A stretch of 64,000 bases of DNA. It comes from Elusimicrobiota bacterium (GTDB taxonomy: Bacteria > Elusimicrobiota > Elusimicrobia > F11). The notes beneath the pieces were generated by a model. The model was not told the origin of the DNA. It made no database searches and was given only the letters and a program-made list of their open reading frames with translations. Position numbers and translations under genes: made by a program. The stretch spans positions 96,001-160,000 of the forward strand of contig JBGAON010000003.1 in NCBI GenBank assembly GCA_044221725.1, in the 5' to 3' direction. Positions within the stretch are counted from its first letter, which is position 1. Each line of letters begins with the position of its first letter. Shown here piece after piece: positions 1 through 64,000 of the stretch.

Positions 1-1
1 T

Positions 2-688
2 GGTCTTTATTTCGAAGCGATCAAAGAGCCGGTAGCGCTCGCAGCGATTCGCTTGACGCTGCTCGTGTCATTGATCGTGTTGCCGCTCAATATTATTTTC
101 GGAGTAGCGTCGGCATGGGCGGTCTCGCGATTTCAATTTCGAGGCAAGGCGCTTCTCATCACCCTCATTGATTTGCCGTTCTCGGTTTCGCCGGTCATCT
201 CAGGAATGATTTTCGTTCTGTTGTTCGGTTCGCGCGGATGGTTCGGGCCGTGGCTGCTTAATTACGGTGTAAAGATTATTTTCGCGGTGCCCGGTATTGT
301 TCTTGCGACGTGGTTTGTCACGTTTCCGTTTGTGGCGCGCGAACTCATCCCTTTGATGCAGGCACAGGGACAAGATGAGGAATTGGCCGCGTTTGTGCTC
401 GGTGCGAACGGATGGCAGATTTTTCGACGCGTGACGCTACCGAACATTAAGTGGGGACTTCTGTACGGTATTATTCTCTGCAACGCGCGGGCGATGGGAG
501 AATTTGGGGCCGTGTCGGTGGTGTCCGGTCACATTCGCGGTCTCACGAACACAATTCCGCTGCACGTGGAAATTCTCTACAACGAATACAATTTCGTCGC
601 TTCGTTCGCTGTTGCGTCGTTGCTCGCGCTTTTATCGGTGGTGACGCTTGTGGTAAAAGCGATTATCGAACACCGATCAAACACATGA
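2..688 (+). CDS. cysW: Sulfate ABC transporter permease CysW, 5'-truncated by the window edge
   Basis: Frame open from position 2; motifs [14 protein letters not shown] and [21 protein letters not shown] overlap with cysA. Confidence 0.95.
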
Positions 689-1722
689 GTATCTCCGTAA
701 AAAATCTAAACAAACGCTTTGGAAAATTGGCGGCCGTGGACGATGTCAGTTTTGACGTCGGCAGCGGATCGTTGGTCGCTTTGCTGGGGCCGAGCGGTTC
801 CGGTAAAAGCACGCTGTTGCGAATGATTGCGGGCCTTGAGATTCCGGATTCCGGCGAGGTGCGCGTGATCGGCGAAGAAACAACCGCTCGCAGCGCGCGC
901 GACCGAAATATTGGTTTTGTTTTTCAGCACTACGCTCTTTTCAAACACATGACCGTTTCCGAAAACATAGCGTTCGGATTGAAAGTGCGAAAAGTGCCGG
1001 CCGCGGAACAGAAAGCGCGCGTCGATGAATTAATTGGGCTTGTTTCGCTCGATGGTCTCGGTGGACGTTATCCGAATCAATTATCGGGCGGGCAACGTCA
1101 ACGTGTGGCGCTGGCGCGGGCGCTTGCGCCGAATCCAAAAGTCTTGTTGCTCGACGAGCCGTTTGGTGCGCTCGATGCGAAGGTGCGCGAAGAATTGCGC
1201 AGCTGGATCGTGCGTCTTCACGAACAAACGCACGTAACCACCATTTTCGTTACGCACGATCAGCACGAAGCGCTTGAGATTGCGAGCAAAGTGCTCGTGA
1301 TGAACCGCGGACGCGTCGAACAGAGCGGTACGCCGCTCGAGATATTTGACCAGCCGGCCACGCAATTTGTGGCGGAGTTTGTCGGCGAATCAAATTTTAT
1401 CGAGTCCACGGTGACCGAGCCGGAACTCGTGACATGGGGGCCGTTCCGTTTTACGGTGGTTGGTTACAAACTTGGCCAGCGCGTTCGAATATATTTTCGA
1501 CCGCACGACGTGTATGTGAGCTCGGTTCCAGAAACGTTGCAAGTAAAAGGCCGAATTGTGAAGATGCGTTTTCGCGGCCCGCAGATTGAGGTGTTGCTCG
1601 ACATTGGCGGCGAGAAACACATCATCGCCCACGTGCCGAAAGGTATCGTTCTTGCGAGCGGATTCGAAGTGGGGAAAGAAGTTCATATCGGTATTACCGC
1701 GTTTCAAGTTTTTGCTGTTTAG
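685..1722 (+). CDS. cysA: Sulfate/thiosulfate ABC transporter ATP-binding protein
   Basis: ATG at 685 overlaps the cysW stop; Walker [35 protein letters not shown]-terminal TOBE-like region. Confidence 0.95.
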
Positions 1723-1725
1723 AGA

Positions 1726-2577
1726 ATGAATCTTGTCCTGAGTCTCGTTTTCTGGGGCTCCGCCTTCCCCGGCATTCGCGCCGCGCTGCAAGGATACACA
1801 CCGGTAAAAATGGCCGTGTTTCGCTTCTTGATCGCGTCGGCCACGCTCGCCATCATCGCCATCTTTAAAGGCGTGCGCGTTCCCGCACGTCGGTTTCTTT
1901 GGCTCATTGCCATGGCCGCATTTTTTTCCATCCCCGGTTACCATGTGTGCCTGAATTTTGGAGAGAGCCACGTGACCGCAAGTTCGGCCAGCCTCATTCT
2001 TAGCACGATGCCGATTCTCACTATTTTTTGGTCGCGGCTTTTTCTTGGCGAGTCGTTTCACCCGGTCGCTTGGATTGGCGTGTTGCTCAGTTTCGTGGGG
2101 GCGGCGGTGATCGCGCTCGGTGAAGGCGGTGGCTTTCATTTTAATCCGTACGTCGGCTTTGTGTTTCTTTCCTCGGTCTGCGGAAGCGTCTACTCAACAA
2201 TGCAAAAGAAATTGCTCGAGAGCGTGCCGCTGTTCGATTTTAATTGCTTCGTAATTTGGTTGGGCACGCTATTTCTTTTGCCTTTCTCATCCGGATTGCT
2301 TAACCAAATAAGCGCTGCTTCGCCCGCGGCGACCGGCGCTGTGATTTACCTTGGAATATTCCCGGCCGCACTCACTTTTCTTCTGTGGGCGTCGGTGGTC
2401 AAAAGTATGCCGGTGTCACGCGCCGTAACGTTCTTGTATCTGATTCCGGTCGTGGCCACGGGGATCGGATGGTTTTGGATAAACGAGTTGCCGTCGTTGC
2501 TTTCGTTAGTCGGTGGAGCGCTCATTCTGTTGGGACTTGCGATCAGCCAGTTCATCATCAAGAAAGCCGTTTCCTAG
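1726..2577 (+). CDS. DMT/EamA family transporter
   Basis: About 10 hydrophobic segments in two repeats; N-terminal FWGSAFP; C-terminal E-x-P...GGALIL. Confidence 0.9.
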   Translation: MNLVLSLVFWGSAFPGIRAALQGYTPVKMAVFRFLIASATLAIIAIFKGVRVPARRFLWLIAMAAFFSIPGYHVCLNFGESHVTASSASLILSTMPILTIFWSRLFLGESFHPVAWIGVLLSFVGAAVIALGEGGGFHFNPYVGFVFLSSVCGSVYSTMQKKLLESVPLFDFNCFVIWLGTLFLLPFSSGLLNQISAASPAATGAVIYLGIFPAALTFLLWASVVKSMPVSRAVTFLYLIPVVATGIGWFWINELPSLLSLVGGALILLGLAISQFIIKKAVS

Positions 2578-2629
2578 CGAATCTTTCGATTCGCGAGTCG
2601 TAGTTGAATCAAACAAGGAGGAAACCTTT

Positions 2630-2800
2630 ATGAATCAACTTAAAACAGTTGCTTTGGTTCTGCTCGCGACCGCGGGAATGTTTGCATGCCAACCAAAGAC
2701 CACCGGGGAAAAAATCAAAGACAAAGCAGAAGACGCCCAACACGAAACCGGCCAAGCCATTGAACGCGCCGGCGATCGCGTCAAAGACGCTGGCAATTAA
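2630..2800 (+). CDS. Small lipoprotein (56 aa), CsbD/entericidin-like helical tail
   Basis: Strong SD AAGGAGG at 2615-2621; lipobox-like MFAC; tail KIKDKAEDA..GQAIERAGDRVKDA. Confidence 0.7.
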   Translation: MNQLKTVALVLLATAGMFACQPKTTGEKIKDKAEDAQHETGQAIERAGDRVKDAGN

Positions 2801-2804
2801 TACG

Positions 2805-5800
2805 CTAAAGCTGTTTGTGAAACGGGTCGGCACCGATGGTGCCGACCAATTTCTTTAAATAGTCCGCCTTTTCGGTTTCGGAGAGTTTGGATTTCGCGAT
2901 AGCCAAGCGATCGGCGAGGCTGAGTTGATTGACCGTTTCACTGTTGCCCGGTCGCGCACTAAATTCCTCGATGTAGGCGATGTGCTTTTTCCAAAGTTGA
3001 ATGTCGCGCTGTTGTTTGGTTTTTAGCCGTTCTTTGTACCAATCGCTCTTAAGCACCGCGTCGCGGCTGAACATTTTGCGGATCTCCGGATGATTGATGT
3101 CTTTGCCCTCGAATTTCCCTTTGGCCATGATGTGCAACAGCGCCCGCAGCGGCGGGCAGGCCGCATCAACGCTGCCGTCCTTAAAATAATTTTCGGCGAC
3201 CGATTTTTGCGTCGATACAATTTCGTGAACGCCGTCGGCGTACATGTCGATGTTTTGCTTTTCCGGTTTCAGCATTTCATCAGAGAAGACGGTATTCGGG
3301 CTTTCAAATAATCTGCCCAAGAAAATATCGACGAATCGAGACGTAATGCGGTACCCGAGGCGGCTCGCCTCTACCTTTTGGCCTTTGTGCTCAAAGTCTT
3401 CAATCTTCTCAAGAAATAAATTCTTGATAAGGAACTGCGGATCGCGTTCGGACACTTTCATGCGGGACCAAATTTCCGGAATCAGCATGCTGATATCATG
3501 ATCCACGCGGATGTTGGGACCGATATGACCCGCAGCGGTCGTAAATCCGGCGTATCCGGTAAAAATATAAGAGATAAGAGCGTTGTTCAGGTCCACCACT
3601 GGCCAAAGCGCGTTGAACGGACCCTTGGTTAGCGCTCCTTCGGATCCAAATCCGGTCGTCGACGGCGATTTACCGGTGAGACTCGAAATGAAGTCCATGA
3701 ACAATTCTGGAAGTTCCTGAAAATGGATGGGGTTGTACACGGCGAGCGGAGGAATTCCGAGCTTCAGATCGGGCGGATTGTTGCGGCGACCGGCGAGCAC
3801 CGAGTTCACAGGAAAATACACGGGCTTGTCCGCGGCGATTCCGCGCGACAAGCGCACACCGATTTCAGCCAGATAGGCGTCACGCGCGTTTACGCGGTCC
3901 GGGCGTTTCTGCAAGTAACGCGGATTTTTCGACGGCTTTCCGTCCACCAACCGAGCGTGCGCGGACGACACGACGTAGGCCGGTTTGTCGTCCTGAAGGA
4001 AACCGAGTAAGAGCTTTTTCATCGGTTCGCTGTAATCGTCGAAGTCCACAATGTTTTCAACAAGATCAATTACGTCCGGTCGGGTGAGCGGCTGCCAGTT
4101 CGATAAAAACGTGTTCGGATCGGACAAATCCGCTTCCGCTTGTTTGTCGTAGCCGCGGAACCTGGCGTCATCCGGGCGCTGAAACAAATAGGATTCGCAA
4201 TTCGTGACCAGTTTTACGCTCGGGTAATTTTCCTCCGGATAAAGATCGCTGAGCGCTTCTCGCGGCACGACGATGGACGCCGTGATATCGTCTTCGACTT
4301 GCACCTTTTCGGCGGGATTGAAATCGGGGCGGACTTTGTAGATACGCCAAGAGCCGTCCTTGTCGTGGCCCACCCGCAAATAGTTGGCCACGAGTTTTTG
4401 ATTTTCGTACTTGAGCTCGTGCCCAAGGAAACCATTAATACGGTCGACGCTAAAGTGTTCGCGCCAGTCGTTGGCCCATTCCACCTTGTAGTATCGCTTC
4501 ACGACAAAGATCAGTTGGCGAATGGTCTGTGGAATGGAGGCAAGCCACGTGTTGTACTCGTCTGTAAAATCCACCGATGGGGTAAAAAGTTTCACGACGG
4601 ATCCGAGCGAACGCTCCGGGCTCAGGATCGGGCGGTGACGGTAATTTTCCGGTGGATTTTTAAAACGGTGCGTGAAATCTTTTTTCAAAATCTCAGCGAC
4701 TTCGTCAAAGTCTTTCTGAAAATCGCGGACGAAAACAGGTCCCTGCAACATCGAATACGAAATGGATTTGGAAATCTCGGATTTACCGCCGCCCGAGACC
4801 GTGCAGGGTTTGTGGCAAAGCGTTCCCTCGGCAACGGTTCCAACGAGTCGCCAATATTGACCGCCAATCTGTCGCGCAATGTGAACCTTGTACCCCGACG
4901 GTAACACGTAGATTTCACCGGCCAACAGCTTACGTTTGCGCGTTTTGCCCGCTTGGTCCCACGTGAGCGTTCGCTGGCGAACATTGAACTTTGTGTTCTC
5001 AGGAACATAGACAATGCTCGGATATTTTCTGTCCGTGGCGTAACCGGTGGCTTTCAGATCAACACGGTCCTTCAGTAGTTGCATGGCGCCGTCAAACGAA
5101 CGTTTGTTTTGCGTCCAATTGATATCGGAATGAAATTCGCGTCCCAGAATGTAACTCGGAAACGCAATTGCGCCTCCCGAGTGCTCCTCTTCGGCCAGAC
5201 CAAACAAGTTCGCTGCAAAACTGATCTGCGTTTTCACCTCTTTTTTACAGTAACCGAAATAATTGTCCGCGATGAGTGTCACCATGACACCGCGCGCGTC
5301 CCGGCAAGTGGCCTTGAACGCCTCGCCACCGTTGTAAAGTTCATCTTCGGTTTTCCAGCACATGCCGTCGCGTTTCTGGCGTTCCGTGGCTTTTTCAAAC
5401 GGCGGAAGGCCAAGGTCTTTCTTTTTCAATTTGATGAGATGCGGCGCCAAAATCACGCAGCCGGTGTGCCCGGTCCATCCATCCACATCGAGTGCGGCAT
5501 CATTCTCAGGGAGGAATGGGTCGCCGCCGTTTCCAAAAATAGTTTCGACAAAATCAAGATTTCCAACGAGGTTGCCTGGAACGAAGAAGCGGATTTCCAT
5601 TGTTTTGTTGGTGGTGCCAGGGCCTGCGGCGGGGCAAACGAGCGGACGCATCAGGAGCGACACGAACAATTCGGCCTTTTGCTTCTGGGTGGCCGTGAAC
5701 GGCAGTTGCATGAGTTCGCTCGGAGGTTTAACGGCCGCCGCGAACAAATTCGCAAACACGTATTTGGGAAGCGCCAGTTTATCTTCCGGAATCGGGAATC

Positions 5801-6260
5801 CGCCTTCGGCAATATGGAACACGCCCTGCGTGGTTCGGCGATCGTGCTTGGGATTGTGAAGCACGCCCTGTTTCACACGGTAGGTTTTAACAATGTCGGA
5901 TTCGAAAATATCTTGGTCGGGTGGCAACGACAATGTGCGCGCCAAGCCCGGGCGATCAAGGATAAATGCGGCGGGAAGTCTGAGAGACGATGCGGCTGCC
6001 ACATCCTTTAAATAATCGTTCAGAAAGTCTTGGATACGGCGATCGACGGGGGGGGCGTAGTTGAGCAGCAGCCGATTTTTTTCTTGGTAATTGCGAAGGA
6101 ATGGTTTTGCAAGCTCGACAAAACCCGGATCGTCCTGCGCGCCGAACGTGGGTTGGCCCAACGCCGCAAGTTTTAAATTAATGTAGCGAACGAGACTGTC
6201 GTCGTTTAAATGAGAGGTGCCATTTTGAGAAAGTCCCTCGGCAACCGTTTGGGAATTCAT
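2805..6260 (-). CDS. Pyrophosphate-dependent phosphoenolpyruvate carboxykinase (PPi-type PEPCK), about 1151 aa
   Basis: Motifs HNPKHDRRTTQGVFH, DNYFGYCKKEVKTQIS, EEEHSGG, CHKPCTVSGGGKSEISK and GKSPSTTG; length fits the family; ATG at 6260 preceded by GGAG. Confidence 0.88.
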   Translation of the reverse strand: MNSQTVAEGLSQNGTSHLNDDSLVRYINLKLAALGQPTFGAQDDPGFVELAKPFLRNYQEKNRLLLNYAPPVDRRIQDFLNDYLKDVAAASSLRLPAAFILDRPGLARTLSLPPDQDIFESDIVKTYRVKQGVLHNPKHDRRTTQGVFHIAEGGFPIPEDKLALPKYVFANLFAAAVKPPSELMQLPFTATQKQKAELFVSLLMRPLVCPAAGPGTTNKTMEIRFFVPGNLVGNLDFVETIFGNGGDPFLPENDAALDVDGWTGHTGCVILAPHLIKLKKKDLGLPPFEKATERQKRDGMCWKTEDELYNGGEAFKATCRDARGVMVTLIADNYFGYCKKEVKTQISFAANLFGLAEEEHSGGAIAFPSYILGREFHSDINWTQNKRSFDGAMQLLKDRVDLKATGYATDRKYPSIVYVPENTKFNVRQRTLTWDQAGKTRKRKLLAGEIYVLPSGYKVHIARQIGGQYWRLVGTVAEGTLCHKPCTVSGGGKSEISKSISYSMLQGPVFVRDFQKDFDEVAEILKKDFTHRFKNPPENYRHRPILSPERSLGSVVKLFTPSVDFTDEYNTWLASIPQTIRQLIFVVKRYYKVEWANDWREHFSVDRINGFLGHELKYENQKLVANYLRVGHDKDGSWRIYKVRPDFNPAEKVQVEDDITASIVVPREALSDLYPEENYPSVKLVTNCESYLFQRPDDARFRGYDKQAEADLSDPNTFLSNWQPLTRPDVIDLVENIVDFDDYSEPMKKLLLGFLQDDKPAYVVSSAHARLVDGKPSKNPRYLQKRPDRVNARDAYLAEIGVRLSRGIAADKPVYFPVNSVLAGRRNNPPDLKLGIPPLAVYNPIHFQELPELFMDFISSLTGKSPSTTGFGSEGALTKGPFNALWPVVDLNNALISYIFTGYAGFTTAAGHIGPNIRVDHDISMLIPEIWSRMKVSERDPQFLIKNLFLEKIEDFEHKGQKVEASRLGYRITSRFVDIFLGRLFESPNTVFSDEMLKPEKQNIDMYADGVHEIVSTQKSVAENYFKDGSVDAACPPLRALLHIMAKGKFEGKDINHPEIRKMFSRDAVLKSDWYKERLKTKQQRDIQLWKKHIAYIEEFSARPGNSETVNQLSLADRLAIAKSKLSETEKADYLKKLVGTIGADPFHKQL

Positions 6261-6328
6261 ATCTGCTCCAGAAGTTTTTTGTTCCGCCGGGCGCCGTTGC
6301 TCGTGGAAGGAAGTGAATTGTACTTTTT

Positions 6329-7441
6329 TTATTTCGTGTTTTCGCGGGCGAGATCCCACCGGTACTGTAGGAACTTGTTCCATTCCTTGTACGTATCGAA
6401 CAAGTCGCCCGGAGGAAATGTCTCGATCATGCCGAAAACCATTTCGCTTTGATTGGGATCGATGCATTCAAGCGCAAACCGATAACCTGCCGCCGACTCT
6501 TGAATCTTTGTTCGCACGGTTAGAATGCCGGGGCCCGGATGATTCGTGAGAAATTCAGGATCTTCGATAATGCTGTACGCCTCATCGCGCAGTTTAAGTT
6601 CCAGTTCTTTGCGCTCGCCCGCCGTCAAGTGGGGGCGGCCTTCCAATAGCGGGCGCGCCAAATAAAAATGTTTGTAATTCGTGACCCGAAATTGCGGGGC
6701 CCGGTAAACGAGCACATTTTTGTTTTCGGAATCCACGGCATAGGAGCTCGTGGACGGACGAAATGAGAACCGATCCTCTTGAGCGGCTTCGGCGTTGCTC
6801 TTCTTGGCGCGGTCCAAGAGCCCACTGAGAAAAGTGGACCAATCGGTAAAAGCGGATTCGATGTTGGGGATCAGGTCGGAATTCTCATACGCCTTGTAAA
6901 TATCTCCGGGATAGAGCGTGGTGATCGCAAAAATTCGTTCGTCCGATTGCGCGTCGTGGCAGTCCAATTCAAATTTGGATCCTTTCAGCAGTGTGTCGGC
7001 TCGAAATGTTCGGTTGCCTTGTTTGTTCGTGTACCAGACATACGGTTTGATATCGATCACGGCGTACTCCATTCGCAGCACGCCGGGGCCCGGTTCGTCC
7101 ACAATCTGATAATGCTTTGAAACAACCGAGACGAGCTTCTGGCGTAGATTTTCCGACAGCGCGTCGTATTTCGGTCGATCCTCATCGCGTATCTTTTTCT
7201 GAGGGTTGTCATAGATCGACACAGGCATGATCAGGAATTTGTCGTAATCGATGACCCGTGTCGTCGGGTGCCGGAAAACCAGGGTCTCGGCTTTGAAATC
7301 GACTTTCTGAAAGTCTGTGTAATCGCCGAAGAAGCGGGAGTTCCTTGGCTGTTCGTGCAGCACGCAACTTGAAAGTGCCAGTGCCGAAATAAAACTCAAT
7401 TTGGTTAGTAGATTTCTTTTCAGCGGTTGTCGGATTCCCAT
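6329..7441 (-). CDS. Lipoprotein with DUF3313-like domain and a second degenerate copy
   Basis: Lipobox LSSC; YDKFLIMPV, PGPGVLR and ELDCHDAQS motifs echoed in the C-terminal third. Confidence 0.7.
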   Translation of the reverse strand: MGIRQPLKRNLLTKLSFISALALSSCVLHEQPRNSRFFGDYTDFQKVDFKAETLVFRHPTTRVIDYDKFLIMPVSIYDNPQKKIRDEDRPKYDALSENLRQKLVSVVSKHYQIVDEPGPGVLRMEYAVIDIKPYVWYTNKQGNRTFRADTLLKGSKFELDCHDAQSDERIFAITTLYPGDIYKAYENSDLIPNIESAFTDWSTFLSGLLDRAKKSNAEAAQEDRFSFRPSTSSYAVDSENKNVLVYRAPQFRVTNYKHFYLARPLLEGRPHLTAGERKELELKLRDEAYSIIEDPEFLTNHPGPGILTVRTKIQESAAGYRFALECIDPNQSEMVFGMIETFPPGDLFDTYKEWNKFLQYRWDLARENTK

Positions 7442-7482
7442 GCCCTGAAGTCTAAGGAAAAATATGTACAATCGCCACCCTT

Positions 7483-7899
7483 ATGGACCGATTCCTCCGT
7501 GCTCTCGTTAAATATTCCGCCATTGTCGTGATCTTCGCGATCATTGGGTTTGGCTTGTGGTTTTGGGGAGCGCTGAAATACATTTACTCTTCTGGTGAAC
7601 GTGCGGGTTACGTCCAAAAATTCTCGAAACGCGGTTGGATGTTTAAGACCTGGGAAGGCGAGTTGGCCATGGTCAATTTGCCCGGCGCCATGCCCGAAAA
7701 ATTTGATTTTAGTGTCGTTGATGAAACCGTCGCAGAACGTTTGTCCGGTACGATGGGTCAGCGCGTTGTCTTAAAATACGAGCAGCATCGTTACATCCCC
7801 TTGCCAATATTCGCCGAAACCGAATATTTTGTAACCGACATTTTGCCTGTTCAGGAGGCTGCGGCCCCTCAGCCGTTGCCGGTTGCAACAGAGAAGTAA
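7483..7899 (+). CDS. Conserved membrane-anchored hypothetical protein
   Basis: N-terminal TM, then the recurring motif YSxGERAGxxQKFSxxGWxFKTWEGEL. Confidence 0.75.
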   Translation: MDRFLRALVKYSAIVVIFAIIGFGLWFWGALKYIYSSGERAGYVQKFSKRGWMFKTWEGELAMVNLPGAMPEKFDFSVVDETVAERLSGTMGQRVVLKYEQHRYIPLPIFAETEYFVTDILPVQEAAAPQPLPVATEK

Positions 7900-7945
7900 T
7901 TTACCTGTTCCTTTTCCTTGCCTGACCTAATCTTCGGAGGTATTC

Positions 7946-8353
7946 ATGTTTAAAGAATTCAAGCAGTTCGTTATGCGCGGCAATGTTGTTGATTTGGCCG
8001 TCGGTGTGATTATTGGAAGCGCCTTTGGGAAAATAGTGACGTCGTTGGTAAACGACATTCTTATGCCGCCGATAGGTGCGTTGCTAGGAAGCGTTGATTT
8101 CACTGATTTGAAAGTCGTTATCAAGCAGGCTTCCGATGGAGCCAAGCCTGTCACGATAAATTACGGGATCTTCATTAACACGGTTCTTGATTTTCTAATT
8201 GTTGCTTTTTGTGTGTTTATGGTCATCAAATTCCTGCAGGGCCTCAAAAAGAAGGAGCAGCCGGCTGCTGCCACCACGAAGCAGTGTCCTGAATGTTTTT
8301 CGAACATCGCCATCGCTGCAAAGCGTTGCGCGTTTTGCACGTCGCAGCTGTAA
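7946..8353 (+). CDS. mscL: Large-conductance mechanosensitive channel with C-terminal zinc ribbon
   Basis: [31 protein letters not shown]-terminal CPEC...RCAFC. Confidence 0.97.
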
Positions 8354-8385
8354 GCGGTTACTCATATAAATAATAAGGAGTTGTT

Positions 8386-9120
8386 ATGAAGTCTCGGTTA
8401 GTGATTGGATTTACATTGATTTCGATGGTTGCGCCCGTCTTGCGCGCCGAAGATGCGCCAGCGGCGCCCAAAAAGCCGTGGAAAAGTGTAACGGAATTGT
8501 CCGTCGTGAGCTCGAACGGAAACACGAAATCCCAAAGTGCTGCTGGAAAAGAAACATTCACCTACGATTGGTCAAAAACGACCATGGAGTTGATTGGCGC
8601 GGGTTACAGTGCCAAGGACAAGGGTTCAAATACGGCGGAGCGTTACTTGGCGAGCGAAAAGCTTTCTTACAAATTGAGCGATCGCAATTATGCGTTTGAA
8701 AAATTCGAATGGAGCAAGGACCGGTTTTCGGGAATTCAGAATCGATACGACAGTACGGCCGGCTTCGGGCGAGATTTGGTGAAATCGAAGAAAAATTTGT
8801 TGCTCGCCGAGTTGGGTGGCGGTTATTTAAAAGAAGAGAGGATTTCGGAGGAAGACAAAGGATTCGCGACGGGGCGTGCCTATTCAAAGTATGTGCGCAC
8901 GTTATCTGAGACGTCCAATTTCAGCCAGGATGCCGAGTATGTTCAGAGCTTTGATGACTCCGAGGATTTTCGTGTGAAGACCGAGTCGTCGGTTACGGCC
9001 GCGATTGATTCTCATTTTGCATTGAAGTTGAGCTACATTTGGCGGCATTCGCAGAAGCCTCCAACCGGGTTTGGGCGCAACGACACGATTCTCACGGTTG
9101 CCTTGGTGGGCACCTACTAA
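8386..9120 (+). CDS. DUF481/YdiY-like outer-membrane beta-barrel
   Basis: Signal peptide; SNGNT motif; DRFSGI..RY; amphipathic strands; terminal aromatic residue (Y). Confidence 0.8.
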   Translation: MKSRLVIGFTLISMVAPVLRAEDAPAAPKKPWKSVTELSVVSSNGNTKSQSAAGKETFTYDWSKTTMELIGAGYSAKDKGSNTAERYLASEKLSYKLSDRNYAFEKFEWSKDRFSGIQNRYDSTAGFGRDLVKSKKNLLLAELGGGYLKEERISEEDKGFATGRAYSKYVRTLSETSNFSQDAEYVQSFDDSEDFRVKTESSVTAAIDSHFALKLSYIWRHSQKPPTGFGRNDTILTVALVGTY

Positions 9121-9144
9121 AGCTGTCTTAATTGCACCGAATTG

Positions 9145-9176
9145 AAAAAGGGTCTCGGGCGCCCGAGGCCCTTTTT
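9145..9176. terminator. Intrinsic terminator, probably bidirectional
   Basis: AAAAAGGGTCTCGGG-CG-CCCGAGGCCCTTTTT hairpin flanked by A and T tracts after the 8386-9120 gene. Confidence 0.85.
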
Positions 9177-9187
9177 ATTGCCTTTTA

Positions 9188-9206
9188 ATTGAAATAGTAT
9201 TTCAAT
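9188..9206. promoter_or_regulatory. Fur-family operator (perfect 9-1-9 palindrome) next to a sigma70 -35 element
   Basis: ATTGAAATA-G-TATTTCAAT, with TTGACA at 9213-9218; precedes metal-related genes and dps. Confidence 0.7.
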
Positions 9207-9359
9207 AAGTTATTGACACGTGGTGGCCACATTTTCTATATGGCATGCGGCCGTGAGCAGCGCATGGATATTTTCTCCTGTGTTGATCGCCCGCTGCCGG
9301 AGGGGAACAGCCACCCCTCCGGTTATAATTTGAAAAATTAAATCATTAAGGAGATATTA

Positions 9360-10193
9360 ATGTTTGGAAAGTTGAGAAGTAAGAAGTTGTTGATGAGCGG
9401 CGCGCTCATCGGATCGTTGTTTGGACTTGGAAGTTCGGTGGATGCAAACACGCGCCATTTCACGTACACGTATGAGAGTGCGGTGCTCGCCCCAGGCGCA
9501 CGGGAATTTGAATTATGGAACACCTATCGGACCGGACGTCATGAGTTTTACACGCAATTTGATCACCGCGCCGAGTTTGAATTTGGCCTCACTAAGAAGT
9601 TGCAAACCTCGTTGTATTTAAATTGGCAAACGATTTCTCAAATCGATCACACAACGACACCGGAAAGTATCGCGACAGCATCCGAATTCAAGGGTATTTC
9701 TTCAGAATGGAAATATCAGATGACCGACCCGGTGGCGGATAAAATCGGATCCGCCCTCTACGGCGAGGTGTCGCTGGGCACCGATGAGATGGAACTTGAG
9801 TCGAAACTCATTCTCGATAAACGGCTTGGAAGAAACTTGTTTGCTTACAACTTGGTGTTGGCCGGAGCATGGGAGCGCGAGCCCGTCGAGTGGGAATACG
9901 AGGAGACCGAACTTGAAAACAATCTCGGTTGGACGCATTTCTTCAAAGAAAATTTCGGTGCGGGCCTTGAGCTCCGCAACCACACCGAATTCACGAGCGA
10001 AAACCATCCGGAACATTCTTCTTTGTTCTTGGGGCCCGTTGTTTCGTATTCTGCGGACAGCTGGTGGTTGGCGTTCACATCGATGTGGCAACTGCCGGCA
10101 ATCAAGCGATCGGTGAGCGATCCGAATTCGGCTCTCGTTTTGGACGAGCACGAACGGTTCAACGCCCGGTTGCTATTGGGGTTCCATTTCTAA
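9360..10193 (+). CDS. Putative outer-membrane beta-barrel (DUF6662-like)
   Basis: SD AAGGAG; signal peptide; FTYTYE..VL.PG..EFELW and EFEFGLT motifs; ends in GFHF. Confidence 0.7.
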   Translation: MFGKLRSKKLLMSGALIGSLFGLGSSVDANTRHFTYTYESAVLAPGAREFELWNTYRTGRHEFYTQFDHRAEFEFGLTKKLQTSLYLNWQTISQIDHTTTPESIATASEFKGISSEWKYQMTDPVADKIGSALYGEVSLGTDEMELESKLILDKRLGRNLFAYNLVLAGAWEREPVEWEYEETELENNLGWTHFFKENFGAGLELRNHTEFTSENHPEHSSLFLGPVVSYSADSWWLAFTSMWQLPAIKRSVSDPNSALVLDEHERFNARLLLGFHF

Positions 10194-10194
10194 T

Positions 10195-10536
10195 TTGAAA
10201 ATTCGTAGTTTCACTATCTCGTTTGTTGTTATTGGTTTGATTGCCGGGTGTGCCACGATGCTTCCGCACGTCACACCCGGCCAAGCAAGCCAGTTGGCCG
10301 GCAAATGGCCGGATATGACGGTCGAAAAATACGAGGAAGCCAGGACTCTTTACACAAACCGCTGTTCCGGCTGTCACAATTTGATCCTTCCAAAGAAATT
10401 AACATTAGCGAAATGGCAGCCCATGCTCGACAAAATGGCGCCGAAGGCACGAATAAACGCCGAACAGAAAGAACTTTTGTGGCGTTACATAGCGGCCGCA
10501 AAAGAAGTGGTTCCCGAAGCCACAAAGCAGAATTAA
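10195..10536 (+). CDS. Monohaem cytochrome c lipoprotein
   Basis: TTG start; lipobox IAGC; CSGCH haem motif; likely distal Met in KMAPKA. Confidence 0.8.
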   Translation: MKIRSFTISFVVIGLIAGCATMLPHVTPGQASQLAGKWPDMTVEKYEEARTLYTNRCSGCHNLILPKKLTLAKWQPMLDKMAPKARINAEQKELLWRYIAAAKEVVPEATKQN

Positions 10537-10551
10537 GATTTGCAGGTTAAG

Positions 10552-10929
10552 ATGAAGACTCTATTCCAAATTTTCCTCCTGACGGCCATCATTGTTGGGT
10601 CAAGCCCAGTTTCAATGATTGTGGGTCCAGCAAATCAGGAATGTTCGATGTGCGGGCACGCTTGTTGTTGTCCGGAGATTTGCGCGTTGAAGCGTGCCGC
10701 GCTTCGCGCTCGCTGCAAACGGGATTTGTGCAGGATCGGAGCCTCTCATTCATTCGGAATGGGCGCGACCGACCAACCGTCAACGCGTGTGGACTCCCCG
10801 CTCGCCGTTTTGAACGCTGCGGCGTTAAAACCATCCATGGAATTTGCGCGCGCAACTTATCAATCGAATTCCTTCGGTTCACTTACTCCCGAAAATATTC
10901 TCACTCCTCCGCCAAGAGTTCTTCTTTAA
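10552..10929 (+). CDS. Cys-rich small exported protein with C-terminal TPPPR; candidate CutF/CruR-like leader
   Basis: Hydrophobic N-terminus; CSMCGHACCCPEIC plus two more Cys; ends ILTPPPRVLL; lies directly upstream of a His/Cys-rich barrel gene. Confidence 0.65.
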   Translation: MKTLFQIFLLTAIIVGSSPVSMIVGPANQECSMCGHACCCPEICALKRAALRARCKRDLCRIGASHSFGMGATDQPSTRVDSPLAVLNAAALKPSMEFARATYQSNSFGSLTPENILTPPPRVLL

Positions 10930-11013
10930 CTCCAATCTATCGTTAACGTCATTTAAATTCGTTCGATCGTCTTTGGATCAAACGATTGGTTTATTTTTTT
11001 TTCTGGAGGATTT

Positions 11014-11994
11014 ATGAAAAGGTTCATTTCTGTTTTAGCCGTATTTTTATCGATCACCGCGCCGCTATTCGCGAGCTGTGGATCGGCGTCATGCCCAATT
11101 GATATTTATTCGATGGATCGCACCGAGAAGGGATTCGTGCGGGTCGACTATTCCTATGAGTATATCGACCAGAATCAACCGCGCATCGGACGGCAAGCGG
11201 CCGCGGTCGGTGAAATTCGCGGTCACCATGACGAAGTTTACACGCTGAACCAAACGCAACGACTTGGAATTGATGTGGGGCTTGCGTCGCGTTGGAATTT
11301 GCAGTTGGTGCTGCCGTTTGTTCACCGGGAGCACGATCACATTCATCATCACATGGGAGCGAATGTGAACGAGAGTTGGAATTTTAATGGCATGGGCGAC
11401 CTGACTCTGTTGAATCGCATCGGCTTGAACACGCCAGCGAGTCCGGCATCGCCGTATCTTGCGGCGATCATCGGCGGCGTGTTGCCAACGGGGCGTGAGC
11501 AAGCCCAAAATGCCGATGGCGATGACGCCGAGATCGGGATTCTGCCAGGCAAAGGTGCGTATTCTCTTATTTTGGGCGTGTCCGAGTCTCAGTCTTTCAA
11601 AGCCAAGACGTTAAACGGGCTGTACGCGCGCGTGCCGATTTTTGTGAGCTCGACATACCAGTGGAACGGCAAAGGCACCGATGATTATCGTGTCGGAGAT
11701 ATTTGGCTCGCAAACATCGGCGTCACGTATCCGTTGCTGCCCAGGCTCGGTTTTATAAACCAGTTGAACTTTCGTGTAAATCTGCGGGATGACAAAGGGA
11801 ACACGCGGGAAGAAGTCGAAAAGACTGGCGGCAGCTATTTGTATTTCAGCCCAGGAATTCAATTGACGTTTGCCGAAAACCTCTGGTCTTATATGATTGT
11901 GCAGCTGCCGTTGTACCAACGCGTGAACGGAATTCAGCTGACGTCCGATTCAAATTTCTTGCTGGGCATGTCGTACAAATTCAGCGCATTGTAA
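11014..11994 (+). CDS. His/Cys-rich outer-membrane transporter-like beta-barrel (putative metal channel)
   Basis: SD GGAGGA; signal peptide then SCGSASCP; GHHDE; HREHDHIHHH; GMGDL and LPTG motifs typical of SphA/phenol-MetA-like channels. Confidence 0.75.
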   Translation: MKRFISVLAVFLSITAPLFASCGSASCPIDIYSMDRTEKGFVRVDYSYEYIDQNQPRIGRQAAAVGEIRGHHDEVYTLNQTQRLGIDVGLASRWNLQLVLPFVHREHDHIHHHMGANVNESWNFNGMGDLTLLNRIGLNTPASPASPYLAAIIGGVLPTGREQAQNADGDDAEIGILPGKGAYSLILGVSESQSFKAKTLNGLYARVPIFVSSTYQWNGKGTDDYRVGDIWLANIGVTYPLLPRLGFINQLNFRVNLRDDKGNTREEVEKTGGSYLYFSPGIQLTFAENLWSYMIVQLPLYQRVNGIQLTSDSNFLLGMSYKFSAL

Positions 11995-12008
11995 TTAAGG
12001 AGACAGAC

Positions 12009-12485
12009 ATGAAGACGAACATTGGAATTGGCGAAAAAGAGCGGATGGAAGTTGTGAAGATTCTGAACCGGAATTTGAGTGACTTGTATGTTCTTCTGAC
12101 GAAGACTCGCAACTACCACTGGAATGTGGTGGGGCCTCGCTTCAATGACTTGCACAAGTTTTTCGATGAACAGTATGAACAATTAAACGAAGCCATTGAT
12201 GAGGTGGCGGAGCGTGTAAGAAGCCTTGGCGGAAAAACGGTCGCGACACTTAAAGAATTCTCGCGGCTGACACGGTTAGAGGAACAGCCGGGCAAATATC
12301 CGCCGGCGGATCGTATGCTGGCACGCTTACTGGAGGATCACGAGCAGGTTATCCGAACTTTGCGCCAAGATGTGGATGACACCAACGAAAAATATCATGA
12401 TGTCGGCACGAGTGATTTTTTAACCGGGCTAATGGAGTCTCATGAGAAAATGGCATGGATGCTAAGGTCCTTTCTCGAAAAATAA
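12009..12485 (+). CDS. dps: DNA starvation/stationary-phase protection protein (ferritin-like)
   Basis: NYHWNVVGPRFNDLHKFF, DEVAERVRSLG and HEKMAWML motifs. Confidence 0.97.
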   Translation: MKTNIGIGEKERMEVVKILNRNLSDLYVLLTKTRNYHWNVVGPRFNDLHKFFDEQYEQLNEAIDEVAERVRSLGGKTVATLKEFSRLTRLEEQPGKYPPADRMLARLLEDHEQVIRTLRQDVDDTNEKYHDVGTSDFLTGLMESHEKMAWMLRSFLEK

Positions 12486-12742
12486 AAACGCTTCGCTTAG
12501 TATTAGCGCTGCTTGCTTGTGCGTCCATTGTCACCCATCTGGGGCATGCGGACGCCAAGCACGCGCGTCTTACCGATAACGACTGCACAATTTGTCACGC
12601 ACTTACCTCGTCGGATATCTCGCACGATGTTGGTTTGGGTCCGCGGATGGTTTCCTGGGAAACGGCATTTTTTGATGTTCCATTCGTTTCTTTTTCCGCG
12701 TCTTTATCGCTAACCTTTCCTCGCGCGCCTCCCACCGTTTAA
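12455..12742 (+). CDS. DUF2946/CruR-like leader protein with CxxC and C-terminal RAPP
   Basis: Hydrophobic segment, HxxHxxxxH, DCTICH, ends PRAPPTV; the start overlaps the dps 3' end and is uncertain. Confidence 0.75.
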   Translation: MDAKVLSRKIKTLRLVLALLACASIVTHLGHADAKHARLTDNDCTICHALTSSDISHDVGLGPRMVSWETAFFDVPFVSFSASLSLTFPRAPPTV

Positions 12743-12799
12743 CGATCAAAAGCTGTGACTCGAGCTCCCGCTCGGGTATTCGATCTTTAGGAGGCCGTT

Positions 12800-13978
12800 A
12801 TGCGTCTCAATATCTCAAAATTTTTTGCCGTGTTTATTTTTGCAGCAGGCTCTTTCTCGGTTGGTTCCGCGGACGTTACTATGGAAGAGGTGCGTGCAGA
12901 AATTCAAAAGCAGATTGAAGCTGTATCAAGACCCGCCAGTAATCCGAGTGTGTTCAATCCCGCGATGGGACTGACCCTCGATGCGGTGGCCTCAAACACC
13001 ACGTTGAACCAAGGAAATTTTGACTTTCGGTCGGCCGAATTGAATGTTCAAGCGGCGATCGATCCGTTTGCAAAATTGTTTGCCGTGTTTAATGGAACTC
13101 CCGATGGATTTGAAGTAGAGGAAGCGTTTTTCATGACCACTTCCTTGCCCGCGGTGACCGTTCGCGGCGGCCGGATGTTTGCGAATGTTGGCAGGCTGCC
13201 CCATTGGCATGATCACGAATTACCGTTTGTGAACCGACCCGCGTCCGTTGATCGTTTCGTGGGTGGCGAGTCGCGGGCAGACGGCGTTGAAGTGATGCAC
13301 TTGTTTCGAACGCCATTTTTTCTGCAAGGAACCCTGGGCGCTTACAACAAAATCGGGTCGGACAACGATCGTCTTGAGTCAAACACCGGCAACGATCATC
13401 GCTCCGGTCGGCCGTGGGATGCGTTTACCTATCTTGGTCGCCTGTTTTCGTACGTGCCGTTTGGGGACAATTTTGGTGTGGATGTTGGCATCAGCGAAGC
13501 GTGGACACCGAGACAATATTTTATCAACGGAAACGAAGTGAGTCTTGGAAATGCATCCCGGTCTTTAACGGCCGCTGATTTCACGTTTCGATTCGAACCA
13601 CTGGAGAACAATGTTTTCCGGAAACTGTTGTGGGGAACGGAAATTTTCCGCAACAGTGAATTGCGCGAAAAGAACGACGCGACCGCCGGACTTATATATC
13701 CCCGGCAAACATCAGCGGGGGGGTATTCGTACATCGATTGGCGATTCGCTCGTCTGTGGAGTGCGGGACCCTTCTATGATCACGCCGAAGATATTGATGA
13801 TCCTCACATTCAAACCGATAGCGGCGGCGCGATGTTGAATTTTCTTCCGTCGGAGTTTCAGCGAATTCGTTTGCAAATCAGTCGCGTAAAGACCGAAGGG
13901 ATGCGCGAAGATAATCAAGTTTATGTGCAGTACTTCGCGACAATTGGTTCGCACGTGCACGTGTTTAAAGACCGTTAA
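12800..13978 (+). CDS. Zinc-uptake-associated outer-membrane beta-barrel
   Basis: SD AGGAGG; signal peptide; FNPAMG, AIDPF, VEEAF and HWHDH motifs; C-terminal GSHVHVF; first gene of a Znu-type operon. Confidence 0.75.
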   Translation: MRLNISKFFAVFIFAAGSFSVGSADVTMEEVRAEIQKQIEAVSRPASNPSVFNPAMGLTLDAVASNTTLNQGNFDFRSAELNVQAAIDPFAKLFAVFNGTPDGFEVEEAFFMTTSLPAVTVRGGRMFANVGRLPHWHDHELPFVNRPASVDRFVGGESRADGVEVMHLFRTPFFLQGTLGAYNKIGSDNDRLESNTGNDHRSGRPWDAFTYLGRLFSYVPFGDNFGVDVGISEAWTPRQYFINGNEVSLGNASRSLTAADFTFRFEPLENNVFRKLLWGTEIFRNSELREKNDATAGLIYPRQTSAGGYSYIDWRFARLWSAGPFYDHAEDIDDPHIQTDSGGAMLNFLPSEFQRIRLQISRVKTEGMREDNQVYVQYFATIGSHVHVFKDR

Positions 13979-13997
13979 CCTTTTTAGGAGAAAAAAT

Positions 13998-14909
13998 ATG
14001 AAACGAATAATTTGTTTTTTTATCGCGATCATTTCATTAACAGTATTGCCGAATCTATCGTGGGCCAAACTCCGGATTGTTGCGACGACACCGGATTTGG
14101 CCGATATCGCCAAGCAGATTGGAGGGGAGCAGGTGGATGTGGAAAGTTTGGCGAAAGGTACCGAAGACATTCACACGGTGCCGCAGCGGCCAAGCTTTGT
14201 TCCAAAACTCAACCGCGCCGATGCTGTTGTGTTGCTGGGTTTCGATGCCGAGCACGCGTTTTTGCCGGCGCTTCTTGATGTGGCTCAAAACCCGGCCCTT
14301 ATGCCCGGCAAGAACGGCTACATCGACTGCAGTGTTGGTATCAAGCCATTGGACGTGCCCGCCATCATTTCGCGTGCCGAAGGCGAACAACATCCGCTCG
14401 GCAATCCGCATTACAATATCGATCCACGGAATGGAGCTGTCATCGCAAAAACAATTTCGTCGGCATTGGCGCGATTGGATCCGTCGCACGGAGACGTTTT
14501 TGTAAAAAATGAAAATGCGTTTGAGTCGAAGCTCAAGGGCCGTTTGGAGGAATGGAACAATGAGCGGAAAACCCTCATCGGAACAAAAGCCGTCTCGTAC
14601 CACCCGTCGATGGCGTATCTGGCCGATTACCTGGGGATCAAAATGGTTGGTACGCTTGAGCCCAAGCCTGGTATCGCCCCCACGCCCAAGCATCTCGAAG
14701 AGCTTGTGCAGAGAATGAAATTGGAAAATGCCACGTTGATCTTGCGAGAAGTGCAATACAGCGATCAGACGGCCAGTTGGCTGGCGGCGCAAACAGGCGC
14801 AAAAGTCGCTACAGTGGCAACAATGGGCGGCGCTTTTCCGGATTCAGGGTCCTATATCGGAATGATCGCTCACAATATTCGCGCGATCGTCGCCACGCAA
14901 TCGAAATGA
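13998..14909 (+). CDS. Zn/Mn-type ABC transporter substrate-binding protein (ZnuA/TroA family)
   Basis: SD AGGAG; EDIH, HPLGNPHY, VSYH and EPKPGIAPTPKHL motifs. Confidence 0.9.
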   Translation: MKRIICFFIAIISLTVLPNLSWAKLRIVATTPDLADIAKQIGGEQVDVESLAKGTEDIHTVPQRPSFVPKLNRADAVVLLGFDAEHAFLPALLDVAQNPALMPGKNGYIDCSVGIKPLDVPAIISRAEGEQHPLGNPHYNIDPRNGAVIAKTISSALARLDPSHGDVFVKNENAFESKLKGRLEEWNNERKTLIGTKAVSYHPSMAYLADYLGIKMVGTLEPKPGIAPTPKHLEELVQRMKLENATLILREVQYSDQTASWLAAQTGAKVATVATMGGAFPDSGSYIGMIAHNIRAIVATQSK

Positions 14910-15616
14910 ACAGCGAAAAGGAATACCCGTTGATTCGCGTCGAGCAAGCGTCGTTTGGCTACAACGGATCCGCTATTGTTGAAAACGTAACGCTGGATAT
15001 TAACGCAGCGGATTTTATTGGGCTTGTTGGTCCGAATGGGGCCGGAAAGAGCACGTTGTTCAAGGGCCTGCTGGGTTTGATCAAGCCTCTGCGAGGGAAT
15101 GTTTGGCACGCGCCGAGGATCAAGCGGCGCATCGGTTATGTGCCACAGCGCGATCAGTTGGACGCCGTTTATCCTCTTACGGCATTTGATGTGGCCTGCA
15201 TGGGGATTACGGGCGGGTTACCGTGGTACCGCTTTTCTTCGGAAGAGACCGACAATTTGGTGCGAGCGACGCTTAAAAGGGTGGCCATGGATGACAAATC
15301 GGAACATCTCTTTGCCGAAATGTCGGGCGGGCAGCGCCAACGGGTACTGATTGCTCGGGCGCTTGCGATTAAACCGGAAATTCTTGTTCTCGATGAGCCA
15401 ACAGCCGGGATTGACCCGGTCGCGGAGGAAAATATTCTGAATCTTCTGCACGAACTAAACCAAAATGAACGGTTGACGATTCTTATGGTTTCTCATCACA
15501 TCCATTCGTTGCGACAACATGCGAACCGCGCGGTGCTCATCAAAAATTCGGCGGTGATTAGTGGCAACGCCGAACAACTGTTGCATCCGCAGAAAATTGT
15601 TGAGCTTTTGAGTTGA
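14906..15616 (+). CDS. Metal ABC transporter ATP-binding protein (ZnuC-like)
   Basis: GPNGAGKST, IGYVPQ, MSGGQRQR and LDEPTAG motifs; ATGA overlap. Confidence 0.9.
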   Translation: MNSEKEYPLIRVEQASFGYNGSAIVENVTLDINAADFIGLVGPNGAGKSTLFKGLLGLIKPLRGNVWHAPRIKRRIGYVPQRDQLDAVYPLTAFDVACMGITGGLPWYRFSSEETDNLVRATLKRVAMDDKSEHLFAEMSGGQRQRVLIARALAIKPEILVLDEPTAGIDPVAEENILNLLHELNQNERLTILMVSHHIHSLRQHANRAVLIKNSAVISGNAEQLLHPQKIVELLS

Positions 15617-15618
15617 TC

Positions 15619-16491
15619 ATGAAAGATATTATTTTGATTTTTCAACCAAGTTTCCTGCTGCACAACGCATTATGGGGGTGTATCGCGGTCGGGTTTTTCT
15701 GCCCGGTGATCGGGGTTTATTTTATGCTGCGACGAATGGTCTTGCTCGGCGTCGCGTTGCCGCAAATTTCCGCCAGCGGTATTTCGCTCGCATTTTTTTT
15801 ACAGGGTCTCGGGGTTGCGTGGACATTCCACGCGGGAGAACCAAACGACCGATTGCTGGCGCTGATGGGTTCGAGCGTGTTGACCGTGCTCGCTATTCTG
15901 GCGCTCGCATCGCTCGAGCGTCGCGGAGAGGGAACAACCGACAGCCGCATCGGTGCGACGTATGCGTTTGCTTATGCGGCCGCGATATTGTTTGTGTCTT
16001 CCAATGCCTCCGGCAAATCCGAGATGTTGAGCATGTTGCAGGGGGAGGTGGTGTCGGTCAACCATGAGGATTTGCAGATTCTCATTGTTGTTTATGCGGT
16101 GCTGGCCGCTTTGCTGCTTTTCTTTAATCGGCAATTCGTTCTCGTTTCGTATGACCGTCAGTCGGCCAAAGTGATGGGCAAGAACGTGATGTTTTGGGAC
16201 GTCTTTCTTTATCTCATTATTGGTTTTGCAATTTCGATCGGCGTGCTGATCGTGGGGCCGATGCTCACGTTTGCGTTCCTCGTGGTACCACCGCTTGCGG
16301 CACGTCGGTTCTGTCGCTCGATGCGATCTTTTTTTGTGATTTCATCTTTGCTGGGAGGAATTTCGGCCGCGATCGGATTTTATTTGTCGTACCATCTCGA
16401 CTGGCCGTTGAGCCCGACAGCGATCGCCGTCACGGCCATCGCCTTGGTTTCGGCATTTTTATTTAAGCGAATTCATAATATTATTGCCTAA
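15619..16491 (+). CDS. Metal ABC transporter permease (ZnuB-like)
   Basis: GVYFMLRRM, SYDR..A...G and VG..L..AFLVVP motifs; many TM segments. Confidence 0.9.
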   Translation: MKDIILIFQPSFLLHNALWGCIAVGFFCPVIGVYFMLRRMVLLGVALPQISASGISLAFFLQGLGVAWTFHAGEPNDRLLALMGSSVLTVLAILALASLERRGEGTTDSRIGATYAFAYAAAILFVSSNASGKSEMLSMLQGEVVSVNHEDLQILIVVYAVLAALLLFFNRQFVLVSYDRQSAKVMGKNVMFWDVFLYLIIGFAISIGVLIVGPMLTFAFLVVPPLAARRFCRSMRSFFVISSLLGGISAAIGFYLSYHLDWPLSPTAIAVTAIALVSAFLFKRIHNIIA

Positions 16492-16493
16492 CA

Positions 16494-17207
16494 ATGACCC
16501 CGTCGCTTACGATGAAACGTTTTGCGGTTGCAACACTGTTTGTGGTCTTGCCGATTTGCGTGCGCGCCCACGAAATCCCGATTTTTCCCGTGGACGTTGA
16601 GATGAAGATCGAATCGCACGAAATTCATGTGACGATCGAATCCAAAGCGGGGATCTGGTTGGATGAGATCCTTTCGGTCCCTTACACAAAGCCGTTGCCC
16701 GCCACCCATTGGGACCCTGTCTACGAACAGAAAGCGCGAGAGGAAGTGAAAAAATCTTTGCACATTGGAATGGATGGTCGCGAACTGGATTTCACCAAGT
16801 TTGAGTGCCGGTTTGTCCAAGAACCCTTGAACGAACAGTCGGCCAAAGTTGTGTTCGACGTGCATTATCCGATTGTCGCTGTTGGAAAAGAGATAGCGGG
16901 GATTTCTCAGTTCTTCGTGCCTCATTGGATTGAGCAACAAAAGTCAAAAGATCCCGATCGCAAAGCGGATGTATTTGAAACGCGGCTCCGCGTCATCGGC
17001 AGCAAAACGTTGCAGCTCTCTTTGCCCATCAATAAGCCGGCGTTTCGTTTCTCTACAAACGGCCTTTTATTTACGGAACAACAAAAACGTTTTGAAAAAA
17101 TCCGAGCGATCGGTGTGCGTTTGATGAGCAGCGCATTTTTTTGGATTGCGCTTATTGCGATCGTCGCGCACATCGTCAAACGGGCAAAACGGAGGAGAGA
17201 AGAGTGA
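16494..17207 (+). CDS. Exported hypothetical protein with mature N-terminal His and C-terminal TM anchor
   Basis: Signal peptide ending VRA-HE; C-terminal TM plus basic tail; inside the operon. Confidence 0.65.
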   Translation: MTPSLTMKRFAVATLFVVLPICVRAHEIPIFPVDVEMKIESHEIHVTIESKAGIWLDEILSVPYTKPLPATHWDPVYEQKAREEVKKSLHIGMDGRELDFTKFECRFVQEPLNEQSAKVVFDVHYPIVAVGKEIAGISQFFVPHWIEQQKSKDPDRKADVFETRLRVIGSKTLQLSLPINKPAFRFSTNGLLFTEQQKRFEKIRAIGVRLMSSAFFWIALIAIVAHIVKRAKRRREE

Positions 17208-17980
17208 GCGTTATTTCGTTCCACAATCTAACGAAAATCTACGAACGATCCCATCTGGGTCGCGTGAAAAAATCATTGGGACTCTCCGGACTAACGCTGG
17301 AGATTCAGAAAGGAGAGGTTTTCGGATTGCTCGGCTTAAATGGGTCCGGCAAGACAACCACGATCAAGCTTTTGTTGGGCCTTTTGTCGCCGACGAAAGG
17401 CAAGGTGGAAGTGATGGGCCGGCGCATGCCGAACCTCGAGTCGCTCAAGCACATCGGCTATTTGCCCGAAGCGGCCTACGTGAACAAGTATTTAACAGGC
17501 CGCGAGGCGGTGCGGATTTTTGCAAAGCTTTCGAAGATGCCCGTTAACGGGCGCGAAAAGGCGGTGAACGAAATCCTCGATAAAGTGGGCCTTTTGAACA
17601 GCGCGGACCGCCGCATTTCGGATTATTCAAAAGGAATGATGCAGCGCGTAAGTATGGCGCAGGCTCTCATACACGACCCCGATATTCTCATTATGGACGA
17701 GCCCGTCACCGGTCTCGATCCGCTCGCGATTCAGGAGTTGCGCCAATTGATTCTTTGGCTCAAGTCGCGCGGGAAAACCGTTTTTCTTTCGTCGCATAAC
17801 ATTTCAGAAGTGGAGCGTGTTTGTGATCGAATCGGTATTTTGGCGGCCGGCAAACTCGAACTCTTGATGGCGGCGTCCGAATGGCGCGGCCAAGAAGGAA
17901 AATTGGAACATGTGTTTGCTTCGTCAGTGAAGCGATCCGAAAGTATTGGGGCACTCAAATTTATCGAGGGGGCGAACTAA
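17204..17980 (+). CDS. ABC transporter ATP-binding protein (PilH-like exporter type)
   Basis: GTGA overlap; GLNGSGKTT, IGYLPE, YSKGMMQR and DEPVTGLDP motifs. Confidence 0.88.
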   Translation: MSVISFHNLTKIYERSHLGRVKKSLGLSGLTLEIQKGEVFGLLGLNGSGKTTTIKLLLGLLSPTKGKVEVMGRRMPNLESLKHIGYLPEAAYVNKYLTGREAVRIFAKLSKMPVNGREKAVNEILDKVGLLNSADRRISDYSKGMMQRVSMAQALIHDPDILIMDEPVTGLDPLAIQELRQLILWLKSRGKTVFLSSHNISEVERVCDRIGILAAGKLELLMAASEWRGQEGKLEHVFASSVKRSESIGALKFIEGAN

Positions 17981-18747
17981 TGGAAACGTTGTTGGCGGTC
18001 GCCAATTACACGCTGAAGCAACACGTGCGGAACCGCGTATTTTTGTCGGTGGTTTTGTTCGGATTGGTACTTGTGTTTGGAGGCGTCGTCATTTCCGCGT
18101 TGGCGGTGGAAGAACAGCTGCGCATGATGATCGATTTGGGCCTGTCGGGAATTGAATTTCTCGCACTGGTGACGGTGCTGTTTGTGACCGTGAATCTTGT
18201 GCTCGAAGAAATGGAATCACGAAGCATTTATCTCATTTTGAGTCATCCGATTGAGCGTTGGCAATACATCGTCGGTCGATTCCTCGGAACGGTGACAGCG
18301 CTAACCGTGGGGATTCTCGTCATGGCGCTGCTTCATCTTGGAAGTCTTTATCTGTACGGATGGCGGCTGGAAGCTTTTTATCCGATAGCGATCGTGTGCT
18401 CCATTTTTAAAATTGCGGTCGTCAGTGCGCTCGCGCTCTTGATTTCGCTGATCACCACGTCGACCGCCTCCTCGATGACGCTTACCGGATTTCTCTGGGT
18501 GCTGGGTCATTTCTCCTCTGAAATTCGGTTCATGGCCGAAAAATCCGCAAATCCCTTGGTTAAGGCATTGAGTCAGTTTTTGGAGTACGTGACGCCGAAC
18601 TTCAATTACTTCAACTACCGCGACTTTTGGAACGCAGCGGCAATTCCGCCGCCGGCGTGGTTTGGTTGGATGGCCACTTATTCGTTTTCTTATCTCGGTA
18701 TCGCGCTCTTTCTAACCAGTTGGATTTTTTCAAACAAGGAATTTTGA
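17980..18747 (+). CDS. ABC-2 type permease (PilI-like)
   Basis: Six TM segments; E..SIY.ILS.PI.RWQY..GRFLG motif. Confidence 0.85.
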   Translation: METLLAVANYTLKQHVRNRVFLSVVLFGLVLVFGGVVISALAVEEQLRMMIDLGLSGIEFLALVTVLFVTVNLVLEEMESRSIYLILSHPIERWQYIVGRFLGTVTALTVGILVMALLHLGSLYLYGWRLEAFYPIAIVCSIFKIAVVSALALLISLITTSTASSMTLTGFLWVLGHFSSEIRFMAEKSANPLVKALSQFLEYVTPNFNYFNYRDFWNAAAIPPPAWFGWMATYSFSYLGIALFLTSWIFSNKEF

Positions 18748-19448
18748 TGTCGCGAATCGATCTGCGCAAAGGACTGTTGTTGCTTGCGTTTGGGTTTGTG
18801 TTCGTGGTTTCACAAATACAATTGCAGCGGACATACCGGTTGCCGTTCCCGCCTTTAAGCGCACTGGAGACGGGTCCGAATACCCTGCAGGACGTTTCGT
18901 TTATTTTGACCGGATTTCGTCGGCTGGCCGCCGATGCGGCGTGGGTGCAACTGCTCCAAGGGATGGGCGATTACGGAAACGACGAGGTGCGATCCACGAA
19001 AAGTTATCCTCATCTTAAGCGTGACACGCTGCGAGTCACGCGTATCGACCCCTATTTCCAGAAAGCCTACTTGTTCGGCGCGGCCACCTTGGCGTGGCTG
19101 AAAAGCACGAACCGCCCGGACGAAGCGATTGAACTGATTTCAGAGGGTGTCCGGTACAACCCGACATTTTGGCCGCTACGCACGTACGCCGCCGGAATTG
19201 GCTACATGAAGAAAAATCAGCTCGGCAGTATGGTTCGCATACTTGAAGATGCGACGTCGGATCCCGATTGTCCAACGATTGTGAAATCAATTTTGGCGAA
19301 CTCTTACAAATTGCAAAAACGGTACGCTGACGCGTTGGCCATCTGGCGTGAGATTCTGTCGTCAGAAAAAGGCCGGGATTATCACGATCGCGCGCGGGAA
19401 GAAATCGCTAAGTTGGAAGTTCTTTTAAGTGAAACGCCCGCGCGTTAA
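18747..19448 (+). CDS. Membrane-anchored TPR-like protein (PilG/XapA-like)
   Basis: N-terminal TM; RRLAADAAW, TRIDPYF..AY and GVRYNP..W helical repeats; follows the ABC pair. Confidence 0.6.
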   Translation: MSRIDLRKGLLLLAFGFVFVVSQIQLQRTYRLPFPPLSALETGPNTLQDVSFILTGFRRLAADAAWVQLLQGMGDYGNDEVRSTKSYPHLKRDTLRVTRIDPYFQKAYLFGAATLAWLKSTNRPDEAIELISEGVRYNPTFWPLRTYAAGIGYMKKNQLGSMVRILEDATSDPDCPTIVKSILANSYKLQKRYADALAIWREILSSEKGRDYHDRAREEIAKLEVLLSETPAR

Positions 19449-20431
19449 TTCATCCAAAATTCTTTTTGCCGAATCGCTATGTCGGCCAGCGCTTCGATAA
19501 AAACCGGATAATTGTTTAGCCCCGGTACCCGACGGAATTCTTTGATTCCAGCCTCCCTCGCCTCCTCTGCTAATTCCTGATCCAGCTCGTACAGGGTTTC
19601 AATGTGATCGGTCACGAACGCGATCGGAGCGACCAGAACCTGCTTCGCTCCTTGCTGACCAAGTTCGAGGATCACTTTTTCGGTGGACGGTCCGAGCCAT
19701 TTCACGGGGCCGAGTTTTGATTGCCATCCCAATGTCCATGGTCCATTCCAGTTGGCTTTTTCGAGAATACTTTTTACGGTTTGTTCGACTTGATCGCGGT
19801 AAGGATCTCCCATTTTTGTGACGAGGTTTTCCGGAATTGAATGAGCCGAGAACACCAAATGAATATTCTTGTGTGACGGATCTGAAAAACTGTGCGCAAT
19901 CGAACGAATGAGATCAGCATGCGCTTGTATAAATTTTGGGTGCGTCGCCCACGAACGAACTTCAAACAACGAGGCCTGCGGCGCCCATTTTTTGACAGCG
20001 ACCGATGTGCGGTCGAGCGCGCCTTTCGTTGTTGTCAGCGAAAATTGCGGATAGAGTGGGAAAGCCAAAATCTTTTTTACGCCGTTTCTGCTGAGGTCTT
20101 TCACAACGTCTTCCACAAGCGGATCCGAACAAGTGAAAGCAGTCCGCACGTCGGCTTGTAGGCCGCTAGCAGACAGCGCTGCGCGTGTGGCGTTTGCTTG
20201 TTCGTCTGTGAGCCGGCGAATCGGAGAGCCGCCGCCAATCTTCTCGTACATGAGACGGGACTCTTTTTCGCGCATGGTCGAGATGGCCCACGCCACAAAT
20301 TTTCGCAATGGCGTGAATTTGATTCGAATAATTTCCGGATCGCTGAACAATCGATAAAGAAAAGGCCGAACGTCTTTTTGCTTTTCGGGACCACCGAGAT
20401 TTAGGAAAAGAATTGCACGTTTGAGTTCCAT
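19445..20431 (-). CDS. hemH: Ferrochelatase
   Basis: LNLGGP, GGGSP, PLYPQFS, FSAHS, WQSKLGP..WL and FVTDHIETLYE motifs. Confidence 0.97.
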   Translation of the reverse strand: MELKRAILFLNLGGPEKQKDVRPFLYRLFSDPEIIRIKFTPLRKFVAWAISTMREKESRLMYEKIGGGSPIRRLTDEQANATRAALSASGLQADVRTAFTCSDPLVEDVVKDLSRNGVKKILAFPLYPQFSLTTTKGALDRTSVAVKKWAPQASLFEVRSWATHPKFIQAHADLIRSIAHSFSDPSHKNIHLVFSAHSIPENLVTKMGDPYRDQVEQTVKSILEKANWNGPWTLGWQSKLGPVKWLGPSTEKVILELGQQGAKQVLVAPIAFVTDHIETLYELDQELAEEAREAGIKEFRRVPGLNNYPVFIEALADIAIRQKEFWMN

Positions 20432-20496
20432 TGGCTTGGTGATACAAAAATTGTATGCCACCAGTTCATAAATTCAAATTCAGGAGTTTAATTTTC

Positions 20497-20649
20497 ATGA
20501 GTCATCGCACAAAAAGCGGCCAGAAGCGCAAACGTCACGCCAACGATCAACGTTGGAAACGGCGTTTGAAACGCAAAAAAGCCGCGCTGATTGCGGAAGG
20601 CAAGATTAAGAAAGGTGTTGCCCCCGTTTCCAGCCAACCCAATTCTTAA
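20497..20649 (+). CDS. Small highly basic protein (50 aa)
   Basis: SD CAGGAG upstream; MSHRTKSGQKRKRHANDQRWKRRLKRKK; occupies its own intergenic space. Confidence 0.65.
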   Translation: MSHRTKSGQKRKRHANDQRWKRRLKRKKAALIAEGKIKKGVAPVSSQPNS

Positions 20650-20795
20650 TAAGCGGATTGAATTTCCGCCTCAAACCCCTTACGCTTGGAATCAAATCGA
20701 CAGTCTAAGCCGCACGCCAAAAAGTGGCGGAGCAGCGCGGATTGTTCGGTTTCGATTCTATGCGTCGCTCGGAGCAGAAAAATAACATCTCTTTA

Positions 20796-22241
20796 ATGCC
20801 GCGCCGGTCATTCGACGGGCGTTCCGGCGTTATTAAGCTCACCTCTCCTCGACCCATCTGGAAAAAGAATCCACACCGATGGCTTCCGGCGCTGTTATTC
20901 GCGTTGCTGCTGGTGTTGGTCCTTGCGTTGTTCGGACACGCGTCGCCACCATCGAGCCGCGGTGCACGTCCCATTGCCCTTGGCAATGGATACACGGCTG
21001 AATCCGGGGATATCTACTCGCTTTTCTACAACCCGGCGGGTCTCTACGAAATTAATCAACAAGAATTCACTTCCGATTATGGACGTTCTTACAGTGAAGG
21101 TGAATCGGCGCGATCCGATTTTAATTTCATGTACGCGACCCCGTACCGGTTCAAAGACCAAAATTATCCTATTGGCGTTGGGCTTTACGAAGAAAGTCCC
21201 GCTCCGGGAGCCCACATTATTGATCTCACCGCCGGCACCGCAGGCGATGCCCCGCTCGAACAGTGGACGAAGGGCATTCTTAAATTTCCGGCCAAAGTCG
21301 GGCTTGCCGCAACGTTGCGTCAACAACACGGAAGCGATGTGTCCGATCGCGTGGGAAAGTCTTCTTTGGGACTTGGCTTGACGGGTGGATTTCTTTTCCC
21401 AATCAATCGCAAATTGCAGGCCGGTCTCGCGATTCGTCGTCTTTTTAATCCGGGCGCCGATTCCGAGGGACCTTCGCTGAACGGCGGAGTTCGTTTTCGG
21501 TACGCCGATTATCTTCATATGTACGGTGATATCGAATTTTCGAGCGGTGGTATTTGGAGCATTCATCCAGGTTTTGAATGGTTGCTTGCGCGCGGCGTCT
21601 TGCGTCCACGGCTGGGATGGGGTTTTCATGACACGGGCGGAATCGATCTTTTGGCCACCGGTATCGGGTTTTATGTGTCGCCGATGCAAATCGACGTTAG
21701 CTACCTGATCCCGTTAAAGACGGTAAACGATAACGCCGGGCAGTTCCGCGCCTCGTTCAGTTATCGGTTTGGTCGACCTCAGTTTTCCGAAATTTATTAC
21801 GACCGGGCACTTGAACAGGCCAGTCAATTGGATCAGAGCGTCGTCATCATGACGTCGAAAGAAGCGGAGCTCAAAGCATCATTGGCCGAGCTCGAACAGA
21901 AAAAACGGATTGCCAAAGAAGAGCTCGATAACGCGAAAGCGCGAATCGAAGCGTTGAAGAATCAAGATTTGCTGGGCGAACGCGATGCGGTAATTCGCGA
22001 CTTGAAGGTACGCATTCGGGATTTGGAGTCAAACCTGTCGTCGGAGCGAGGAACGTTAAAAGCGATCCGTCAAAAACAAGCAACGGTGCGCACGCACAAA
22101 GTGTCGGCCGGCGAAACGCTGCAGAGCATCGCGCGCGATTACTACGGCGATCCGAACCAATGGAAGAAAATCTACACGGCGAACTCCGACAAGATCGAAC
22201 GTGGGTTGCCGAAAACCGGTTCAACACTGGTTATTCCATGA
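20796..22241 (+). CDS. PorV/FadL-like beta-barrel plus coiled coil plus LysM (start uncertain)
   Basis: Signal-like hydrophobic run; GARPIALG...YNPAGL; barrel ends FSYRFG; C-terminal HKVSAGETLQSIA..YYG...WKKIY.AN (LysM). Confidence 0.8.
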   Translation: MPRRSFDGRSGVIKLTSPRPIWKKNPHRWLPALLFALLLVLVLALFGHASPPSSRGARPIALGNGYTAESGDIYSLFYNPAGLYEINQQEFTSDYGRSYSEGESARSDFNFMYATPYRFKDQNYPIGVGLYEESPAPGAHIIDLTAGTAGDAPLEQWTKGILKFPAKVGLAATLRQQHGSDVSDRVGKSSLGLGLTGGFLFPINRKLQAGLAIRRLFNPGADSEGPSLNGGVRFRYADYLHMYGDIEFSSGGIWSIHPGFEWLLARGVLRPRLGWGFHDTGGIDLLATGIGFYVSPMQIDVSYLIPLKTVNDNAGQFRASFSYRFGRPQFSEIYYDRALEQASQLDQSVVIMTSKEAELKASLAELEQKKRIAKEELDNAKARIEALKNQDLLGERDAVIRDLKVRIRDLESNLSSERGTLKAIRQKQATVRTHKVSAGETLQSIARDYYGDPNQWKKIYTANSDKIERGLPKTGSTLVIP

Positions 22242-23632
22242 TCAAAATCTCCGGTGATTGGCAGGCGGAGCTGCGAAAGTTTAAGGAGTCGCTTGCCAAA
22301 CGGTTGTGGGCGCTTCCGACGGTAACCGAAACCGAAAAAGAGATGGTATTTAAAGAATATCTTTCCGATCTCGATGCGTTTGAAAAAGCCATGAACGCGT
22401 TCACGGAGGCAAATCAATCGCAACAGAAAGTATGGAAAGATGAAAATGATCTTCTTCGTTCGTTGCTTGGCGTCAGTGAGGACGAACTCAAAATGCAGGC
22501 GCTTACGCTGGCGCAAGATAAAAAGAATCTCGAGAGAGAAAAGACCGACGCATCCGAAGAATCTGTGGAATTGCGACGTCGCAACGACGAACTTAACACC
22601 GAAAACGAACATCTGAGAAAACGGTTGCACGAGTTTGAAGAACAGGCCGATCACTTTCGAGTTCAACAGCTGCGTATGCGAGAGAATGATATTCGATTCT
22701 TTGCCGAGGGCCAGGACGCGTTAAAAAGCCAAGTAAAAGATTTGGAAAGTCGCATTGGGAATCTACGCACGCTGTTCGCGGATGCGAGTGAAAAATATGT
22801 TTCAGAAAAACAAGAAGAGATCGGCCTTCTTCAGAAAAAACTTCTCGACGAAATGCAGGAAACATTGAAACGCAAGCAGCAGCTCTCGTGGAGCGAAGAA
22901 GACATGTTTGCGAAAGGAGTGGCGCAGCGCGTCCGCACGACGCTCGTTTCGGCCCAAGGACAGCTGTTTCTCACGCTCGAGCGATTGGGGCTGCTGGATC
23001 CGCAAAACAAGAGCGAAAGTTTTTGGAAAGCACGCCTACGCTTGCTTATGGAAGGTGCGCAGGAACTGAGCGCCAACTTCCGTGCGATTCAAACTCAAAT
23101 ACAAGACGTCACGTCAGCGCTTGATGACTATTTGCATCTCACGAATCGACGCGAAATCGTGTCTCATCCGGTGTCTCTAAGAGACATCGTTCAGAAGGAG
23201 ATGGCCGAGATATTTATGGATCGGCGTCCGACAACGTCCGTGGAATTGTTGTCCGACGATCCGATGCCCGATGTTCCCGGCGACGAAGCGCTGCTTAAGT
23301 TTGTCGTACACGAATTGCTGAAGAATGCGTTCGAAGCACTGCCAAATCAGTCGGGTCAAATTACGATTTCGCTTAAGAACCGCAGCGATCGTGGCAAGGT
23401 CCAATTCATTGTGCGAGATTCGGGATCTGGTGTTCCGGAACATCTTACTCCGAGGTTGTTTCAACCTTTTTTTTCTACGAAGCAGCATCGGCAGGGATTA
23501 AGCCTTAGTCGTGCGCGGCGGTATGTGGAGTTCCACGGCGGAACATTGACGTTTTTACCCTCTGAAAATTCGGGGGCAATGTTTCAGGTCGAACTGCCAC
23601 TGGAAGGAAGGAAATTGCCTTGGGTCGCGTAA
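22238..23632 (+). CDS. Cytoplasmic coiled-coil histidine-kinase-like protein lacking the H-box His
   Basis: HATPase boxes ELLKNAFEA, DSGSGV and LFQPFFSTK; H-box region reads GVAQRVRTTL; G2 box degenerate (QGLSLS). Confidence 0.75.
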   Translation: MIKISGDWQAELRKFKESLAKRLWALPTVTETEKEMVFKEYLSDLDAFEKAMNAFTEANQSQQKVWKDENDLLRSLLGVSEDELKMQALTLAQDKKNLEREKTDASEESVELRRRNDELNTENEHLRKRLHEFEEQADHFRVQQLRMRENDIRFFAEGQDALKSQVKDLESRIGNLRTLFADASEKYVSEKQEEIGLLQKKLLDEMQETLKRKQQLSWSEEDMFAKGVAQRVRTTLVSAQGQLFLTLERLGLLDPQNKSESFWKARLRLLMEGAQELSANFRAIQTQIQDVTSALDDYLHLTNRREIVSHPVSLRDIVQKEMAEIFMDRRPTTSVELLSDDPMPDVPGDEALLKFVVHELLKNAFEALPNQSGQITISLKNRSDRGKVQFIVRDSGSGVPEHLTPRLFQPFFSTKQHRQGLSLSRARRYVEFHGGTLTFLPSENSGAMFQVELPLEGRKLPWVA

Positions 23633-24780
23633 TGCTCGTGGGGTTTTCGAACCGCGAAGAAAAAAATGTTGTCACGTATTTTAGAACGGTCGGTGTCGAA
23701 TGCGAAACCTTGCCAAAAATTGAGAACGCCATCGAACGGTTGTCTGCAAATCCTCCCACGTTAATCATTACGAAAAAGCCCGATCAAATTGAAAGTTTGT
23801 ACGGACTCAAATCCGTGTTGCAAACGAGTTCGCCAACCACCCCGTTTCTCGTCGTGCTGCCAGAAGCAAAAGCGTCGGAAGGTCTCGCGAGCATGAACGC
23901 GGGAGCATACGATTGTCTTTCAAATTCACTCGATCGGTTTCATGTTCTCGCCGCAGCGAAACGAGCGACGGCCGCGTCCGGACGAACGTTGTTCGGGGCC
24001 AAAGTAAAACGCGACAAAATGCCATGGACAAAAATGGTGTTCTGTGTGCTCGTGAGTTTTGTTGTGTGTCAAGGATTGATGGTCCGTTGGAATGGCGAAC
24101 CGGCAAAATCATTGAACCTTGCCTCGGCAACATTGTCCGGAATCCAGTGGGAAGACCGTTCGTTGTGGGTGGGAAATTGGTTCGAATCGACGATCACGCA
24201 TTATGTTTTGCAAAAGGGTCTGTTAGCACGTCAACGCACGCTTGTGGCCGAAGAAATTTTTCGCATGCAAGACAGCCAACCCATCCTTGTTTGCGACACG
24301 CCGGACGCGCTCGTGACGGTCGGATTCGATTTGAAAATGCGCACGCACCAGCGTGCCGTGGGTTTGCCCACTATTCAGACGGCGTCGGCCCCGGGACCAA
24401 ATCCGACCGGCATTGCCTGGGACGGCGAATATCTTTGGTCTTCCGATGGCCAGACCGGACTTCTTTATAAGCACGGCAGTGATCTGCGCGTGCTCGGGGC
24501 TGTCAAGTCCCTCATCGGCTCACCGGCCGGCCTTACATGTGATGGGCACGCTCTCTGGGTAATGGGGGGGGCACCGCTTTCGGTCGCCAAGCTTGAACGA
24601 ATTCGCGGCAATTACGTTTGGCGAGGTCCTTTTCGGCTCTCGCAGTTTTTGCCACCCGACGTTCCGCCGGCTGGAATGGCCATCGGATTTGATCGATTGT
24701 GGGTGGTCACCGGAGGAACGCCTCACATGATTTCGCGTCCACTCAAGGACATTGTTTCACAGATCGAAGGGTGGAAGTAA
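23620..24780 (+). CDS. Degenerate receiver domain plus TM plus extracytoplasmic beta-propeller
   Basis: CheY-like pattern (VMLVG, PTLII, AGAYDCL) without the acidic residues; TM; repeats SGIQWEDRSLWV, TGIAWDGEYLWS, AGLTCDGHALWV. Confidence 0.7.
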   Translation: MGRVMLVGFSNREEKNVVTYFRTVGVECETLPKIENAIERLSANPPTLIITKKPDQIESLYGLKSVLQTSSPTTPFLVVLPEAKASEGLASMNAGAYDCLSNSLDRFHVLAAAKRATAASGRTLFGAKVKRDKMPWTKMVFCVLVSFVVCQGLMVRWNGEPAKSLNLASATLSGIQWEDRSLWVGNWFESTITHYVLQKGLLARQRTLVAEEIFRMQDSQPILVCDTPDALVTVGFDLKMRTHQRAVGLPTIQTASAPGPNPTGIAWDGEYLWSSDGQTGLLYKHGSDLRVLGAVKSLIGSPAGLTCDGHALWVMGGAPLSVAKLERIRGNYVWRGPFRLSQFLPPDVPPAGMAIGFDRLWVVTGGTPHMISRPLKDIVSQIEGWK

Positions 24781-25127
24781 TGCAAATCGAACGTCGCAAG
24801 ATAACTCGATTCACCACCAGCATTCCGGTCGGGCTTCGATTTCCCGTCGGCTCTCTCAAAGAAGGTTGGGGACGAATCTTAAACTTGAGCCCGGAGGGAC
24901 TTTATCTTGAAACACAATTTCCATTAAAAGTTGCCAGCGTTCTTTATGTAAGTTTCACGCTAAAAGACGGAGCAAAGTTTGAAAATCTTCGGACCCGCGT
25001 GATTCGTGTTTCCTATTCCGAAGGCTATTTTATGGCCGGAATTGCGTTCGATGACGTTGTCGACCAGGAGACTTTGCGCGATGTGGTGGCCGCTCTGGCC
25101 TATGAAGGAGGGTTGCAAATCACATGA
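24780..25127 (+). CDS. PilZ domain protein
   Basis: ERRKITRF (RxxxR) and NLSPEG (D/NxSxxG) c-di-GMP-binding motifs. Confidence 0.88.
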   Translation: MQIERRKITRFTTSIPVGLRFPVGSLKEGWGRILNLSPEGLYLETQFPLKVASVLYVSFTLKDGAKFENLRTRVIRVSYSEGYFMAGIAFDDVVDQETLRDVVAALAYEGGLQIT

Positions 25128-25172
25128 AACGGATTTACGCTTATTGCACGTTGACTAGGGAGGAAAAGCTTT

Positions 25173-25778
25173 ATGGAACACGTTGAACGCGCCGTTGCTG
25201 GAATGAACGATGAACGCCGCAGTCGTTTTTTCGGCACCCGATTAATCAATACGCATTTTCAATTCAAATTTGGACTCGTGGTTTTCTTATTCCTGGCCGC
25301 CGTTGCACTTTTGGTCTGGATTCAAGGAAGCATTATTATTCAAAGCATGGTGTCATCGGGAGCGACCACCGACGCAATCTATTCCGCGCAGTTACGGTTC
25401 CTCAATAATATGATCGCGAAAACCTTCCTTCTCGGTATTGCATTGACCTTCGGACTTTCGCTGTTCTTCTCGCACTTTGTTGCCGGTCCCATCTACCGTT
25501 TTCAAAAGATTCTCGGAGAAATGAAAGAGGGTAAGCTAAATCTGCATGTGCAACTGCGAAAACACGATGAGCTGAAAGAGGTCGCTGATGCATTTAACCT
25601 AGCACTTTCGGGGTTGCGGAATAAGCTTCGAGAAGAACGAAACAACGCAAGTGCAATCGCGAACCAGATTGAACCGATGATTCAAAAGCTTCGGAAAGCG
25701 GGCCGAACCGCGGAAGCCAGCGAATTGGATCGAATTTACACCGAAATAAAGAATCTCCCTCCCCAAATCCAAATCTGA
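25173..25778 (+). CDS. Two-TM HAMP-domain protein without an output domain
   Basis: SD GGAGG; FQFKF, SHFVAGPIYRF and LRKHDEL..VADAFN motifs. Confidence 0.8.
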   Translation: MEHVERAVAGMNDERRSRFFGTRLINTHFQFKFGLVVFLFLAAVALLVWIQGSIIIQSMVSSGATTDAIYSAQLRFLNNMIAKTFLLGIALTFGLSLFFSHFVAGPIYRFQKILGEMKEGKLNLHVQLRKHDELKEVADAFNLALSGLRNKLREERNNASAIANQIEPMIQKLRKAGRTAEASELDRIYTEIKNLPPQIQI

Positions 25779-25827
25779 CCCGAGTTGCTTTTTGTCCGGT
25801 GCGGATTCATGCTACCATGAGTTCCTT

Positions 25828-26214
25828 ATGTTACGACGCATGTGCCGCGCGAAAATTCATCGCGCAACCATCACCGCTAGCCGCCTCGATTACGAAGGAA
25901 GCATCGAAGTAGATGAATCCCTCATGAAAGCCGCCGGCATTTTCGAACACGAAATGGTTCTCGTTGCGAATTTGGCCAATGGACATCGATTTGAGACTTA
26001 TGTCATCAAAGGCCCGGCCGGTTCCGGAGTGATCGGGCTTAACGGAGCGGCAGCGAGACTCGGTTCGCCCGGAGAGAAAGTCATCATTATGTCGGTGGCG
26101 TGGATGGAACAATCGGAAGCCAAGAAACTAAAACCCCAATTTGTGAAAGTTGATCAGCATAATCGTCTGACCGCTGTAAAAAATGAGGTCACGCGTGGCC
26201 GACCAGTCGCTTAG
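25828..26214 (+). CDS. panD: Aspartate 1-decarboxylase
   Basis: KIHRAT, YEG-S self-cleavage site, NGHRFETY and LNGAAAR motifs. Confidence 0.97.
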   Translation: MLRRMCRAKIHRATITASRLDYEGSIEVDESLMKAAGIFEHEMVLVANLANGHRFETYVIKGPAGSGVIGLNGAAARLGSPGEKVIIMSVAWMEQSEAKKLKPQFVKVDQHNRLTAVKNEVTRGRPVA

Positions 26215-26671
26215 TTCGAAGGCAAACCCGTCCGATAAAAAAGTTCTCATCGTGGACGACGATGAGGCCATCGTTACGATGATGAAAATTGCTTTCTCGG
26301 TAGAAGGCTTTGATGTGGCAACCGCGCGCGACGGCCGGAACATTCTAAAGAAAGCCCTCGAGTACAGCCCGGACCTGATTATTTGCGATCTTATGATGCC
26401 CGGAGATGGCGGCTACGAAGTGCTGCGATCGCTTCAGGGGGATCCTGCGACGATGAAGGTGCCGGTGCTCATCATGACCGGTTCGAGTATGGCAGCCTCG
26501 ACCAAAAGTGTGATGCTGCAAGAATCCAACCTCGCCGGATATTTCGAGAAGCCGGTCCGTCCCGAAACTCTCATCAAAGAAACCCACAAATTATTGAATA
26601 CACTCTCTAGCCAAGAAGCGCGCGCGCAGAAGCGAGAAGAGCCGCCGAACCAACTCTGGGAAAAATTCTGA
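26195..26671 (+). CDS. Single-domain response regulator
   Basis: VLIVDDD, CDLMMP (phospho-Asp), MTG and EKP motifs; GTG start after GAGG. Confidence 0.9.
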   Translation: MADQSLSSKANPSDKKVLIVDDDEAIVTMMKIAFSVEGFDVATARDGRNILKKALEYSPDLIICDLMMPGDGGYEVLRSLQGDPATMKVPVLIMTGSSMAASTKSVMLQESNLAGYFEKPVRPETLIKETHKLLNTLSSQEARAQKREEPPNQLWEKF

Positions 26672-27145
26672 ATGATGACGTGGCTCCGCTCACGCTGGGC
26701 TCAAAATCTACTCGTGGTGCTGATGGGTGTCATCGGGGTCTATTCGTTGGTTCTCATCGACGTGGTTTCGCGAGCGAAAGAATCGTATGCCCAGGCCGAA
26801 ACCTACATGGAATGGTCCCGAAATCCGGAAAAAAAGAAACAGTTTTTTGAAAAAAAGTTTGAAACCTCCAAAGCAAAACTCGACAAAATGCTTTCCGAAA
26901 AGAAGATTCCTGACGATGCGTACAAAGAAAAACTTGAGTCATTAGTATTTGATCGAGATTTTTCGATAAACGAATCTTCGCTAAAGTACGCCTACCAGTA
27001 TTACAAAGACACCTACGAGTTGTTCAGCCCTCCCGAATCGAAGTGGGTGAAGCTGGCCCGCGTAAAAACTCCTGAAACATTGGAGTTGTGGAAACAAGAG
27101 CTGCGTGCGCAAAATATTCCGTTCGAAGACACGATGTTCGAATAA
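26672..27145 (+). CDS. Membrane-anchored hypothetical protein
   Basis: N-terminal TM followed by a helical charged domain; abuts its neighbours. Confidence 0.7.
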   Translation: MMTWLRSRWAQNLLVVLMGVIGVYSLVLIDVVSRAKESYAQAETYMEWSRNPEKKKQFFEKKFETSKAKLDKMLSEKKIPDDAYKEKLESLVFDRDFSINESSLKYAYQYYKDTYELFSPPESKWVKLARVKTPETLELWKQELRAQNIPFEDTMFE

Positions 27146-27896
27146 GCCAAAGCGCTTTCGCTTCGTCACCGTAAAAAAAGCCGCGAAAAAAATCTCGTAT
27201 TGGTTTTTTGCATTGGCTCTTTTACCGACGTTGTGCGGGGCCGTGCATCAAACGGGCCGAATGGTGCCAATGGTTATGCAGGAGGGGTGGCGCGCGTGGG
27301 GACTGTATGCGGCCGGCATGCTCACGTACGTATTGATCGAGCGATTTGTAGCGAAACCGATGTGGCTTTATGTTTTCGGCCATGAGCTGACACACGTTGT
27401 TTCTGGCGTGCTTTCCGGCGCAAAAATCCATTCGTTTAAAGCCAAGTCGACTGGAGGGGAAGTGCGTTTGTCGAAATCCAATGCATTTATCGCATTGTCA
27501 CCCTATATATTTCCGCTTTACGCGCTCATCATGCTCGGTGTGTACGCGATTACGCACCATTGGTGGAATCCGCCGCAGTTGTTCCCGGTGTTTCAATATT
27601 TGCTCGGCGTCGCCATTGCGTTTCATATTTCATTGACGATATCGGCGATTCACAAGCACCAACCGGATTTAAAAGTGCTGGGGCATTTTTTATCGGGTGT
27701 ATTGATCGCACTGGGGAACGTACTGATATTGGCTATGCTGGGCATGAGCCTCTTTTCGCGGACACCGACCGTGCGTACGTTTTCAACGGCGGTGGGAAGC
27801 GATACGATTCATGTGTGGCAATGGACCGCCCACCACGTGTATCGTGGTTCGCTGGCGGGATACAGCTTTATAAAGGAGCAACAATGGACCCGTTGA
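27105..27896 (+). CDS. M50B-like membrane metallopeptidase (start uncertain)
   Basis: HELTH inside a hydrophobic segment; I.LSPY..P; later QPDL Asp. Confidence 0.7.
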   Translation: MRKIFRSKTRCSNKPKRFRFVTVKKAAKKISYWFFALALLPTLCGAVHQTGRMVPMVMQEGWRAWGLYAAGMLTYVLIERFVAKPMWLYVFGHELTHVVSGVLSGAKIHSFKAKSTGGEVRLSKSNAFIALSPYIFPLYALIMLGVYAITHHWWNPPQLFPVFQYLLGVAIAFHISLTISAIHKHQPDLKVLGHFLSGVLIALGNVLILAMLGMSLFSRTPTVRTFSTAVGSDTIHVWQWTAHHVYRGSLAGYSFIKEQQWTR

Positions 27897-28807
27897 CCCA
27901 CTGTCTTGTTGGTGGAACAGTTTCAAAAACTTTGAAGAATTCACGCGCGCGCTTTTGGATCATGATGTTTTTGGGCGAGGCGCCCGATCTTGACGTCTTC
28001 TTCGGGCATTTCGGGCCATGGGCGTTTTGGTTGCAACATCGAGGAATTACACATTCGTTTTTTGGTGTAACCGTGCAGGCGCTTTTCTACGCCTGGTTAT
28101 TTCAAAAGGTGGACGCCGATCGATATTTAACGCGCGTGTGGCAATATTCAATTCCGCTTTTTCTTCATTCGTTGTGTGATTTTCTCACAAGCTATGGCGT
28201 TCCTCTGTTTTCGCCGGTTACGTTTATCGAGTATTCGGGCAATCTGGTGCCAGCGGTAACGATTGTGCCCATGGTTTTTATGTTGGCGGGACTCATTTTC
28301 GTCTCTCGTCGCCGATTGGAAGGATGGTCAGGCACCAAGCCAATTTGGATCGCTTGGATTTTTTATTTGATGTTTTCGTTGGGCGGGCGATCGTATGCGT
28401 CCCATTTGGTAGGACCCACGACCGAGAAAAAGAGTGTGGTGTCGGGCCTCGCCAATCCATTTCACTGGATGGCCGTTATTCAGCCCAACGATTGTTGCAG
28501 TTATCATTCAATTCTCGTGAACGTGTTAAACGGTGATCGTACCCCTGGCATTGTGCTTGCCACGGATATGTCAAACCCGGTCGTTCAGGCGAGTCTTAAG
28601 TCTCCGGATATTAAACGTTTTGTTAAAACGACACGTTGGCCGATTGCGCGTTTCTCGTCGACAGTGGATGGTGGGTGGAAAGTGGATTGGGGAAAAGTTA
28701 TTTTTTCATCGCGTGGATTTGTGCGGGGGCTGTGGTCCGTGAACATCGACCGCAATGGAAATGTTGGGCCGGCGCAGCACGCTTTTATTTTCTGGAATCC
28801 GGACTAA
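27884..28807 (+). CDS. Membrane metal-dependent hydrolase (YdjM-like)
   Basis: SD AAGGAG; MDPLTH, PDLD, HRGITHS and H..CDFLTSYG motifs. Confidence 0.88.
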   Translation: MDPLTHCLVGGTVSKTLKNSRARFWIMMFLGEAPDLDVFFGHFGPWAFWLQHRGITHSFFGVTVQALFYAWLFQKVDADRYLTRVWQYSIPLFLHSLCDFLTSYGVPLFSPVTFIEYSGNLVPAVTIVPMVFMLAGLIFVSRRRLEGWSGTKPIWIAWIFYLMFSLGGRSYASHLVGPTTEKKSVVSGLANPFHWMAVIQPNDCCSYHSILVNVLNGDRTPGIVLATDMSNPVVQASLKSPDIKRFVKTTRWPIARFSSTVDGGWKVDWGKVIFSSRGFVRGLWSVNIDRNGNVGPAQHAFIFWNPD

Positions 28808-28808
28808 T

Positions 28809-29534
28809 ATGAAAAAGCAATTTATTGCATCTTTAATTCTCACGTTTTCCGTGCCGCTGCACGCGAATCCGATGCCGGGTGATTTTTATACCGAAGGGTC
28901 GCACAAAGAAAAGAAAATAGCGCTGACGTTTGACGACGGCCCCGGGCCGAACACCGAGAAATTTCTCGCGTTGTTAAAGCGCTATCAGGTCAAAGCGACG
29001 TTCTTTGTTTTGGGCGAGCAAGTGCGCCTTCGGCCCAAAGTGGTGAAAGAAATTGTGGATGGCGGTCATGAAATCGGCAGCCACACGATGACGCATATCA
29101 ATTACAACAAGCGTTACAAATACCGAATGAGTCAAGGCAACGACGCGTCCCGGGCGGCCCAATTAGCAAAAGACGATCTCGTGAAAGATATGAAAGAGGC
29201 GCGCGCGATCATCGAAAAGAACAGCGGAACGAAGCTGAAAATTTTGCGAATGCCGCACGGTGTCGATAAACCATGGATCAAAACAGCCGCCAAAGAAGCG
29301 GGATTCGTGCTCGTGAATTGGACTTATGGGGCGGACTGGACGTCCGCGCCGGCCGAAAAATTAATTTCTGGCTACGCGAATGCGGTCAGGCCGGGCGCGA
29401 TTATTCTTCTGCACGACGGATGGCCAAAGAGCGACAAGTCGCTTCAAGTCGCTGAAGCCGTTATCAAAGCCGCCAAAGAAAAAGGTCTCGAAATTGTAAC
29501 GGTGGGCGAACTCCTCGGCGTTACTTCGTTTTAA
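28809..29534 (+). CDS. Exported polysaccharide deacetylase (CE4/NodB)
   Basis: Signal peptide; LTFDDGP, HEIGSHTMTH, RMPHG and IILLHDG motifs. Confidence 0.92.
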   Translation: MKKQFIASLILTFSVPLHANPMPGDFYTEGSHKEKKIALTFDDGPGPNTEKFLALLKRYQVKATFFVLGEQVRLRPKVVKEIVDGGHEIGSHTMTHINYNKRYKYRMSQGNDASRAAQLAKDDLVKDMKEARAIIEKNSGTKLKILRMPHGVDKPWIKTAAKEAGFVLVNWTYGADWTSAPAEKLISGYANAVRPGAIILLHDGWPKSDKSLQVAEAVIKAAKEKGLEIVTVGELLGVTSF

Positions 29535-30051
29535 ACCGCTCGACGGACCTTTTTACTTCTTCGATTGCCTGTTCCGCTTTTCCCCAGCCCTGAACTTCGA
29601 TCGGGACACCTTCCAATTGTTTGTAGGTACCAAAGAAATGTTCCACTTCCCGTAAGTAGTGGCTCGGCACATCTTTTAGTTCGTGGTATTCGGCGAACAA
29701 CGGATCCGTATGGGGGACGCCGAGAACTTTGAAATCATTCTTTCCGTCGTCTTTCATTTTAAACAGCCCGACAACGCGCGCTTCAATTAAGCAACCGCTA
29801 AACGTTGGTTCGTTCACCATCACCAGCACGTCGAGTGGATCGCCATCTTCGGCCAGGGTCTGCGGAATAAATCCGTAATCGCCCGGATAATGGCTCGACG
29901 CGAACAAATACCTGTCGAGTCGAATAAGTCCGGTTTTTTTGTCCACTTCAAACTTGTTTCGTCGGCCTTTGGGAATTTCAATGATCGCGTTGATTACGCG
30001 CGGGATGTCGTTGCCCGGCGGGACCAGCATAAACGGATTTGTTTTGGACAT
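29521..30051 (-). CDS. ppa: Soluble inorganic pyrophosphatase (family I)
   Basis: IEIPKG, YPGDYGFIPQT, DGDPLD and HFF..YK.LE motifs. Confidence 0.96.
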   Translation of the reverse strand: MSKTNPFMLVPPGNDIPRVINAIIEIPKGRRNKFEVDKKTGLIRLDRYLFASSHYPGDYGFIPQTLAEDGDPLDVLVMVNEPTFSGCLIEARVVGLFKMKDDGKNDFKVLGVPHTDPLFAEYHELKDVPSHYLREVEHFFGTYKQLEGVPIEVQGWGKAEQAIEEVKRSVERFKTK

Positions 30052-30129
30052 TGATATGTGTTCCTTTTGCGAGCCGGAGACGGACACTCGGGCTCGCGGG
30101 TAATGAGAAGGACACATTATTCCAAAATA

Positions 30130-31143
30130 TTACGGACACACGAGCATGGAGACGCGATTGACACCCAAAACGGACGCACCCGCCGCGTTCGTTGTCCAGC
30201 GGACATCGTCGATATCGAATGTCATTGCGGCGCTACCGGCCGGAGCGTTAAACGCCACGGCGAACGGAACGGTGATTTGACGCAGATCAATGCCAGAGAA
30301 ATCCGACACAGCAATCACAATATCTTGCCACTGACCGGATACATCGCCCGAGCACGCTGGATTGCGTCCCACCGGAACAGAAACGGTTCGTCCGGACCTG
30401 TCGGAAAGATTGATATTGAATGTTTCGGTCGGCGCGAGATTGCGACCCAGTCGGATGGCGAACCGAATCGCGCCACCCGCCAACGAAGAGGCATCGGCGC
30501 TCAAACCTTTGTTGTTTTTCTCGAGCGAGATTCCCCAAAATCCGCCGGCGCCCGTGTTGGACCTCAAGAACTTTGATCCTTCAAACGCGCCGCCAGATTC
30601 TTCGTTAATCGTCAAGCCTCCGCCGGTAAATAACAGCACATCGGGATGTCCGAGAATTCCGCCGGCGTCGTTATAAAGGTTCAAATTTGCCGGAAACGTT
30701 CGTATCGGCGTCGGGGTCGGGGTTGGCGTGGGGGTAGGCGTTGGTGTTGGCGTCGGTGTTTCACCAGGTTTTAACACGATGATCTGACAGCTGGCCTGTT
30801 GGCCGTTGACGCTGGCCGTAACGGTCGCCGTGCCCGCTTGTTTGGACGTGAACGTGACACTGGTTCCCTGCGTTGCGCTGAGCACACCCACACTGGAATT
30901 GGAAACGGTCCAGTTCGCATTGACTGGCGCGCCATTGAGCATAGCGGTCAGGATCTCGTTGCCGGTGAGAGTCACACTTGCCGACGGTGGATTCACGATA
31001 AGCCCCCCTGGGTTCGGTGCCGGAGCTGGGGTCGGGGCCGTCGCGGGTGCGTTTCCGCCTCCGCTATCGGAGCTTTTCTTGTGGCAGGCCGTTACGCCAA
31101 CGATGGTAGCGAGTCCAAAAACCAAGATAATTTTTCTCAACAT
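30130..31143 (-). CDS. Lipoprotein: Ig-like (Big_2) domain, (TP)9 linker and galactose-binding/CBM-like domain
   Basis: Lipobox VTAC; W.VSN..VG..GTATVTAS; TP repeat; GQWQDIVIAVSDF..IDL.QITVPF..IDDVRW. Confidence 0.75.
   Translation of the reverse strand: MLRKIILVFGLATIVGVTACHKKSSDSGGGNAPATAPTPAPAPNPGGLIVNPPSASVTLTGNEILTAMLNGAPVNANWTVSNSSVGVLSATQGTSVTFTSKQAGTATVTASVNGQQASCQIIVLKPGETPTPTPTPTPTPTPTPTPIRTFPANLNLYNDAGGILGHPDVLLFTGGGLTINEESGGAFEGSKFLRSNTGAGGFWGISLEKNNKGLSADASSLAGGAIRFAIRLGRNLAPTETFNINLSDRSGRTVSVPVGRNPACSGDVSGQWQDIVIAVSDFSGIDLRQITVPFAVAFNAPAGSAAMTFDIDDVRWTTNAAGASVLGVNRVSMLVCP
30706..30759 (-). repeat. (Thr-Pro)9 coding linker
   Basis: Nine TP dipeptides encoded with mixed synonymous codons. 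Confidence 0.9.
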
Positions 31144-31159
31144 AACCTCTCCGTATTAA

Positions 31160-31570
31160 TCAGCATGCCACAGAAAATTGTGCGACACCGATATTTTGTT
31201 CATCAAAAAAAACGGCTGCCTTCCACTCGCCTATAAACTGCTGGTAGCCGCGTTCGGGAGCGAAAATTTTTGAAAAAGTTGAACCCAAGCCGCCGCTGAG
31301 TTCAAGCCAAGCAAAGGTGGAACTGTCTTTAATTGGTACTTCCGTGGTTTGCTCATGTTCGCCTTGGGGATTGGTCCATAAGACGAGCAGTCGATGGTCG
31401 CCTTTGGGAACCGCGTTCCAGTCCACCACGATGTAAATTCGGTCACGACATCCGAATTCGTGCACCGCCTGCCTTTTCGTGGGATCGTTCGTGGTCATAA
31501 TGTTCGTCGCCTTCGCAGCTCCACTAACCAGAAGACCGAAGATCGCCAAGCAAAGTTTTGAACACTTCAT
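31160..31570 (-). CDS. Exported hypothetical protein, Ig-like beta-sandwich
   Basis: Signal peptide; W.NP.G and GEWKA.V..D motifs. Confidence 0.65.
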   Translation of the reverse strand: MKCSKLCLAIFGLLVSGAAKATNIMTTNDPTKRQAVHEFGCRDRIYIVVDWNAVPKGDHRLLVLWTNPQGEHEQTTEVPIKDSSTFAWLELSGGLGSTFSKIFAPERGYQQFIGEWKAAVFFDEQNIGVAQFSVAC

Positions 31571-31699
31571 GTTTTTGTTACGGAGTAACGGGGGAAGCGG
31601 TTCTAGAAATTTATTCGTTAGGAAATGGAGTGCGAACCGCCGTCACTGCGAGACGTAGCAAATGAAGGGACACTAGAGAGACAAATAAAGGAGGTTCCT

Positions 31700-32308
31700 A
31701 TGGTTGCAACAACAATAGAGAGTACCGTTGAGCGTCGCGCGTTTACTACCCCGCTTACGATGGGGATGTTTGGGCGTCGTGTATCGTGGGCGGCGATCTT
31801 CAGCGGCGTGATCGCAACGACATTTGTTCAGGTTTTGCTGAGTTCGCTCGGTGCTGGCATCGGCGCGAATGCCGTCGATGCGAACAACGGCGTATCGACG
31901 GGAATTGGCGTTGGCGCGGGCCTTTGGATGTTTATCAGCACAATTGTTTCCTTATTCATTGGAGGGTGGATGGCCGGACGACTTTCGGGTATTCCTCGAA
32001 AAACCGAAGGCATGCTGCACGGTTTTCTCACCGCCAGCCTTGGGACGCTTTTTGTTCTGTATTTGATGACAACGGCCGTGCGCGGAATTTTCGGAACGGC
32101 GTTCAACTTGTTTAACAACAACTTAAACTCGTTGAACGGGAACGTGACGCAGCAAACAAATCAGGCGGCGCAGACGGCTGCGCCCGGCGTCGCGACAGCG
32201 GCATATGCCTCGTTCGGTTTGCTGCTTTTGGGATGCGGAGCGGCAATGTGGGGCGGCTACGTAAGCGCGCCCAAGGAAGTTAAGAAGAGAGCCCCCGCAG
32301 CTGTGTAA
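31700..32308 (+). CDS. Conserved membrane protein
   Basis: SD AAGGAGG; RVSWAAIFSG, GGWMAGRL and GMLHG motifs; about 4 TM segments. Confidence 0.8.
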   Translation: MVATTIESTVERRAFTTPLTMGMFGRRVSWAAIFSGVIATTFVQVLLSSLGAGIGANAVDANNGVSTGIGVGAGLWMFISTIVSLFIGGWMAGRLSGIPRKTEGMLHGFLTASLGTLFVLYLMTTAVRGIFGTAFNLFNNNLNSLNGNVTQQTNQAAQTAAPGVATAAYASFGLLLLGCGAAMWGGYVSAPKEVKKRAPAAV

Positions 32309-32329
32309 GACGATTTCGTCTGAAAACAA

Positions 32330-32364
32330 AATCGCCGCCGCGTCCTTTTGACGCGGCGGCGATT
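32330..32364. terminator. Perfect 15-bp hairpin between convergent transcripts
   Basis: AATCGCCGCCGCGTC-CTTTT-GACGCGGCGGCGATT; a T-rich run follows on the minus strand. Confidence 0.8.
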
Positions 32365-32407
32365 CCTCAATATGTACGATTCCGCCCAAGTCCAGATTTG
32401 GGGGAAT

Positions 32408-32432
32408 AAAAAACCCCTCCATGAGAGGGGTT
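32408..32432 (-). terminator. Intrinsic terminator immediately after tRNA-Leu
   Basis: Minus strand reads AACCCCTC-TCATG-GAGGGGTTTTT. Confidence 0.8.
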
Positions 32433-32435
32433 AAT

Positions 32436-32518
32436 TACCGGCGATAGGACTTGAACCTACACACCCGTGAAGGTATCAGATTTTGAGTCTGACGCGTCTG
32501 CCATTCCGCCACGCCGGC
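32436..32518 (-). tRNA. tRNA-Leu(CAA), CCA not encoded
   Basis: GCCGGCG acceptor stem; TGGCGGAATGGCAGACGC D-arm; TCAGA-CTCAAAA-TCTGA anticodon arm; long variable arm; GTTCAAGTC T-loop. Confidence 0.97.
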
Positions 32519-32722
32519 GAGGCGCGGATTGTAGCAAATGGTCCAATCGCGGCTTACACGATGAGTTTTGTTCGGCTCGTTACCAAGGCCTTTTCTTAAA
32601 AGGTACACTCGCACGAAACCCAAAGGGCCTCCTATTGCACAGCGATGTCGGCACGGCCTCAATTATGTCGGGTTTGCTGTGTGAAACACAAAACAAAATT
32701 AGTCGAAAAGGATACTCCGAAA

Positions 32723-34288
32723 ATGAAAAAACAGATCGGGGCACTGATCTCATTATTTTTTACGTTATCAACGGCATTTCCACCCGCCTCATTTGCGTCT
32801 AATAACCCTCAAGAAAAAAAGAAACCGAATATTTTAATTATATGGGGAGATGATGTCGGCTATTGGAACATCAGCGCCTATAACCAAGGAATGATGGGAT
32901 ACAGAACTCCCAACATCGATCGTTTGGCAAAAGAAGGCGGACTGTTTACCGATTGGTACGGACAACAGAGTTGTACCGCCGGACGCTCCTGCTTTATCAC
33001 GGGCCAAGTGGGATTTCGCACCGGCATGTTGAAGGTGGGCTTGCCTGGCGCTTCGGAAGGACTTAAGGCACGTGACGTAACGATCGCCGAATTGCTCAAA
33101 GCACAGGGGTACAAAACCGGCCAGTTTGGCAAGAACCATCTCGGGGATCGCGATGAACATCTCCCCACCGCTCACGGTTTCGATGAATTCTATGGGTCGC
33201 TGTATCACTTAAATGCCGAGCAAGAGCCGGAGCATCCGGATTATTTTAAAGACCCAGAAATGCGAAAAAAGTACGGGACGCGCGGCGTCATTCATTCATG
33301 GGCGAAACCAGACGGGAGTCAAAAGATTGAGTCTACAGGCCCCCTCACTATCGAACGCATGAAGACCGTTGATGAAGAGTTCACGAAGGAAGCGTTGCGT
33401 TTTATGGACGAATCGAACAAGGAAGGGAAGCCATTTTTTGTCTGGTGGAATTCTACTCGCATGCACATCTGGACGCATTTAAAAACGGAGTCCAATGGCA
33501 AAACCGGTTTGGGTGTCTATCCTGACGGAATGGTCGAGCACGATGCAATGGTTGGCCAGCTACTGGACAAGCTCAGAGAACTCGGTCTCGATGATAACAC
33601 GATTGTCATGTATTCAACCGATAACGGCGCGGAAAAAATGACGTGGCCTGATGGTGGAGCATCTCCGTTTCGTAACGAGAAGGGAAGCAACTGGGAAGGG
33701 GCTTATCGTGTTCCGTGCATTATCCGATGGCCTGGGGTTGTTAAGGGTGGAACCGTTTACAACGATATTTTCGCTCACGAAGACATGCTCCCCACTTTGC
33801 TTGCGGCCGCGGGAGCGCCGGACGTGAAGTCGCGACTTCTTAAAGGAACGAAAGTCGGCGGCAAGTCATTCAAAGTTCATCTCGACGGCTACAACCTTGC
33901 GGACGCACTGGTCAGAAAGTCACCGAGCCCGCGCCATGAGTTCTATTACTTCAATGATGACGGCTCGCTCGTCGGACTTCGGTACAACCAATACAAAGTT
34001 GTTTTTGCTGAGCAACGCAGTCACGGGTTCGATGTTTGGCAGGAACCATTCACGCCGCTGCGCGTGCCCAAGCTTTTTAATTTGCGTTCGGATCCCTTTG
34101 AGACGGCGGATCACGATTCGATCGACTATGCTCGATGGCGGATTGATCATCTGTTTGTGCTTGTGCCGGCGCAACAGTATGTCGCGCAATTTTTAGGGAC
34201 GTTTCGCGAATTTCCGCCAAGCCAAAAGCCGGGAAGCTTTGCGCTCGACAAGGTACTCGAGTCTCTCCAAGCACCGTCTGGTAATTGA
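32723..34288 (+). CDS. Exported arylsulfatase (Cys-type, formylglycine-dependent)
   Basis: Signal peptide; PNILIIWGDD, SCTAGR, GKNHLG and STDNG motifs. Confidence 0.93.
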   Translation: MKKQIGALISLFFTLSTAFPPASFASNNPQEKKKPNILIIWGDDVGYWNISAYNQGMMGYRTPNIDRLAKEGGLFTDWYGQQSCTAGRSCFITGQVGFRTGMLKVGLPGASEGLKARDVTIAELLKAQGYKTGQFGKNHLGDRDEHLPTAHGFDEFYGSLYHLNAEQEPEHPDYFKDPEMRKKYGTRGVIHSWAKPDGSQKIESTGPLTIERMKTVDEEFTKEALRFMDESNKEGKPFFVWWNSTRMHIWTHLKTESNGKTGLGVYPDGMVEHDAMVGQLLDKLRELGLDDNTIVMYSTDNGAEKMTWPDGGASPFRNEKGSNWEGAYRVPCIIRWPGVVKGGTVYNDIFAHEDMLPTLLAAAGAPDVKSRLLKGTKVGGKSFKVHLDGYNLADALVRKSPSPRHEFYYFNDDGSLVGLRYNQYKVVFAEQRSHGFDVWQEPFTPLRVPKLFNLRSDPFETADHDSIDYARWRIDHLFVLVPAQQYVAQFLGTFREFPPSQKPGSFALDKVLESLQAPSGN

Positions 34289-34332
34289 ACGTCGACTAGA
34301 TTCGTGCGTTAGCTCGGCGCGAAAATGCAGTT

Positions 34333-35304
34333 ATGAAAGTCATACTTACCGGCGCGGCCGGATTCATCGGGAGTTGTTATCTCCGCAAATTAAACGATCT
34401 CGGTATCGACGACGTCTGGCTCGTTGATGCCGGTGACGACGAGAGAAACTCGCCGAATCTCCGTACCAAGAAATTTCGAGATTATTTATCGCGCGAGAAA
34501 CTCCTTGAGTCCTTCGACAAAAACCGGCTAAAAGAAATCAATTTGATTGTGCACATGGGCGCGTGTTCGGACACCACCGAAATGGACCGCGCGTTCTTAA
34601 AGAAAAACAATACCGCGTACAGCCAAATTCTTGCAAAGTGGGCATTGGCCAACGGCGCGCGGTTCCATTATGCCTCGAGCGCCTCGGTTTACGGCGATGG
34701 GAAAGACGGCTACAGTGATGATGATAAATTCCTCTCAATTTTTAAGCCGCTTAATCCTTACGCCGAATCGAAACATGCATTTGATGCGTGGCTTATCAAA
34801 GAGAATTTAACAAACAAGGTTGTCGGTTTCCGTTACTTTAACGTTTTCGGTCCGAACGAATATCACAAAGGTGAGATGCGGAGCATGGTTTGCAAAGCGG
34901 TTGATCAGATTAGAAAAGAGGGATCCGTACGTTTGTTCGCGACAAGCCGCGAAGGTTACGGCAATGGTTCGGAAGAACGGGATTTTGTGTACGTTAAAGA
35001 CGTGAACGAAGTAATGGCTTACTTTTTGGAACACCCCGACAAAAACGGAATTTTTAATGTGGGTTCGGGAAAGGCCCGAACATTTAAGGATCTCATGCTC
35101 GCCGTCTTCAAGGCCATGGGATTGGAGCCGAACATCACTTACATACCTATGCCCGAAAAATTGCGTGGCCAATACCAGTACTACACGCAAGCGGATCTCT
35201 CGAAACTTCGCGCGATCGGCTACAAGAAACCGTTTCTTTCGCTTGAAGATTCGGTGGTCGACTACGTCCAAAAGCACCTGACAGCGGAAAACCCCATCTA
35301 CTAG
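34333..35304 (+). CDS. hldD: ADP-L-glycero-D-manno-heptose 6-epimerase
   Basis: GAAGFIG, HMGACSDTTE, YASSASVYG, PLNPYAESK and RYFNVFGPNEYHKG motifs. Confidence 0.95.
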   Translation: MKVILTGAAGFIGSCYLRKLNDLGIDDVWLVDAGDDERNSPNLRTKKFRDYLSREKLLESFDKNRLKEINLIVHMGACSDTTEMDRAFLKKNNTAYSQILAKWALANGARFHYASSASVYGDGKDGYSDDDKFLSIFKPLNPYAESKHAFDAWLIKENLTNKVVGFRYFNVFGPNEYHKGEMRSMVCKAVDQIRKEGSVRLFATSREGYGNGSEERDFVYVKDVNEVMAYFLEHPDKNGIFNVGSGKARTFKDLMLAVFKAMGLEPNITYIPMPEKLRGQYQYYTQADLSKLRAIGYKKPFLSLEDSVVDYVQKHLTAENPIY

Positions 35305-35318
35305 CTCCAGAAATTCGA

Positions 35319-35350
35319 AACCCTCCGGCGCCATTTTGCACCGGAGGGTT
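35319..35350. terminator. Hairpin between convergent genes
   Basis: AACCCTCCGG ... CCGGAGGGTT 10-bp stem; no long U-tract. Confidence 0.55.
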
Positions 35351-35374
35351 CCCTCGGCCGATTCGGTTTAATTC

Positions 35375-36631
35375 TTAAGGAATGATGATCTTCATTCCCT
35401 TTTCAATTTGTTTCGGGTCATCGATCAGATGGCGATTTGCGGTGTAGATCGCTTGCCATTTGCGCTTATCTCCCAGTTCGCTGCGGGCGATCGAAGCCAG
35501 TGTGTCGCCTTCTTTGACGACGTATACGCGGCGCTGCGATTGACGAACGGGAGCCCGTAAAATTGTCTCTCCGCCCAACGAATGACGGTGTTCGCTGACG
35601 GCTCCTGCGACGGGCGCCGCCACATTCTCGGCAATCGCGGAATCGTCGGCCTTGCGTTTTTTCGCTTCCTGAATTTCTCGTTTCGTGGAGGTCTGCACCT
35701 TGGCGAATGCCGGAGTCGCGTCAATCCCGCCCCCAAAGCTTAGGCCGAGGCTCAGTTTGTGCTGGGCATCCAATTGGTTCATCATCCCAAACGAGTAATC
35801 GAGATTCGTGCGGCCCAAACGAAATCCGGTTCCGAGAGTAAGTTTCTTCAAATCGCCTGCCTGATAACCGGCGCGAAGCGCCAATGGTCCGAACGCGGTT
35901 TCAAGACCGACGGATGGCGTCGACGTCTTATCGAACGCCATGTAAGATTCGTTCACGAGCATCATAACGCTCGTTCGACCTGACAACAGCGCGAAAGAAG
36001 CCCCCAGGTTGTACGTGCGGGGCAAATTATCTCCTTCCGACAAATAAGTGATTTTGTTTCCATAGTTCAAAACGGACGCGCCCAAACGAAAACGTGACGT
36101 AATCTGCATTCCCAGGCCCGCATCAAACGCGTAGGTGGAGGCGCTGTAGGTTCCGAGCAAGGTTGATTGCATGTATTTACCGGCAATACCCATTTCGAAG
36201 CCACGAAAATTGTGCGCGAACGCCAGATTGCCAACCATGTCACGTTGAGCCGATTGGGAACTCGTGGTTCCATCCGCATTTGCCGTTTCAATTGTTCCAG
36301 CATCGTAGTAATTGAACGAGAAACCCCAGGCGGATTTCAACGATGACGTACGTGAGCCGACCAAAAACTGGCCGTTGGTGTCTCCGATCAAACCGGGTCC
36401 ATAAAACAACGAAGCTTGTCCGGATTCCAAAGATAATAGCGACGACGGGTTGTAGACCATGCCTCCGATATCGTTCGCAATGGCGGTTCCCGCCTCACCA
36501 AGGGCGGAAATACGTGCGGTTCCTTCGGTCACAAGCGAAAGGGCGCCTGAGGCGCCAGCGCTGGCATGGATCTTCATCGGAAGTGCTGCAAGAACGCTGC
36601 TAAATATCGCAACAAACGCTGCTTTTGCCAT
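35375..36631 (-). CDS. PorV/PorQ-like beta-barrel with C-terminal LysM
   Basis: TARISALGEA...YNPSSL; HKLSLGLSFG barrel end; YVVKEGDTLASIA...WQAIY.AN (LysM). Confidence 0.82.
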   Translation of the reverse strand: MAKAAFVAIFSSVLAALPMKIHASAGASGALSLVTEGTARISALGEAGTAIANDIGGMVYNPSSLLSLESGQASLFYGPGLIGDTNGQFLVGSRTSSLKSAWGFSFNYYDAGTIETANADGTTSSQSAQRDMVGNLAFAHNFRGFEMGIAGKYMQSTLLGTYSASTYAFDAGLGMQITSRFRLGASVLNYGNKITYLSEGDNLPRTYNLGASFALLSGRTSVMMLVNESYMAFDKTSTPSVGLETAFGPLALRAGYQAGDLKKLTLGTGFRLGRTNLDYSFGMMNQLDAQHKLSLGLSFGGGIDATPAFAKVQTSTKREIQEAKKRKADDSAIAENVAAPVAGAVSEHRHSLGGETILRAPVRQSQRRVYVVKEGDTLASIARSELGDKRKWQAIYTANRHLIDDPKQIEKGMKIIIP

Positions 36632-36820
36632 TTGTTTGTCTCTCTTCCGTCGAACCATAGTTCTATTTAGGGCTCCTTTAAAAAATTGTAAAGGTGACAT
36701 CTGTCATTTTCCTTGATGCGAATTGGTTTGGTTTCATCCAAAGTAATGCATCGGTGCTGCCACGGGTGGGGAGTGGCTTATTTGGTAACCTTATTTCGTT
36801 ATTTTGAGAGGGAGGTTTTT

Positions 36821-37588
36821 ATGCAGCGGTCAAGGCTTGTGTTGATACTCAGTTCCTTTCTATTGGCGGCCTGCGCGACGGTGCAATACACCGGTCGACA
36901 CCAATTCAATTTGGTTTCCGAGTCGGACGAAATGAAGATGGGTGACGAGGCTTATGCGGATGTGCTGAAGAAAAATCCGATTACTAAGAACGCAGATTAT
37001 CAACGACGGGTAAAAGAGGTCGGTGCCCGCATAAAAGCAGCCGCCGATAAACCGGACTACCAATGGGAATTTAATGTGTTGCAGGGAAAAGATGTAAATG
37101 CGTTTTGTTTGCCCGGAGGCAAAGTGGCCTTTTGGGAAGCGATTATTCCGATTTGCCAAACCTACGAGGGAATTGCCGTCGTCATGGGACACGAAGTGGC
37201 CCATGCGCTGGCGCATCACGGTGCCGAGCGAATGAGTCAAGGAATGGGCGCGGAGCTGGTCGGTCAATTGTTGTCGGTAGGACTCGGCAAGGCTGATCCC
37301 GCGGTACGCGACGGAGCCCTTCAAGCATACGGTCTTGGCGCTCAGGTTGGTGTTATGCTGCCATTTAGCCGCAAACACGAGTCGGAGGCCGATCACATCG
37401 GACTCATCCTTATGGCGAAAGCCGGCTACGACCCGCGCACCGCCGTCGAATTTTGGAAACGAATGGCCAGTCAGGGCGACGGACAGAAACCGCCCGAATT
37501 TTTATCGACTCATCCGGCAGACGAAACCCGAATCAAGCAGATTGAAGAATGGTTGCCAGAAGCCCTGACGTATTACAAAGGGACATGA
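36821..37588 (+). CDS. M48 family zinc metallopeptidase lipoprotein
   Basis: SD GGAGG; lipobox LAAC; NAFCLPGG, HEVAH, ESEAD and STHP motifs. Confidence 0.93.
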   Translation: MQRSRLVLILSSFLLAACATVQYTGRHQFNLVSESDEMKMGDEAYADVLKKNPITKNADYQRRVKEVGARIKAAADKPDYQWEFNVLQGKDVNAFCLPGGKVAFWEAIIPICQTYEGIAVVMGHEVAHALAHHGAERMSQGMGAELVGQLLSVGLGKADPAVRDGALQAYGLGAQVGVMLPFSRKHESEADHIGLILMAKAGYDPRTAVEFWKRMASQGDGQKPPEFLSTHPADETRIKQIEEWLPEALTYYKGT

Positions 37589-38388
37589 GCAAAAAACTCG
37601 CCGTTGTCATTAATCCCGACAAGTCTCGCGCACGCGAGGAAATGCCGCGTCTGTCCAAATGGTGCAAGAGTCGGAAAATCTCGCTGGTGGCGGGCTCGAA
37701 CTTTCAGAAGGCCGATGCCATTGTGACGCTCGGAGGTGACGGAACAATTTTGTCGATTGCACCGAAAGCCGCAGTGCTCGGCGTTCCGGTATTGGGTGTA
37801 AATATTGGACGGTTGGGTTTTATGACGGCCATCGACCTCGAGGGGTTTTACCCTGCACTGGAGGCGTGGCTTTCTAAAAAGCTGATCATCAGCGAGCGTT
37901 TGATGCTCGAAGTTCGGGCTCCTCGGGTTAAAGTGCCGCTTTTCGCGCTGAACGATGCGGTCATCCGGATTGGTTCCACCACCCGAGTGACGAATATTTC
38001 TGCTTCAATCGAGAACGAAGAATTGGGGCAATTTACCGGTGACGGCGTCATTGTTTCCACGCCGACCGGATCAACCGCCTATTCGTTGGCGGCCCAAGGT
38101 CCGGTCGTTCATCCGGAAGTAGAAGCGTTTGTGCTAACGCCTATCTGTGCGCACAGTTTTACGCAACGACCGGTTGTTTTTCCTAAACACCAGACTCTGC
38201 AACTTCGATTAAAGGATCAGCGAAAAGGCAACCAGGTTCAATTGTGCCTCGACGGCCAGCGCGTCTTCGTTTTGAAGACGGATGACGAAGTGAGCGTGCG
38301 GTGCGCGCAACATAAACTAAAATTGTTTCAGGATCCCAATGTTTCCTATTTCCGGGTTCTGCGAGAAAAACTATCTTGGGGAGAATGA
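37585..38388 (+). CDS. nadK: NAD+ kinase
   Basis: GGDGT, GRLGF, LND and DG...STPTGSTAY motifs. Confidence 0.96.
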   Translation: MSKKLAVVINPDKSRAREEMPRLSKWCKSRKISLVAGSNFQKADAIVTLGGDGTILSIAPKAAVLGVPVLGVNIGRLGFMTAIDLEGFYPALEAWLSKKLIISERLMLEVRAPRVKVPLFALNDAVIRIGSTTRVTNISASIENEELGQFTGDGVIVSTPTGSTAYSLAAQGPVVHPEVEAFVLTPICAHSFTQRPVVFPKHQTLQLRLKDQRKGNQVQLCLDGQRVFVLKTDDEVSVRCAQHKLKLFQDPNVSYFRVLREKLSWGE

Positions 38389-38885
38389 TGAAAAAAGCCC
38401 TTTTTTCTGTTGGCCTATTAGTAACTTTAATTTTGCCTGTGCATGCCGATCACAGTGGCGATCAAGGAATTGGTCTGATGCTCGGAAATCCGAGCGGCGC
38501 TTCTTATAAGGTATGGCTCAATAACATTGCCGCAATTGATGCCGCTGTAGGTGTCGCCCAAGGTGATTTCGATATTCACGCGACGTTGCTCTGGCACAAT
38601 TTTACATGGGCGAAGGGAATCAACGATCGGCTTATCAAAGGAATTACCGACAGCGGCGATTTCCCATTTTATTTCGGTGTCGGTCCGCGCGTCTTATTTC
38701 AAGGCAACACGGAAGTCGGATTGCGTTTTCCGGTCGGTTTGTCTTATCTGCCGAACAAAACGGATTGGGAATTTTTTACGGAAGTAGCGCCCGTATTGCG
38801 TTTTACGCCCGACACAGGAATTGATGCTGATTTTGCGATCGGTGCGCGTTACTATTTTCCGGCCGTCCGCCCGATGGGACAATAA
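38385..38885 (+). CDS. Small outer-membrane beta-barrel (DUF3996-like)
   Basis: Signal peptide; GIGLMLGNPSG, FYFGVG, LRFPVG and GARYYF motifs. Confidence 0.72.
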   Translation: MMKKALFSVGLLVTLILPVHADHSGDQGIGLMLGNPSGASYKVWLNNIAAIDAAVGVAQGDFDIHATLLWHNFTWAKGINDRLIKGITDSGDFPFYFGVGPRVLFQGNTEVGLRFPVGLSYLPNKTDWEFFTEVAPVLRFTPDTGIDADFAIGARYYFPAVRPMGQ

Positions 38886-41800
38886 TTGAAAGTCGATCCG
38901 CGCTTTACAAAAACATCCGGCGTTGAAGCTTACACAGGCAACGAGCTGCTCGTGAAAGGCGCCCTCGAAGCGGGCGTCGGTCTCATTACCGGTTATCCAG
39001 GTTCTCCTGTTTCTGAAGTTTTTGATGCCATTAGCGAAGTTTCTCCCTATCTCGTTGAGCGCGGTGTTGTGGCTCAAATTGCGAACAACGAAGCGCTCGC
39101 TACGGCTCGATTGAACGGAGCTCGCCAAGCAGGCTTGCGCGCAATGGCCGTTATGAAATCCGTCGGATTGCACGTGGGCGCCGACGGGCTCGCAATTGGA
39201 AATCTCATGGAAATGCGCAAGCGCGATGGCGGCGCTGTTGTTGTGGTGGGCGACGATCCATGGAACGAAACGACGCAAATCAATTCCGATTCTCGTTTTT
39301 TATCCAAGCATCTCAGTATGCCGCTTTTGGAGCCGTCGACATTTCAGGAAATAAAAGATTGGGTGAATGTCGCATTTGATCTGTCGGGTTGTTCCGATTT
39401 GTATGTGACCTATCTTCTTACCACGAACCAAGCGGATGGAGGGGGAACTGTAAAAGTCCATCCGCATCCGGAAATCCCAATTAACCATCTTCATCCGGCG
39501 ACACTCTCCAGTTCCGAAATTCATCTCGCGGATTCTGTTCTTATTCCGCCCCACACGTCGATGCGCGAAGCCACATTGGCCGAACGTTTTCAGCGATTGA
39601 CAAAACGTGCGCGCGAAATTGGTGTGAACCAGTGGCATGGCCCCAAGCGCGTTCGTATGCCTGTGGGATTTATTACGTCGGGACTCGCGTATTCCTATCT
39701 CGAAGAGGTGCTGCGCTTGCTGGGACTCTGGACGCGCACGCCGGTCCTCAAATTGGGAATGACCTATCCGGTTGATGCAGAGGACGTTTTTGATATCGCG
39801 AATCACGTTGAACATTTGGTGATCGTTGAAGAGAAGAGAGGTTTTCTCGAATCACAAGTTTCTGAGATTTTGACGGACCTCCGTCAGACCGGTCGCTTAA
39901 CGAAACCGCCAGCGTTGTGGGGAAAGAAATTTCCGAACGATGAGCCTGGCTTCCCTTCGGTGCGCGGACTCAATGTGTCCGTGGTGCTTGAAGTTCTTGG
40001 CCCGGCATTTCTACGTTGGAAAGAATATTTCCCGACGCTAAACGTGGACCGGATTGAAAGGGAGTTGGCTGAGATTGTTCACACGCGCTCGTCTTCTTAC
40101 GATGTGCCGCTTCGAACTCCGACCTTTTGCCCAGGTTGTCCGCATCGCGATTCTTCGACGGTTAGTTTGAAAATGAAAACGAACTTCATGAAGTTCGATT
40201 ACATGGAACAGAAGAAATCAAAGCCCGTTGATGTGGTCTTCCACGGAGAATCGGGATGCCATTCGATGTTGCAATTCGCTCCGAACGAAGGGCTTATGCA
40301 AAATTACTCGGGCATGGGATTGGGCGGTGGTACCGGCGCTGGGATGGCGCCGTTTGTGACCAACAAACAGCTCGTGTTTCTCGGTGACTCAACATTTTTT
40401 CATTCGGGAATGATCGCGATTTCGGATTCGATCAAGAACAGCCAGGACATCACGTACGTGATTCTTGAAAACAAAACAACCGCGATGACCGGCCATCAGC
40501 CGACGCCCGGAAACGAAGTCGATGTGATGGGCGCCGCAACGGTCTCACAGAATATCGAAAATGTTTTGAATGGTTTAGCGCCGCAAGGATTGAAAGTCAT
40601 CCGCACAAACCCCGCCGACCGCGACGCTTATCAAGCGCTTTTGGAAAGCACCGTTCTCGAGAAAGGTGTCAAAGTGATCATCGCGGACAAGGAATGCGCG
40701 ATCACGCTTTACCGCCGGAAGAACGCTGAAAAGAAAAACGTGATTAAAGAAATGGGTTTTCTTCCGAAAGAAGAAAAAATCAACATCACGCCGGAAGTTT
40801 GTGAATACTGTCTCGAGTGCACTCGCCAAACGGGCTGCCCCGGTCTTACCGTTGAAGAAACTGCCTACGGGCGAAAAATCGCGACGGATCTTTCCACCTG
40901 CGTGGATGATGGCGCCTGTTCACGCACAAAGGCGTGTCCGTCATTTGAGAAGGTTGTAATAACGCGCCAGAACGCGCCAAAGAAAAAAGAATTTTCCAAG
41001 TTTGATTTCTCGGATTTGATTGAACCGTCTATTCAGTCGTTTGACGACCGCTGGGCTGCTTACACGGCCGGCGTCGGTGGCATGGGCGCTGGAATTGTGA
41101 ACGCGGTTCTCGTGCGCGCCGGAATGACGGAAGGCTTTGATGTGAGTTTCCTTGATAAGAAAGGACTCGCGATTCGAAATGGCGGCGTTTATGGTCATAT
41201 CGTTTTCTCGAAGAAAGGCCCGGTCAGCTCGCCGGTCATCCCGTATGGAAAGGCCGACCTTTTGATCGGTCTCGATCTTTTGGAAGCGGCGCGCGCGCTC
41301 GATGCGCGGATGAATTTGCGTGTGGCGCATCCGGCTCGCACGCACGGCGTCATCAACAATCACAAACACGAGACGGTTTTGTCGCTTATGGGCCGTGTGG
41401 ATTTCAATCCGCAAAAGCTTGAAGATGTGATCCGTGCGAAGGTTCGACTCGGTGGCTATGTTTCGGCCGACTTCTCCAGTTTGTCGGAACAGCACATAGG
41501 CTCAAAGTTATACGCGAACATGATGATTCTCGGCTCTGCATATCAGAAAGGTTGGATTCCGCTTTCCGAGGGCCGGTTGCTCGCAGCGATAAAAGAAACG
41601 GTTCGTAAAGCGGATATTGAATCGAACAATTTGGCGTTTAAGTTGGGACGTTATTTTGCCGCGCATCCGGAACTGTTACACCCCGAATACAAACGCGAAT
41701 CGGTAACCGAGGTCATCGAGAAAAACGCGCGCTTGTTGGAAAAAGATTCCTGGCTCCAAGGGCCACGCCTTGCACGGCAGTACAGAAGACTTATGGATCA

Positions 41801-42479
41801 ATCGTTGCGTTGGATGGATTTGCCCGGCGACAATGCGGCGCTTTTGGCGCGTGTTGTGTACGATCTGATTCGATACGAAGACGTTAAATTTGCCGAGCGA
41901 TATATTTTCCTTTTGTGGAATACACATCGTCGCGATCAAAAGAAATTCGGATACAAAGCGACCGAGACTGTGCTCATGGGCCTTTTCCGCGTTATGGCGA
42001 TTAAAGATGAAGTGTGGGTTGCAAAACTTTTAACGTCCGAAGAAAAATATGCACGCGACCGCGAGCGATATAAAATCGACGAATCTGTTGGAGACAAAAT
42101 TTCATACGTTCACCTGAACCGCCCGCAGTTTACCGTGTTTGGCCGCTCGATCGAGTTTGACGTGAAGACCCGCGATTGGATGTTGCGGTGCATGTCCAAA
42201 GCGAAATTCTTGCGAAAACTTTTACCGGCGTGGCACGCCAAAGAAAAAGCGTTTCGTGACTGGTACATTCAACTCGTCAACAAGTTTACGTTCTTCGAAT
42301 CGCAGCAGGATTACGAATTCTACGTCGAAGCACTGAAATGCTTTGAGAAAGTTCGTGGTTATCGCGCTGTGCGCTATCCATTGATGGAAAAGGCTCAATC
42401 CGACGTGAAAGAAGTGCTTGCTCGAATCAATTCTCAAAAGACAACACTGATTCGTGTTCCGGACGTAACGAACACATAA
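38886..42479 (+). CDS. Fused indolepyruvate:ferredoxin oxidoreductase-family enzyme (alpha/beta/gamma plus C-terminal domain)
   Basis: GYPGSP, FCPGCPH, GDSTFFHSG (TPP), TTAMTGHQP, ferredoxin CxxCxxC, GVGGMG and MAIKDE..VA motifs. Confidence 0.9.
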   Translation: MKVDPRFTKTSGVEAYTGNELLVKGALEAGVGLITGYPGSPVSEVFDAISEVSPYLVERGVVAQIANNEALATARLNGARQAGLRAMAVMKSVGLHVGADGLAIGNLMEMRKRDGGAVVVVGDDPWNETTQINSDSRFLSKHLSMPLLEPSTFQEIKDWVNVAFDLSGCSDLYVTYLLTTNQADGGGTVKVHPHPEIPINHLHPATLSSSEIHLADSVLIPPHTSMREATLAERFQRLTKRAREIGVNQWHGPKRVRMPVGFITSGLAYSYLEEVLRLLGLWTRTPVLKLGMTYPVDAEDVFDIANHVEHLVIVEEKRGFLESQVSEILTDLRQTGRLTKPPALWGKKFPNDEPGFPSVRGLNVSVVLEVLGPAFLRWKEYFPTLNVDRIERELAEIVHTRSSSYDVPLRTPTFCPGCPHRDSSTVSLKMKTNFMKFDYMEQKKSKPVDVVFHGESGCHSMLQFAPNEGLMQNYSGMGLGGGTGAGMAPFVTNKQLVFLGDSTFFHSGMIAISDSIKNSQDITYVILENKTTAMTGHQPTPGNEVDVMGAATVSQNIENVLNGLAPQGLKVIRTNPADRDAYQALLESTVLEKGVKVIIADKECAITLYRRKNAEKKNVIKEMGFLPKEEKINITPEVCEYCLECTRQTGCPGLTVEETAYGRKIATDLSTCVDDGACSRTKACPSFEKVVITRQNAPKKKEFSKFDFSDLIEPSIQSFDDRWAAYTAGVGGMGAGIVNAVLVRAGMTEGFDVSFLDKKGLAIRNGGVYGHIVFSKKGPVSSPVIPYGKADLLIGLDLLEAARALDARMNLRVAHPARTHGVINNHKHETVLSLMGRVDFNPQKLEDVIRAKVRLGGYVSADFSSLSEQHIGSKLYANMMILGSAYQKGWIPLSEGRLLAAIKETVRKADIESNNLAFKLGRYFAAHPELLHPEYKRESVTEVIEKNARLLEKDSWLQGPRLARQYRRLMDQSLRWMDLPGDNAALLARVVYDLIRYEDVKFAERYIFLLWNTHRRDQKKFGYKATETVLMGLFRVMAIKDEVWVAKLLTSEEKYARDRERYKIDESVGDKISYVHLNRPQFTVFGRSIEFDVKTRDWMLRCMSKAKFLRKLLPAWHAKEKAFRDWYIQLVNKFTFFESQQDYEFYVEALKCFEKVRGYRAVRYPLMEKAQSDVKEVLARINSQKTTLIRVPDVTNT

Positions 42480-42482
42480 ACT

Positions 42483-42896
42483 GTGTCCCACGCTCCACTA
42501 GCGTTTAAGATCCGCGAAGCCGCCGGTAAAGATGTTGATGCGATTGTTTCGTTAATCAATTCGCCGCACAGCTCTGGAAAAATCTTGAAACGGACACGCA
42601 AAGAAATTCGCAAAGCGCTGCGTAGTTTCTCCGTTGTTGAGAACGATGGCGAGATTATCGCTTGCGGTGCGCTCGAGATTTATAACAAAAAGCTGGCCGA
42701 AGTCCGCTCGCTCGTCGTGGATCCGCGTTTTCAGAAGAAGGGGGTGGCCAGCGCGCTGCTTCGACGTTTGATTGCTCTGGCGGAAAAGAAAGAAATTTAC
42801 GAAGTGCTCGCCATTACCGACCGGGACAACGTATTCACGCGACTCGGTTTTTCCCAGCAGCTACACGGACAGAAAGCCCTTTTTTTACGTCCGTAA
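42483..42896 (+). CDS. GNAT N-acetyltransferase (short ArgA-like)
   Basis: LAEVRSLVV and QKKGVA acetyl-CoA motif. Confidence 0.8.
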   Translation: MSHAPLAFKIREAAGKDVDAIVSLINSPHSSGKILKRTRKEIRKALRSFSVVENDGEIIACGALEIYNKKLAEVRSLVVDPRFQKKGVASALLRRLIALAEKKEIYEVLAITDRDNVFTRLGFSQQLHGQKALFLRP

Positions 42897-42947
42897 AAAT
42901 TCATCTTCAACGGGTTTTCGATTTAATGAGCGGGTCTGTGAGACACA

Positions 42948-43484
42948 CTACGTTAGTGACCAAGCGCGATACGCGAGCAAACCGATAAGCGTTTTCGCAT
43001 CACGTATTTTCCCTGCATCAATCGCCCGATAAATCTTCTTCAGCGGCCAAACTTCGCTGCGCAAAAATTCGTCCGCATCCAAATTGACCTTTCCCGGTTT
43101 AAGTTTATCCGCGACATAGATGTGGAGAGTTTCGTTCGCAAATGTGGCCGTCGGCCAGAACGACAGCAGCTTTCTTACGCGGCCCGCTTTGTACCCGGTT
43201 TCTTCTTCGAGTTCGCGGTGCACGCATGTAAGTGGCGCTTCGCCTTTGTCCAACTTCCCGGCCGGGATTTCTATCGTCACTTGATTGACGGGATAACGGA
43301 ATTGGCGCACCAATAAAACTTTTCCCGGCGCCACGATCGGAATAACGGCGACGGCCCCAGGATGATTTATATATTCACGCGTCGCGTGTTGGCCGTTCGG
43401 TAACTTTATTTCGTCGACGCGAAAGCCAATCGCTTTTCCTTTGAAATCGTGCTGCCGTCGGACAAAAGTTTCGTTCAGTTTCAT
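42948..43484 (-). CDS. nudF: NUDIX hydrolase, ADP-ribose pyrophosphatase
   Basis: HPGAV, RQFRYP and the Nudix box GKLDKGE...RELEEETG. Confidence 0.85.
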   Translation of the reverse strand: MKLNETFVRRQHDFKGKAIGFRVDEIKLPNGQHATREYINHPGAVAVIPIVAPGKVLLVRQFRYPVNQVTIEIPAGKLDKGEAPLTCVHRELEEETGYKAGRVRKLLSFWPTATFANETLHIYVADKLKPGKVNLDADEFLRSEVWPLKKIYRAIDAGKIRDAKTLIGLLAYRAWSLT

Positions 43485-43524
43485 GGTCCGGCAGTGTTAC
43501 CATTTTTAAGTACAATCGGCGCTC

Positions 43525-44403
43525 ATGAAAGTCGCCGACATTCTTAAGCACGGCCCACCGGTTGTTTCCTTTGAGTTCTTCCCTCCGAAAACCGATGACG
43601 GCCTAGAGAATCTTCTCGAGACGATTGCAACGCTAAAAGCGTTGTCACCCTCCTTTGTATCCATGACCTACGGCGCCGGCGGCAGCACGCGCGCAAAGAC
43701 CGTGGACCTTGTAACGAAAATAAAAAACGATATCGGAATCGAAGCGGTGGCGCACCTCACGTGCGTTGGCCACAGTCAAAAAGAGTTAAAAGAAATATTA
43801 ACCGAACTGGCCGAGCGAAAAATCGATAATGTATTGGCGTTGCGCGGCGATCCTCCGAAAGGTCAGGCGACTTTTGTGCCCGCACGTGACGGTTTTGAGC
43901 ACGCGGCGCAGTTGGTCCGGTTTATTCGGTCGAATTTTCCTTTTGGTGTCGGGGTTGCGGGTTATCCCGAAAAGCATCCCGAGGCCGAGTCAATGGAGTC
44001 GGATTTGAACCATCTTCAACAAAAGGTGGCCGCCGGAGGAGATTTTGTTGTTACCCAGCTGTTCTTCAACAACCATGAATACTTCTCTTTCGTGTCGGAT
44101 TTGCGGCGTCGCAATGTGAACGTGCCCGTGATAGCGGGAATCATGCCAATCACTGATTTTGATCAGATCAAACGGTTCGCGTCCATGTGTGGCGCGCGAA
44201 TCCCCGATGCGCTGCGGAAGAAACTCGAAGAAGCCGACGGCAACAAGTCAAAGGTCGAGCAAATCGGCATTGAGTTCGCTGTCGCGCAATGCGAAGAATT
44301 GATCCGAAAAGGAGCGCCTGGCTTGCATTTCTATACGCTTAACAAGTCGCGGGCGACGCTCGAAATATTTCGGCAGCTAAAAAGCAAAAAGGTTGTGCCA
44401 TGA
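43525..44403 (+). CDS. metF: 5,10-methylenetetrahydrofolate reductase
   Basis: SFEFFPPK, TYGAGGS, AHLTC, LALRGD, TQLFF and HFYTLN motifs. Confidence 0.97.
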   Translation: MKVADILKHGPPVVSFEFFPPKTDDGLENLLETIATLKALSPSFVSMTYGAGGSTRAKTVDLVTKIKNDIGIEAVAHLTCVGHSQKELKEILTELAERKIDNVLALRGDPPKGQATFVPARDGFEHAAQLVRFIRSNFPFGVGVAGYPEKHPEAESMESDLNHLQQKVAAGGDFVVTQLFFNNHEYFSFVSDLRRRNVNVPVIAGIMPITDFDQIKRFASMCGARIPDALRKKLEEADGNKSKVEQIGIEFAVAQCEELIRKGAPGLHFYTLNKSRATLEIFRQLKSKKVVP

Positions 44404-45074
44404 GGTTTCTGTTGGCTTTGGTGTTTGTTGGTTTGTCGGGCTGCGTCTCGATCGCTACGCATGAGCAGGCAATGAAAAAATGCCGCGATCAAGAAGAGGC
44501 GTTGAGTCAGTTGCGCGTACACGCGACCGATTTGGAGACAAAAAATACCGACCTCAACAAAGCGCTGTACGACAGCCAAACCGAGCACGCGCGGTTGCAG
44601 GGAGAAATGTCGGATGTTCGGAACACATACGACGAATTGGTCAAGCAATTGAAAGACAATATTGCGAATGGGGAAATAAGTGTGCGACAAACCGACAAAG
44701 GGCTCACGGTCGCGATGGGCAACGAAATCCTGTTCGCATCGGGCCAAGCGGAACTTCAGCAACGGGGAAAGAAAGTTTTGATGCAGGTTGCTTCGATTAT
44801 TAATAAACAAACGGATCGGCTGGTCCAAGTTGAAGGGCATACCGACAATATTCGGATTGCGGGTGGGTTGAAAAAGAAATTTCCGTCCAATTGGGATCTC
44901 TCTTCCGCGCGGGCAGCGTCAGTTGTCCGATTTCTGCAGGAAAAAGGATTGATAGATTCGTCACGTTTAATTTTGATGGCGTTCGCTGAGAATCATCCGA
45001 TTGCTGACAACAATACGCCCGAGGGACGGCAACAGAACCGACGCGTCGAAATTACGTTGATTTCCCAGCCCTGA
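44400..45074 (+). CDS. OmpA/MotB-family peptidoglycan-binding lipoprotein
   Basis: Lipobox LSGC; coiled coil; EGHTD, NWDLSSARA and NRRVEI motifs. Confidence 0.9.
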   Translation: MRFLLALVFVGLSGCVSIATHEQAMKKCRDQEEALSQLRVHATDLETKNTDLNKALYDSQTEHARLQGEMSDVRNTYDELVKQLKDNIANGEISVRQTDKGLTVAMGNEILFASGQAELQQRGKKVLMQVASIINKQTDRLVQVEGHTDNIRIAGGLKKKFPSNWDLSSARAASVVRFLQEKGLIDSSRLILMAFAENHPIADNNTPEGRQQNRRVEITLISQP

Positions 45075-45084
45075 AAGGAAGTGT

Positions 45085-45369
45085 ATGCCGGCGCTTAAGA
45101 TTCCCAAGAAGATCAAAAAGGCCACGACCGGTTCCGGTTCCGGATTCGAGGCGCGAACCATTCTTTTCAACGACAATTTCCATACGTTTGATGAGGTGGC
45201 CTATCAACTGGTGAAAGCGATTCGATGTAGTTATTCGAAAGGAATGGCACTCGCGAACGTGGTGCACAATCTCGGGAGTGCAATTGTTTATACCGGACAT
45301 CCGGAACGTTGCGAAGCGGTAGCGATGGTGCTTGAAGAAATTAAGCTGCGAACAATGGTTGAGCGGTAG
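45085..45369 (+). CDS. clpS: Clp protease adaptor
   Basis: ILFNDNFHTFDEV and VH..GSAIV motifs. Confidence 0.85.
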   Translation: MPALKIPKKIKKATTGSGSGFEARTILFNDNFHTFDEVAYQLVKAIRCSYSKGMALANVVHNLGSAIVYTGHPERCEAVAMVLEEIKLRTMVER

Positions 45370-45766
45370 GTTTGCGTGCGTTTAATTCGCCAACGGTGCG
45401 CGTGAGCGGATCCATCGCGGAGACGGTGGTGTCTCGTTCGATCAACATGGCGTCCACGAATGGTTTAAGCTGTTCGGCCCGTAGCGGAGGATTGAGCGGT
45501 TTTAGGCTGTTCAATAATTCCGAGGTCGCGTACATATAGTCCTTGAGCGCCAACAGAATTTTCGATTCCAGAGACGAGAGTTCAATTTTTGTGCTCTCCA
45601 ATACGCGCGTATCCGAAAATTTTCTTTCCGCTTGGATTTTCTGAGCCCACATTCTCATCTCGGCACCAATTTCCCGCGCTTTGCGAACCAGATCGTAAGC
45701 CAGGAACAACGCTTCCTGTTCGCGCTCTTCTGTTTGAGAAATGGCGTATCCAAATTGCGTTTTCAT
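45341..45766 (-). CDS. Hypothetical helical protein
   Basis: 141-aa ORF filling the gap; no recognised motif. Confidence 0.5.
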   Translation of the reverse strand: MKTQFGYAISQTEEREQEALFLAYDLVRKAREIGAEMRMWAQKIQAERKFSDTRVLESTKIELSSLESKILLALKDYMYATSELLNSLKPLNPPLRAEQLKPFVDAMLIERDTTVSAMDPLTRTVGELNARKPTAQPLFAA

Positions 45767-45908
45767 ACGTCAACCTTGTGTGCAACGGTTGCGCCAAAGG
45801 ATCGTCTGTGAAAAATTGGTGAAATCGGGTTCACTCCGAAAATTCAATGCATTCTGAAACAAAAATCATTGGAAAATTGAAACCGCGGCTGTTACCCTCT
45901 TCCTAAGT

Positions 45909-46841
45909 ATGAAGCGCAAGTACGACTACAGTGTTTCGTGGTGGTGGGCCGGAATGGTCTTCTTCCTTTTCGGCTTTTATTTTTTTGCAAGACCCACCAA
46001 AGCGGTTGTTTCTTCGCCGCTTCCCTCTCCGACCGATGTCCGTTGGAACGCCATGGTGAAAAATATCGAAGAGATGGTTCAGGGATACAATGGCGACGTC
46101 GGAATCTATATTAAGAATCTAAAGAATGGCCGGACCTACGAATACCACACGGAGCACAGCTTTGTGTGCGCAAGCCTCATTAAGTTGCCGATTATGGCAG
46201 CTACCTTTGAAGCCATTCACGAAGGCCGTATTACACTTAATACACGCATCAGATATCGACGCAACTACCGCCGGGAGGGGTCCGGCGTGCTCAAGTGGGC
46301 GCGTCCGGGAGCGTATTATCCGCTTTCCTATTTGATTTATCAGATGATCACGAAGTCCGACAACACGGCCACCGCCATGATTATTGATTTGCTTGGCTAT
46401 GACTATCTAAACGAGAAGTTCGCAAAAATGGGTTTGCAGGCGACACGCATCGCTCCCACCGGAATGAGTTTGGCGTCTCGATTGTCCAATCCAGCGCTCG
46501 ATAATTACACAACGCCGGTCGAAATGGCGTCGATTCTTGAGAAGATTTACAAGCACCAAATGGTAAGCGACGGATTAAGCGATCTAATGCTCGAAATTAT
46601 GAAAGGGGCAAATTCGCGAACTCGATTGTCCAAAAACCTGCCGCAGGATTGGCAATTTGCTCGGAAAACCGGCCTCTTGCGTAAGAATTGTCACGATGTT
46701 GGAATCGTTTTCTCGCCAGAAGGCGATTACATTCTTTGCGTGCTCACCAACGGCCGAACCGAAAACTATAAAGTCGCAAAAGGCCTGATCTCATCGGTCG
46801 GCAAGCAAGCTTACGAATACATCGATCAATCTTCGATCTAA
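45909..46841 (+). CDS. Class A beta-lactamase-like serine hydrolase, membrane anchored
   Basis: SLIK (SxxK), SDN and KTG motifs; N-terminal TM. Confidence 0.85.
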   Translation: MKRKYDYSVSWWWAGMVFFLFGFYFFARPTKAVVSSPLPSPTDVRWNAMVKNIEEMVQGYNGDVGIYIKNLKNGRTYEYHTEHSFVCASLIKLPIMAATFEAIHEGRITLNTRIRYRRNYRREGSGVLKWARPGAYYPLSYLIYQMITKSDNTATAMIIDLLGYDYLNEKFAKMGLQATRIAPTGMSLASRLSNPALDNYTTPVEMASILEKIYKHQMVSDGLSDLMLEIMKGANSRTRLSKNLPQDWQFARKTGLLRKNCHDVGIVFSPEGDYILCVLTNGRTENYKVAKGLISSVGKQAYEYIDQSSI

Positions 46842-46985
46842 AACGCCCGCCTCTCGCATTCCCATGCATTTTCCGACGGTAATCACGCTCAGTTCAAGTG
46901 TTTACCGATTCTTCTCCGCTATTTAAGGCGATTTTAATCTCCGCTCAGTACCATAGAAGAAATTTAACTGAGGGGATTCTATTCT

Positions 46986-49900
46986 ATGGGACTGCGCAAG
47001 CCGTTGGTAGCTGTCTTGGCGCTTTTTTATTTGGTCGAGAACGTTGCCTTGGCGACGGCCAGTGAGTCCAATCTCTGGTCGGAACGCCGCAAATCGCTTC
47101 AAATAGCACAACTTCCTTTCCTGCCGGCAAACGCCGCGTTGCCCGATTCCAAAACGTTGTTGTCGACATTTCCGGAAATGCATCAAACGCTGCGGGCGTC
47201 CGTGGCCCACGGAACTCCGGATTGGGTGCAGGATGCAATTGCGGGGCACGCCACGGTTAATGAAACTTTTCTGTCGCAATCTCCGAACGCTCCGACGATC
47301 TTTGTTGTACAAGACGTTCATTTGCACACGGAAGCTCAGAGAAATATTGCCGCCGTGGTCGACGCGCTGACGAACGCAGTCGCAAAAAAAGGGACGCGGA
47401 TGACTGTGGGGCTCGAAGGGGCGCGCAGTGGTCCAATCGATCTCACGTTGTTCGACGTTAACGCTGACGCGGAGCTCGTTAAAAGTATTGCTACCGGTTT
47501 TCTAAATGTTCATGCCATTAGCGGTGTCGAAATGGCGGCTATCTCAACGCCTCGACAATTCAATCTAACCGGCGTTGAAAACATCGCCGATTACAACACC
47601 AACGTTCAAGCGCTGCGCGACAGTGCGCCCAAAAAGAAGACCGCGCTTGCCGCGCTGGATGAGCTAAGCCGAGAACTGACTGGGCTTAAGAAGAAATCAT
47701 TCGACGGCGAACTGCGGCGGTTTGACGAAACGAACGCGGCCTACGAGACCGGAAAGCTCGGTTTGCCCGCGTACGTGATGTATTTGGATTCAATCAGCCC
47801 CGCCACCACGCCGAACGTGCGTGAACTTGTTAATGCGGCGCTCATCGAAAGCTCGCTCAATTTCAAAAAGGTCGAAAACGAACGGAACCGGTTAATTCGT
47901 TCGCTTGTCGCGAATCTGTCGGAGCGGGAAACGAAATTGCTCATTGGGCTTACCGCGCTCTTGCGTTCCGGTGATGTGTCCGTGTCTTCCTATTATGAGC
48001 ATCTGAAAAACTTATCGGCGTCGCACGGTTTACCGCTGTCGCAGTTTCCCGAGATGAACCTGTATATCCAATACGTTTTGAAAACAGAGGCCATCCACCA
48101 CACGGCTCTTTTCGAAGAAATCAAACAGCTTGAAGAATTGGTCAGAACCAAGCTTGCTCGAACCGACGGAGAGCGCGACATGTTGGTGATGACGGCCGAT
48201 CAACATTTATTGTTGAAACTAATTGAAAGCTCAATGACCGAAAGCGAATGGCGCGCCTATGAAGAAAGGAAACCAGCGATAGAAAAAACGTCAGCACGGC
48301 TGGCCGGTTTGGGTATCCGCGTTCCTATTTCGGTTAAAGAAATGATCAGCGGGCTTCAGCCCTTCGAACGTTTTTACACCCAGGCGCTTCGCCGCAATGA
48401 CGCGATGGCGAAGAATATCCTAACGACCAGTCCAGACGTGGCTCTTCTTGTCGTGGGAGGTTTTCATACCAATGGCGTTACTTCACGCTTGAAAACTGCC
48501 GGTGCAAACGTTTATGTGTTAACACCCACTTTCACGGAGGGGGACGATGGGCCGTCCTCGTTGGAGTTCTTGGCTTCCGGACGCCTGCCGCTCGATGAAA
48601 TTTTTGTGGGACAAAAACTTTTTCTGCCGACGGCTCCCGTCATCGTGGGTGCTCACGCCGAGGTGATCGCCGCAATTCAAAAAGCCGTGGCTTTGGCCGT
48701 TGAACACCTTATTGCCGACCCTATTAAAGCGAGCTCAGTTCAAACGATAGACGGAGAAAAAGTGAAAGTGGTCCGAGATGGCTCGGGTAGCGCCGGGTTC
48801 TCGGTTACTTACAAAAATCAAAAATATCAGGTCTTGCCTGCGCACGGTAGAGATACAAAAATTTCGTGGAGTTCCATCGCCAACGTTACCGTGCCGCGAC
48901 TCGTCAGCTCGTTATTGGGTTTGGGAGCGGCCGTTTTCTACGTCGGGATGAAAGCGGGGCTGATTCACTATCCGCTTCAAGGTGTTGTGGCAACACTTTT
49001 AACAGCGACGCTTGTGTTTGTCGCCAGCCAGGTTGAAGAAGAAATCCATTACCGCCTACGCAAAGTCGAGTTCGCCCAACAGTTCAGGGAGAAGATGGCG
49101 CAGTTGGAAAATCAGCGAAATTTGGATAGCAAAGCCCTCAGGAAAGCACTCCGGGCGTATGCCGAACGAAATGCGCCTGTTCGGCGGCTTCTGCGCGTTG
49201 ACAATTCGGGCCCTTCCATTCGTGTCTATGCGTTTGGGCAGATCGGATTTTTTGCGGCATTATCGGCGGCCTCCATTGCGTTTGCTGCGTTTACGCCCAA
49301 TTTTTTGCGCTCCATCGGAATCCTTTTGCCGTTCGTGTTCTTATTCAGCTTTGGGAACGAGGAAGCATTGGCCGAGAACGGCTGGATTCGTCGTGGGCTG
49401 CGGATTTTGAGAACCAATGCGAAGGAAGGTTTTGGAGAAGCCGTAGCCGAACGTGCCGAACCGCTGTTCAAGCTCAATGATCCGATGCGTTTGACCAGGG
49501 GCCGGGACGGAAATTTAACTTTCGACACATTTACCACTGATCGCGCTGCGCATATGGCGGCGTTGAAACAAAACAAAGACGTGGAAATTGGGAATTTGAA
49601 AGAGGGGCTGTCCGCGCTGCTTCACGTGGCGTGGCTTGCAGCGAAAGACAAAAAGTTCGCACGCCGTTTTTTCGACAGAATTAAATGGGTCGGCGATAAT
49701 TCGGATTCCTTTGAGAAGGTGATCAAACCAATTTTTAGAAATGCCATCTTCTATGTCGATACCCACGTTGGCGATCTCAATTCGTTGCTTTACCAACATG
49801 CGGGTACCGAATATGAAGATATTGCTTTAAACGTGAGAGCTCCCGTCTATGCTGCTTTTGCGTTCGTAAATCGCCTTAAAGACGATGATTATGTTTCCGA

Positions 49901-51821
49901 TGATCAAAAGGAAAACTTTCTACAGAGTCTGAATCGCGTTCGCATTCAGGTGCCGGGACCAGCGGGGGGCGAGATCCTTTCGCCAGCGCAAATGATCGAA
50001 CGGTTTCAAAAGATCGAAAATCGAATTGTAAATGAGCGGTTCCGCCGAATGTCTCAAATTTTGAATAACGCGAATTACCGTTATGACACGCAATCTCGCG
50101 AAGCTAGCAAACGCGGTTGGAAAATTTCTCGGGGCACCTTTAAACGCATCTATTTCGCGGGGCCCGTCCGATTCATAAAGGGGGAATTGGCCGCTTTGGG
50201 TGGGCAACTCGATTCGTCTGTCCAGCGAACGAAAGGAGAATCCGCGGTCGTGACATTAATTCTTCAATTGGAAGAATACTCGAAGACAATATCCACGCAT
50301 TATTCGAATCCCAGCGCGGCGCAAATTGTTTTTGGGGCCTTGTTGTCGCGAATCGACGAAGGGCGCGACAATCTAAAAATTACCGCCTACGCGAATGCTC
50401 CGGGGGCTCTCTCTCGAAGAATGTGGATCGCCCTAAGAAAATGGGAAAGTTTTTCGAAAGGAAAAGAAAGTTCAAGGTCTAATCCCGCGGTCGCTGATCC
50501 GGATGCTGAAACGGCAGAAGAAGATGTTTTTGTGCACGATGGGGAATTCTTAAGGACTCTTGAACCGGTGACACCGGAGGTGCCAAATTCGAATAAAGAA
50601 ACAACCGTTAGCGGGAAATTCGCGAGCGAAGCAGCAAACCGTTCTGTCGGGCCCTCGTACGCGCACCTGATGCTGTCGTTGAAATCGTCACGAACGTATC
50701 GGTACGTAATCGGGGTACCGAAGGAAATTTATGCTATCGCGGGCGGGATTCTATTCATATTTGTTTCTGGCTCGAGTTCCGTGGCAATGTCACTGGCTGC
50801 GTTTCCTTCTGCAATGTTGGGGTATGTTTCTTCGACATCTGTATTTCGGGCCTTGCGAGCGTCGCGCGCTTCAAAGGGATTGATGTTGCCGACAGCTTGG
50901 CAGTTGGCGCTTAAGAAACGGATGGAAGAGCAAATGGAAATAGCGAGAGACTTGCTCGCGGTGGATGCAAACGTGGAAGTTATTTTTGAGAATGGAAATC
51001 GCGCGACGGCTCGCCTCGCTTACAAGCCCGGTGAAGATCGCCGGCCCGAATTTGTTCTCTTCGCAACCGAAGCTGGCCTGCAAAGAGTGCTTCGAGAAAG
51101 CGGAGACAATATGTACCTCCTTCGCCAAATGGCAAAAGCGGCGAGGGTCCCGTTGCCGGGCGACCTGACTCCCGTCCGTGACGCTGCGCGAATTGCCGAG
51201 ATGATCGCTGTTGGAAAAATCCTTGGCCGAAAATTTCCGAAAAAAATTCTTCAGAACTACGATGCCAACGTTTTTGAGGAATTTTTGGACAAAGGATTTG
51301 AAATAGTCGGAGGCAAATTCCTCAGCGAAGGCGCTGGCAACGTCATCAATCCATCCCGTCCGTACATAATTGATCGCGAATTATCGATTCCGGCAATCGC
51401 GGCACTTTTAAGAGGCATGGATCAAGTCCGCGGTTCCGAAGGAGTCAAATATTTGCCGGTTCTCATGAATTCTCAGGAGTTCTCGACGAAGTTGAAAAAA
51501 GCCGCCATGGACCCAAGCACTCGGGATGCTGCTCAATACGTCAGCCTACAGGGAAAAGCGAAAAAATTGGTGGTGTTGGGATTAGACTCGTTCAGCGGCA
51601 TACCCTACCTCGATCGCACCACGGTGAGTGGCGATGCGATCACCTATCTGTTGGAATCGTTTGCACGGCAAACCGGCCAAGCGGTCAATCCGGCCGTGTT
51701 ATCGGCTCGTCGTTTGACGTTGCCGGCCGATTTGGCCATTCAACTTATTTTTTCCGTCGACGTGATGGTGAAAGTGGGCGATAACCTTCGACTGGAACAA
51801 GTCGTGTTGGTGCAAGCCTAA
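46986..51821 (+). CDS. Large (1611 aa) membrane protein with N-terminal TIKI/ChaN/EreA-like domain
   Basis: Signal-like N-terminus; QDVH..AQ.NI, GLEG, GVE, RN..M..N and VVGGFH motifs; several TM clusters. Confidence 0.6.
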   Translation: MGLRKPLVAVLALFYLVENVALATASESNLWSERRKSLQIAQLPFLPANAALPDSKTLLSTFPEMHQTLRASVAHGTPDWVQDAIAGHATVNETFLSQSPNAPTIFVVQDVHLHTEAQRNIAAVVDALTNAVAKKGTRMTVGLEGARSGPIDLTLFDVNADAELVKSIATGFLNVHAISGVEMAAISTPRQFNLTGVENIADYNTNVQALRDSAPKKKTALAALDELSRELTGLKKKSFDGELRRFDETNAAYETGKLGLPAYVMYLDSISPATTPNVRELVNAALIESSLNFKKVENERNRLIRSLVANLSERETKLLIGLTALLRSGDVSVSSYYEHLKNLSASHGLPLSQFPEMNLYIQYVLKTEAIHHTALFEEIKQLEELVRTKLARTDGERDMLVMTADQHLLLKLIESSMTESEWRAYEERKPAIEKTSARLAGLGIRVPISVKEMISGLQPFERFYTQALRRNDAMAKNILTTSPDVALLVVGGFHTNGVTSRLKTAGANVYVLTPTFTEGDDGPSSLEFLASGRLPLDEIFVGQKLFLPTAPVIVGAHAEVIAAIQKAVALAVEHLIADPIKASSVQTIDGEKVKVVRDGSGSAGFSVTYKNQKYQVLPAHGRDTKISWSSIANVTVPRLVSSLLGLGAAVFYVGMKAGLIHYPLQGVVATLLTATLVFVASQVEEEIHYRLRKVEFAQQFREKMAQLENQRNLDSKALRKALRAYAERNAPVRRLLRVDNSGPSIRVYAFGQIGFFAALSAASIAFAAFTPNFLRSIGILLPFVFLFSFGNEEALAENGWIRRGLRILRTNAKEGFGEAVAERAEPLFKLNDPMRLTRGRDGNLTFDTFTTDRAAHMAALKQNKDVEIGNLKEGLSALLHVAWLAAKDKKFARRFFDRIKWVGDNSDSFEKVIKPIFRNAIFYVDTHVGDLNSLLYQHAGTEYEDIALNVRAPVYAAFAFVNRLKDDDYVSDDQKENFLQSLNRVRIQVPGPAGGEILSPAQMIERFQKIENRIVNERFRRMSQILNNANYRYDTQSREASKRGWKISRGTFKRIYFAGPVRFIKGELAALGGQLDSSVQRTKGESAVVTLILQLEEYSKTISTHYSNPSAAQIVFGALLSRIDEGRDNLKITAYANAPGALSRRMWIALRKWESFSKGKESSRSNPAVADPDAETAEEDVFVHDGEFLRTLEPVTPEVPNSNKETTVSGKFASEAANRSVGPSYAHLMLSLKSSRTYRYVIGVPKEIYAIAGGILFIFVSGSSSVAMSLAAFPSAMLGYVSSTSVFRALRASRASKGLMLPTAWQLALKKRMEEQMEIARDLLAVDANVEVIFENGNRATARLAYKPGEDRRPEFVLFATEAGLQRVLRESGDNMYLLRQMAKAARVPLPGDLTPVRDAARIAEMIAVGKILGRKFPKKILQNYDANVFEEFLDKGFEIVGGKFLSEGAGNVINPSRPYIIDRELSIPAIAALLRGMDQVRGSEGVKYLPVLMNSQEFSTKLKKAAMDPSTRDAAQYVSLQGKAKKLVVLGLDSFSGIPYLDRTTVSGDAITYLLESFARQTGQAVNPAVLSARRLTLPADLAIQLIFSVDVMVKVGDNLRLEQVVLVQA

Positions 51822-51832
51822 AAAAGAATTAC

Positions 51833-53461
51833 CTAAAACGCCTGGCCAGTTCCAAACGTCACCACGAACTTCGCGTCATCGGGGTTGATGCGTTGCGGCC
51901 GATAGGACAAATCCAAGCGAATGATAACTTCGTTCGAAGAGTGGGTTAGCCCAAAACGCAATCCGGCGCCAATATCGCTTTTCAGTTTCGAGAGCGCTAT
52001 CGGTTCGTTTTCAGCCCACACATAACCTGTGTCATAAAATACCGCAGCGCCAAGCGAAACCAAGTTCCAGAGTTCGTCGATTAAAAACATTCGATCTTCA
52101 AGATTGAGGACCCAGCCTTTGTTCCCAATAATGCTGTCCACAGGAAACGCTCGCAATCCGTTGTCTCCGCCGAGTTTCACTTCGTTGTCCGGGTCCAGTT
52201 TGTCGCCCCAATCGGCGCGCGTGTTAATCACCATGGTGTGAAAGTCGCTGGCCCGGTTGTAGTGTTTAAGCTGAATGCCATAGCGCTGATTTTCGCCGTT
52301 TTCGAATGGATTTCGCCCCGAATAGGAGTAGCGCTGAAAAAGCATTTTCTGCTTCGACATCGTGCGTTTCTCAAACGAAGCTTCCGCTTCTGGTTTGTTG
52401 CCGGAACCGGTGAGAGCGTGAGGGGAAAAACCGGGGGACAGCGCGAGAATAGGACCGAGATTGATGTCTTCGACGCGCGTCATTTTTTCGAGATGAGTTG
52501 CTTCGATGAAGGCGCTGCGTTGCCCCATATAGTCGAGGAAAATCGTCTGAAGGTTTTCGCCTCCCGGAACATCCCGGCCCGGTGCCGTCTGACTGTTTCG
52601 TTCGTAATCGGTGACGATACGTTTGTAGCGCAAGCCCAAGCGGTTAACCACATCGCGCCCGCCGCCCAGTTTTATGCCGCCGAAAACCTCGTTCGTCTGT
52701 TTTGTTTGTTGAAAACGGGATACGAGCACATTGTTTTCGTGTTCGCTCAGGACTTGCTGTTGCCAATCATTCGTGGCCCGCGCGGACCATTTTGTGTCGG
52801 TGGCGTAAAACGGACGTTCGAGTTTTAATAGCCGCTCCTCGCCCTCGGTTTTATTCGTGAGAGACGCGTTTAGTTGCCACCGAGATCCGAGCAACCGAGG
52901 ATCAAAATAGGTGTATTGGCGTTGGGTAAAGTTATCGCCTCTCTTGTAAAAAATCCCGATGGTTTTACCGTATCCCAACAAATTCTTTTCTTTGAAACCA
53001 AATTCGGTGCTGTTAATTTTGTTTTGCCCACCGAGATTGATTTGCGGTTCGGTTGTCCATGCATCGTTCACATGCACGACGAGAGCAACCGAACCGTCGC
53101 GCTGAGGAAACTTGGCTACGCGTGCCGCTCGAATAAAAGAAAGCGCGCGAAGATTCCTCTCGGTTTCGCTGAGCAAGAAAGGATCCAAGCGGTCGCCCAC
53201 TTTAAATAAAAGTTCTTGGCGAATAACTTCTTCCTTGGTCTTTATGTGCAGGAAGTTGATGGTGTTATAAGGAAACCGGTTCAACGACACGTTTGTGTCC
53301 ATGTCGAAGATATCGGTGCCCCGAATGGTAATCCGCGAAATAACCGGAGAGGATTTGGACGTTGCTGCGGCAGCCCTTATTGCAAACGTACTTCCGATAA
53401 GAATCGCTACGAAGAACGACCGAAAAAGCGCCGAGGATGATGCGAAGGTATTTCCGAGCAA
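51833..53461 (-). CDS. Omp85/BamA-TamA family protein (POTRA plus barrel)
   Basis: T.EEVIRQELLFKVG..SETERNLR (POTRA); EKNLLGYG, LGG..GLRAF, FYDTG and G.GLRF motifs; terminal F. Confidence 0.85.
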   Translation of the reverse strand: MLGNTFASSSALFRSFFVAILIGSTFAIRAAAATSKSSPVISRITIRGTDIFDMDTNVSLNRFPYNTINFLHIKTKEEVIRQELLFKVGDRLDPFLLSETERNLRALSFIRAARVAKFPQRDGSVALVVHVNDAWTTEPQINLGGQNKINSTEFGFKEKNLLGYGKTIGIFYKRGDNFTQRQYTYFDPRLLGSRWQLNASLTNKTEGEERLLKLERPFYATDTKWSARATNDWQQQVLSEHENNVLVSRFQQTKQTNEVFGGIKLGGGRDVVNRLGLRYKRIVTDYERNSQTAPGRDVPGGENLQTIFLDYMGQRSAFIEATHLEKMTRVEDINLGPILALSPGFSPHALTGSGNKPEAEASFEKRTMSKQKMLFQRYSYSGRNPFENGENQRYGIQLKHYNRASDFHTMVINTRADWGDKLDPDNEVKLGGDNGLRAFPVDSIIGNKGWVLNLEDRMFLIDELWNLVSLGAAVFYDTGYVWAENEPIALSKLKSDIGAGLRFGLTHSSNEVIIRLDLSYRPQRINPDDAKFVVTFGTGQAF

Positions 53462-53474
53462 GGGGGGCTTGGTT

Positions 53475-53852
53475 TTATCGTGCGACCACTACGGTTCCTG
53501 TCGCTTGGTGGGTGCCGAGGACAAATGAATAAATGTAAATCCCTGATGGCGCCACACGTCCGCCGTCGTCCTTCCCATCCCACAGCATGGCCGTTTCCGT
53601 CGAGTCGAGCGTTGTGTGGGCAACTTTGGCTCCATTGAGGTCGAAAATGTTGCCCTCGAGCGGGAGGCCAGAGATGGTGTCATCGAATTTGAAGTATACA
53701 ACGTCGTTCAAAAGGTCTCCGTTCGGTGTAATGACGCGAGGGGCAACCTCAATTAACGAGATGCCGCCCAACGATTGGGAAGACGCGCCTGCAAACGCGA
53801 GCCACGGAAGCGTCAGTGCTGCCAGTGTGGCCAAAATAACTCGACTTTTCAT
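53475..53852 (-). CDS. Stand-alone T9SS type-B / CHU_C (FlgD-Ig) C-terminal-domain protein
   Basis: Signal peptide; PRVITPNGDLLND, IFDLNG, WDGKD..G, SGIYIY and GTVVVAR motifs. Confidence 0.82.
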   Translation of the reverse strand: MKSRVILATLAALTLPWLAFAGASSQSLGGISLIEVAPRVITPNGDLLNDVVYFKFDDTISGLPLEGNIFDLNGAKVAHTTLDSTETAMLWDGKDDGGRVAPSGIYIYSFVLGTHQATGTVVVAR

Positions 53853-53890
53853 AACGTTTTCGTACCGAGCATATCTTTATTCGGTTTCCA

Positions 53891-55468
53891 TTATTTTAAA
53901 AGTTTCATTTCGTCTTCCGCGGACGATACGTCGATACCGCTGCCTTTGTATTTCTGAATGATACGTTCGAGCATGCCACGACGCTCGTCCGTGCTCGCTC
54001 CTTGTTGAACGAGTCGACGATAGAAATTCATCGATAGATCAAAGTCCTTCTTCGCTTTGTTCTCGTCGCCCTTCAAGCTCTTTAATTCCCGTTGAACGGT
54101 CGACAAATCAACACCTTTGCCGGCAAATTCGGTCATAATTTTTTCGAGCGTGTGACGTTTCTCCTCGAGCGATATCCCTTGTGTTACTTTTTCGTTGTAA
54201 TCGGCGAGAGCCGCTGTGTAGCTGTTGAAGACAGTACGTTTTTGTGTCGTTGCCGTTTGAACGGCCGCGCGTTCTTTTTGCGCGCGCGCTTCTTGGTCTT
54301 GAGCTTCCTTGAGTGCGAGTTCCGACGCTTTGCGCTCGGCTTCCTGTTCGGCTTGCGTTTTTGCTTCGGTTAACGCATAGAGCTGTTTCTTGAGCCGATC
54401 GGCTTCCGCTTTCGCGTAGCGAGCTTCGGTTTCGGCGCGGATGCGGTCCTCTTTCTCTTTGATCAGTTGTTTTTCAATCGGATCGACCGGCGGCTTGCCG
54501 AGACGAACCGTCAACGAAACTTGCTGGATTCCAAGCGTACCGGAAATACCTTCGAGCGGGAGAACCGTTGCGTAGTCGAGTTGGATGGATTCCATCTTGT
54601 ATGACGCACCGAACGAAATTGATGAATAACTGCGGGAAGCTGAAGCCGCTCCTGCGCGCAATCCAAAACCGTTTTTGAACCATTTTTCTCCGCCAAGCGC
54701 GAAACGTAGATTGTTGTCGACGGATGTCCAGTTCGTCACTTCGACGCCAATGCAGCCCGAACGCCAACGGCGCGCAATCGACCCGGTGTAGATAGCCGGC
54801 ACCTTGTCTTTGCCACCCCCCAGCCCGACGTCCGGACTGTTTATGTTGCGCGCGGTCAGCCCGAGAGCATACGCTTGATTAAGCCGATATTGAAAACCAA
54901 GGTCAAGTGCAACGGCCGATGCCGAGCGGCTTTTGGCGAGCAACGGGTCCGCGGTGCCAGTTGCATTTCCAGTGATGGGGTTGATTGCGTTCGAAGAATA
55001 TTCGTCCGAGCCGATTGATTTTTTTAGAAGTTTTACCGAACCACCAAAATTCCATTTGTGACGGAAGTCGCGTCCGTAGGTGATTCCAATCGATTCCTCT
55101 TTGTAGAGCCCCGGCAATTCCATGGATAGATAACTGGCGCCAATGCCGCCGTGTTTTCCAAGCTCGCCCAGCGGTTGGCCATAGCCAAGGAAAATGCGGC
55201 TGATTTGCGAATGATCGGAGAGACCCGGATACAGCTGCGAATAGTAGCTGCCGATCTCCGGACGGTTCAGTTGAAGAATTCCGGCCGGGTTGTAGTAAAC
55301 AGAGTAGACATCGTCCACGATAGCGGAATAGGCTTCTCCCATTCCTGCGGCGCGGCCACCGACAGGAAGAGGCTCAAAAGACGCGTAAGAAATGGCAGAA
55401 AACCACAGGGATAGAAACGCAGGAAGAAGAAGGGTGTACGAGAACTTGAATTCCGCTGTGAACTTCAT
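53891..55468 (-). CDS. PorV/PorP-like beta-barrel with coiled coil and duplicated C-terminal helical domain
   Basis: GGRAAGMGEAY...YYNPAG; QQVSLTVRLG barrel end; E/A/K-rich coil; two 50-aa repeats. Confidence 0.8.
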   Translation of the reverse strand: MKFTAEFKFSYTLLLPAFLSLWFSAISYASFEPLPVGGRAAGMGEAYSAIVDDVYSVYYNPAGILQLNRPEIGSYYSQLYPGLSDHSQISRIFLGYGQPLGELGKHGGIGASYLSMELPGLYKEESIGITYGRDFRHKWNFGGSVKLLKKSIGSDEYSSNAINPITGNATGTADPLLAKSRSASAVALDLGFQYRLNQAYALGLTARNINSPDVGLGGGKDKVPAIYTGSIARRWRSGCIGVEVTNWTSVDNNLRFALGGEKWFKNGFGLRAGAASASRSYSSISFGASYKMESIQLDYATVLPLEGISGTLGIQQVSLTVRLGKPPVDPIEKQLIKEKEDRIRAETEARYAKAEADRLKKQLYALTEAKTQAEQEAERKASELALKEAQDQEARAQKERAAVQTATTQKRTVFNSYTAALADYNEKVTQGISLEEKRHTLEKIMTEFAGKGVDLSTVQRELKSLKGDENKAKKDFDLSMNFYRRLVQQGASTDERRGMLERIIQKYKGSGIDVSSAEDEMKLLK

Positions 55469-55474
55469 GTTCTA

Positions 55475-55502
55475 AGTGTAAAGTCACAGGGGTATTATTC
55501 AA
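55475..55502 (-). promoter_or_regulatory. sigma70-like promoter, possibly giving a leaderless mRNA
   Basis: TTGAAT-16 nt-TACACT; only 6 nt separate it from the ATG at 55468; no SD. Confidence 0.5.
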
Positions 55503-55628
55503 GGCTGCCATCAATTTTTCACAAAATAATCGAGTTGATTTTTAGAGGGAAAGATTACGAGCGGCAACTTTCTGTCGGGGGAATCCGTAGTGCGATTAAG
55601 TTTTCAGCTTTAGGAAATCCGTGCACGA

Positions 55629-56564
55629 TTAATTTGTGCTCGAAGAACCCAATTTGTAACCGATGGAGATCCGGTGGGAGAGTCCAAGATCACCGAAAGG
55701 TGAGACCGAATAGTCTAAATTAAACCGGTTGAGTTGCATGCCCAAACCAGCGTTAAGGCCCGCCAGTCCGCCCAGATCCGCGCTCTGCCCGGGAGTTGCT
55801 TCGTAACCGCCGCGAACCGCGAACGCGGGGGTGAGGTGATACTCTGCACCGAGGTGCAGGGAGACGTTTGCGTCGTTCGGTTTGGAGGCTTCGAGCGCCA
55901 CGAGGAGCCGTTCGTTTAGCACATGTGTCGACGCTCCAAGCCGAACCGTGGCGGGCAGCGGTGAAGAGTCCTTCACGAGCTTCATGCTAGGTCCCAGATG
56001 TTGAACAACACCGCTAAAATTCATGTTGTTTCTTTTGTAGAGAATGCCAAGGTCCGCGGCGAAAGTGGACGCTTTTTCGCTCTCAATCGATTCCGAAACA
56101 TATTTCAAATTCGCGCCCACCAACAAGTTGTCCTGAATTTTCTTGGCTGCTGAGATGCTTCCAGCGAGCGATCCGGCATTGAACGATCCGTCTTTTGTGT
56201 CGCTCGCGGTATACCGGTCGATCGTTCCATAATCAAGACGGTAAACGGATGCGCCCAACACAAAACCTGCCATCGGTGATACGGCGCCGATATATTGAAA
56301 ATTTGTGTTATCAAAATGGCTGTTCTGCATGGCGCCAATTTCGGTGGATTCAAGTTGAGCCAATCCGGCCGGATTCCAGTACGTTGCCGTCACATCGTCA
56401 GCGACGGAAGAAAACGCGTTTGCCATGCCGGTTGCGCGGGCGCCGACGCTGAGTTTCAAAAACTGGGCCGCGGAAGTACCCGTCGCGAAAGTGTTTGATG
56501 CGGCCATCATCATAATCGCTGCTATCACCGCTGCCACTGAGCTGTTCGTATTCGTCCTCTTCAT
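55629..56564 (-). CDS. PorV/PorQ family outer-membrane protein
   Basis: AQFLKLSVGARATGM, YWNPAGL and LDYS..PFGDLG.SHRIS motifs. Confidence 0.88.
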   Translation of the reverse strand: MKRTNTNSSVAAVIAAIMMMAASNTFATGTSAAQFLKLSVGARATGMANAFSSVADDVTATYWNPAGLAQLESTEIGAMQNSHFDNTNFQYIGAVSPMAGFVLGASVYRLDYGTIDRYTASDTKDGSFNAGSLAGSISAAKKIQDNLLVGANLKYVSESIESEKASTFAADLGILYKRNNMNFSGVVQHLGPSMKLVKDSSPLPATVRLGASTHVLNERLLVALEASKPNDANVSLHLGAEYHLTPAFAVRGGYEATPGQSADLGGLAGLNAGLGMQLNRFNLDYSVSPFGDLGLSHRISIGYKLGSSSTN

Positions 56565-56760
56565 GCTCAAAGCCTAAAAGAGAACCATGACAGATCAGTG
56601 ACCCCAAAAAGATAGATACGAGAAACTTGCGGCACGTAAAAGAGGAATTATGCGAGGAGACCGGAGAGCAACAGGAAGCCAATGTGAGCTTTAAGTTTAA
56701 GCAATCGAGGCGTCATTACGAGGCAATTGCTGGATTGTAAAAGGTCACATCAGGATTTTC

Positions 56761-58236
56761 TTAGCGGAGAACGGCGATTTTGCCTTGTTTTTTGTGACCG
56801 GCGGAATCGGTGATCAGAAAATAATAAACACCGGACGCTACTTGCTTTCCATCGTCGTTTACGGCCATCCATTTCAAGGTCGTTGAGCCAACAGCCGCTT
56901 CTTTATTAAAAACTGGTTCGCCGGCCACTGTAAAAATTTGCACTTTTGCGCCGGGCGTCAGATTCGTGAAGGTGACGTCGCTATGGCCCAAATTTGAGTT
57001 TGGCTTGAACGGATTCGGATAGGCGTGCGCGTCGTCCAGTGTAGAAGGGGTTATTCCACTGCTGGTCGGACCCGAACCTGACGCGCTGGAAAATACCGTG
57101 GAGACGCGCAATTGGACGTCCTGTGCTGCGATGGCTTGCGCCGTTTGGCTTGTGTTTTGGGGTATTAGCACCTGAAAATTTTCTTGGGCGCTGTCGAAGT
57201 TGCCGTCCACCGGAGTTGCGATAGCCCATGTTCCGTCTTTTAGTCGATACTCCACCTTCGCAATCGTATCGACGGAGAAACCATATCCTTGGGAGTTCGA
57301 CTGGCGTGGCAGAATCGACACGGCTGCTTGGCCCGTAAAAGCGGTGCTTCCCGACGTTGCGGACTGGGACGGTTGTGGCGTGAGTGTGACCCTTGGAGAT
57401 TGATCGAGAATATCATCACGACCGTTTTTGTCGCTATCGCGCCACCCGATCGCGAGCTTGGCCCAATCGTCGAGCCCCCAACGAATACCACCGCGCATGA
57501 TAGAGTCTGGGGCGTTCGCCTTTGAAGAGTAAGCATGGTTGCCGTTTATCGTCGGAAAATAGCCGTCGGTATAATCGTTCGGGCCGCTGGCTCCGGCGTA
57601 TTCGTCGAGCGCGTGGAAGATATGTCCCATTTCGTGCGCCGCTACCACGTTCATGTTGCTGATGCCATATCCGTCGTTGTCGTATGTCATTACAGCAAAT
57701 GGTCCGCCGAGATAAGCATACGCAAACAACCCGTCCGCAAACATTCCATTGGAATCCTTTAGACTATCGACGACAAATATGACGTAGCCCCAATCTGTCT
57801 TGTACTGTTTACGAAGGTCGTTTACATAAGCGCGTGTCGCGGAAAACCGTGTTCCGCTGTAACCCACCTTGCTCATGATGTCGGGGATCCAAAGCGACTC
57901 GTCGTAATAAGGTCGATTTATAGGCTCGTATTTTGTGGCGACCGTTCGTGAAACAACCGTAAAGCTGACAGGCGACCTGGGATTTTGCTTTGTCCACCAA
58001 TCGAGACCCGACATAATTTGGCTGAGCACCTGCGCTTTGCGATCGTCGCTCCAGTCTTCGGTGTTCGCGTCCTGGGTTCCATCCGATTCCGGGAAAATCA
58101 CAGAGACCACGACGCTTCCCATTAAAAAATCGCTTGTGTAATTCGATTGGTCGAGGCCGACGCTGCTCAGTTTCGCATGCACCGGTTGCATCATCGTGAG
58201 CGCCAGCGCCGCTGCAATGACTGTTTTCTGTTTCAT
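56761..58236 (-). CDS. Secreted zinc metalloprotease with T9SS type-A-like C-terminal domain
   Basis: HEMGHIFHALDEY with Met-turn SIMRG; C-terminal AYPNPF..IFTVAGE..SGVYYF..GKIAVLR. Confidence 0.85.
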   Translation of the reverse strand: MKQKTVIAAALALTMMQPVHAKLSSVGLDQSNYTSDFLMGSVVVSVIFPESDGTQDANTEDWSDDRKAQVLSQIMSGLDWWTKQNPRSPVSFTVVSRTVATKYEPINRPYYDESLWIPDIMSKVGYSGTRFSATRAYVNDLRKQYKTDWGYVIFVVDSLKDSNGMFADGLFAYAYLGGPFAVMTYDNDGYGISNMNVVAAHEMGHIFHALDEYAGASGPNDYTDGYFPTINGNHAYSSKANAPDSIMRGGIRWGLDDWAKLAIGWRDSDKNGRDDILDQSPRVTLTPQPSQSATSGSTAFTGQAAVSILPRQSNSQGYGFSVDTIAKVEYRLKDGTWAIATPVDGNFDSAQENFQVLIPQNTSQTAQAIAAQDVQLRVSTVFSSASGSGPTSSGITPSTLDDAHAYPNPFKPNSNLGHSDVTFTNLTPGAKVQIFTVAGEPVFNKEAAVGSTTLKWMAVNDDGKQVASGVYYFLITDSAGHKKQGKIAVLR

Positions 58237-59282
58237 CGCGGCGCCTCAGGATTTACGAAAACATCTGTTTTGGAATTTTCGGGAGCGTTCACATTGATTG
58301 TGCGGATTTCTGACCAATCGCTTTTTTGATCGCCCCAAAATTGAGCTCGCCAATACAATTTGTCGCCGACTCTTAAATCCGGGGAAGGACACACGAATTC
58401 GCCCGTTGCCGAGATAGCGTCCACTATCGTCCGACCAAAGTCGGAACTTCTCGCAACTTGAATGCGCACGGGCGTGCTGGCGTTGGCTTGCCATTCGAGA
58501 ATTAAGTTGAATCCGCGCGATTCAAAATTGGACAAGGGTGAGGTTAAGAGCGGGGCGGGAGACGTCGTTTCCGAAATGCTCGCGGGTACGCTTACAGTCG
58601 CTGTCCGAGAGAACGCGCCATAGACATTTTCTCGGCTCCCCGTTTCCGTTGTCACCACATCCACCGCTCGTACGCGCACAAAAACTGTCGAAGGATTCGC
58701 CTGAATTGGCGCCGGAAGATCTGCGGTTGGCTGGCTCGTCTGATCGAAAGAGATTCGATTGCTAAAAGTTTCATCCGAGGCGCTTTCGACTTCATAGAAA
58801 AGCGCGCCACTGAGGCCGGTCCACGAGACGTGCAGCGTGTGACCGTTCCGTTCGCAAAGAACTCCTTGCGGAGAAGGCAGCGACTGTCGCGCCACCAATG
58901 AACGAATCGCTCCGGCCGTTGCTTGGGACCCCACCCTTTTTGAATCTGCGAGCAGCTGCCTGTTCCATTGCGTTCCGGCGGCCACCGCTAGAGGGCCAAG
59001 CGGTTGAAGCGTATCGAGAGAAACGGCGCTGGTTGTAAAGAATTTAACGGATGCCATCGTTTTGGGGTTGACCGAATCCGGAAAATTCGCAATGAGAATT
59101 TGAGGCGGGACTTGGTGGTGAATCCGAACACCTTTTTGTGCGAGGTGCGCGGCCTCGTCAACGATATCTGTGCCGTCATTTAGGATTAGAAAAAAAGGCG
59201 TCTCGGCTCGCAGGTTCGCAACGGAGGTAACAGTTAGAAAAACGAATATCCAAGAAAGGTTATTCAGCAGGAGTTTTCGCAT
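58233..59282 (-). CDS. Exported protein with fibronectin type III-like domains
   Basis: Signal peptide; VSW...YEVE..F..VRVRAV and LEW..IQVA..F..YWRA..WS patterns; ATGA overlap with the protease gene. Confidence 0.7.
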   Translation of the reverse strand: MRKLLLNNLSWIFVFLTVTSVANLRAETPFFLILNDGTDIVDEAAHLAQKGVRIHHQVPPQILIANFPDSVNPKTMASVKFFTTSAVSLDTLQPLGPLAVAAGTQWNRQLLADSKRVGSQATAGAIRSLVARQSLPSPQGVLCERNGHTLHVSWTGLSGALFYEVESASDETFSNRISFDQTSQPTADLPAPIQANPSTVFVRVRAVDVVTTETGSRENVYGAFSRTATVSVPASISETTSPAPLLTSPLSNFESRGFNLILEWQANASTPVRIQVARSSDFGRTIVDAISATGEFVCPSPDLRVGDKLYWRAQFWGDQKSDWSEIRTINVNAPENSKTDVFVNPEAPR

Positions 59283-59421
59283 CACCTGTTCATATACGCG
59301 AATCGAAAAAGATTCAATGACTTTTCTGCGCTTTTTCATCGTCTCTTAAGCGTAAGCCTCGACTGTGTTAAAGCCGTGACAAGCTGTGGAAAACTGTGCG
59401 AATTTCTTATGATCCTCCAGC

Positions 59422-59922
59422 ATGATCATCATTAAGATCATCTTTGGCGCGCTGCTTTTGTTCGTCGCCTGGACGTATATCTTCCATAAGAAGTTAGCCT
59501 TCCAACTAAACGCGTGGATGCGCGAATATGTTTTCAATGATCAGATCGTTTTGTTCTCCGGCCGGCGCATCGCGATTCTTCTCCTCATTTTGGGAGGCGT
59601 GGCTTTGTTCTCGGGGCTTGAAGGAATTATCGATGTTCAACCCGTCAAGCCCAATATTGCAGCAACAATGATCGAGGAAGCTCGTAAGGACAGTAAGAAC
59701 GGGCGCTATTCGGCCGTTGTTCGCCGGTGTCGAGAGCTGATTCGTTCAACTCCCAATTCGGTCGAAGCGTGGGAATTGTTGGTTGACGCGTACAGCCGTC
59801 TCGGAGAGAAACAGCTCGCGCAAGAAGCCGCAAGCGTATTGCTGCGATTGAGCCCCGATCACCCCATCGGGCAAAGTTTTTTCCAGACGGAAAAACAAAG
59901 AGTGGATCGTGAACGCGAATGA
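59422..59922 (+). CDS. Two-TM protein with C-terminal TPR
   Basis: Two hydrophobic helices; PNSVEAW.LL..AY..LG and L.PDH TPR patterns. Confidence 0.72.
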   Translation: MIIIKIIFGALLLFVAWTYIFHKKLAFQLNAWMREYVFNDQIVLFSGRRIAILLLILGGVALFSGLEGIIDVQPVKPNIAATMIEEARKDSKNGRYSAVVRRCRELIRSTPNSVEAWELLVDAYSRLGEKQLAQEAASVLLRLSPDHPIGQSFFQTEKQRVDRERE

Positions 59923-61253
59923 AAACTTCCGCCGAATTCGCCGCCCGATTGAAAATATTGGCTGCAGCGGTTCCTGCAGAAACCGAACTGTTTGCGCATG
60001 TGCAAATGCGCCGATCCATTGGATGGTCGGATGGGAAACCAAGTCTAAACGCGTGTTCCGATGAGGAAGGGCTTTGTGTGCGGGTTCTCAAGGCGGGAAA
60101 ACAGGGTATTGTTACGGCCCGAACTCTCGAACCAGCGAACATCCAGCAATTGGTTTTCGATTCGGCTTTTGTTGCTAAAAGTACGCCAGCCGATCCCTTC
60201 CGGTCTTTTGCAAACGCATCGCCCGATGTGTCGCAATTGCCGGTCGATTCCGATCTTTTCGCCCGCCCATTAACGTCGGTCCGCGAATGCTTGGAAGATC
60301 TCGAGCGAAAGGTTTTGCAGCACGATAAACGGATAAAGAAGGTCATCAAATTTCAATTTTCGGAGGGCCGTTCGTTGAAAGGCATCGCCGGATCGCGGAA
60401 AAATCCAATTGTTTCGGAACAGTCCGAAACGAGTTTTTCGGCGGAAGTGTTGGCCGTGGAAGGAAATGCCAACGAGGTGGCTTGGGATCATCGGTCAAAA
60501 CGTTTTTCGAAAAATCTGATGCTTGATGAAATGGCAATGTCAGTGGCGGAGCACGCCGTTGAATCGCTCGGGGGGCGGCCCGTTCCTTCGGGAGCGTACA
60601 CGGTCGCCGTGCATCCGCGCGTGGGTGTTCAGATATTAAGTCTCTTGGCGGGCGCATTATCGGCCGAAGCCGTTCAGCGGAACCGTTCGTTCCTTGTCAA
60701 CAAACGACAACAAAAAATTGCAGCGTCCATCGTTAATCTCGTTGACGATCCGTTGCTGCCCGATGGCGTTGCGAGCGCCGAATTTGATGACGAAGGAACG
60801 CCGCATAAACGCGTTGCCGTTTTGTCGGAAGGTGTGTTGAACGATTACTTTTACGATGTTGCTTCCGCAAACAAAGAAAATCGTACGTCAAACGGCCATG
60901 GGATCAAGCAGAGCCTCGGATCCGCCCCGCGTCCCAGCGCGACCAATTTCTATATGGGTGCCGGACCATCAACCACCGAGGAAATGCTCACGGCGGAGAA
61001 AAAGATTTTTTTCTTGAAAGATGTTATGGGACTCCATATGGCGGACCCGATTACAGGCGAGTTTTCATTGGGAGCGTCGGGATCTCTCTACGAAAATGGG
61101 CGCCGCGTTCAGCCGGTACGAGGCGTTACCATCGCCGGAACGGTGCTGGACGTATTGAAAAATATTGGTGCCATTGGCAAAGAAGTCGTTTGGTATGGTT
61201 CCATCGGATGCCCCATGTTTCTATTGCCAAACGTTGTGATCGCCGGAACCTGA
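59919..61253 (+). CDS. pmbA: TldD/PmbA family protein (PmbA/TldE type)
   Basis: DDP..P, FDDEGTP, TSNGH and TGEFSLG motifs; no HExxGH. Confidence 0.88.
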   Translation: MKTSAEFAARLKILAAAVPAETELFAHVQMRRSIGWSDGKPSLNACSDEEGLCVRVLKAGKQGIVTARTLEPANIQQLVFDSAFVAKSTPADPFRSFANASPDVSQLPVDSDLFARPLTSVRECLEDLERKVLQHDKRIKKVIKFQFSEGRSLKGIAGSRKNPIVSEQSETSFSAEVLAVEGNANEVAWDHRSKRFSKNLMLDEMAMSVAEHAVESLGGRPVPSGAYTVAVHPRVGVQILSLLAGALSAEAVQRNRSFLVNKRQQKIAASIVNLVDDPLLPDGVASAEFDDEGTPHKRVAVLSEGVLNDYFYDVASANKENRTSNGHGIKQSLGSAPRPSATNFYMGAGPSTTEEMLTAEKKIFFLKDVMGLHMADPITGEFSLGASGSLYENGRRVQPVRGVTIAGTVLDVLKNIGAIGKEVVWYGSIGCPMFLLPNVVIAGT

Positions 61254-61256
61254 GGC

Positions 61257-62132
61257 ATGTCTCAGCAGGATAAGCAGGGCGACGACCAATTCGCTAAAGT
61301 CAAACCGGGTGACATGGGAATCATTGGAAATCCCGTTGAACATTCGATGTCTCCGCGAATGCAAGGCCCCGCGCTTCGCTATTGGTGGACGCAGCTTGGC
61401 CGAGCAGCCGATACGGCGCCGCGCTATCACAAATTTCTTGTCCCTATTGACCAGCTTGAACGCTCGCTGTCACTGGTTCGTGAGCGCCACTTGCTTGGTG
61501 TAAATGTTACCGTTCCATTTAAGCGAGCGGTTTGCAGCCACCTGAACGAAATTGATGAATTTGCGAACAACGTGCAGTCGGTTAACACGGTCAAAGTTAT
61601 CGATGGAAAATTGGTGGGATATAATACGGATGCTTATGGATTTGAAAAATCGCTCGAAGAGTTTGGTTTTGAGCCACGACAGAAGTCCGTGCTTGTTCTG
61701 GGTTTGGGCGGGACGGGCGTCGTTCTTATTCACAGGTTGTTGGAATTAGGGATTAAATCTCTGTTCGTTTGGAATCGTTCAAGTCAGCGATCCCTCTCGG
61801 TTCCTCAAACGAAGATTCAGCCTGTTCGCGTGGAAACCGAGCACTTGAAAGAAGTGGTTCCGGAAGTTGACCTCGTCGTTAACGCGACAAGTGTTGGACT
61901 AAAAGAGGGCGATCCATCTCCTATTCCGAAACCGAGATTTCAGTCGCGGCAATTTGTATACGATGTTGTCTACCACCGAGAAACCGAGTTTTTGAAGCTA
62001 GCGAAACAATCTGGCGCGAAAACATCGAACGGGCTTGGCATGTTGCTTCATCAAGGTGCCAAGTCGTTCGAAATTTGGACCGGCGCGACAGCGCCCATTG
62101 AACTAATGAGGAAGGAACTTAAAACCGTATGA
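61257..62132 (+). CDS. aroE: Shikimate dehydrogenase
   Basis: HSMSP, NVTVPFK, VNT, NTD, NATSVG and GLGMLLHQG motifs. Confidence 0.95.
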   Translation: MSQQDKQGDDQFAKVKPGDMGIIGNPVEHSMSPRMQGPALRYWWTQLGRAADTAPRYHKFLVPIDQLERSLSLVRERHLLGVNVTVPFKRAVCSHLNEIDEFANNVQSVNTVKVIDGKLVGYNTDAYGFEKSLEEFGFEPRQKSVLVLGLGGTGVVLIHRLLELGIKSLFVWNRSSQRSLSVPQTKIQPVRVETEHLKEVVPEVDLVVNATSVGLKEGDPSPIPKPRFQSRQFVYDVVYHRETEFLKLAKQSGAKTSNGLGMLLHQGAKSFEIWTGATAPIELMRKELKTV

Positions 62133-63295
62133 GCATTCGATATTTGACCGCCGGAGAATCGCATGGCCGGCACCTAACCGCGATTTTGGAAGGTCTTCCA
62201 GCCGGTGTGCCAATTACCGAAGCGGAAGTGAACGAACAGCTCTCGCGGCGACAACACACATTTGGACGCGGTGAACGTCAACAATATATCGAAAGCGACG
62301 CGGCGAAATTTGTTTCCGGGGTTCGACACGGCCAAACGCTCGGTTCGCCCATCACAATGGTGGTTGAGAACAAAGACTGGCCAAATTGGGAAAAAATAAT
62401 GTCTGTGGACGCGGCCGATTTCGACGAGAAATTTGCTCTTGTGCGTCCGCGCCCCGGTCACGCCGATCTCGTCGGGGCGATCAAATATGACCGTTACGAC
62501 ACACGAGACATTCTCGAGCGTGCCAGCGCGCGTGAAACGGCGGCACGCACAGCGGTCGGCGCTGTGTGCCAGAAGTTTCTTGAACAGTTCGGTATCAAAA
62601 TTTTCTCTTGGGTAATCGACATCGGCGGGGTTCGCGCAAAATTGCCAGAGGGACAGGCCGTGGAAATTTACAAAAAGGCCAAGGAATCTCCCGTGCAATG
62701 CCCGGACGAAGAGGCCACGCAAAAAATGATGGAAATTATTCACGCGGCGAAAAAAGCCGGCGATACGCTCGGAGGGGTCTATGAAGTGTGGGCAACCGGA
62801 TTGCCGGTGGGTTTGGGATCGCACGTTCAGTGGGATCTAAAGCTCGATGGCCAATTGGCGCAGGCGATCATGTCCATTCAAGCGCATAAGGGGGTGGAAT
62901 TCGGTCGCGGTTTTGAGCTCGGAAATCGCAAGGGTTCCGAAGTGCATGACGAAATTTACTATTCGAAAGAACAGGGTTTCTACCGAAAGGCGAACAATGC
63001 GGGCGGCGTTGAGGGCGGAATGACAAATGGTGAACCGCTTATTATTCGAGCGGTCATCAAGCCGCTGGCGAGTTTGCGCAAGCCGTTGAACTCCGTTCAT
63101 CTGAAAACAAAGGAAGCGCTGCGGGCTGAAATTGTTCGGTCCGATGTGGCTCCTGTGGCGGCCGCGGCAATTATTGCTGAATCCGTCACTGCAATCACGT
63201 TGGCGCAATCGTTTGTCAACAAATTTGGCGGCGATTCGCTGCGCGAGATGAAAGACAATTACGAACGGTATCTCGAACACGTAAAGTCCTATTGA
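62129..63295 (+). CDS. aroC: Chorismate synthase
   Basis: TAGESHG, RPGHAD, ERASARET, GGVEGGMTNG and RSD motifs. Confidence 0.98.
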   Translation: MSIRYLTAGESHGRHLTAILEGLPAGVPITEAEVNEQLSRRQHTFGRGERQQYIESDAAKFVSGVRHGQTLGSPITMVVENKDWPNWEKIMSVDAADFDEKFALVRPRPGHADLVGAIKYDRYDTRDILERASARETAARTAVGAVCQKFLEQFGIKIFSWVIDIGGVRAKLPEGQAVEIYKKAKESPVQCPDEEATQKMMEIIHAAKKAGDTLGGVYEVWATGLPVGLGSHVQWDLKLDGQLAQAIMSIQAHKGVEFGRGFELGNRKGSEVHDEIYYSKEQGFYRKANNAGGVEGGMTNGEPLIIRAVIKPLASLRKPLNSVHLKTKEALRAEIVRSDVAPVAAAAIIAESVTAITLAQSFVNKFGGDSLREMKDNYERYLEHVKSY

Positions 63296-63804
63296 TGAAC
63301 ATCGTTCTAATTGGGTTCATGTGCTCCGGCAAATCACGCGTCGGACAGGAACTTGCTCGTCTACTGAAGTGGCCGCATTTTGACACCGATGAAATGATTA
63401 CCAAAGACGTGGGGGCTTCGGTCGCCGACATTATTCACAAACAAGGCGAGCCGGCCTTTCGAAGTATCGAAAAAAAAGCGGTTCAACTGGTTGCGTCCTT
63501 GGATAACTCCGTCATATCGACAGGCGGCGGAGTGCCGCTGGACCCTAATAATATGAAGGCGCTTTCGGAACGAGGTCGCTTTGTATGGCTAAAAATCTCC
63601 CCCGAAACGGTTTTAAAGCGTGCCGGCAATTTGAAATCGCGTCCCCTTATAGATCCACAAGACCCAATCGGTTCCATTAAGCGCCGAATGACAGAACGAG
63701 AGCCCGCGTATGCGAAAGCAGAGTTTCAAGTTTCAGTGGAGGACAAAACTCCGTCTTCTGTGGCGGAGCAGATTCTCGGATTAATTCCCGCGGTTAAGTC
63801 ATGA
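63295..63804 (+). CDS. aroK: Shikimate kinase
   Basis: GFMCSGKS, GE..FR..E, STGGG and RPL motifs. Confidence 0.96.
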   Translation: MNIVLIGFMCSGKSRVGQELARLLKWPHFDTDEMITKDVGASVADIIHKQGEPAFRSIEKKAVQLVASLDNSVISTGGGVPLDPNNMKALSERGRFVWLKISPETVLKRAGNLKSRPLIDPQDPIGSIKRRMTEREPAYAKAEFQVSVEDKTPSSVAEQILGLIPAVKS

Positions 63805-64000
63805 CACCAATTCGAGTGAAGCTCAAAGAGCGCTCCTATGAAATCCGATTCGGAAGTTTGAAAAGCGATTTTGGAATAATTTTCAAACGCTTATTTCCTC
63901 AGAAACCCAACGTCCTGATTGTTACCTCGCAAGCGGTCAAAAACGCAGGGCACTCAAAACGACTCGAGGCGGCACTGAAAGGAAAAGTATCGGGTGGTCA
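63801..64000 (+). CDS. aroB: 3-dehydroquinate synthase, 3'-truncated by the window edge
   Basis: ATGA overlap with aroK; translates MTPIRVKLKERSYEIRFG...VLIVT, a typical AroB N-terminus; fits the operon context. Confidence 0.8.
   Translation, partial: MTPIRVKLKERSYEIRFGSLKSDFGIIFKRLFPQKPNVLIVTSQAVKNAGHSKRLEAALKGKVSGG

Follow-up and report, generated by a model that had tools for sequence, protein, structure and literature searches.

We propose that a 125-residue ORF at 10552-10929 (+) of the window, i.e. the whole 64,000-nucleotide stretch analyzed, encodes a cis-acting, co-translationally exported arrest peptide that switches the following outer-membrane barrel gene in response to periplasmic copper. 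We put the probability of this full scheme at about 0.5, and its parts differ in strength: (i) the ORF is very probably a cis-regulatory arrest leader, (ii) there is good reason to think that the signal is a metal and not thiol redox, (iii) given a metal signal, copper is the likely metal, and (iv) a polarity in which the barrel is expressed when the metal is scarce is somewhat favored. The protein-level features of the locus are as follows.

10552..10929 (+), leader ORF, member of an unannotated family with eight Cys and a PPP tail (sequence, 41 relatives)
10552..10620 (+), probable signal region for Sec export (a Lys and 12 hydrophobic core residues), end approximate (sequence)
10642..10731 (+), Cys cluster, residues 31-60, CxxCGHxCCCPxxC-x10-C-x4-C, putative sensor (family conservation)
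10732..10902 (+), tether, constant in length, poor in Cys and not conserved in sequence (family spacing; low-confidence coil in the model)
10903..10917 (+), Thr-Pro-Pro-Pro-Arg codons, putative stall site (P120 and P121 invariant)
11014..11994 (+), putative regulated gene, outer-membrane beta-barrel with a FapF/COG4313 (PF13557-like) fold (predicted structure)

The leader family and its tether

The leader starts 15 nt 3' of a cytochrome c gene and is the third gene in its run. The features ascribed to it in the first-pass annotation, namely 125 residues, a hydrophobic N-terminus, eight Cys and a C-terminal TPPPRVLL, are all present in the sequence: the Cys are residues 31, 34, 38, 39, 40, 44, 55 and 60, and PPP occupies residues 119-121 of 125, i.e. 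within the final 15 residues. The N-terminus, hydrophobic throughout the family and helical at residues 2-16 in the AlphaFold2 model, is a probable Sec signal by its hydrophobicity. The model as a whole has low confidence and no tertiary fold (pTM 0.28), and a fold search with it gave zero matches. Neither Pfam nor NCBIfam matched the leader, and these libraries gave a meaningful match for none of the leaders tested. Its neighbors in the ESM Atlas are unnamed clusters and one DUF6769 cluster (0.93, with only 114 shared features).

A word-based search with the leader alone yielded no homolog among 10 candidates; the relatives were reached only by synteny and a four-row profile. The resulting unannotated family comprises 41 representatives that share a hydrophobic N-terminus and the motif CxxCGHxCCCPxxC..C..C; a polyproline tail is present in 40. 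Conservation is confined to the signal region, the Cys cluster and PPP. Across 40 family rows, C38, C39, C40, P41, C44 and C60 are invariant, and C31, C34, G35, H36 and C55 are conserved in at least 90%; P120 and P121 are invariant across the family. The PPP is preceded by Thr in 33/40 members and followed by Arg or Lys in about 32/40. The Cys motif shows synonymous variation across seven family loci.

One strictly kept feature of the family is a distance. The last Cys and the last Pro are 61 residues apart in the locus leader and 58-62 residues apart in 40/40 members (60.5 +/- 1.0), whereas the inner linker of the Cys cluster in the same family varies from 7 to 38 residues (22.6 +/- 7.4). Twelve family hits whose tail lies outside the best-scoring stretch likewise have 58-61 residues. 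Among 37 leaders (36 barrel leaders and a paralog from this genome), Cys takes up 7 of 1665 positions at distances of up to 45 residues from the last Pro; 31 of these leaders have a Cys 49-56 residues from the last Pro, and the remaining 6 have one at exactly 61. Given the strict 58-62 spacing, the cluster would sit just outside SecYEG at the stall. The family is thus a natural length series, with a tether constant to about one residue and an interior that drifts, and related barrel leaders have a shorter fixed tether. The CutF and CruR papers leave open how metal bound across the membrane affects stalling and suggest that the motif-to-stall distance may be critical; the series makes the idea of force exerted at the translocon directly testable. 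The eight-Cys leader family is most likely new, while copper-sensing leader switches as a type are already known.

Regulated genes and their neighbors

The barrel gene follows the leader on the same strand after a spacer of 84 nt, and its product contains the motifs CGSASC and HREHDHIHHH that had been read from the sequence. The predicted structure (pLDDT 93.8) matches FapF and a COG4313 channel best (PDB 4rl8, 5o65; TM 0.6-0.64 to the query, 14-18% identity). The protein has no PF13557 match of its own, but 23/47 close homologs match at E <= 0.001, and the nearest Atlas clusters carry PF13557. The subfamily shares the COG4313/FapF fold and differs from it by an invariant N-terminal C-x4-C and His and by being usually leader-linked; C22, C27, E74, H107 and H109 are invariant in 94 rows.

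Leader-like ORFs were found upstream in 46/64 homologous barrel loci, counted before de-duplication, compared with 11/679 genes of the genome and 1/129 other genes of the same barrel loci. The ORF architecture at barrel loci is therefore far above chance. Leader-bearing loci span most barrel clades, and 18/64 loci lack a leader by the filter used. The 113 starting loci were reduced to 83 by dropping 11 duplicates or own-genome extras, 14 loci without the barrel N-terminus and 5 without a usable start; 62 of these 83 passed a loose filter and 57 a strict one (L054 by hand, contig-cut ORFs kept), giving 41 after de-duplication. The filter overlooked at least two real-looking leaders (L042 and L092) and a degenerate one (L034). 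ORFs upstream of homologous barrels keep both the Cys cluster and the PP tail, and their middle varies. The CutF-like, cis-acting reading of the first-pass annotation withstood a refuting condition that it had named, namely homologous barrels without such an ORF, and is well supported. For the uncharacterized PF13557-like barrel subfamily, these observations suggest metal-regulated transport as a lead to its function.

Two neighbors of the barrel bear on its context.

12009..12485 (+), Dps-like ferritin-domain gene, 14 nt 3' of the barrel (PF00210)
12455..12742 (+), second leader of the window (CxxCH, RAPP tail), unrelated in sequence (context)

The Dps-like gene is probably co-transcribed with the barrel. 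The second leader heads a gene for an exported protein without annotation, together with a ZnuA/ABC cluster; as had been suggested, the two leaders seem to be independent, with no profile likeness outside the signal region (probability 11%). At least seven leader candidates were found in this genome, none matching PF11162, and the genome also contains four genes for heme-copper oxidase subunit I, DsbA-like genes, and genes for Rho and EF-P.

Three of the seven family loci head a barrel and four head TonB-dependent receptors: one is OprC-like and keeps the copper-site motif, at least two are YncD/PqqU-like, and one of the latter is followed by a weak PepSY_TM match, which is a cruR-type import context. 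Assignment of the paralog's receptor as a CrtA found no support, its best solved matches being YncD/PqqU. The OprC-like and YncD-like targets point to copper uptake. Genes found near barrels (among them NikR/CbiM, a NicO-like gene, MgtE, TerC, RND efflux, MbnP and CusF) do not point to a single metal. The first-pass annotation assigned the leader a different ligand set; the Cys architecture does differ, but since a family member heads an OprC-like receptor with the copper-site motif, the metal may still be copper.

Pairing of the leader tail with the ribosome-binding site

The RNA features of the leader end and the spacer are listed below.

10870..10950 (+), C>G bubble with 27 C and 8 G that overlaps the stall site and may load Rho (composition)
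10905..10910 (+), anti-SD UCCUCC within the Thr-Pro-Pro codons (computed pairing probability 0.92-0.99)
10930..10934 (+), weaker back-up anti-SD CUCCA, directly after the stop codon (fold without the Pro codons)
10959..10985 (+), hairpin of the spacer, AU-rich, with a single C.A mismatch and about -8.5 kcal/mol (folding)
10990..11002 (+), T-rich run, TTTA and T9, immediately 5' of the Shine-Dalgarno sequence (sequence)
11005..11010 (+), Shine-Dalgarno sequence (SD) GGAGGA of the barrel gene (sequence)

TCCTCC at 10905-10910 consists of the final base of the Thr codon and the Pro codons CCT CC. Its complementarity to GGAGGA had been noticed earlier with the right coordinates, and in the fold of 10895-11025 all six SD bases pair with it at a probability of 0.92-0.99. 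Once the Pro codons are excluded from the fold, the back-up CUCCA pairs with 11004-11008 at about 0.8. Opening the SD is computed to cost 8.4 kcal/mol, and 4.8 kcal/mol once a ribosome occupies the Pro codons (control 8.7). At this single locus, the tail/RBS duplex is not above synonymous recoding (p = 0.32), and the fold z values in four windows (-1.4, -0.7, -1.9 and +0.2) are not beyond chance.

Across loci, codon usage in the tails favors an anti-SD. Non-final tail prolines are CCT, which spells the anti-SD, in 30/64 cases, compared with 5/41 for final prolines, 40/335 in the leader body and 15/86 in ordinary PP runs taken from these loci. This bias has p = 1.4e-4 over 41 de-duplicated loci; ordinary PP runs also prefer CCT at non-final positions about twofold (233/1472 vs 102/1348). 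In a swap test, pairing of the tails was stronger with the native RBS than with an exchanged one (residual -2.7, compared with -0.9 to +0.3 in control windows), but two control windows were nominally significant as well. Together with the CCT preference of ordinary PP runs, this shows that kinship and base composition inflate the p-values of both comparisons. The opening cost falls by more than 1 kcal/mol in 21/38 loci, compared with 10/38 at a control position, and a ribosome at the stop codon frees the SD about equally (mean 9.2, vs 9.6 on the prolines).

Within the family itself, a clean folding switch was computed only at this one of seven loci. With 120 nt of upstream context, pairing between the PP codons and the SD is 0.00-0.10 at the other six, where the opening cost drops by at most about 1 kcal/mol or rises; in MFE folds of shorter windows, the SD pairs with the PPP codons at 6/7 family loci.

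Mechanism, known systems and alternatives

The proposed switch would operate as follows: (i) the signal region, judged by its hydrophobicity, would bring the ribosome to SecYEG; (ii) by the time the ribosome reaches Thr-Pro-Pro-Pro, the tether of 61 residues, a spacing that is observed, would just have delivered the last Cys to the periplasm, the published span from the PTC to the periplasm being about 50 residues; (iii) at low metal, the cluster would be loosely folded and pull weakly, and the ribosome would linger on the Pro codons; (iv) the lingering ribosome would mask the anti-SD and the C-rich stretch, the SD would open, as the folding computed here suggests, Rho would be excluded and the barrel would be ON; (v) with copper present, the cluster would fold against the translocon mouth, pulling the chain free, and the ribosome would depart; and (vi) the anti-SD would then pair with the SD, Rho might load and the barrel would be OFF.

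A tentative and rather doubtful generalization treats the leader as a portable trans-membrane force sensor. The eight-Cys knot would close only once its last Cys clears SecYEG, 60-61 residues from the active site, and the pull would read copper or thiol redox; a 12-base stretch would serve at once as stall site, anti-SD and Rho-loading core; and the module would be swapped among barrel, OprC-like and YncD-like targets, with rulers of about 49, 53 and 61 residues by leader family.

The leader can be compared with known systems. CutF of Rhodobacter capsulatus (cutFOG; bioRxiv 10.1101/2022.11.11.516240 = PMC9973294; bioRxiv 10.1101/2025.02.05.636593) is a short exported ORF with a Cys motif, a C-terminal PPPR, and an anti-SD that hides the SD of the next gene across a spacer of less than 100 nt; the leader shares the Cys motif, PPPR and the short spacer, is probably exported, and has an anti-SD predicted to hide the next SD. 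CutF acts only in cis, and its stalling is induced by copper and sensitive to EF-P. The CutF-like rule set of Ozturk et al. 2023 asks for at most 150 aa, PP in the last 15 residues, a same-strand gene within 1000 nt and a metal-type Cys/His motif; the leader has 125 aa, PPP at 119-121, a gene after 84 nt and a conserved, putatively metal-binding Cys motif. The leader differs from CutF by its eight-Cys cluster (CutF has CxxxC), by 61 residues from last Cys to last Pro compared with about 45 between the CutF motifs, by the position of the main anti-SD, which computed folds put within the Pro codons (the CutF stem-loop is described as intergenic), and by its target, a PF13557-like barrel rather than a multicopper oxidase; no sequence family link to CutF is apparent.

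CruR (DUF2946) of Bordetella pertussis (PMC9426467), whose arrest is demonstrated in PMC12992588, shares a fixed spacing from Cys motif to di-proline stall, a C>G bubble over the ORF end, and TonB-dependent receptor targets, including an OprC-like one and a receptor with a PepSY_TM-like gene. However, PF11162 (DUF2946) matched neither the leader nor any of 35 leaders nor anything in the genome. The tail is TPPPR rather than RAPP (R[AG]PP occurs in 2/41 barrel leaders), the last Cys lies 61 rather than about 49 residues from the last Pro, which is long enough to cross the membrane, and CxxC lies 87-90 residues from the last Pro, whereas the CruR rule places it 45 +/- 2 residues before the stall motif; CruR also does not require its signal. 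By position, third in its gene run, the leader may also differ from CruR, which is first in its operon. In CruR, copper triggers termination by Rho. By analogy, the leader seems to work like CutF and CruR while lying outside DUF2946, and the Pfam family misses many such leaders. The force-sensing arrest peptides of the SecM and VemP type (PMC10987492) share with the proposed scheme an exported nascent chain, a stall near the C-terminus and the freeing of a downstream SD. Their input is translocon activity, whereas that of the leader is putatively the folding of its Cys cluster, and the targets of the leader are outer-membrane transporters.

CutF itself has the polarity opposite to the one preferred here, despite the similar PPPR tail. 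If the leader followed it, then without metal the force of disulfide folding, together with EF-P, would release the pause, and copper or another thiophilic metal would block folding, prolong the stall and turn the barrel ON. This agrees with the published CutF model and the matching tail; the even count of eight Cys, found in 28/40 family members, would suit four disulfides, and DsbA-like genes are present; other leaders of this genome head CusA/CzcA efflux operons, and the barrel is followed by the Dps gene. However, the classifiable family targets are TonB-dependent importers, one of them OprC-like, which are expected to be metal-repressed; oprC and bfrG are stated to be repressed by their metal. 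We consider this scheme unlikely.

The leader might instead sense thiol redox or oxidative folding in the periplasm, with closure of the last-Cys disulfide pulling on the chain and poor oxidation keeping the stall and inducing the target. It is known that folding stabilized by periplasmic disulfides can exert a pull on an arrest peptide, the CCC run and eight Cys would suit a disulfide knot, and the invariant C22/C27 pair of the barrel could require oxidation. Against it, H36 is conserved in at least 90% of the family, 6/40 members have 7 Cys and another 6/40 have 9-10, and those targets that can be identified import metals or cofactors and are not thiol-redox genes, which makes this reading decidedly improbable.

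Even less probable is that the protein acts freely in the periplasm, as a metal chaperone or as a metallothionein-like partner of the barrel, with the PPP tail and RNA pairing incidental. With its eight conserved Cys and a His, the protein could bind several ions, and the nonsignificant RNA statistics of the locus and the six family loci without a clean computed switch would fit such a protein, but it would leave unexplained a tether held to +/-1 residue without sequence conservation, the invariant terminal prolines and the synonymous codon bias of the tail, and the leader model has no tertiary fold.

The first-pass annotation had also suggested that translational control is possibly combined with attenuation at the T-run. 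Both of its nested stems are present, but the inner one (10959-10968/10976-10985) has a C.A mismatch and the stems overlap: their right arms share 10984-10985, so that both cannot form fully together, and the MFE fold uses other registers. T9 is the longest such run ahead of any of 679 genes of the genome; it is not conserved (the longest run is 0-6 in the other 40 leader loci), and the T-rich run is possibly a 30S standby site. An intrinsic terminator switched by the leader ribosome would be suggested by this run behind the -8.5 kcal/mol hairpin and by terminator-like elements in 4/7 family spacers under a lenient score, but it is highly improbable, as a terminator scan of the window did not report the hairpin, which is AU-rich, mismatched, followed by TTGG and surpassed in strength by a control terminator from the window (-16.7; tail score 5.2, compared with 3.9 here), and as terminator-like spacers are no commoner at leaders (6/50) than in background (9/70). 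It was rejected as the main mechanism. A G+C-rich hairpin next to a U-tract and conserved in homologs, as an intrinsic attenuator would have, was not found. Rfam matched only a tRNA elsewhere in the window and nothing in the leader region, and an RNA-only sensor of a known family is thus rejected.

Parts of the leader and the barrel are covered, at a depth of 2-8, by contigs of three metatranscriptome runs that belong to a single study. Two of these contigs end at 10898 and 10902, and a contig from a run of unrecorded type reaches 11061. As assembled contigs from one study with no silent-region control, they were not taken as evidence of expression or of a 3' end. A transcriptional layer, if there is one, is likelier to be of the Rho type than intrinsic: the C-G skew of the tails is 0.37, compared with 0.24 expected by synonymous recoding (39 loci), and synonymous G depletion in the tails is family-wide.

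A proline-tailed leader upstream of outer-membrane barrel genes

The leader is a real, well-conserved and very probably regulatory leader of the kind represented by CutF of Rhodobacter capsulatus and CruR of Bordetella pertussis. The analysis adds above all a strict 60-61-residue ruler between its last cysteine and last proline, and a single putative sensor module that recurs in front of different transporters. The open reading frame (ORF) proposed in the first-pass annotation is present (125 residues, eight cysteines, C-terminus TPPPRVLL) and is separated from the regulated barrel gene by an 84-nt spacer. The leader protein has no match in Pfam or NCBIfam, and the leader region none in Rfam. 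The gene order, 5' to 3', is as follows:

DUF6662 gene
small cytochrome c gene
10552-10929 (+), the leader
11014-11994 (+), outer-membrane beta-barrel gene, Shine-Dalgarno (SD) sequence at 11005-11010
Dps-like gene
12455-12742 (+), the other leader
ZnuA/ABC cluster

Before the DUF6662 gene, a 17-base near-perfect palindrome (9189-9205) lies directly 5' of a TTGACA hexamer (about 9213-9218). It resembles a Fur-family box and may place the entire gene run under transcriptional metal control; the genome has two other, weaker copies of it and one Fur-family gene. A strong G+C-rich hairpin (9296-9323), located after this promoter-like site and before the start codon of DUF6662, is possibly a 5' leader structure or a terminator.

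The barrel product (326 aa) is predicted to adopt an outer-membrane barrel fold (pLDDT 93.8), closest to FapF, which was also found by profile, and to the COG4313 channel. Of 47 close homologues, 23 match PF13557; the barrel of the leader locus itself does not. Across 94 homologues, C22, C27, E74, H107 and H109 never change, so the barrel motifs noticed earlier are conserved. The papers listed for COG4313 or PF13557 (Phenol_MetA_deg) together with copper do not, as listed, point to a metal role of the family.

Barrel loci came from 61 relatives, 401 genomes sampled from the phylum, a genome collection and metagenomes. An upstream ORF with a C-terminal Pro-Pro was found in 62 of the 83 loci with a usable N-terminus; a stricter filter left 57 leaders, which de-duplication reduced to 41. 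Under one rule for all loci with at least 600 nt upstream, 46 of 64 barrels carry a leader, which bears out the suggestion that homologous barrels have such an upstream ORF. The same rule selected 11 of 679 genes of the leader's own genome, seven of them apparently genuine leaders, and just one of 129 other genes at the barrel loci. In the barrel tree, leaders are present in most clades, and their cysteine patterns differ from clade to clade.

Several of the 18 barrels lacking a leader by this rule stand directly behind another gene or a different regulatory-looking motif. A GCGAC..GTCGC-like inverted motif, which resembles a RegA/PrrA site, is shared upstream by leaderless barrels of one clade (L047, L051, L075, L091, L101), and a response regulator gene adjoins the barrel in L047; this clade may have replaced the leader by transcriptional control. 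Leader-like Cys- or His-rich ORFs lie directly 3' of two leaderless barrels (L003:2546-2842, L019:4119-4451); the gene that comes next codes for efflux or for a second exported protein. In one clade, the barrel is followed by a conserved ORF of 93 aa (L077:3945-4223, L095:3939-4217) that looks exported and contains Cys and His but has no Pro-Pro tail.

The cysteine-to-proline ruler and the proposed mechanism

The leader has the motif CxxCGHxCCCPxxC in common with a paralogue encoded elsewhere in its genome and with the leaders of two other barrels. A profile made from these four retrieved 41 representatives among 1.84 billion proteins, 40 of them with a Pro-Pro tail. In this family only the Cys cluster, PPP and a hydrophobic N-terminus are conserved; in the DNA of 7 loci the Cys motif varies synonymously, which marks it as a protein-coding feature. 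As modelled by AlphaFold2, the leader has two helices without a tertiary fold (pTM 0.28).

The last cluster Cys lies 58-62 residues before the last Pro in 40/40 representatives (mean 60.5, s.d. 1.0), whereas the distance from CCCPxxC to the last cluster Cys varies from 7 to 38 (s.d. 7.4) in the same proteins. The four source rows of the profile, all at 61, could have biased this result, yet the 12 hits with the tail outside the best-scoring stretch are at 58-61 as well. Synteny picked out 37 leaders, 36 of them at barrels and one the paralogue. Within 45 residues of the last Pro they have almost no Cys (7 of 1665 positions); 31 leaders have a Cys at 49-56, and the other six at exactly 61.

About 50 extended residues span the distance from the peptidyl transferase center to the periplasmic exit of SecYEG, where disulfide-stabilised folding exerts a pull on an arrest peptide (PMC7513700). 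For a larger periplasmic domain, folding occurs at about 70 residues (10.1101/2021.02.06.430026), and the two CruR motifs are 45 residues apart, with the spacing being important (PMC9426467). Taken together with these distances, the spacing suggests that the last Cys arrives in the periplasm, and the cluster there becomes complete, at the moment when the ribosome comes to the prolines, and we infer a force mechanism. The leader would be a cis-acting exported arrest peptide whose periplasmic Cys cluster signals metal by folding force, and the stalled ribosome would cover both the anti-SD and a C-rich stretch. This is the most likely reading, and it likens the mode of action to that of CutF and CruR.

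The family profile matches 6 of 393 genomes of the class, one match being weak and interrupted by stops. The 7 intact family loci, in 5 genomes, head three barrels and four TonB-dependent receptors. One receptor is OprC-like, and the alignment runs through the ACPNRMD stretch of OprC, which holds its copper site; two are YncD/PqqU-like, both tested against solved structures, one being followed by a weak PepSY_TM match. In one locus (L122:13318-13575, genome G002), the spacer between leader and receptor is filled by an inverted repeat that is near-perfect and very long and may be an inserted repeat element; in the minimum free energy fold, the leader tail can still reach the SD.

We chose copper as the signal, with the barrel ON when copper is scarce, and give this modest odds. 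The choice rests on the family targets that can be classified, which are importers in contexts of the cruR type, and on four genes for heme-copper oxidase subunit I in the genome. The opposite polarity is that of CutF, which shares the PPPR tail and is EF-P-dependent (10.1101/2025.02.05.636593). The odds are also lowered because eight cysteines suit disulfides, DsbA-like genes are present in the genome, and the barrel neighbours span nickel, cobalt, magnesium, TerC and efflux as well as copper genes.

Predicted pairing of the proline codons with the ribosome-binding site

The proposed anti-SD TCCTCC (10905-10910) and the SD GGAGGA (11005-11010) were located as annotated, with a pairing probability of 0.92-0.99 in the fold of 10895-11025. 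The two proposed spacer stems overlap at 10984-10985, and there is a C.A mismatch within the inner stem, which makes 'nested' approximate. Compared with shuffles, the folds of the locus are unexceptional in four windows (z from -1.9 to +0.2).

An anti-SD can be spelled in any Pro-Pro run, and therefore a selection test is needed. The leader locus alone gave no selection signal for tail/RBS pairing (p = 0.32); across loci, the pairing beats synonymous recodings in 33 of 41, with p < 0.05 in 13. CCT, which gives CCTCC before another proline, encodes 30/64 non-final but 5/41 final tail prolines, compared with 40/335 in the leader body and 15/86 in ordinary Pro-Pro runs of the same loci; ordinary runs of the genome also show a twofold bias (233/1472 versus 102/1348). 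The fit of a tail is better to its own RBS than to one exchanged from another locus (residual -2.7, 27 of 36 tails; -0.9 to +0.3 in four control windows), but relatedness inflates the swap-test p-values, as two of the four control windows are nominally significant.

Blocking the ribosome footprint lowers the computed SD opening cost from 8.4 to 4.8 kcal/mol at the leader locus and, on average, from 11.8 to 9.6 kcal/mol in 38 loci (control 11.5); a ribosome at the stop codon is just as effective (9.2). With 120 nt of upstream context, the six other family loci show no clear SD-opening switch, which counts against the model; shorter folds do pair the PPP codons with the SD at 6 of the 7 family loci. 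The anti-SD design is thus a family tendency, clean at the leader locus and not proven universal. In the accessible literature, the titles and opening abstract lines of 20 listed matches out of 52 describe no stall codons containing an anti-SD.

Leader tails are also C-rich and G-poor beyond residue needs (skew 0.37 versus 0.24, 39 loci), and G depletion increases across the last 25 codons. The stretch 10870-10950 (27 C, 8 G) resembles the C>G bubble in which PMC9426467 places the CruR rut site, and Rho is present in the genome. Selection for an anti-SD and for rut is not fully separable by composition.

The intrinsic terminator suggested at the T-run is not supported: 4 of 7 family spacers pass a lenient score, but the terminator scan missed it, its T9 run is unique to the leader locus, and terminator-like spacers are no commoner at leader loci (6/50) than in the background (9/70).

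Known systems and other leaders in the genome

The leader is not a DUF2946/CruR member, as it has no RAPP and a different spacing; PF11162 matched 0 of 35 leaders tested and nothing in the genome. It agrees with the testable CutF-like rules of 10.1101/2022.11.11.516240 and may belong to one of the 29 published CutF-like clusters. Other papers used for comparison are PMC12992588, PMC10987492, PMC12914433 and PMC13038864. Elusimicrobia, PF13557 and Acidobacteria are unmentioned in the main text and three supplements of PMC9973294 and in three supplements of PMC9426467, and a search of the accessible literature found no paper joining Elusimicrobia with arrest peptides.

The other leader (CxxCH, RAPP) has Cys 46 and 49 residues before the last Pro, a CruR-like spacing, and no PF11162 match; its computed SD opening cost goes up, not down, with a ribosome on the prolines. 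Cys-rich leaders with Pro-Pro tails also precede TolC plus CusA/CzcA-type efflux operons (C1:24644-25030 (+), C4:37688-37969 (+)). Two leader-like ORFs with RAPP and RSPP ends (C1:162845-163222 (-) and C5:9710-10123 (+)), in which 51-56 residues separate a CxxC from the last Pro, head an unusual target class, namely membrane glycosyltransferase-like genes (PMT_2 plus TPR) and not metal genes.

Follow-up and report, generated by a model that had tools for sequence, protein, structure and literature searches.

A putative RAPP arrest leader whose stall codons complement the Shine-Dalgarno sequence of a probable zinc-import operon in Elusimicrobiota

Our analysis of the window, by which we mean the whole stretch of 64,000 nucleotides, suggests that the open reading frame at 12455-12742 is an arrest leader of the CruR/CutF type, in which a ribosome stalled near the 3' end would free the Shine-Dalgarno (SD) element in front of the porin gene downstream. 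We consider this reading moderately likely. At the level of sequence comparison, we show that a predicted layout is conserved in which an export signal, histidines, a Cys pair, a linker of fixed length and an R[AGS]PP motif are encoded ahead of a porin-SBP-ATPase-permease operon (SBP, solute-binding protein). In addition, the SD-complementary spelling of the Pro-Pro codons in this motif looks to be under synonymous selection across the family. All features described here lie on the + strand.

The leader encodes 95 residues from an ATG at 12455, or 86 residues from an ATA at 12482. As had been noted, its translation contains a hydrophobic segment (L15-V26), three histidines (His28, His31 and His36), C44-x-x-C47-H48 and a terminal RAPP; His57 follows the Cys pair. 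Judged by hydropathy, the export signal has a basic n-region, a hydrophobic 12-mer with a mean of 2.9 and an A-D-A site. The RAPP motif occupies residues 90-93, is followed by TV-stop and is encoded by CGC GCG CCT CCC (12722-12733). This is the predicted arrest site, with Pro92 (12728-12730) in the P site and Pro93 in the A site, a geometry taken from the accessible text of PMC10951233 and PMC12992588. The linker between the Cys pair and RAPP is 42 residues long, which falls just outside the 45 +/- 1-2 of the CruR family; the mode in the leader's own family is 43-44.

The frame is open over 95 codons, with stops in the two other frames. It scores 40.3 bits against a leader profile built without its own genus, where the best of 200 shuffles reaches 7.3, and it ranks first in a six-frame search of the genome with the leave-genus-out profile (41.2 vs 15.8). 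The leader also has the properties used to filter for CutF-like proteins (Ozturk 2023), as it is shorter than 150 aa (95 aa), has a predicted signal peptide, carries PP within its last 15 residues (92-93) and precedes a same-strand gene by less than 1000 nt (57-nt gap). RAPP is scarce in the organism's own proteome, with 7 occurrences vs 17 of AAPP in long ORFs. An assembly error as the source of the locus is ruled out by contigs from two other studies, in which 12201-12490 and 12613-12926 are identical.

A search against DUF2946 had been suggested as a check, and here the window leader did not match. Neither DUF2946 (PF11162) nor any other Pfam family matches it at E<=1, and searches of Pfam and NCBIfam gave no family for the leader or for the porin at 12800-13978. 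Among 97 relatives, two pass the DUF2946 Pfam gathering cut-off (23.7 bits); weak matches are seen in 10 of 26 relatives, one leader paralogue in a congener passes the cut-off (24.7), and an Atlas look-alike cluster is 54% DUF2946. By these scores, we classify the leader as DUF2946-like and not as a formal member.

The SD of the porin gene, GGAGGC, lies at 12790-12795, 4 nt before the ATG at 12800. Its exact reverse complement, GCCTCC, is present within the Ala-Pro-Pro codons (12727-12732) and could serve as an anti-SD, as the original prediction had noted together with the hairpin nested between the two elements. The helix gains 3 bp through pairing of 12723-12725 with 12796-12798. The nested hairpin, ACTCGAGC-TCCC-GCTCGGGT (12758-12777, z -1.8), has 8 bp with G-U pairs and no U-tract and lies in the 57-nt intergenic region, for which no intrinsic terminator is predicted. 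The 3' end of the organism's own 16S rRNA carries the CCTCC anti-SD.

Folding supports the predicted pairing in part. Anti-SD/SD pairing is the minimum free energy structure of 12700-12815 (z -1.6, with 17 of 200 shuffles equally good; single-locus z spans -1.6 to -2.3), and its pair probability is 0.99-1.0 in folding ranges that start at 12650 or 12700. However, masking 12713-12743 alone leaves the SD paired. With the upstream mRNA naked, this mask raises the SD opening cost from 10.6 to 12.3 kcal/mol, because another part of the leader coding sequence, which is also complementary to the SD and competes for it (12646-12656, 11 bp with several G-U pairs, seen by folding only), pairs with the SD instead. 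This competing pairing prevails even unmasked when 12600-12850 is folded, where the anti-SD/SD pair probability is 0.03. Queued ribosomes could cover 12646-12656. With downstream RNA only, opening the SD at the window locus still costs 7.4 (control mean 6.2), and the effect of a 31-nt footprint is 2.7 kcal/mol, which is equalled by 4 of 51 control gene pairs. When synonymous codons for the leader peptide are drawn at genome codon usage, GCCTCC turns up in 4.6% of draws; for CCTCC the share is 10%. The match at the window locus is thus by itself mildly beyond chance, and it is the family statistics that lift it above chance.

A porin match is present in 46 of the 61 genomes from the class to which the window belongs, with its own genome counted. 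Named relatives are Elusimicrobiota, and more loci come from Eisenbacteria, Acidobacteriota, Gemmatimonas, Ignavibacteria, Planctomycetota and metagenomes. Porin queries returned 187 loci (window excluded), from which we removed 13 duplicates, 22 loci without a placeable start and 4 with less than 400 nt upstream, leaving 148. Our rule for a leader was a frame on the same strand that ends in [RL][AGS]PP within 300 nt of the porin. It picks out 136 of these 148 loci (130 with a Cys pair) but, among 1451 long ORFs in the window's own genome, only 14. The prediction that a RAPP leader heads a metal-uptake operon is supported. On inspection, three of the 12 loci missed by the rule (L080, L091 and L217) have a variant or more distant leader. 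A Fur-family gene stands in the leader's place at L077 and L079, L089 has a palindrome over the promoter, and L087 is downstream of an efflux gene.

Family statistics were computed on 97 representatives below 45% identity, including the window and leaders found by the leader profile (a protein search with this profile gave 15 matches). Their arrest motifs are RAPP (63), RGPP (22), RSPP (10) and LSPP (2). Under a rule that permitted 35-55 residues between Cys pair and motif, the spacing is 41-47 in 95 of the 97 and 43-44 in 66; the median leader-porin gap is 80 nt. CxxC is invariant and the signal segment conserved among 26 aligned leaders, and 88 of 95 leaders have at least two His within the 20 residues ahead of the Cys pair.

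The first Pro of the motif is encoded by CCT in 47 of 97 leaders, where 12.0 would be expected from each locus. The anti-SD originally noticed in the stall codons looks to be under synonymous selection across the family. This preference is specific to the position, as CCT accounts for 73 of 514 other leader Pro codons and occurs in 27 of 165 PP pairs in the porin and SBP. CCC is down at the first motif Pro (11 vs 29 expected), and the CCT excess is present in four groups taken separately (26/45, 5/11, 7/12 and 9/29). In 66 of 97 loci, the duplex between motif and SD is more stable than those from synonymous draws (p 2e-6; the window has -15.6 vs -9.8 kcal/mol), with the caveat that the loci are related by descent and all p values given here overstate significance. 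Permutation gives p 1e-4 for cognate duplexes, but two of five control offsets also give p 0.008 and 0.02, and cognate and non-cognate duplexes differ weakly (Wilcoxon p 0.17).

Masking a 31-nt ribosome footprint cuts the SD opening cost by a median of 2.8 kcal/mol in 91 loci (six long-gap loci left out), compared to 0.02 in ordinary gene pairs. The effect exceeds 2 kcal/mol in 55 of the 91 loci, and the remaining 36 gain 2 kcal/mol or less; among the ordinary gene pairs, 7 of 51 exceed 2 kcal/mol. Mean SD opening cost changes from 9.7 to 7.8 when the motif is masked and to 7.7 when the stop codon is masked, and it does not drop when the mask is placed 45 nt upstream. Across 92 loci, there is a modest tendency towards intergenic hairpins (median z -0.96). 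Covariation of anti-SD and SD, a further check that had been proposed, is seen at two positions 3' of CTCC (28 vs 20.3 and 27 vs 18.1 of 56 anchorable loci) but at none of the other 8 of 10 flanking positions in these loci.

In the mechanism that we propose, the ribosome would stop with Pro92 in the P site, by analogy with ApdA/ApdP and CruR. The stalled ribosome would cover the anti-SD, and the SD 62 nt downstream would be left free. Metal binding at the His and Cys residues, 45-64 residues from the P site, would then relieve the arrest. Since a ribosome that is terminating also sits over the anti-SD for a short time, output is expected to track how long ribosomes dwell there. Sensing may be cytoplasmic, as described for CruR in the accessible text of PMC9426467, or periplasmic, as for CutF. 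RAPP alone is reported to be insufficient for arrest in the portions of the literature available to us, which document context dependence.

The porin gene (12800-13978) encodes a 392-aa protein, and its model shows a barrel of 16 long strands (pLDDT 83.7). The best folds for this model are the porins OmpT, OprP and OprO (TM 0.58 for OprP/OprO), and residues H137, E140, H385 and H387 are invariant among 30 aligned sequences. TonB-dependent receptors are 22-strand barrels with a plug domain, and we reject this identity for the 392-aa, 16-strand product, whose best folds are porins. The next gene encodes a cluster A-I SBP (PF01297, 13998-14909). Among solved structures, this SBP is best matched by a binding protein for zinc uptake (2ov1/1pq4), and three His sites align between the two. 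Family searches assign the following two genes as an ABC ATPase of the ZnuC/AztA/MntA type (14906-15616) and an ABC-3 permease of the ZnuB/AztB type (15613-16491). Four more coupled genes (16494-19448) encode an unknown secreted protein, an ABC-2 ATPase, an ABC-2 permease and a TPR protein. The original prediction spoke of an operon of up to eight genes, and eight tightly packed genes do span 12800-19448, but the conserved unit comprises four. Gene 5 follows this core in 1 of 60 long loci and genes 6-8 in none of the 60, and all four are present in three congeners only. We thus rejected a conserved eight-gene operon in favor of a four-gene core with a genus-level appendage.

By sequence similarity, the operon downstream of the leader is probably a zinc-importing system. 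A homologue in Vibrio campbellii matches the porin profile at E 1e-54, and its SBP matches at E 3e-36. According to the accessible text of PMC9817125, the omr-znuAII-znuBII cluster, named in V. campbellii and V. parahaemolyticus, belongs to the predicted Zur regulon and is up 1034-, 543- and 283-fold on Zn limitation; our sequence comparison was made with the V. campbellii locus. There, a TGTTATAACATAACA box lies 17 nt before the start and is 13/15 identical to the Zur site core given in that text, and no RAPP-type leader is found among the ORFs listed. One congener of the window organism has three such leaders, located before the porin, before a block of ABC and DUF3299 (ZrgE-like) genes, and after a MerC-like gene. 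A neighbouring gene cluster with a ZIP-transporter representative is found at 7 of 167 loci.

The Zn/Ni/Co-type target that had been predicted is upheld insofar as zinc is the leading candidate, given the ZnuA-type SBP and the Zur-type box in Vibrio. On the other side stand the Fur-family genes at L077 and L079, for which Fur models outscore Zur models (all below cut-off), as well as dps and ferrochelatase, which neighbour the locus and point to iron. Fur/Zur-type consensus patterns occur in 2 of 91 leader upstreams vs 0 control stretches, with none near 12455, and AT-rich palindromes are equally frequent upstream of leaders and in controls (7 vs 7). With these patterns, no conserved operator was found at the leaders. 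An Rfam search of 7000-21000 gave no riboswitch.

The position of the leader in the window differs from that in most relatives, where it appears to be the first gene. CruR-type leaders open a copper-homeostasis operon, whereas the window leader follows and overlaps dps (12009-12485, ferritin-like, PF00210), and its targets are a porin and a ZnuA-type ABC system. The overlap spans 12455-12485 (31 nt). The leader ATG at 12455 is formed by the dps codons GCA-TGG, where two congeners have GCC-TGG, and it is preceded by a weak SD; the ATA at 12482 shares 4 nt with the dps TAA stop. In two congeners, the leader ATG lies 6-13 nt past the dps stop, in a stretch that is deleted in the window genome. 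The leader has an intact 95-codon frame but an unusual start. This start is possibly a replacement coupled to dps, or else a sign of partial decay. The dps-then-leader order is seen in the window's genus, and leader translation is there probably coupled to that of dps.

No promoter-like site is predicted directly upstream of the leader at 12455. In the wider family, a TANNNT hexamer lies 4-8 nt before a candidate start in 33 of 91 leaders vs 1 of 97 porin starts, a contrast somewhat inflated because several candidate starts were allowed per leader. TTGAC is found further upstream of many of these leaders. This pattern suggests that the leader in many relatives is made from a leaderless mRNA as its first gene. 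Two RNA runs reach parts of the region at a depth of 1-7, and the 12710-13060 bin is covered by neither.

Not all of the evidence distinguishes SD pairing from the mechanism demonstrated for CruR (PMC9426467, accessible text). In that mechanism, the main effect of the stalled ribosome is to shield a C-rich rut site, which prevents termination by Rho before the porin, and SD pairing would be secondary. The analogy to CruR that had been drawn stands for CxxC, RAPP and export signal, but CruR itself uses Rho, which fits the data here too. A rho gene is present in the genome, and the nested hairpin at 12758-12777 could serve as a pause site. Ahead of the Arg codon, a stretch of 60 nt is skewed toward C over G (0.21, compared to -0.01 in the porin), and the last 12 codons have less G in third position (0.24 vs 0.37, 95 loci). 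C-richness is a poorer fit than GGAGG pairing, however, to a first Pro codon with CCT up and CCC down, and the covariation at two anti-SD-flanking positions also argues for pairing. Rho termination is the strongest of the alternatives to our reading; we judge it unlikely to be the principal mode, and the two may both be acting. A different concern is that the proposed switch may be degenerate or rewired in the window genome, with the leader rarely translated after loss of its own start and the SD mostly occluded or tracking dps translation. The loss of the congeners' ATG, which leaves only the weakly preceded ATG inside dps and the ATA, fits this scenario, as does the second occluding stretch at 12646-12656. 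We nevertheless find it improbable, as the frame, His residues, CxxC, spacing, RAPP and anti-SD are all intact; an in-frame ATG that congeners lack is what a replacement start would look like, and CruR is likewise translated at a low level (PMC9426467).

The leader could also stall on another cue, either with metal inducing the stall, as in CutF, or as a monitor of Sec export or disulfides like SecM/ApdP. CutF is described as being stalled by Cu, which opens an SD-shielding stem-loop, and in our family the signal segment is conserved; RAPP leaders precede sec and dsbA-type genes as well. Yet the target here is an importer, its Vibrio homologue is induced by Zn limitation, and the histidines ahead of the Cys pair recur in nearly all leaders. 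A disulfide monitor would also not explain the four loci with His but without a Cys pair (L158, L171, L177 and L183). Like degeneracy, such a cue seems to us improbable. Pro-Pro codons near any GGAGG will sometimes match it, and the 10% of synonymous draws with CCTCC and the modest single-locus z scores leave room at this one locus for accidental complementarity, with the ORF being an ordinary small exported protein. Across the family, the codon bias, footprint effect and fixed spacing, along with the rarity of RAPP in the proteome, make an accident very hard to credit. A stalling leader that frees the porin SD is the reading that we retain.

CruR (Bp2923, DUF2946/PF11162) precedes bfrG in Bordetella pertussis (PMC9426467), and its arrest at RAPP has been demonstrated in vitro (PMC12992588), both as given in the accessible text. 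The window leader resembles it in export signal, CxxC, conserved spacing (42 here vs 45 +/- 1-2), C-terminal RAPP, a metal-import operon as target and a predicted ON state at metal scarcity. It differs in adding a His cluster, in staying below the DUF2946 cut-off and in its intergenic region of 57 nt vs 162 in CruR; its target is a plug-less porin with a cluster A-I ABC system instead of a Cu TonB receptor, and its anti-SD is part of the arrest codons, whereas Rho is the route used by CruR. CutF-cutO of Rhodobacter capsulatus (bioRxiv 2022.11.11.516240 and 2025.02.05.636593) also has a secreted leader with a metal motif, and its stalling melts a structure that shields the SD, as predicted here. 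In the available portions of those reports, however, CutF has CxxxC and PPP, a Cu-induced stall and a detoxifying oxidase as target, and the stem-loop is described as intergenic, not as part of the arrest codons. SecM, ApdA, ApdP and uDF_RQH share the RAP-P arrest chemistry and the exposure of a sequestered SD by the stall, but as described in the accessible text of PMC10987492 and PMC10951233 they sense secretion force, control sec/yidC genes and have no metal motif. The Vibrio omr-znuAII-znuBII cluster (PMC9817125) has a homologous porin and SBP at the V. campbellii locus, but a Zur-type operator, no leader seen and no ATPase gene in the stretch read.

The general switch and the leader-receptor gene pairing are already known or catalogued. 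The RAPP/RGPP uORF catalogue of Fujiwara et al. (EMBO J 2025, PMC12992588), in the portions accessible, holds at least 9 RAPP uORFs before genes annotated 'zinc-regulated TonB-dependent receptor' and at least 137 before DUF2796 genes; its main text contains none of the terms 'zinc', 'DUF2796', 'Shine-Dalgarno' or 'stem-loop'. In Caulobacter, the first gene of an efflux operon activated by Zur belongs to DUF2946 (PMC4176598, in part), and the accessible text of the CruR paper (PMC9426467) notes that neither Cu nor Zn has a described riboswitch. We found no zinc-responsive RAPP leader, and no arrest codons acting as anti-SD, in the literature searched, which included few subscription papers and not all supplements.

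Both characterised metal-sensing leaders respond to copper. A zinc-responsive arrest peptide, if true, would fill this gap and demonstrate that such leaders can be tuned to further metals, and a codon-embedded anti-SD would let synonymous changes separate the RNA switch from peptide arrest. Our model also suggests a His-lined porin as the true nature of the protein that carries the label 'zinc-regulated TonB-dependent receptor'. A broader picture, which we offer tentatively and hold to be possible but on balance doubtful, is that arrest leaders sensing Zn(II) would form a widespread family, for the most part unannotated, and would replace Zur-type transcription control of a zinc porin and ABC importer in the Elusimicrobiota, Eisenbacteria, Acidobacteriota and other groups. 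In that picture, the Pro-Pro stall codons would be selected as anti-SD, the leader would have been captured by dps coupling in the window's genus, and two different arrest leaders would be stacked on what may be one transcript. The other candidate is a second, unrelated Cys-rich leader (10552-10929) that ends in TPPPRVLL ahead of a barrel gene at 11014-11994; in folding, its own CCTCC pairs with that gene's GGAGG.

A Cys-rich leader whose C-terminal end reads TPPPRVLL lies on the forward strand at 10552-10929, before another barrel gene (11014-11994, also forward). RNA folding pairs the GGAGG of this barrel gene with a CCTCC in the leader. Among the six close homologues of the barrel with a placeable start, the window's own copy being left out, four (L233, L235, L236 and L239) have a Cys-containing leader with a terminal proline run, and the other two (L234 and L237) have no such leader before the barrel homologue. 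The leader at 10552-10929 does not match the profile built from the family of the RAPP leader that precedes the porin operon.

Together with genes for a DUF6662 protein and a cytochrome c, this leader and barrel form a block (9360-11994) that lies between DUF481 and dps in the window and is missing from that interval in two congeners. Because these congeners lack it there, the block looks from gene order like an insertion, and it may place two arrest-type leaders on one transcript. A perfect AT-rich palindrome, TTGAAATAGTATTTCAA (9189-9205), is found 155 nt before the DUF6662 gene and is a candidate operator; a TTGACA hexamer (9213-9218) is just downstream of it, and a strong hairpin (9296-9323) lies 3' of both.

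At the porin loci themselves, the leader varies. Four loci (L158, L171, L177 and L183) have a leader in which HTH...EHD takes the place of the Cys pair and the RAPP end is unchanged, and this segment is a possible His/carboxylate metal site. In other porin operons the leader position is taken by a gene of the Fur family (L077 and L079) or by a palindrome resembling an operator (L089), which suggests that transcriptional and arrest control can replace one another.

Leader-like ORFs are also found outside the window. Two secreted-type ORFs in genome G000, paralogous to each other (contig C1, 162845-163261, reverse strand; contig C5, 9707-10123, forward strand) contain His, CxxC and RAPP/RSPP, with 47-49 residues from CxxC to RAPP/RSPP, and each is followed by a 660-aa membrane protein with no assigned family and a TPR-like end. 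By these features, the two ORFs would be arrest-type leaders with targets that are not obviously metal transporters. In one congener, three paralogous leaders lie within 13 kb (L061, G002:C12, 4845-18066; L062, 2194-11061); a Fur/Zur-like box overlaps the -35 element of the first, and a 2955-aa His-rich membrane protein lies downstream of the third.

The RAPP uORFs upstream of DUF2796 (ZrgA) in a source table of PMC12992588 include DUF2607 (ZrgD) proteins, and thus the zrg zinc operon, which is under Zur control, may begin with a gene that is itself an arrest leader.

At the 3' end of the porin operon, a convergent ferrochelatase gene (19445-20461, reverse strand) overlaps the operon end by 4 nt, and the same layout is seen in two congeners.
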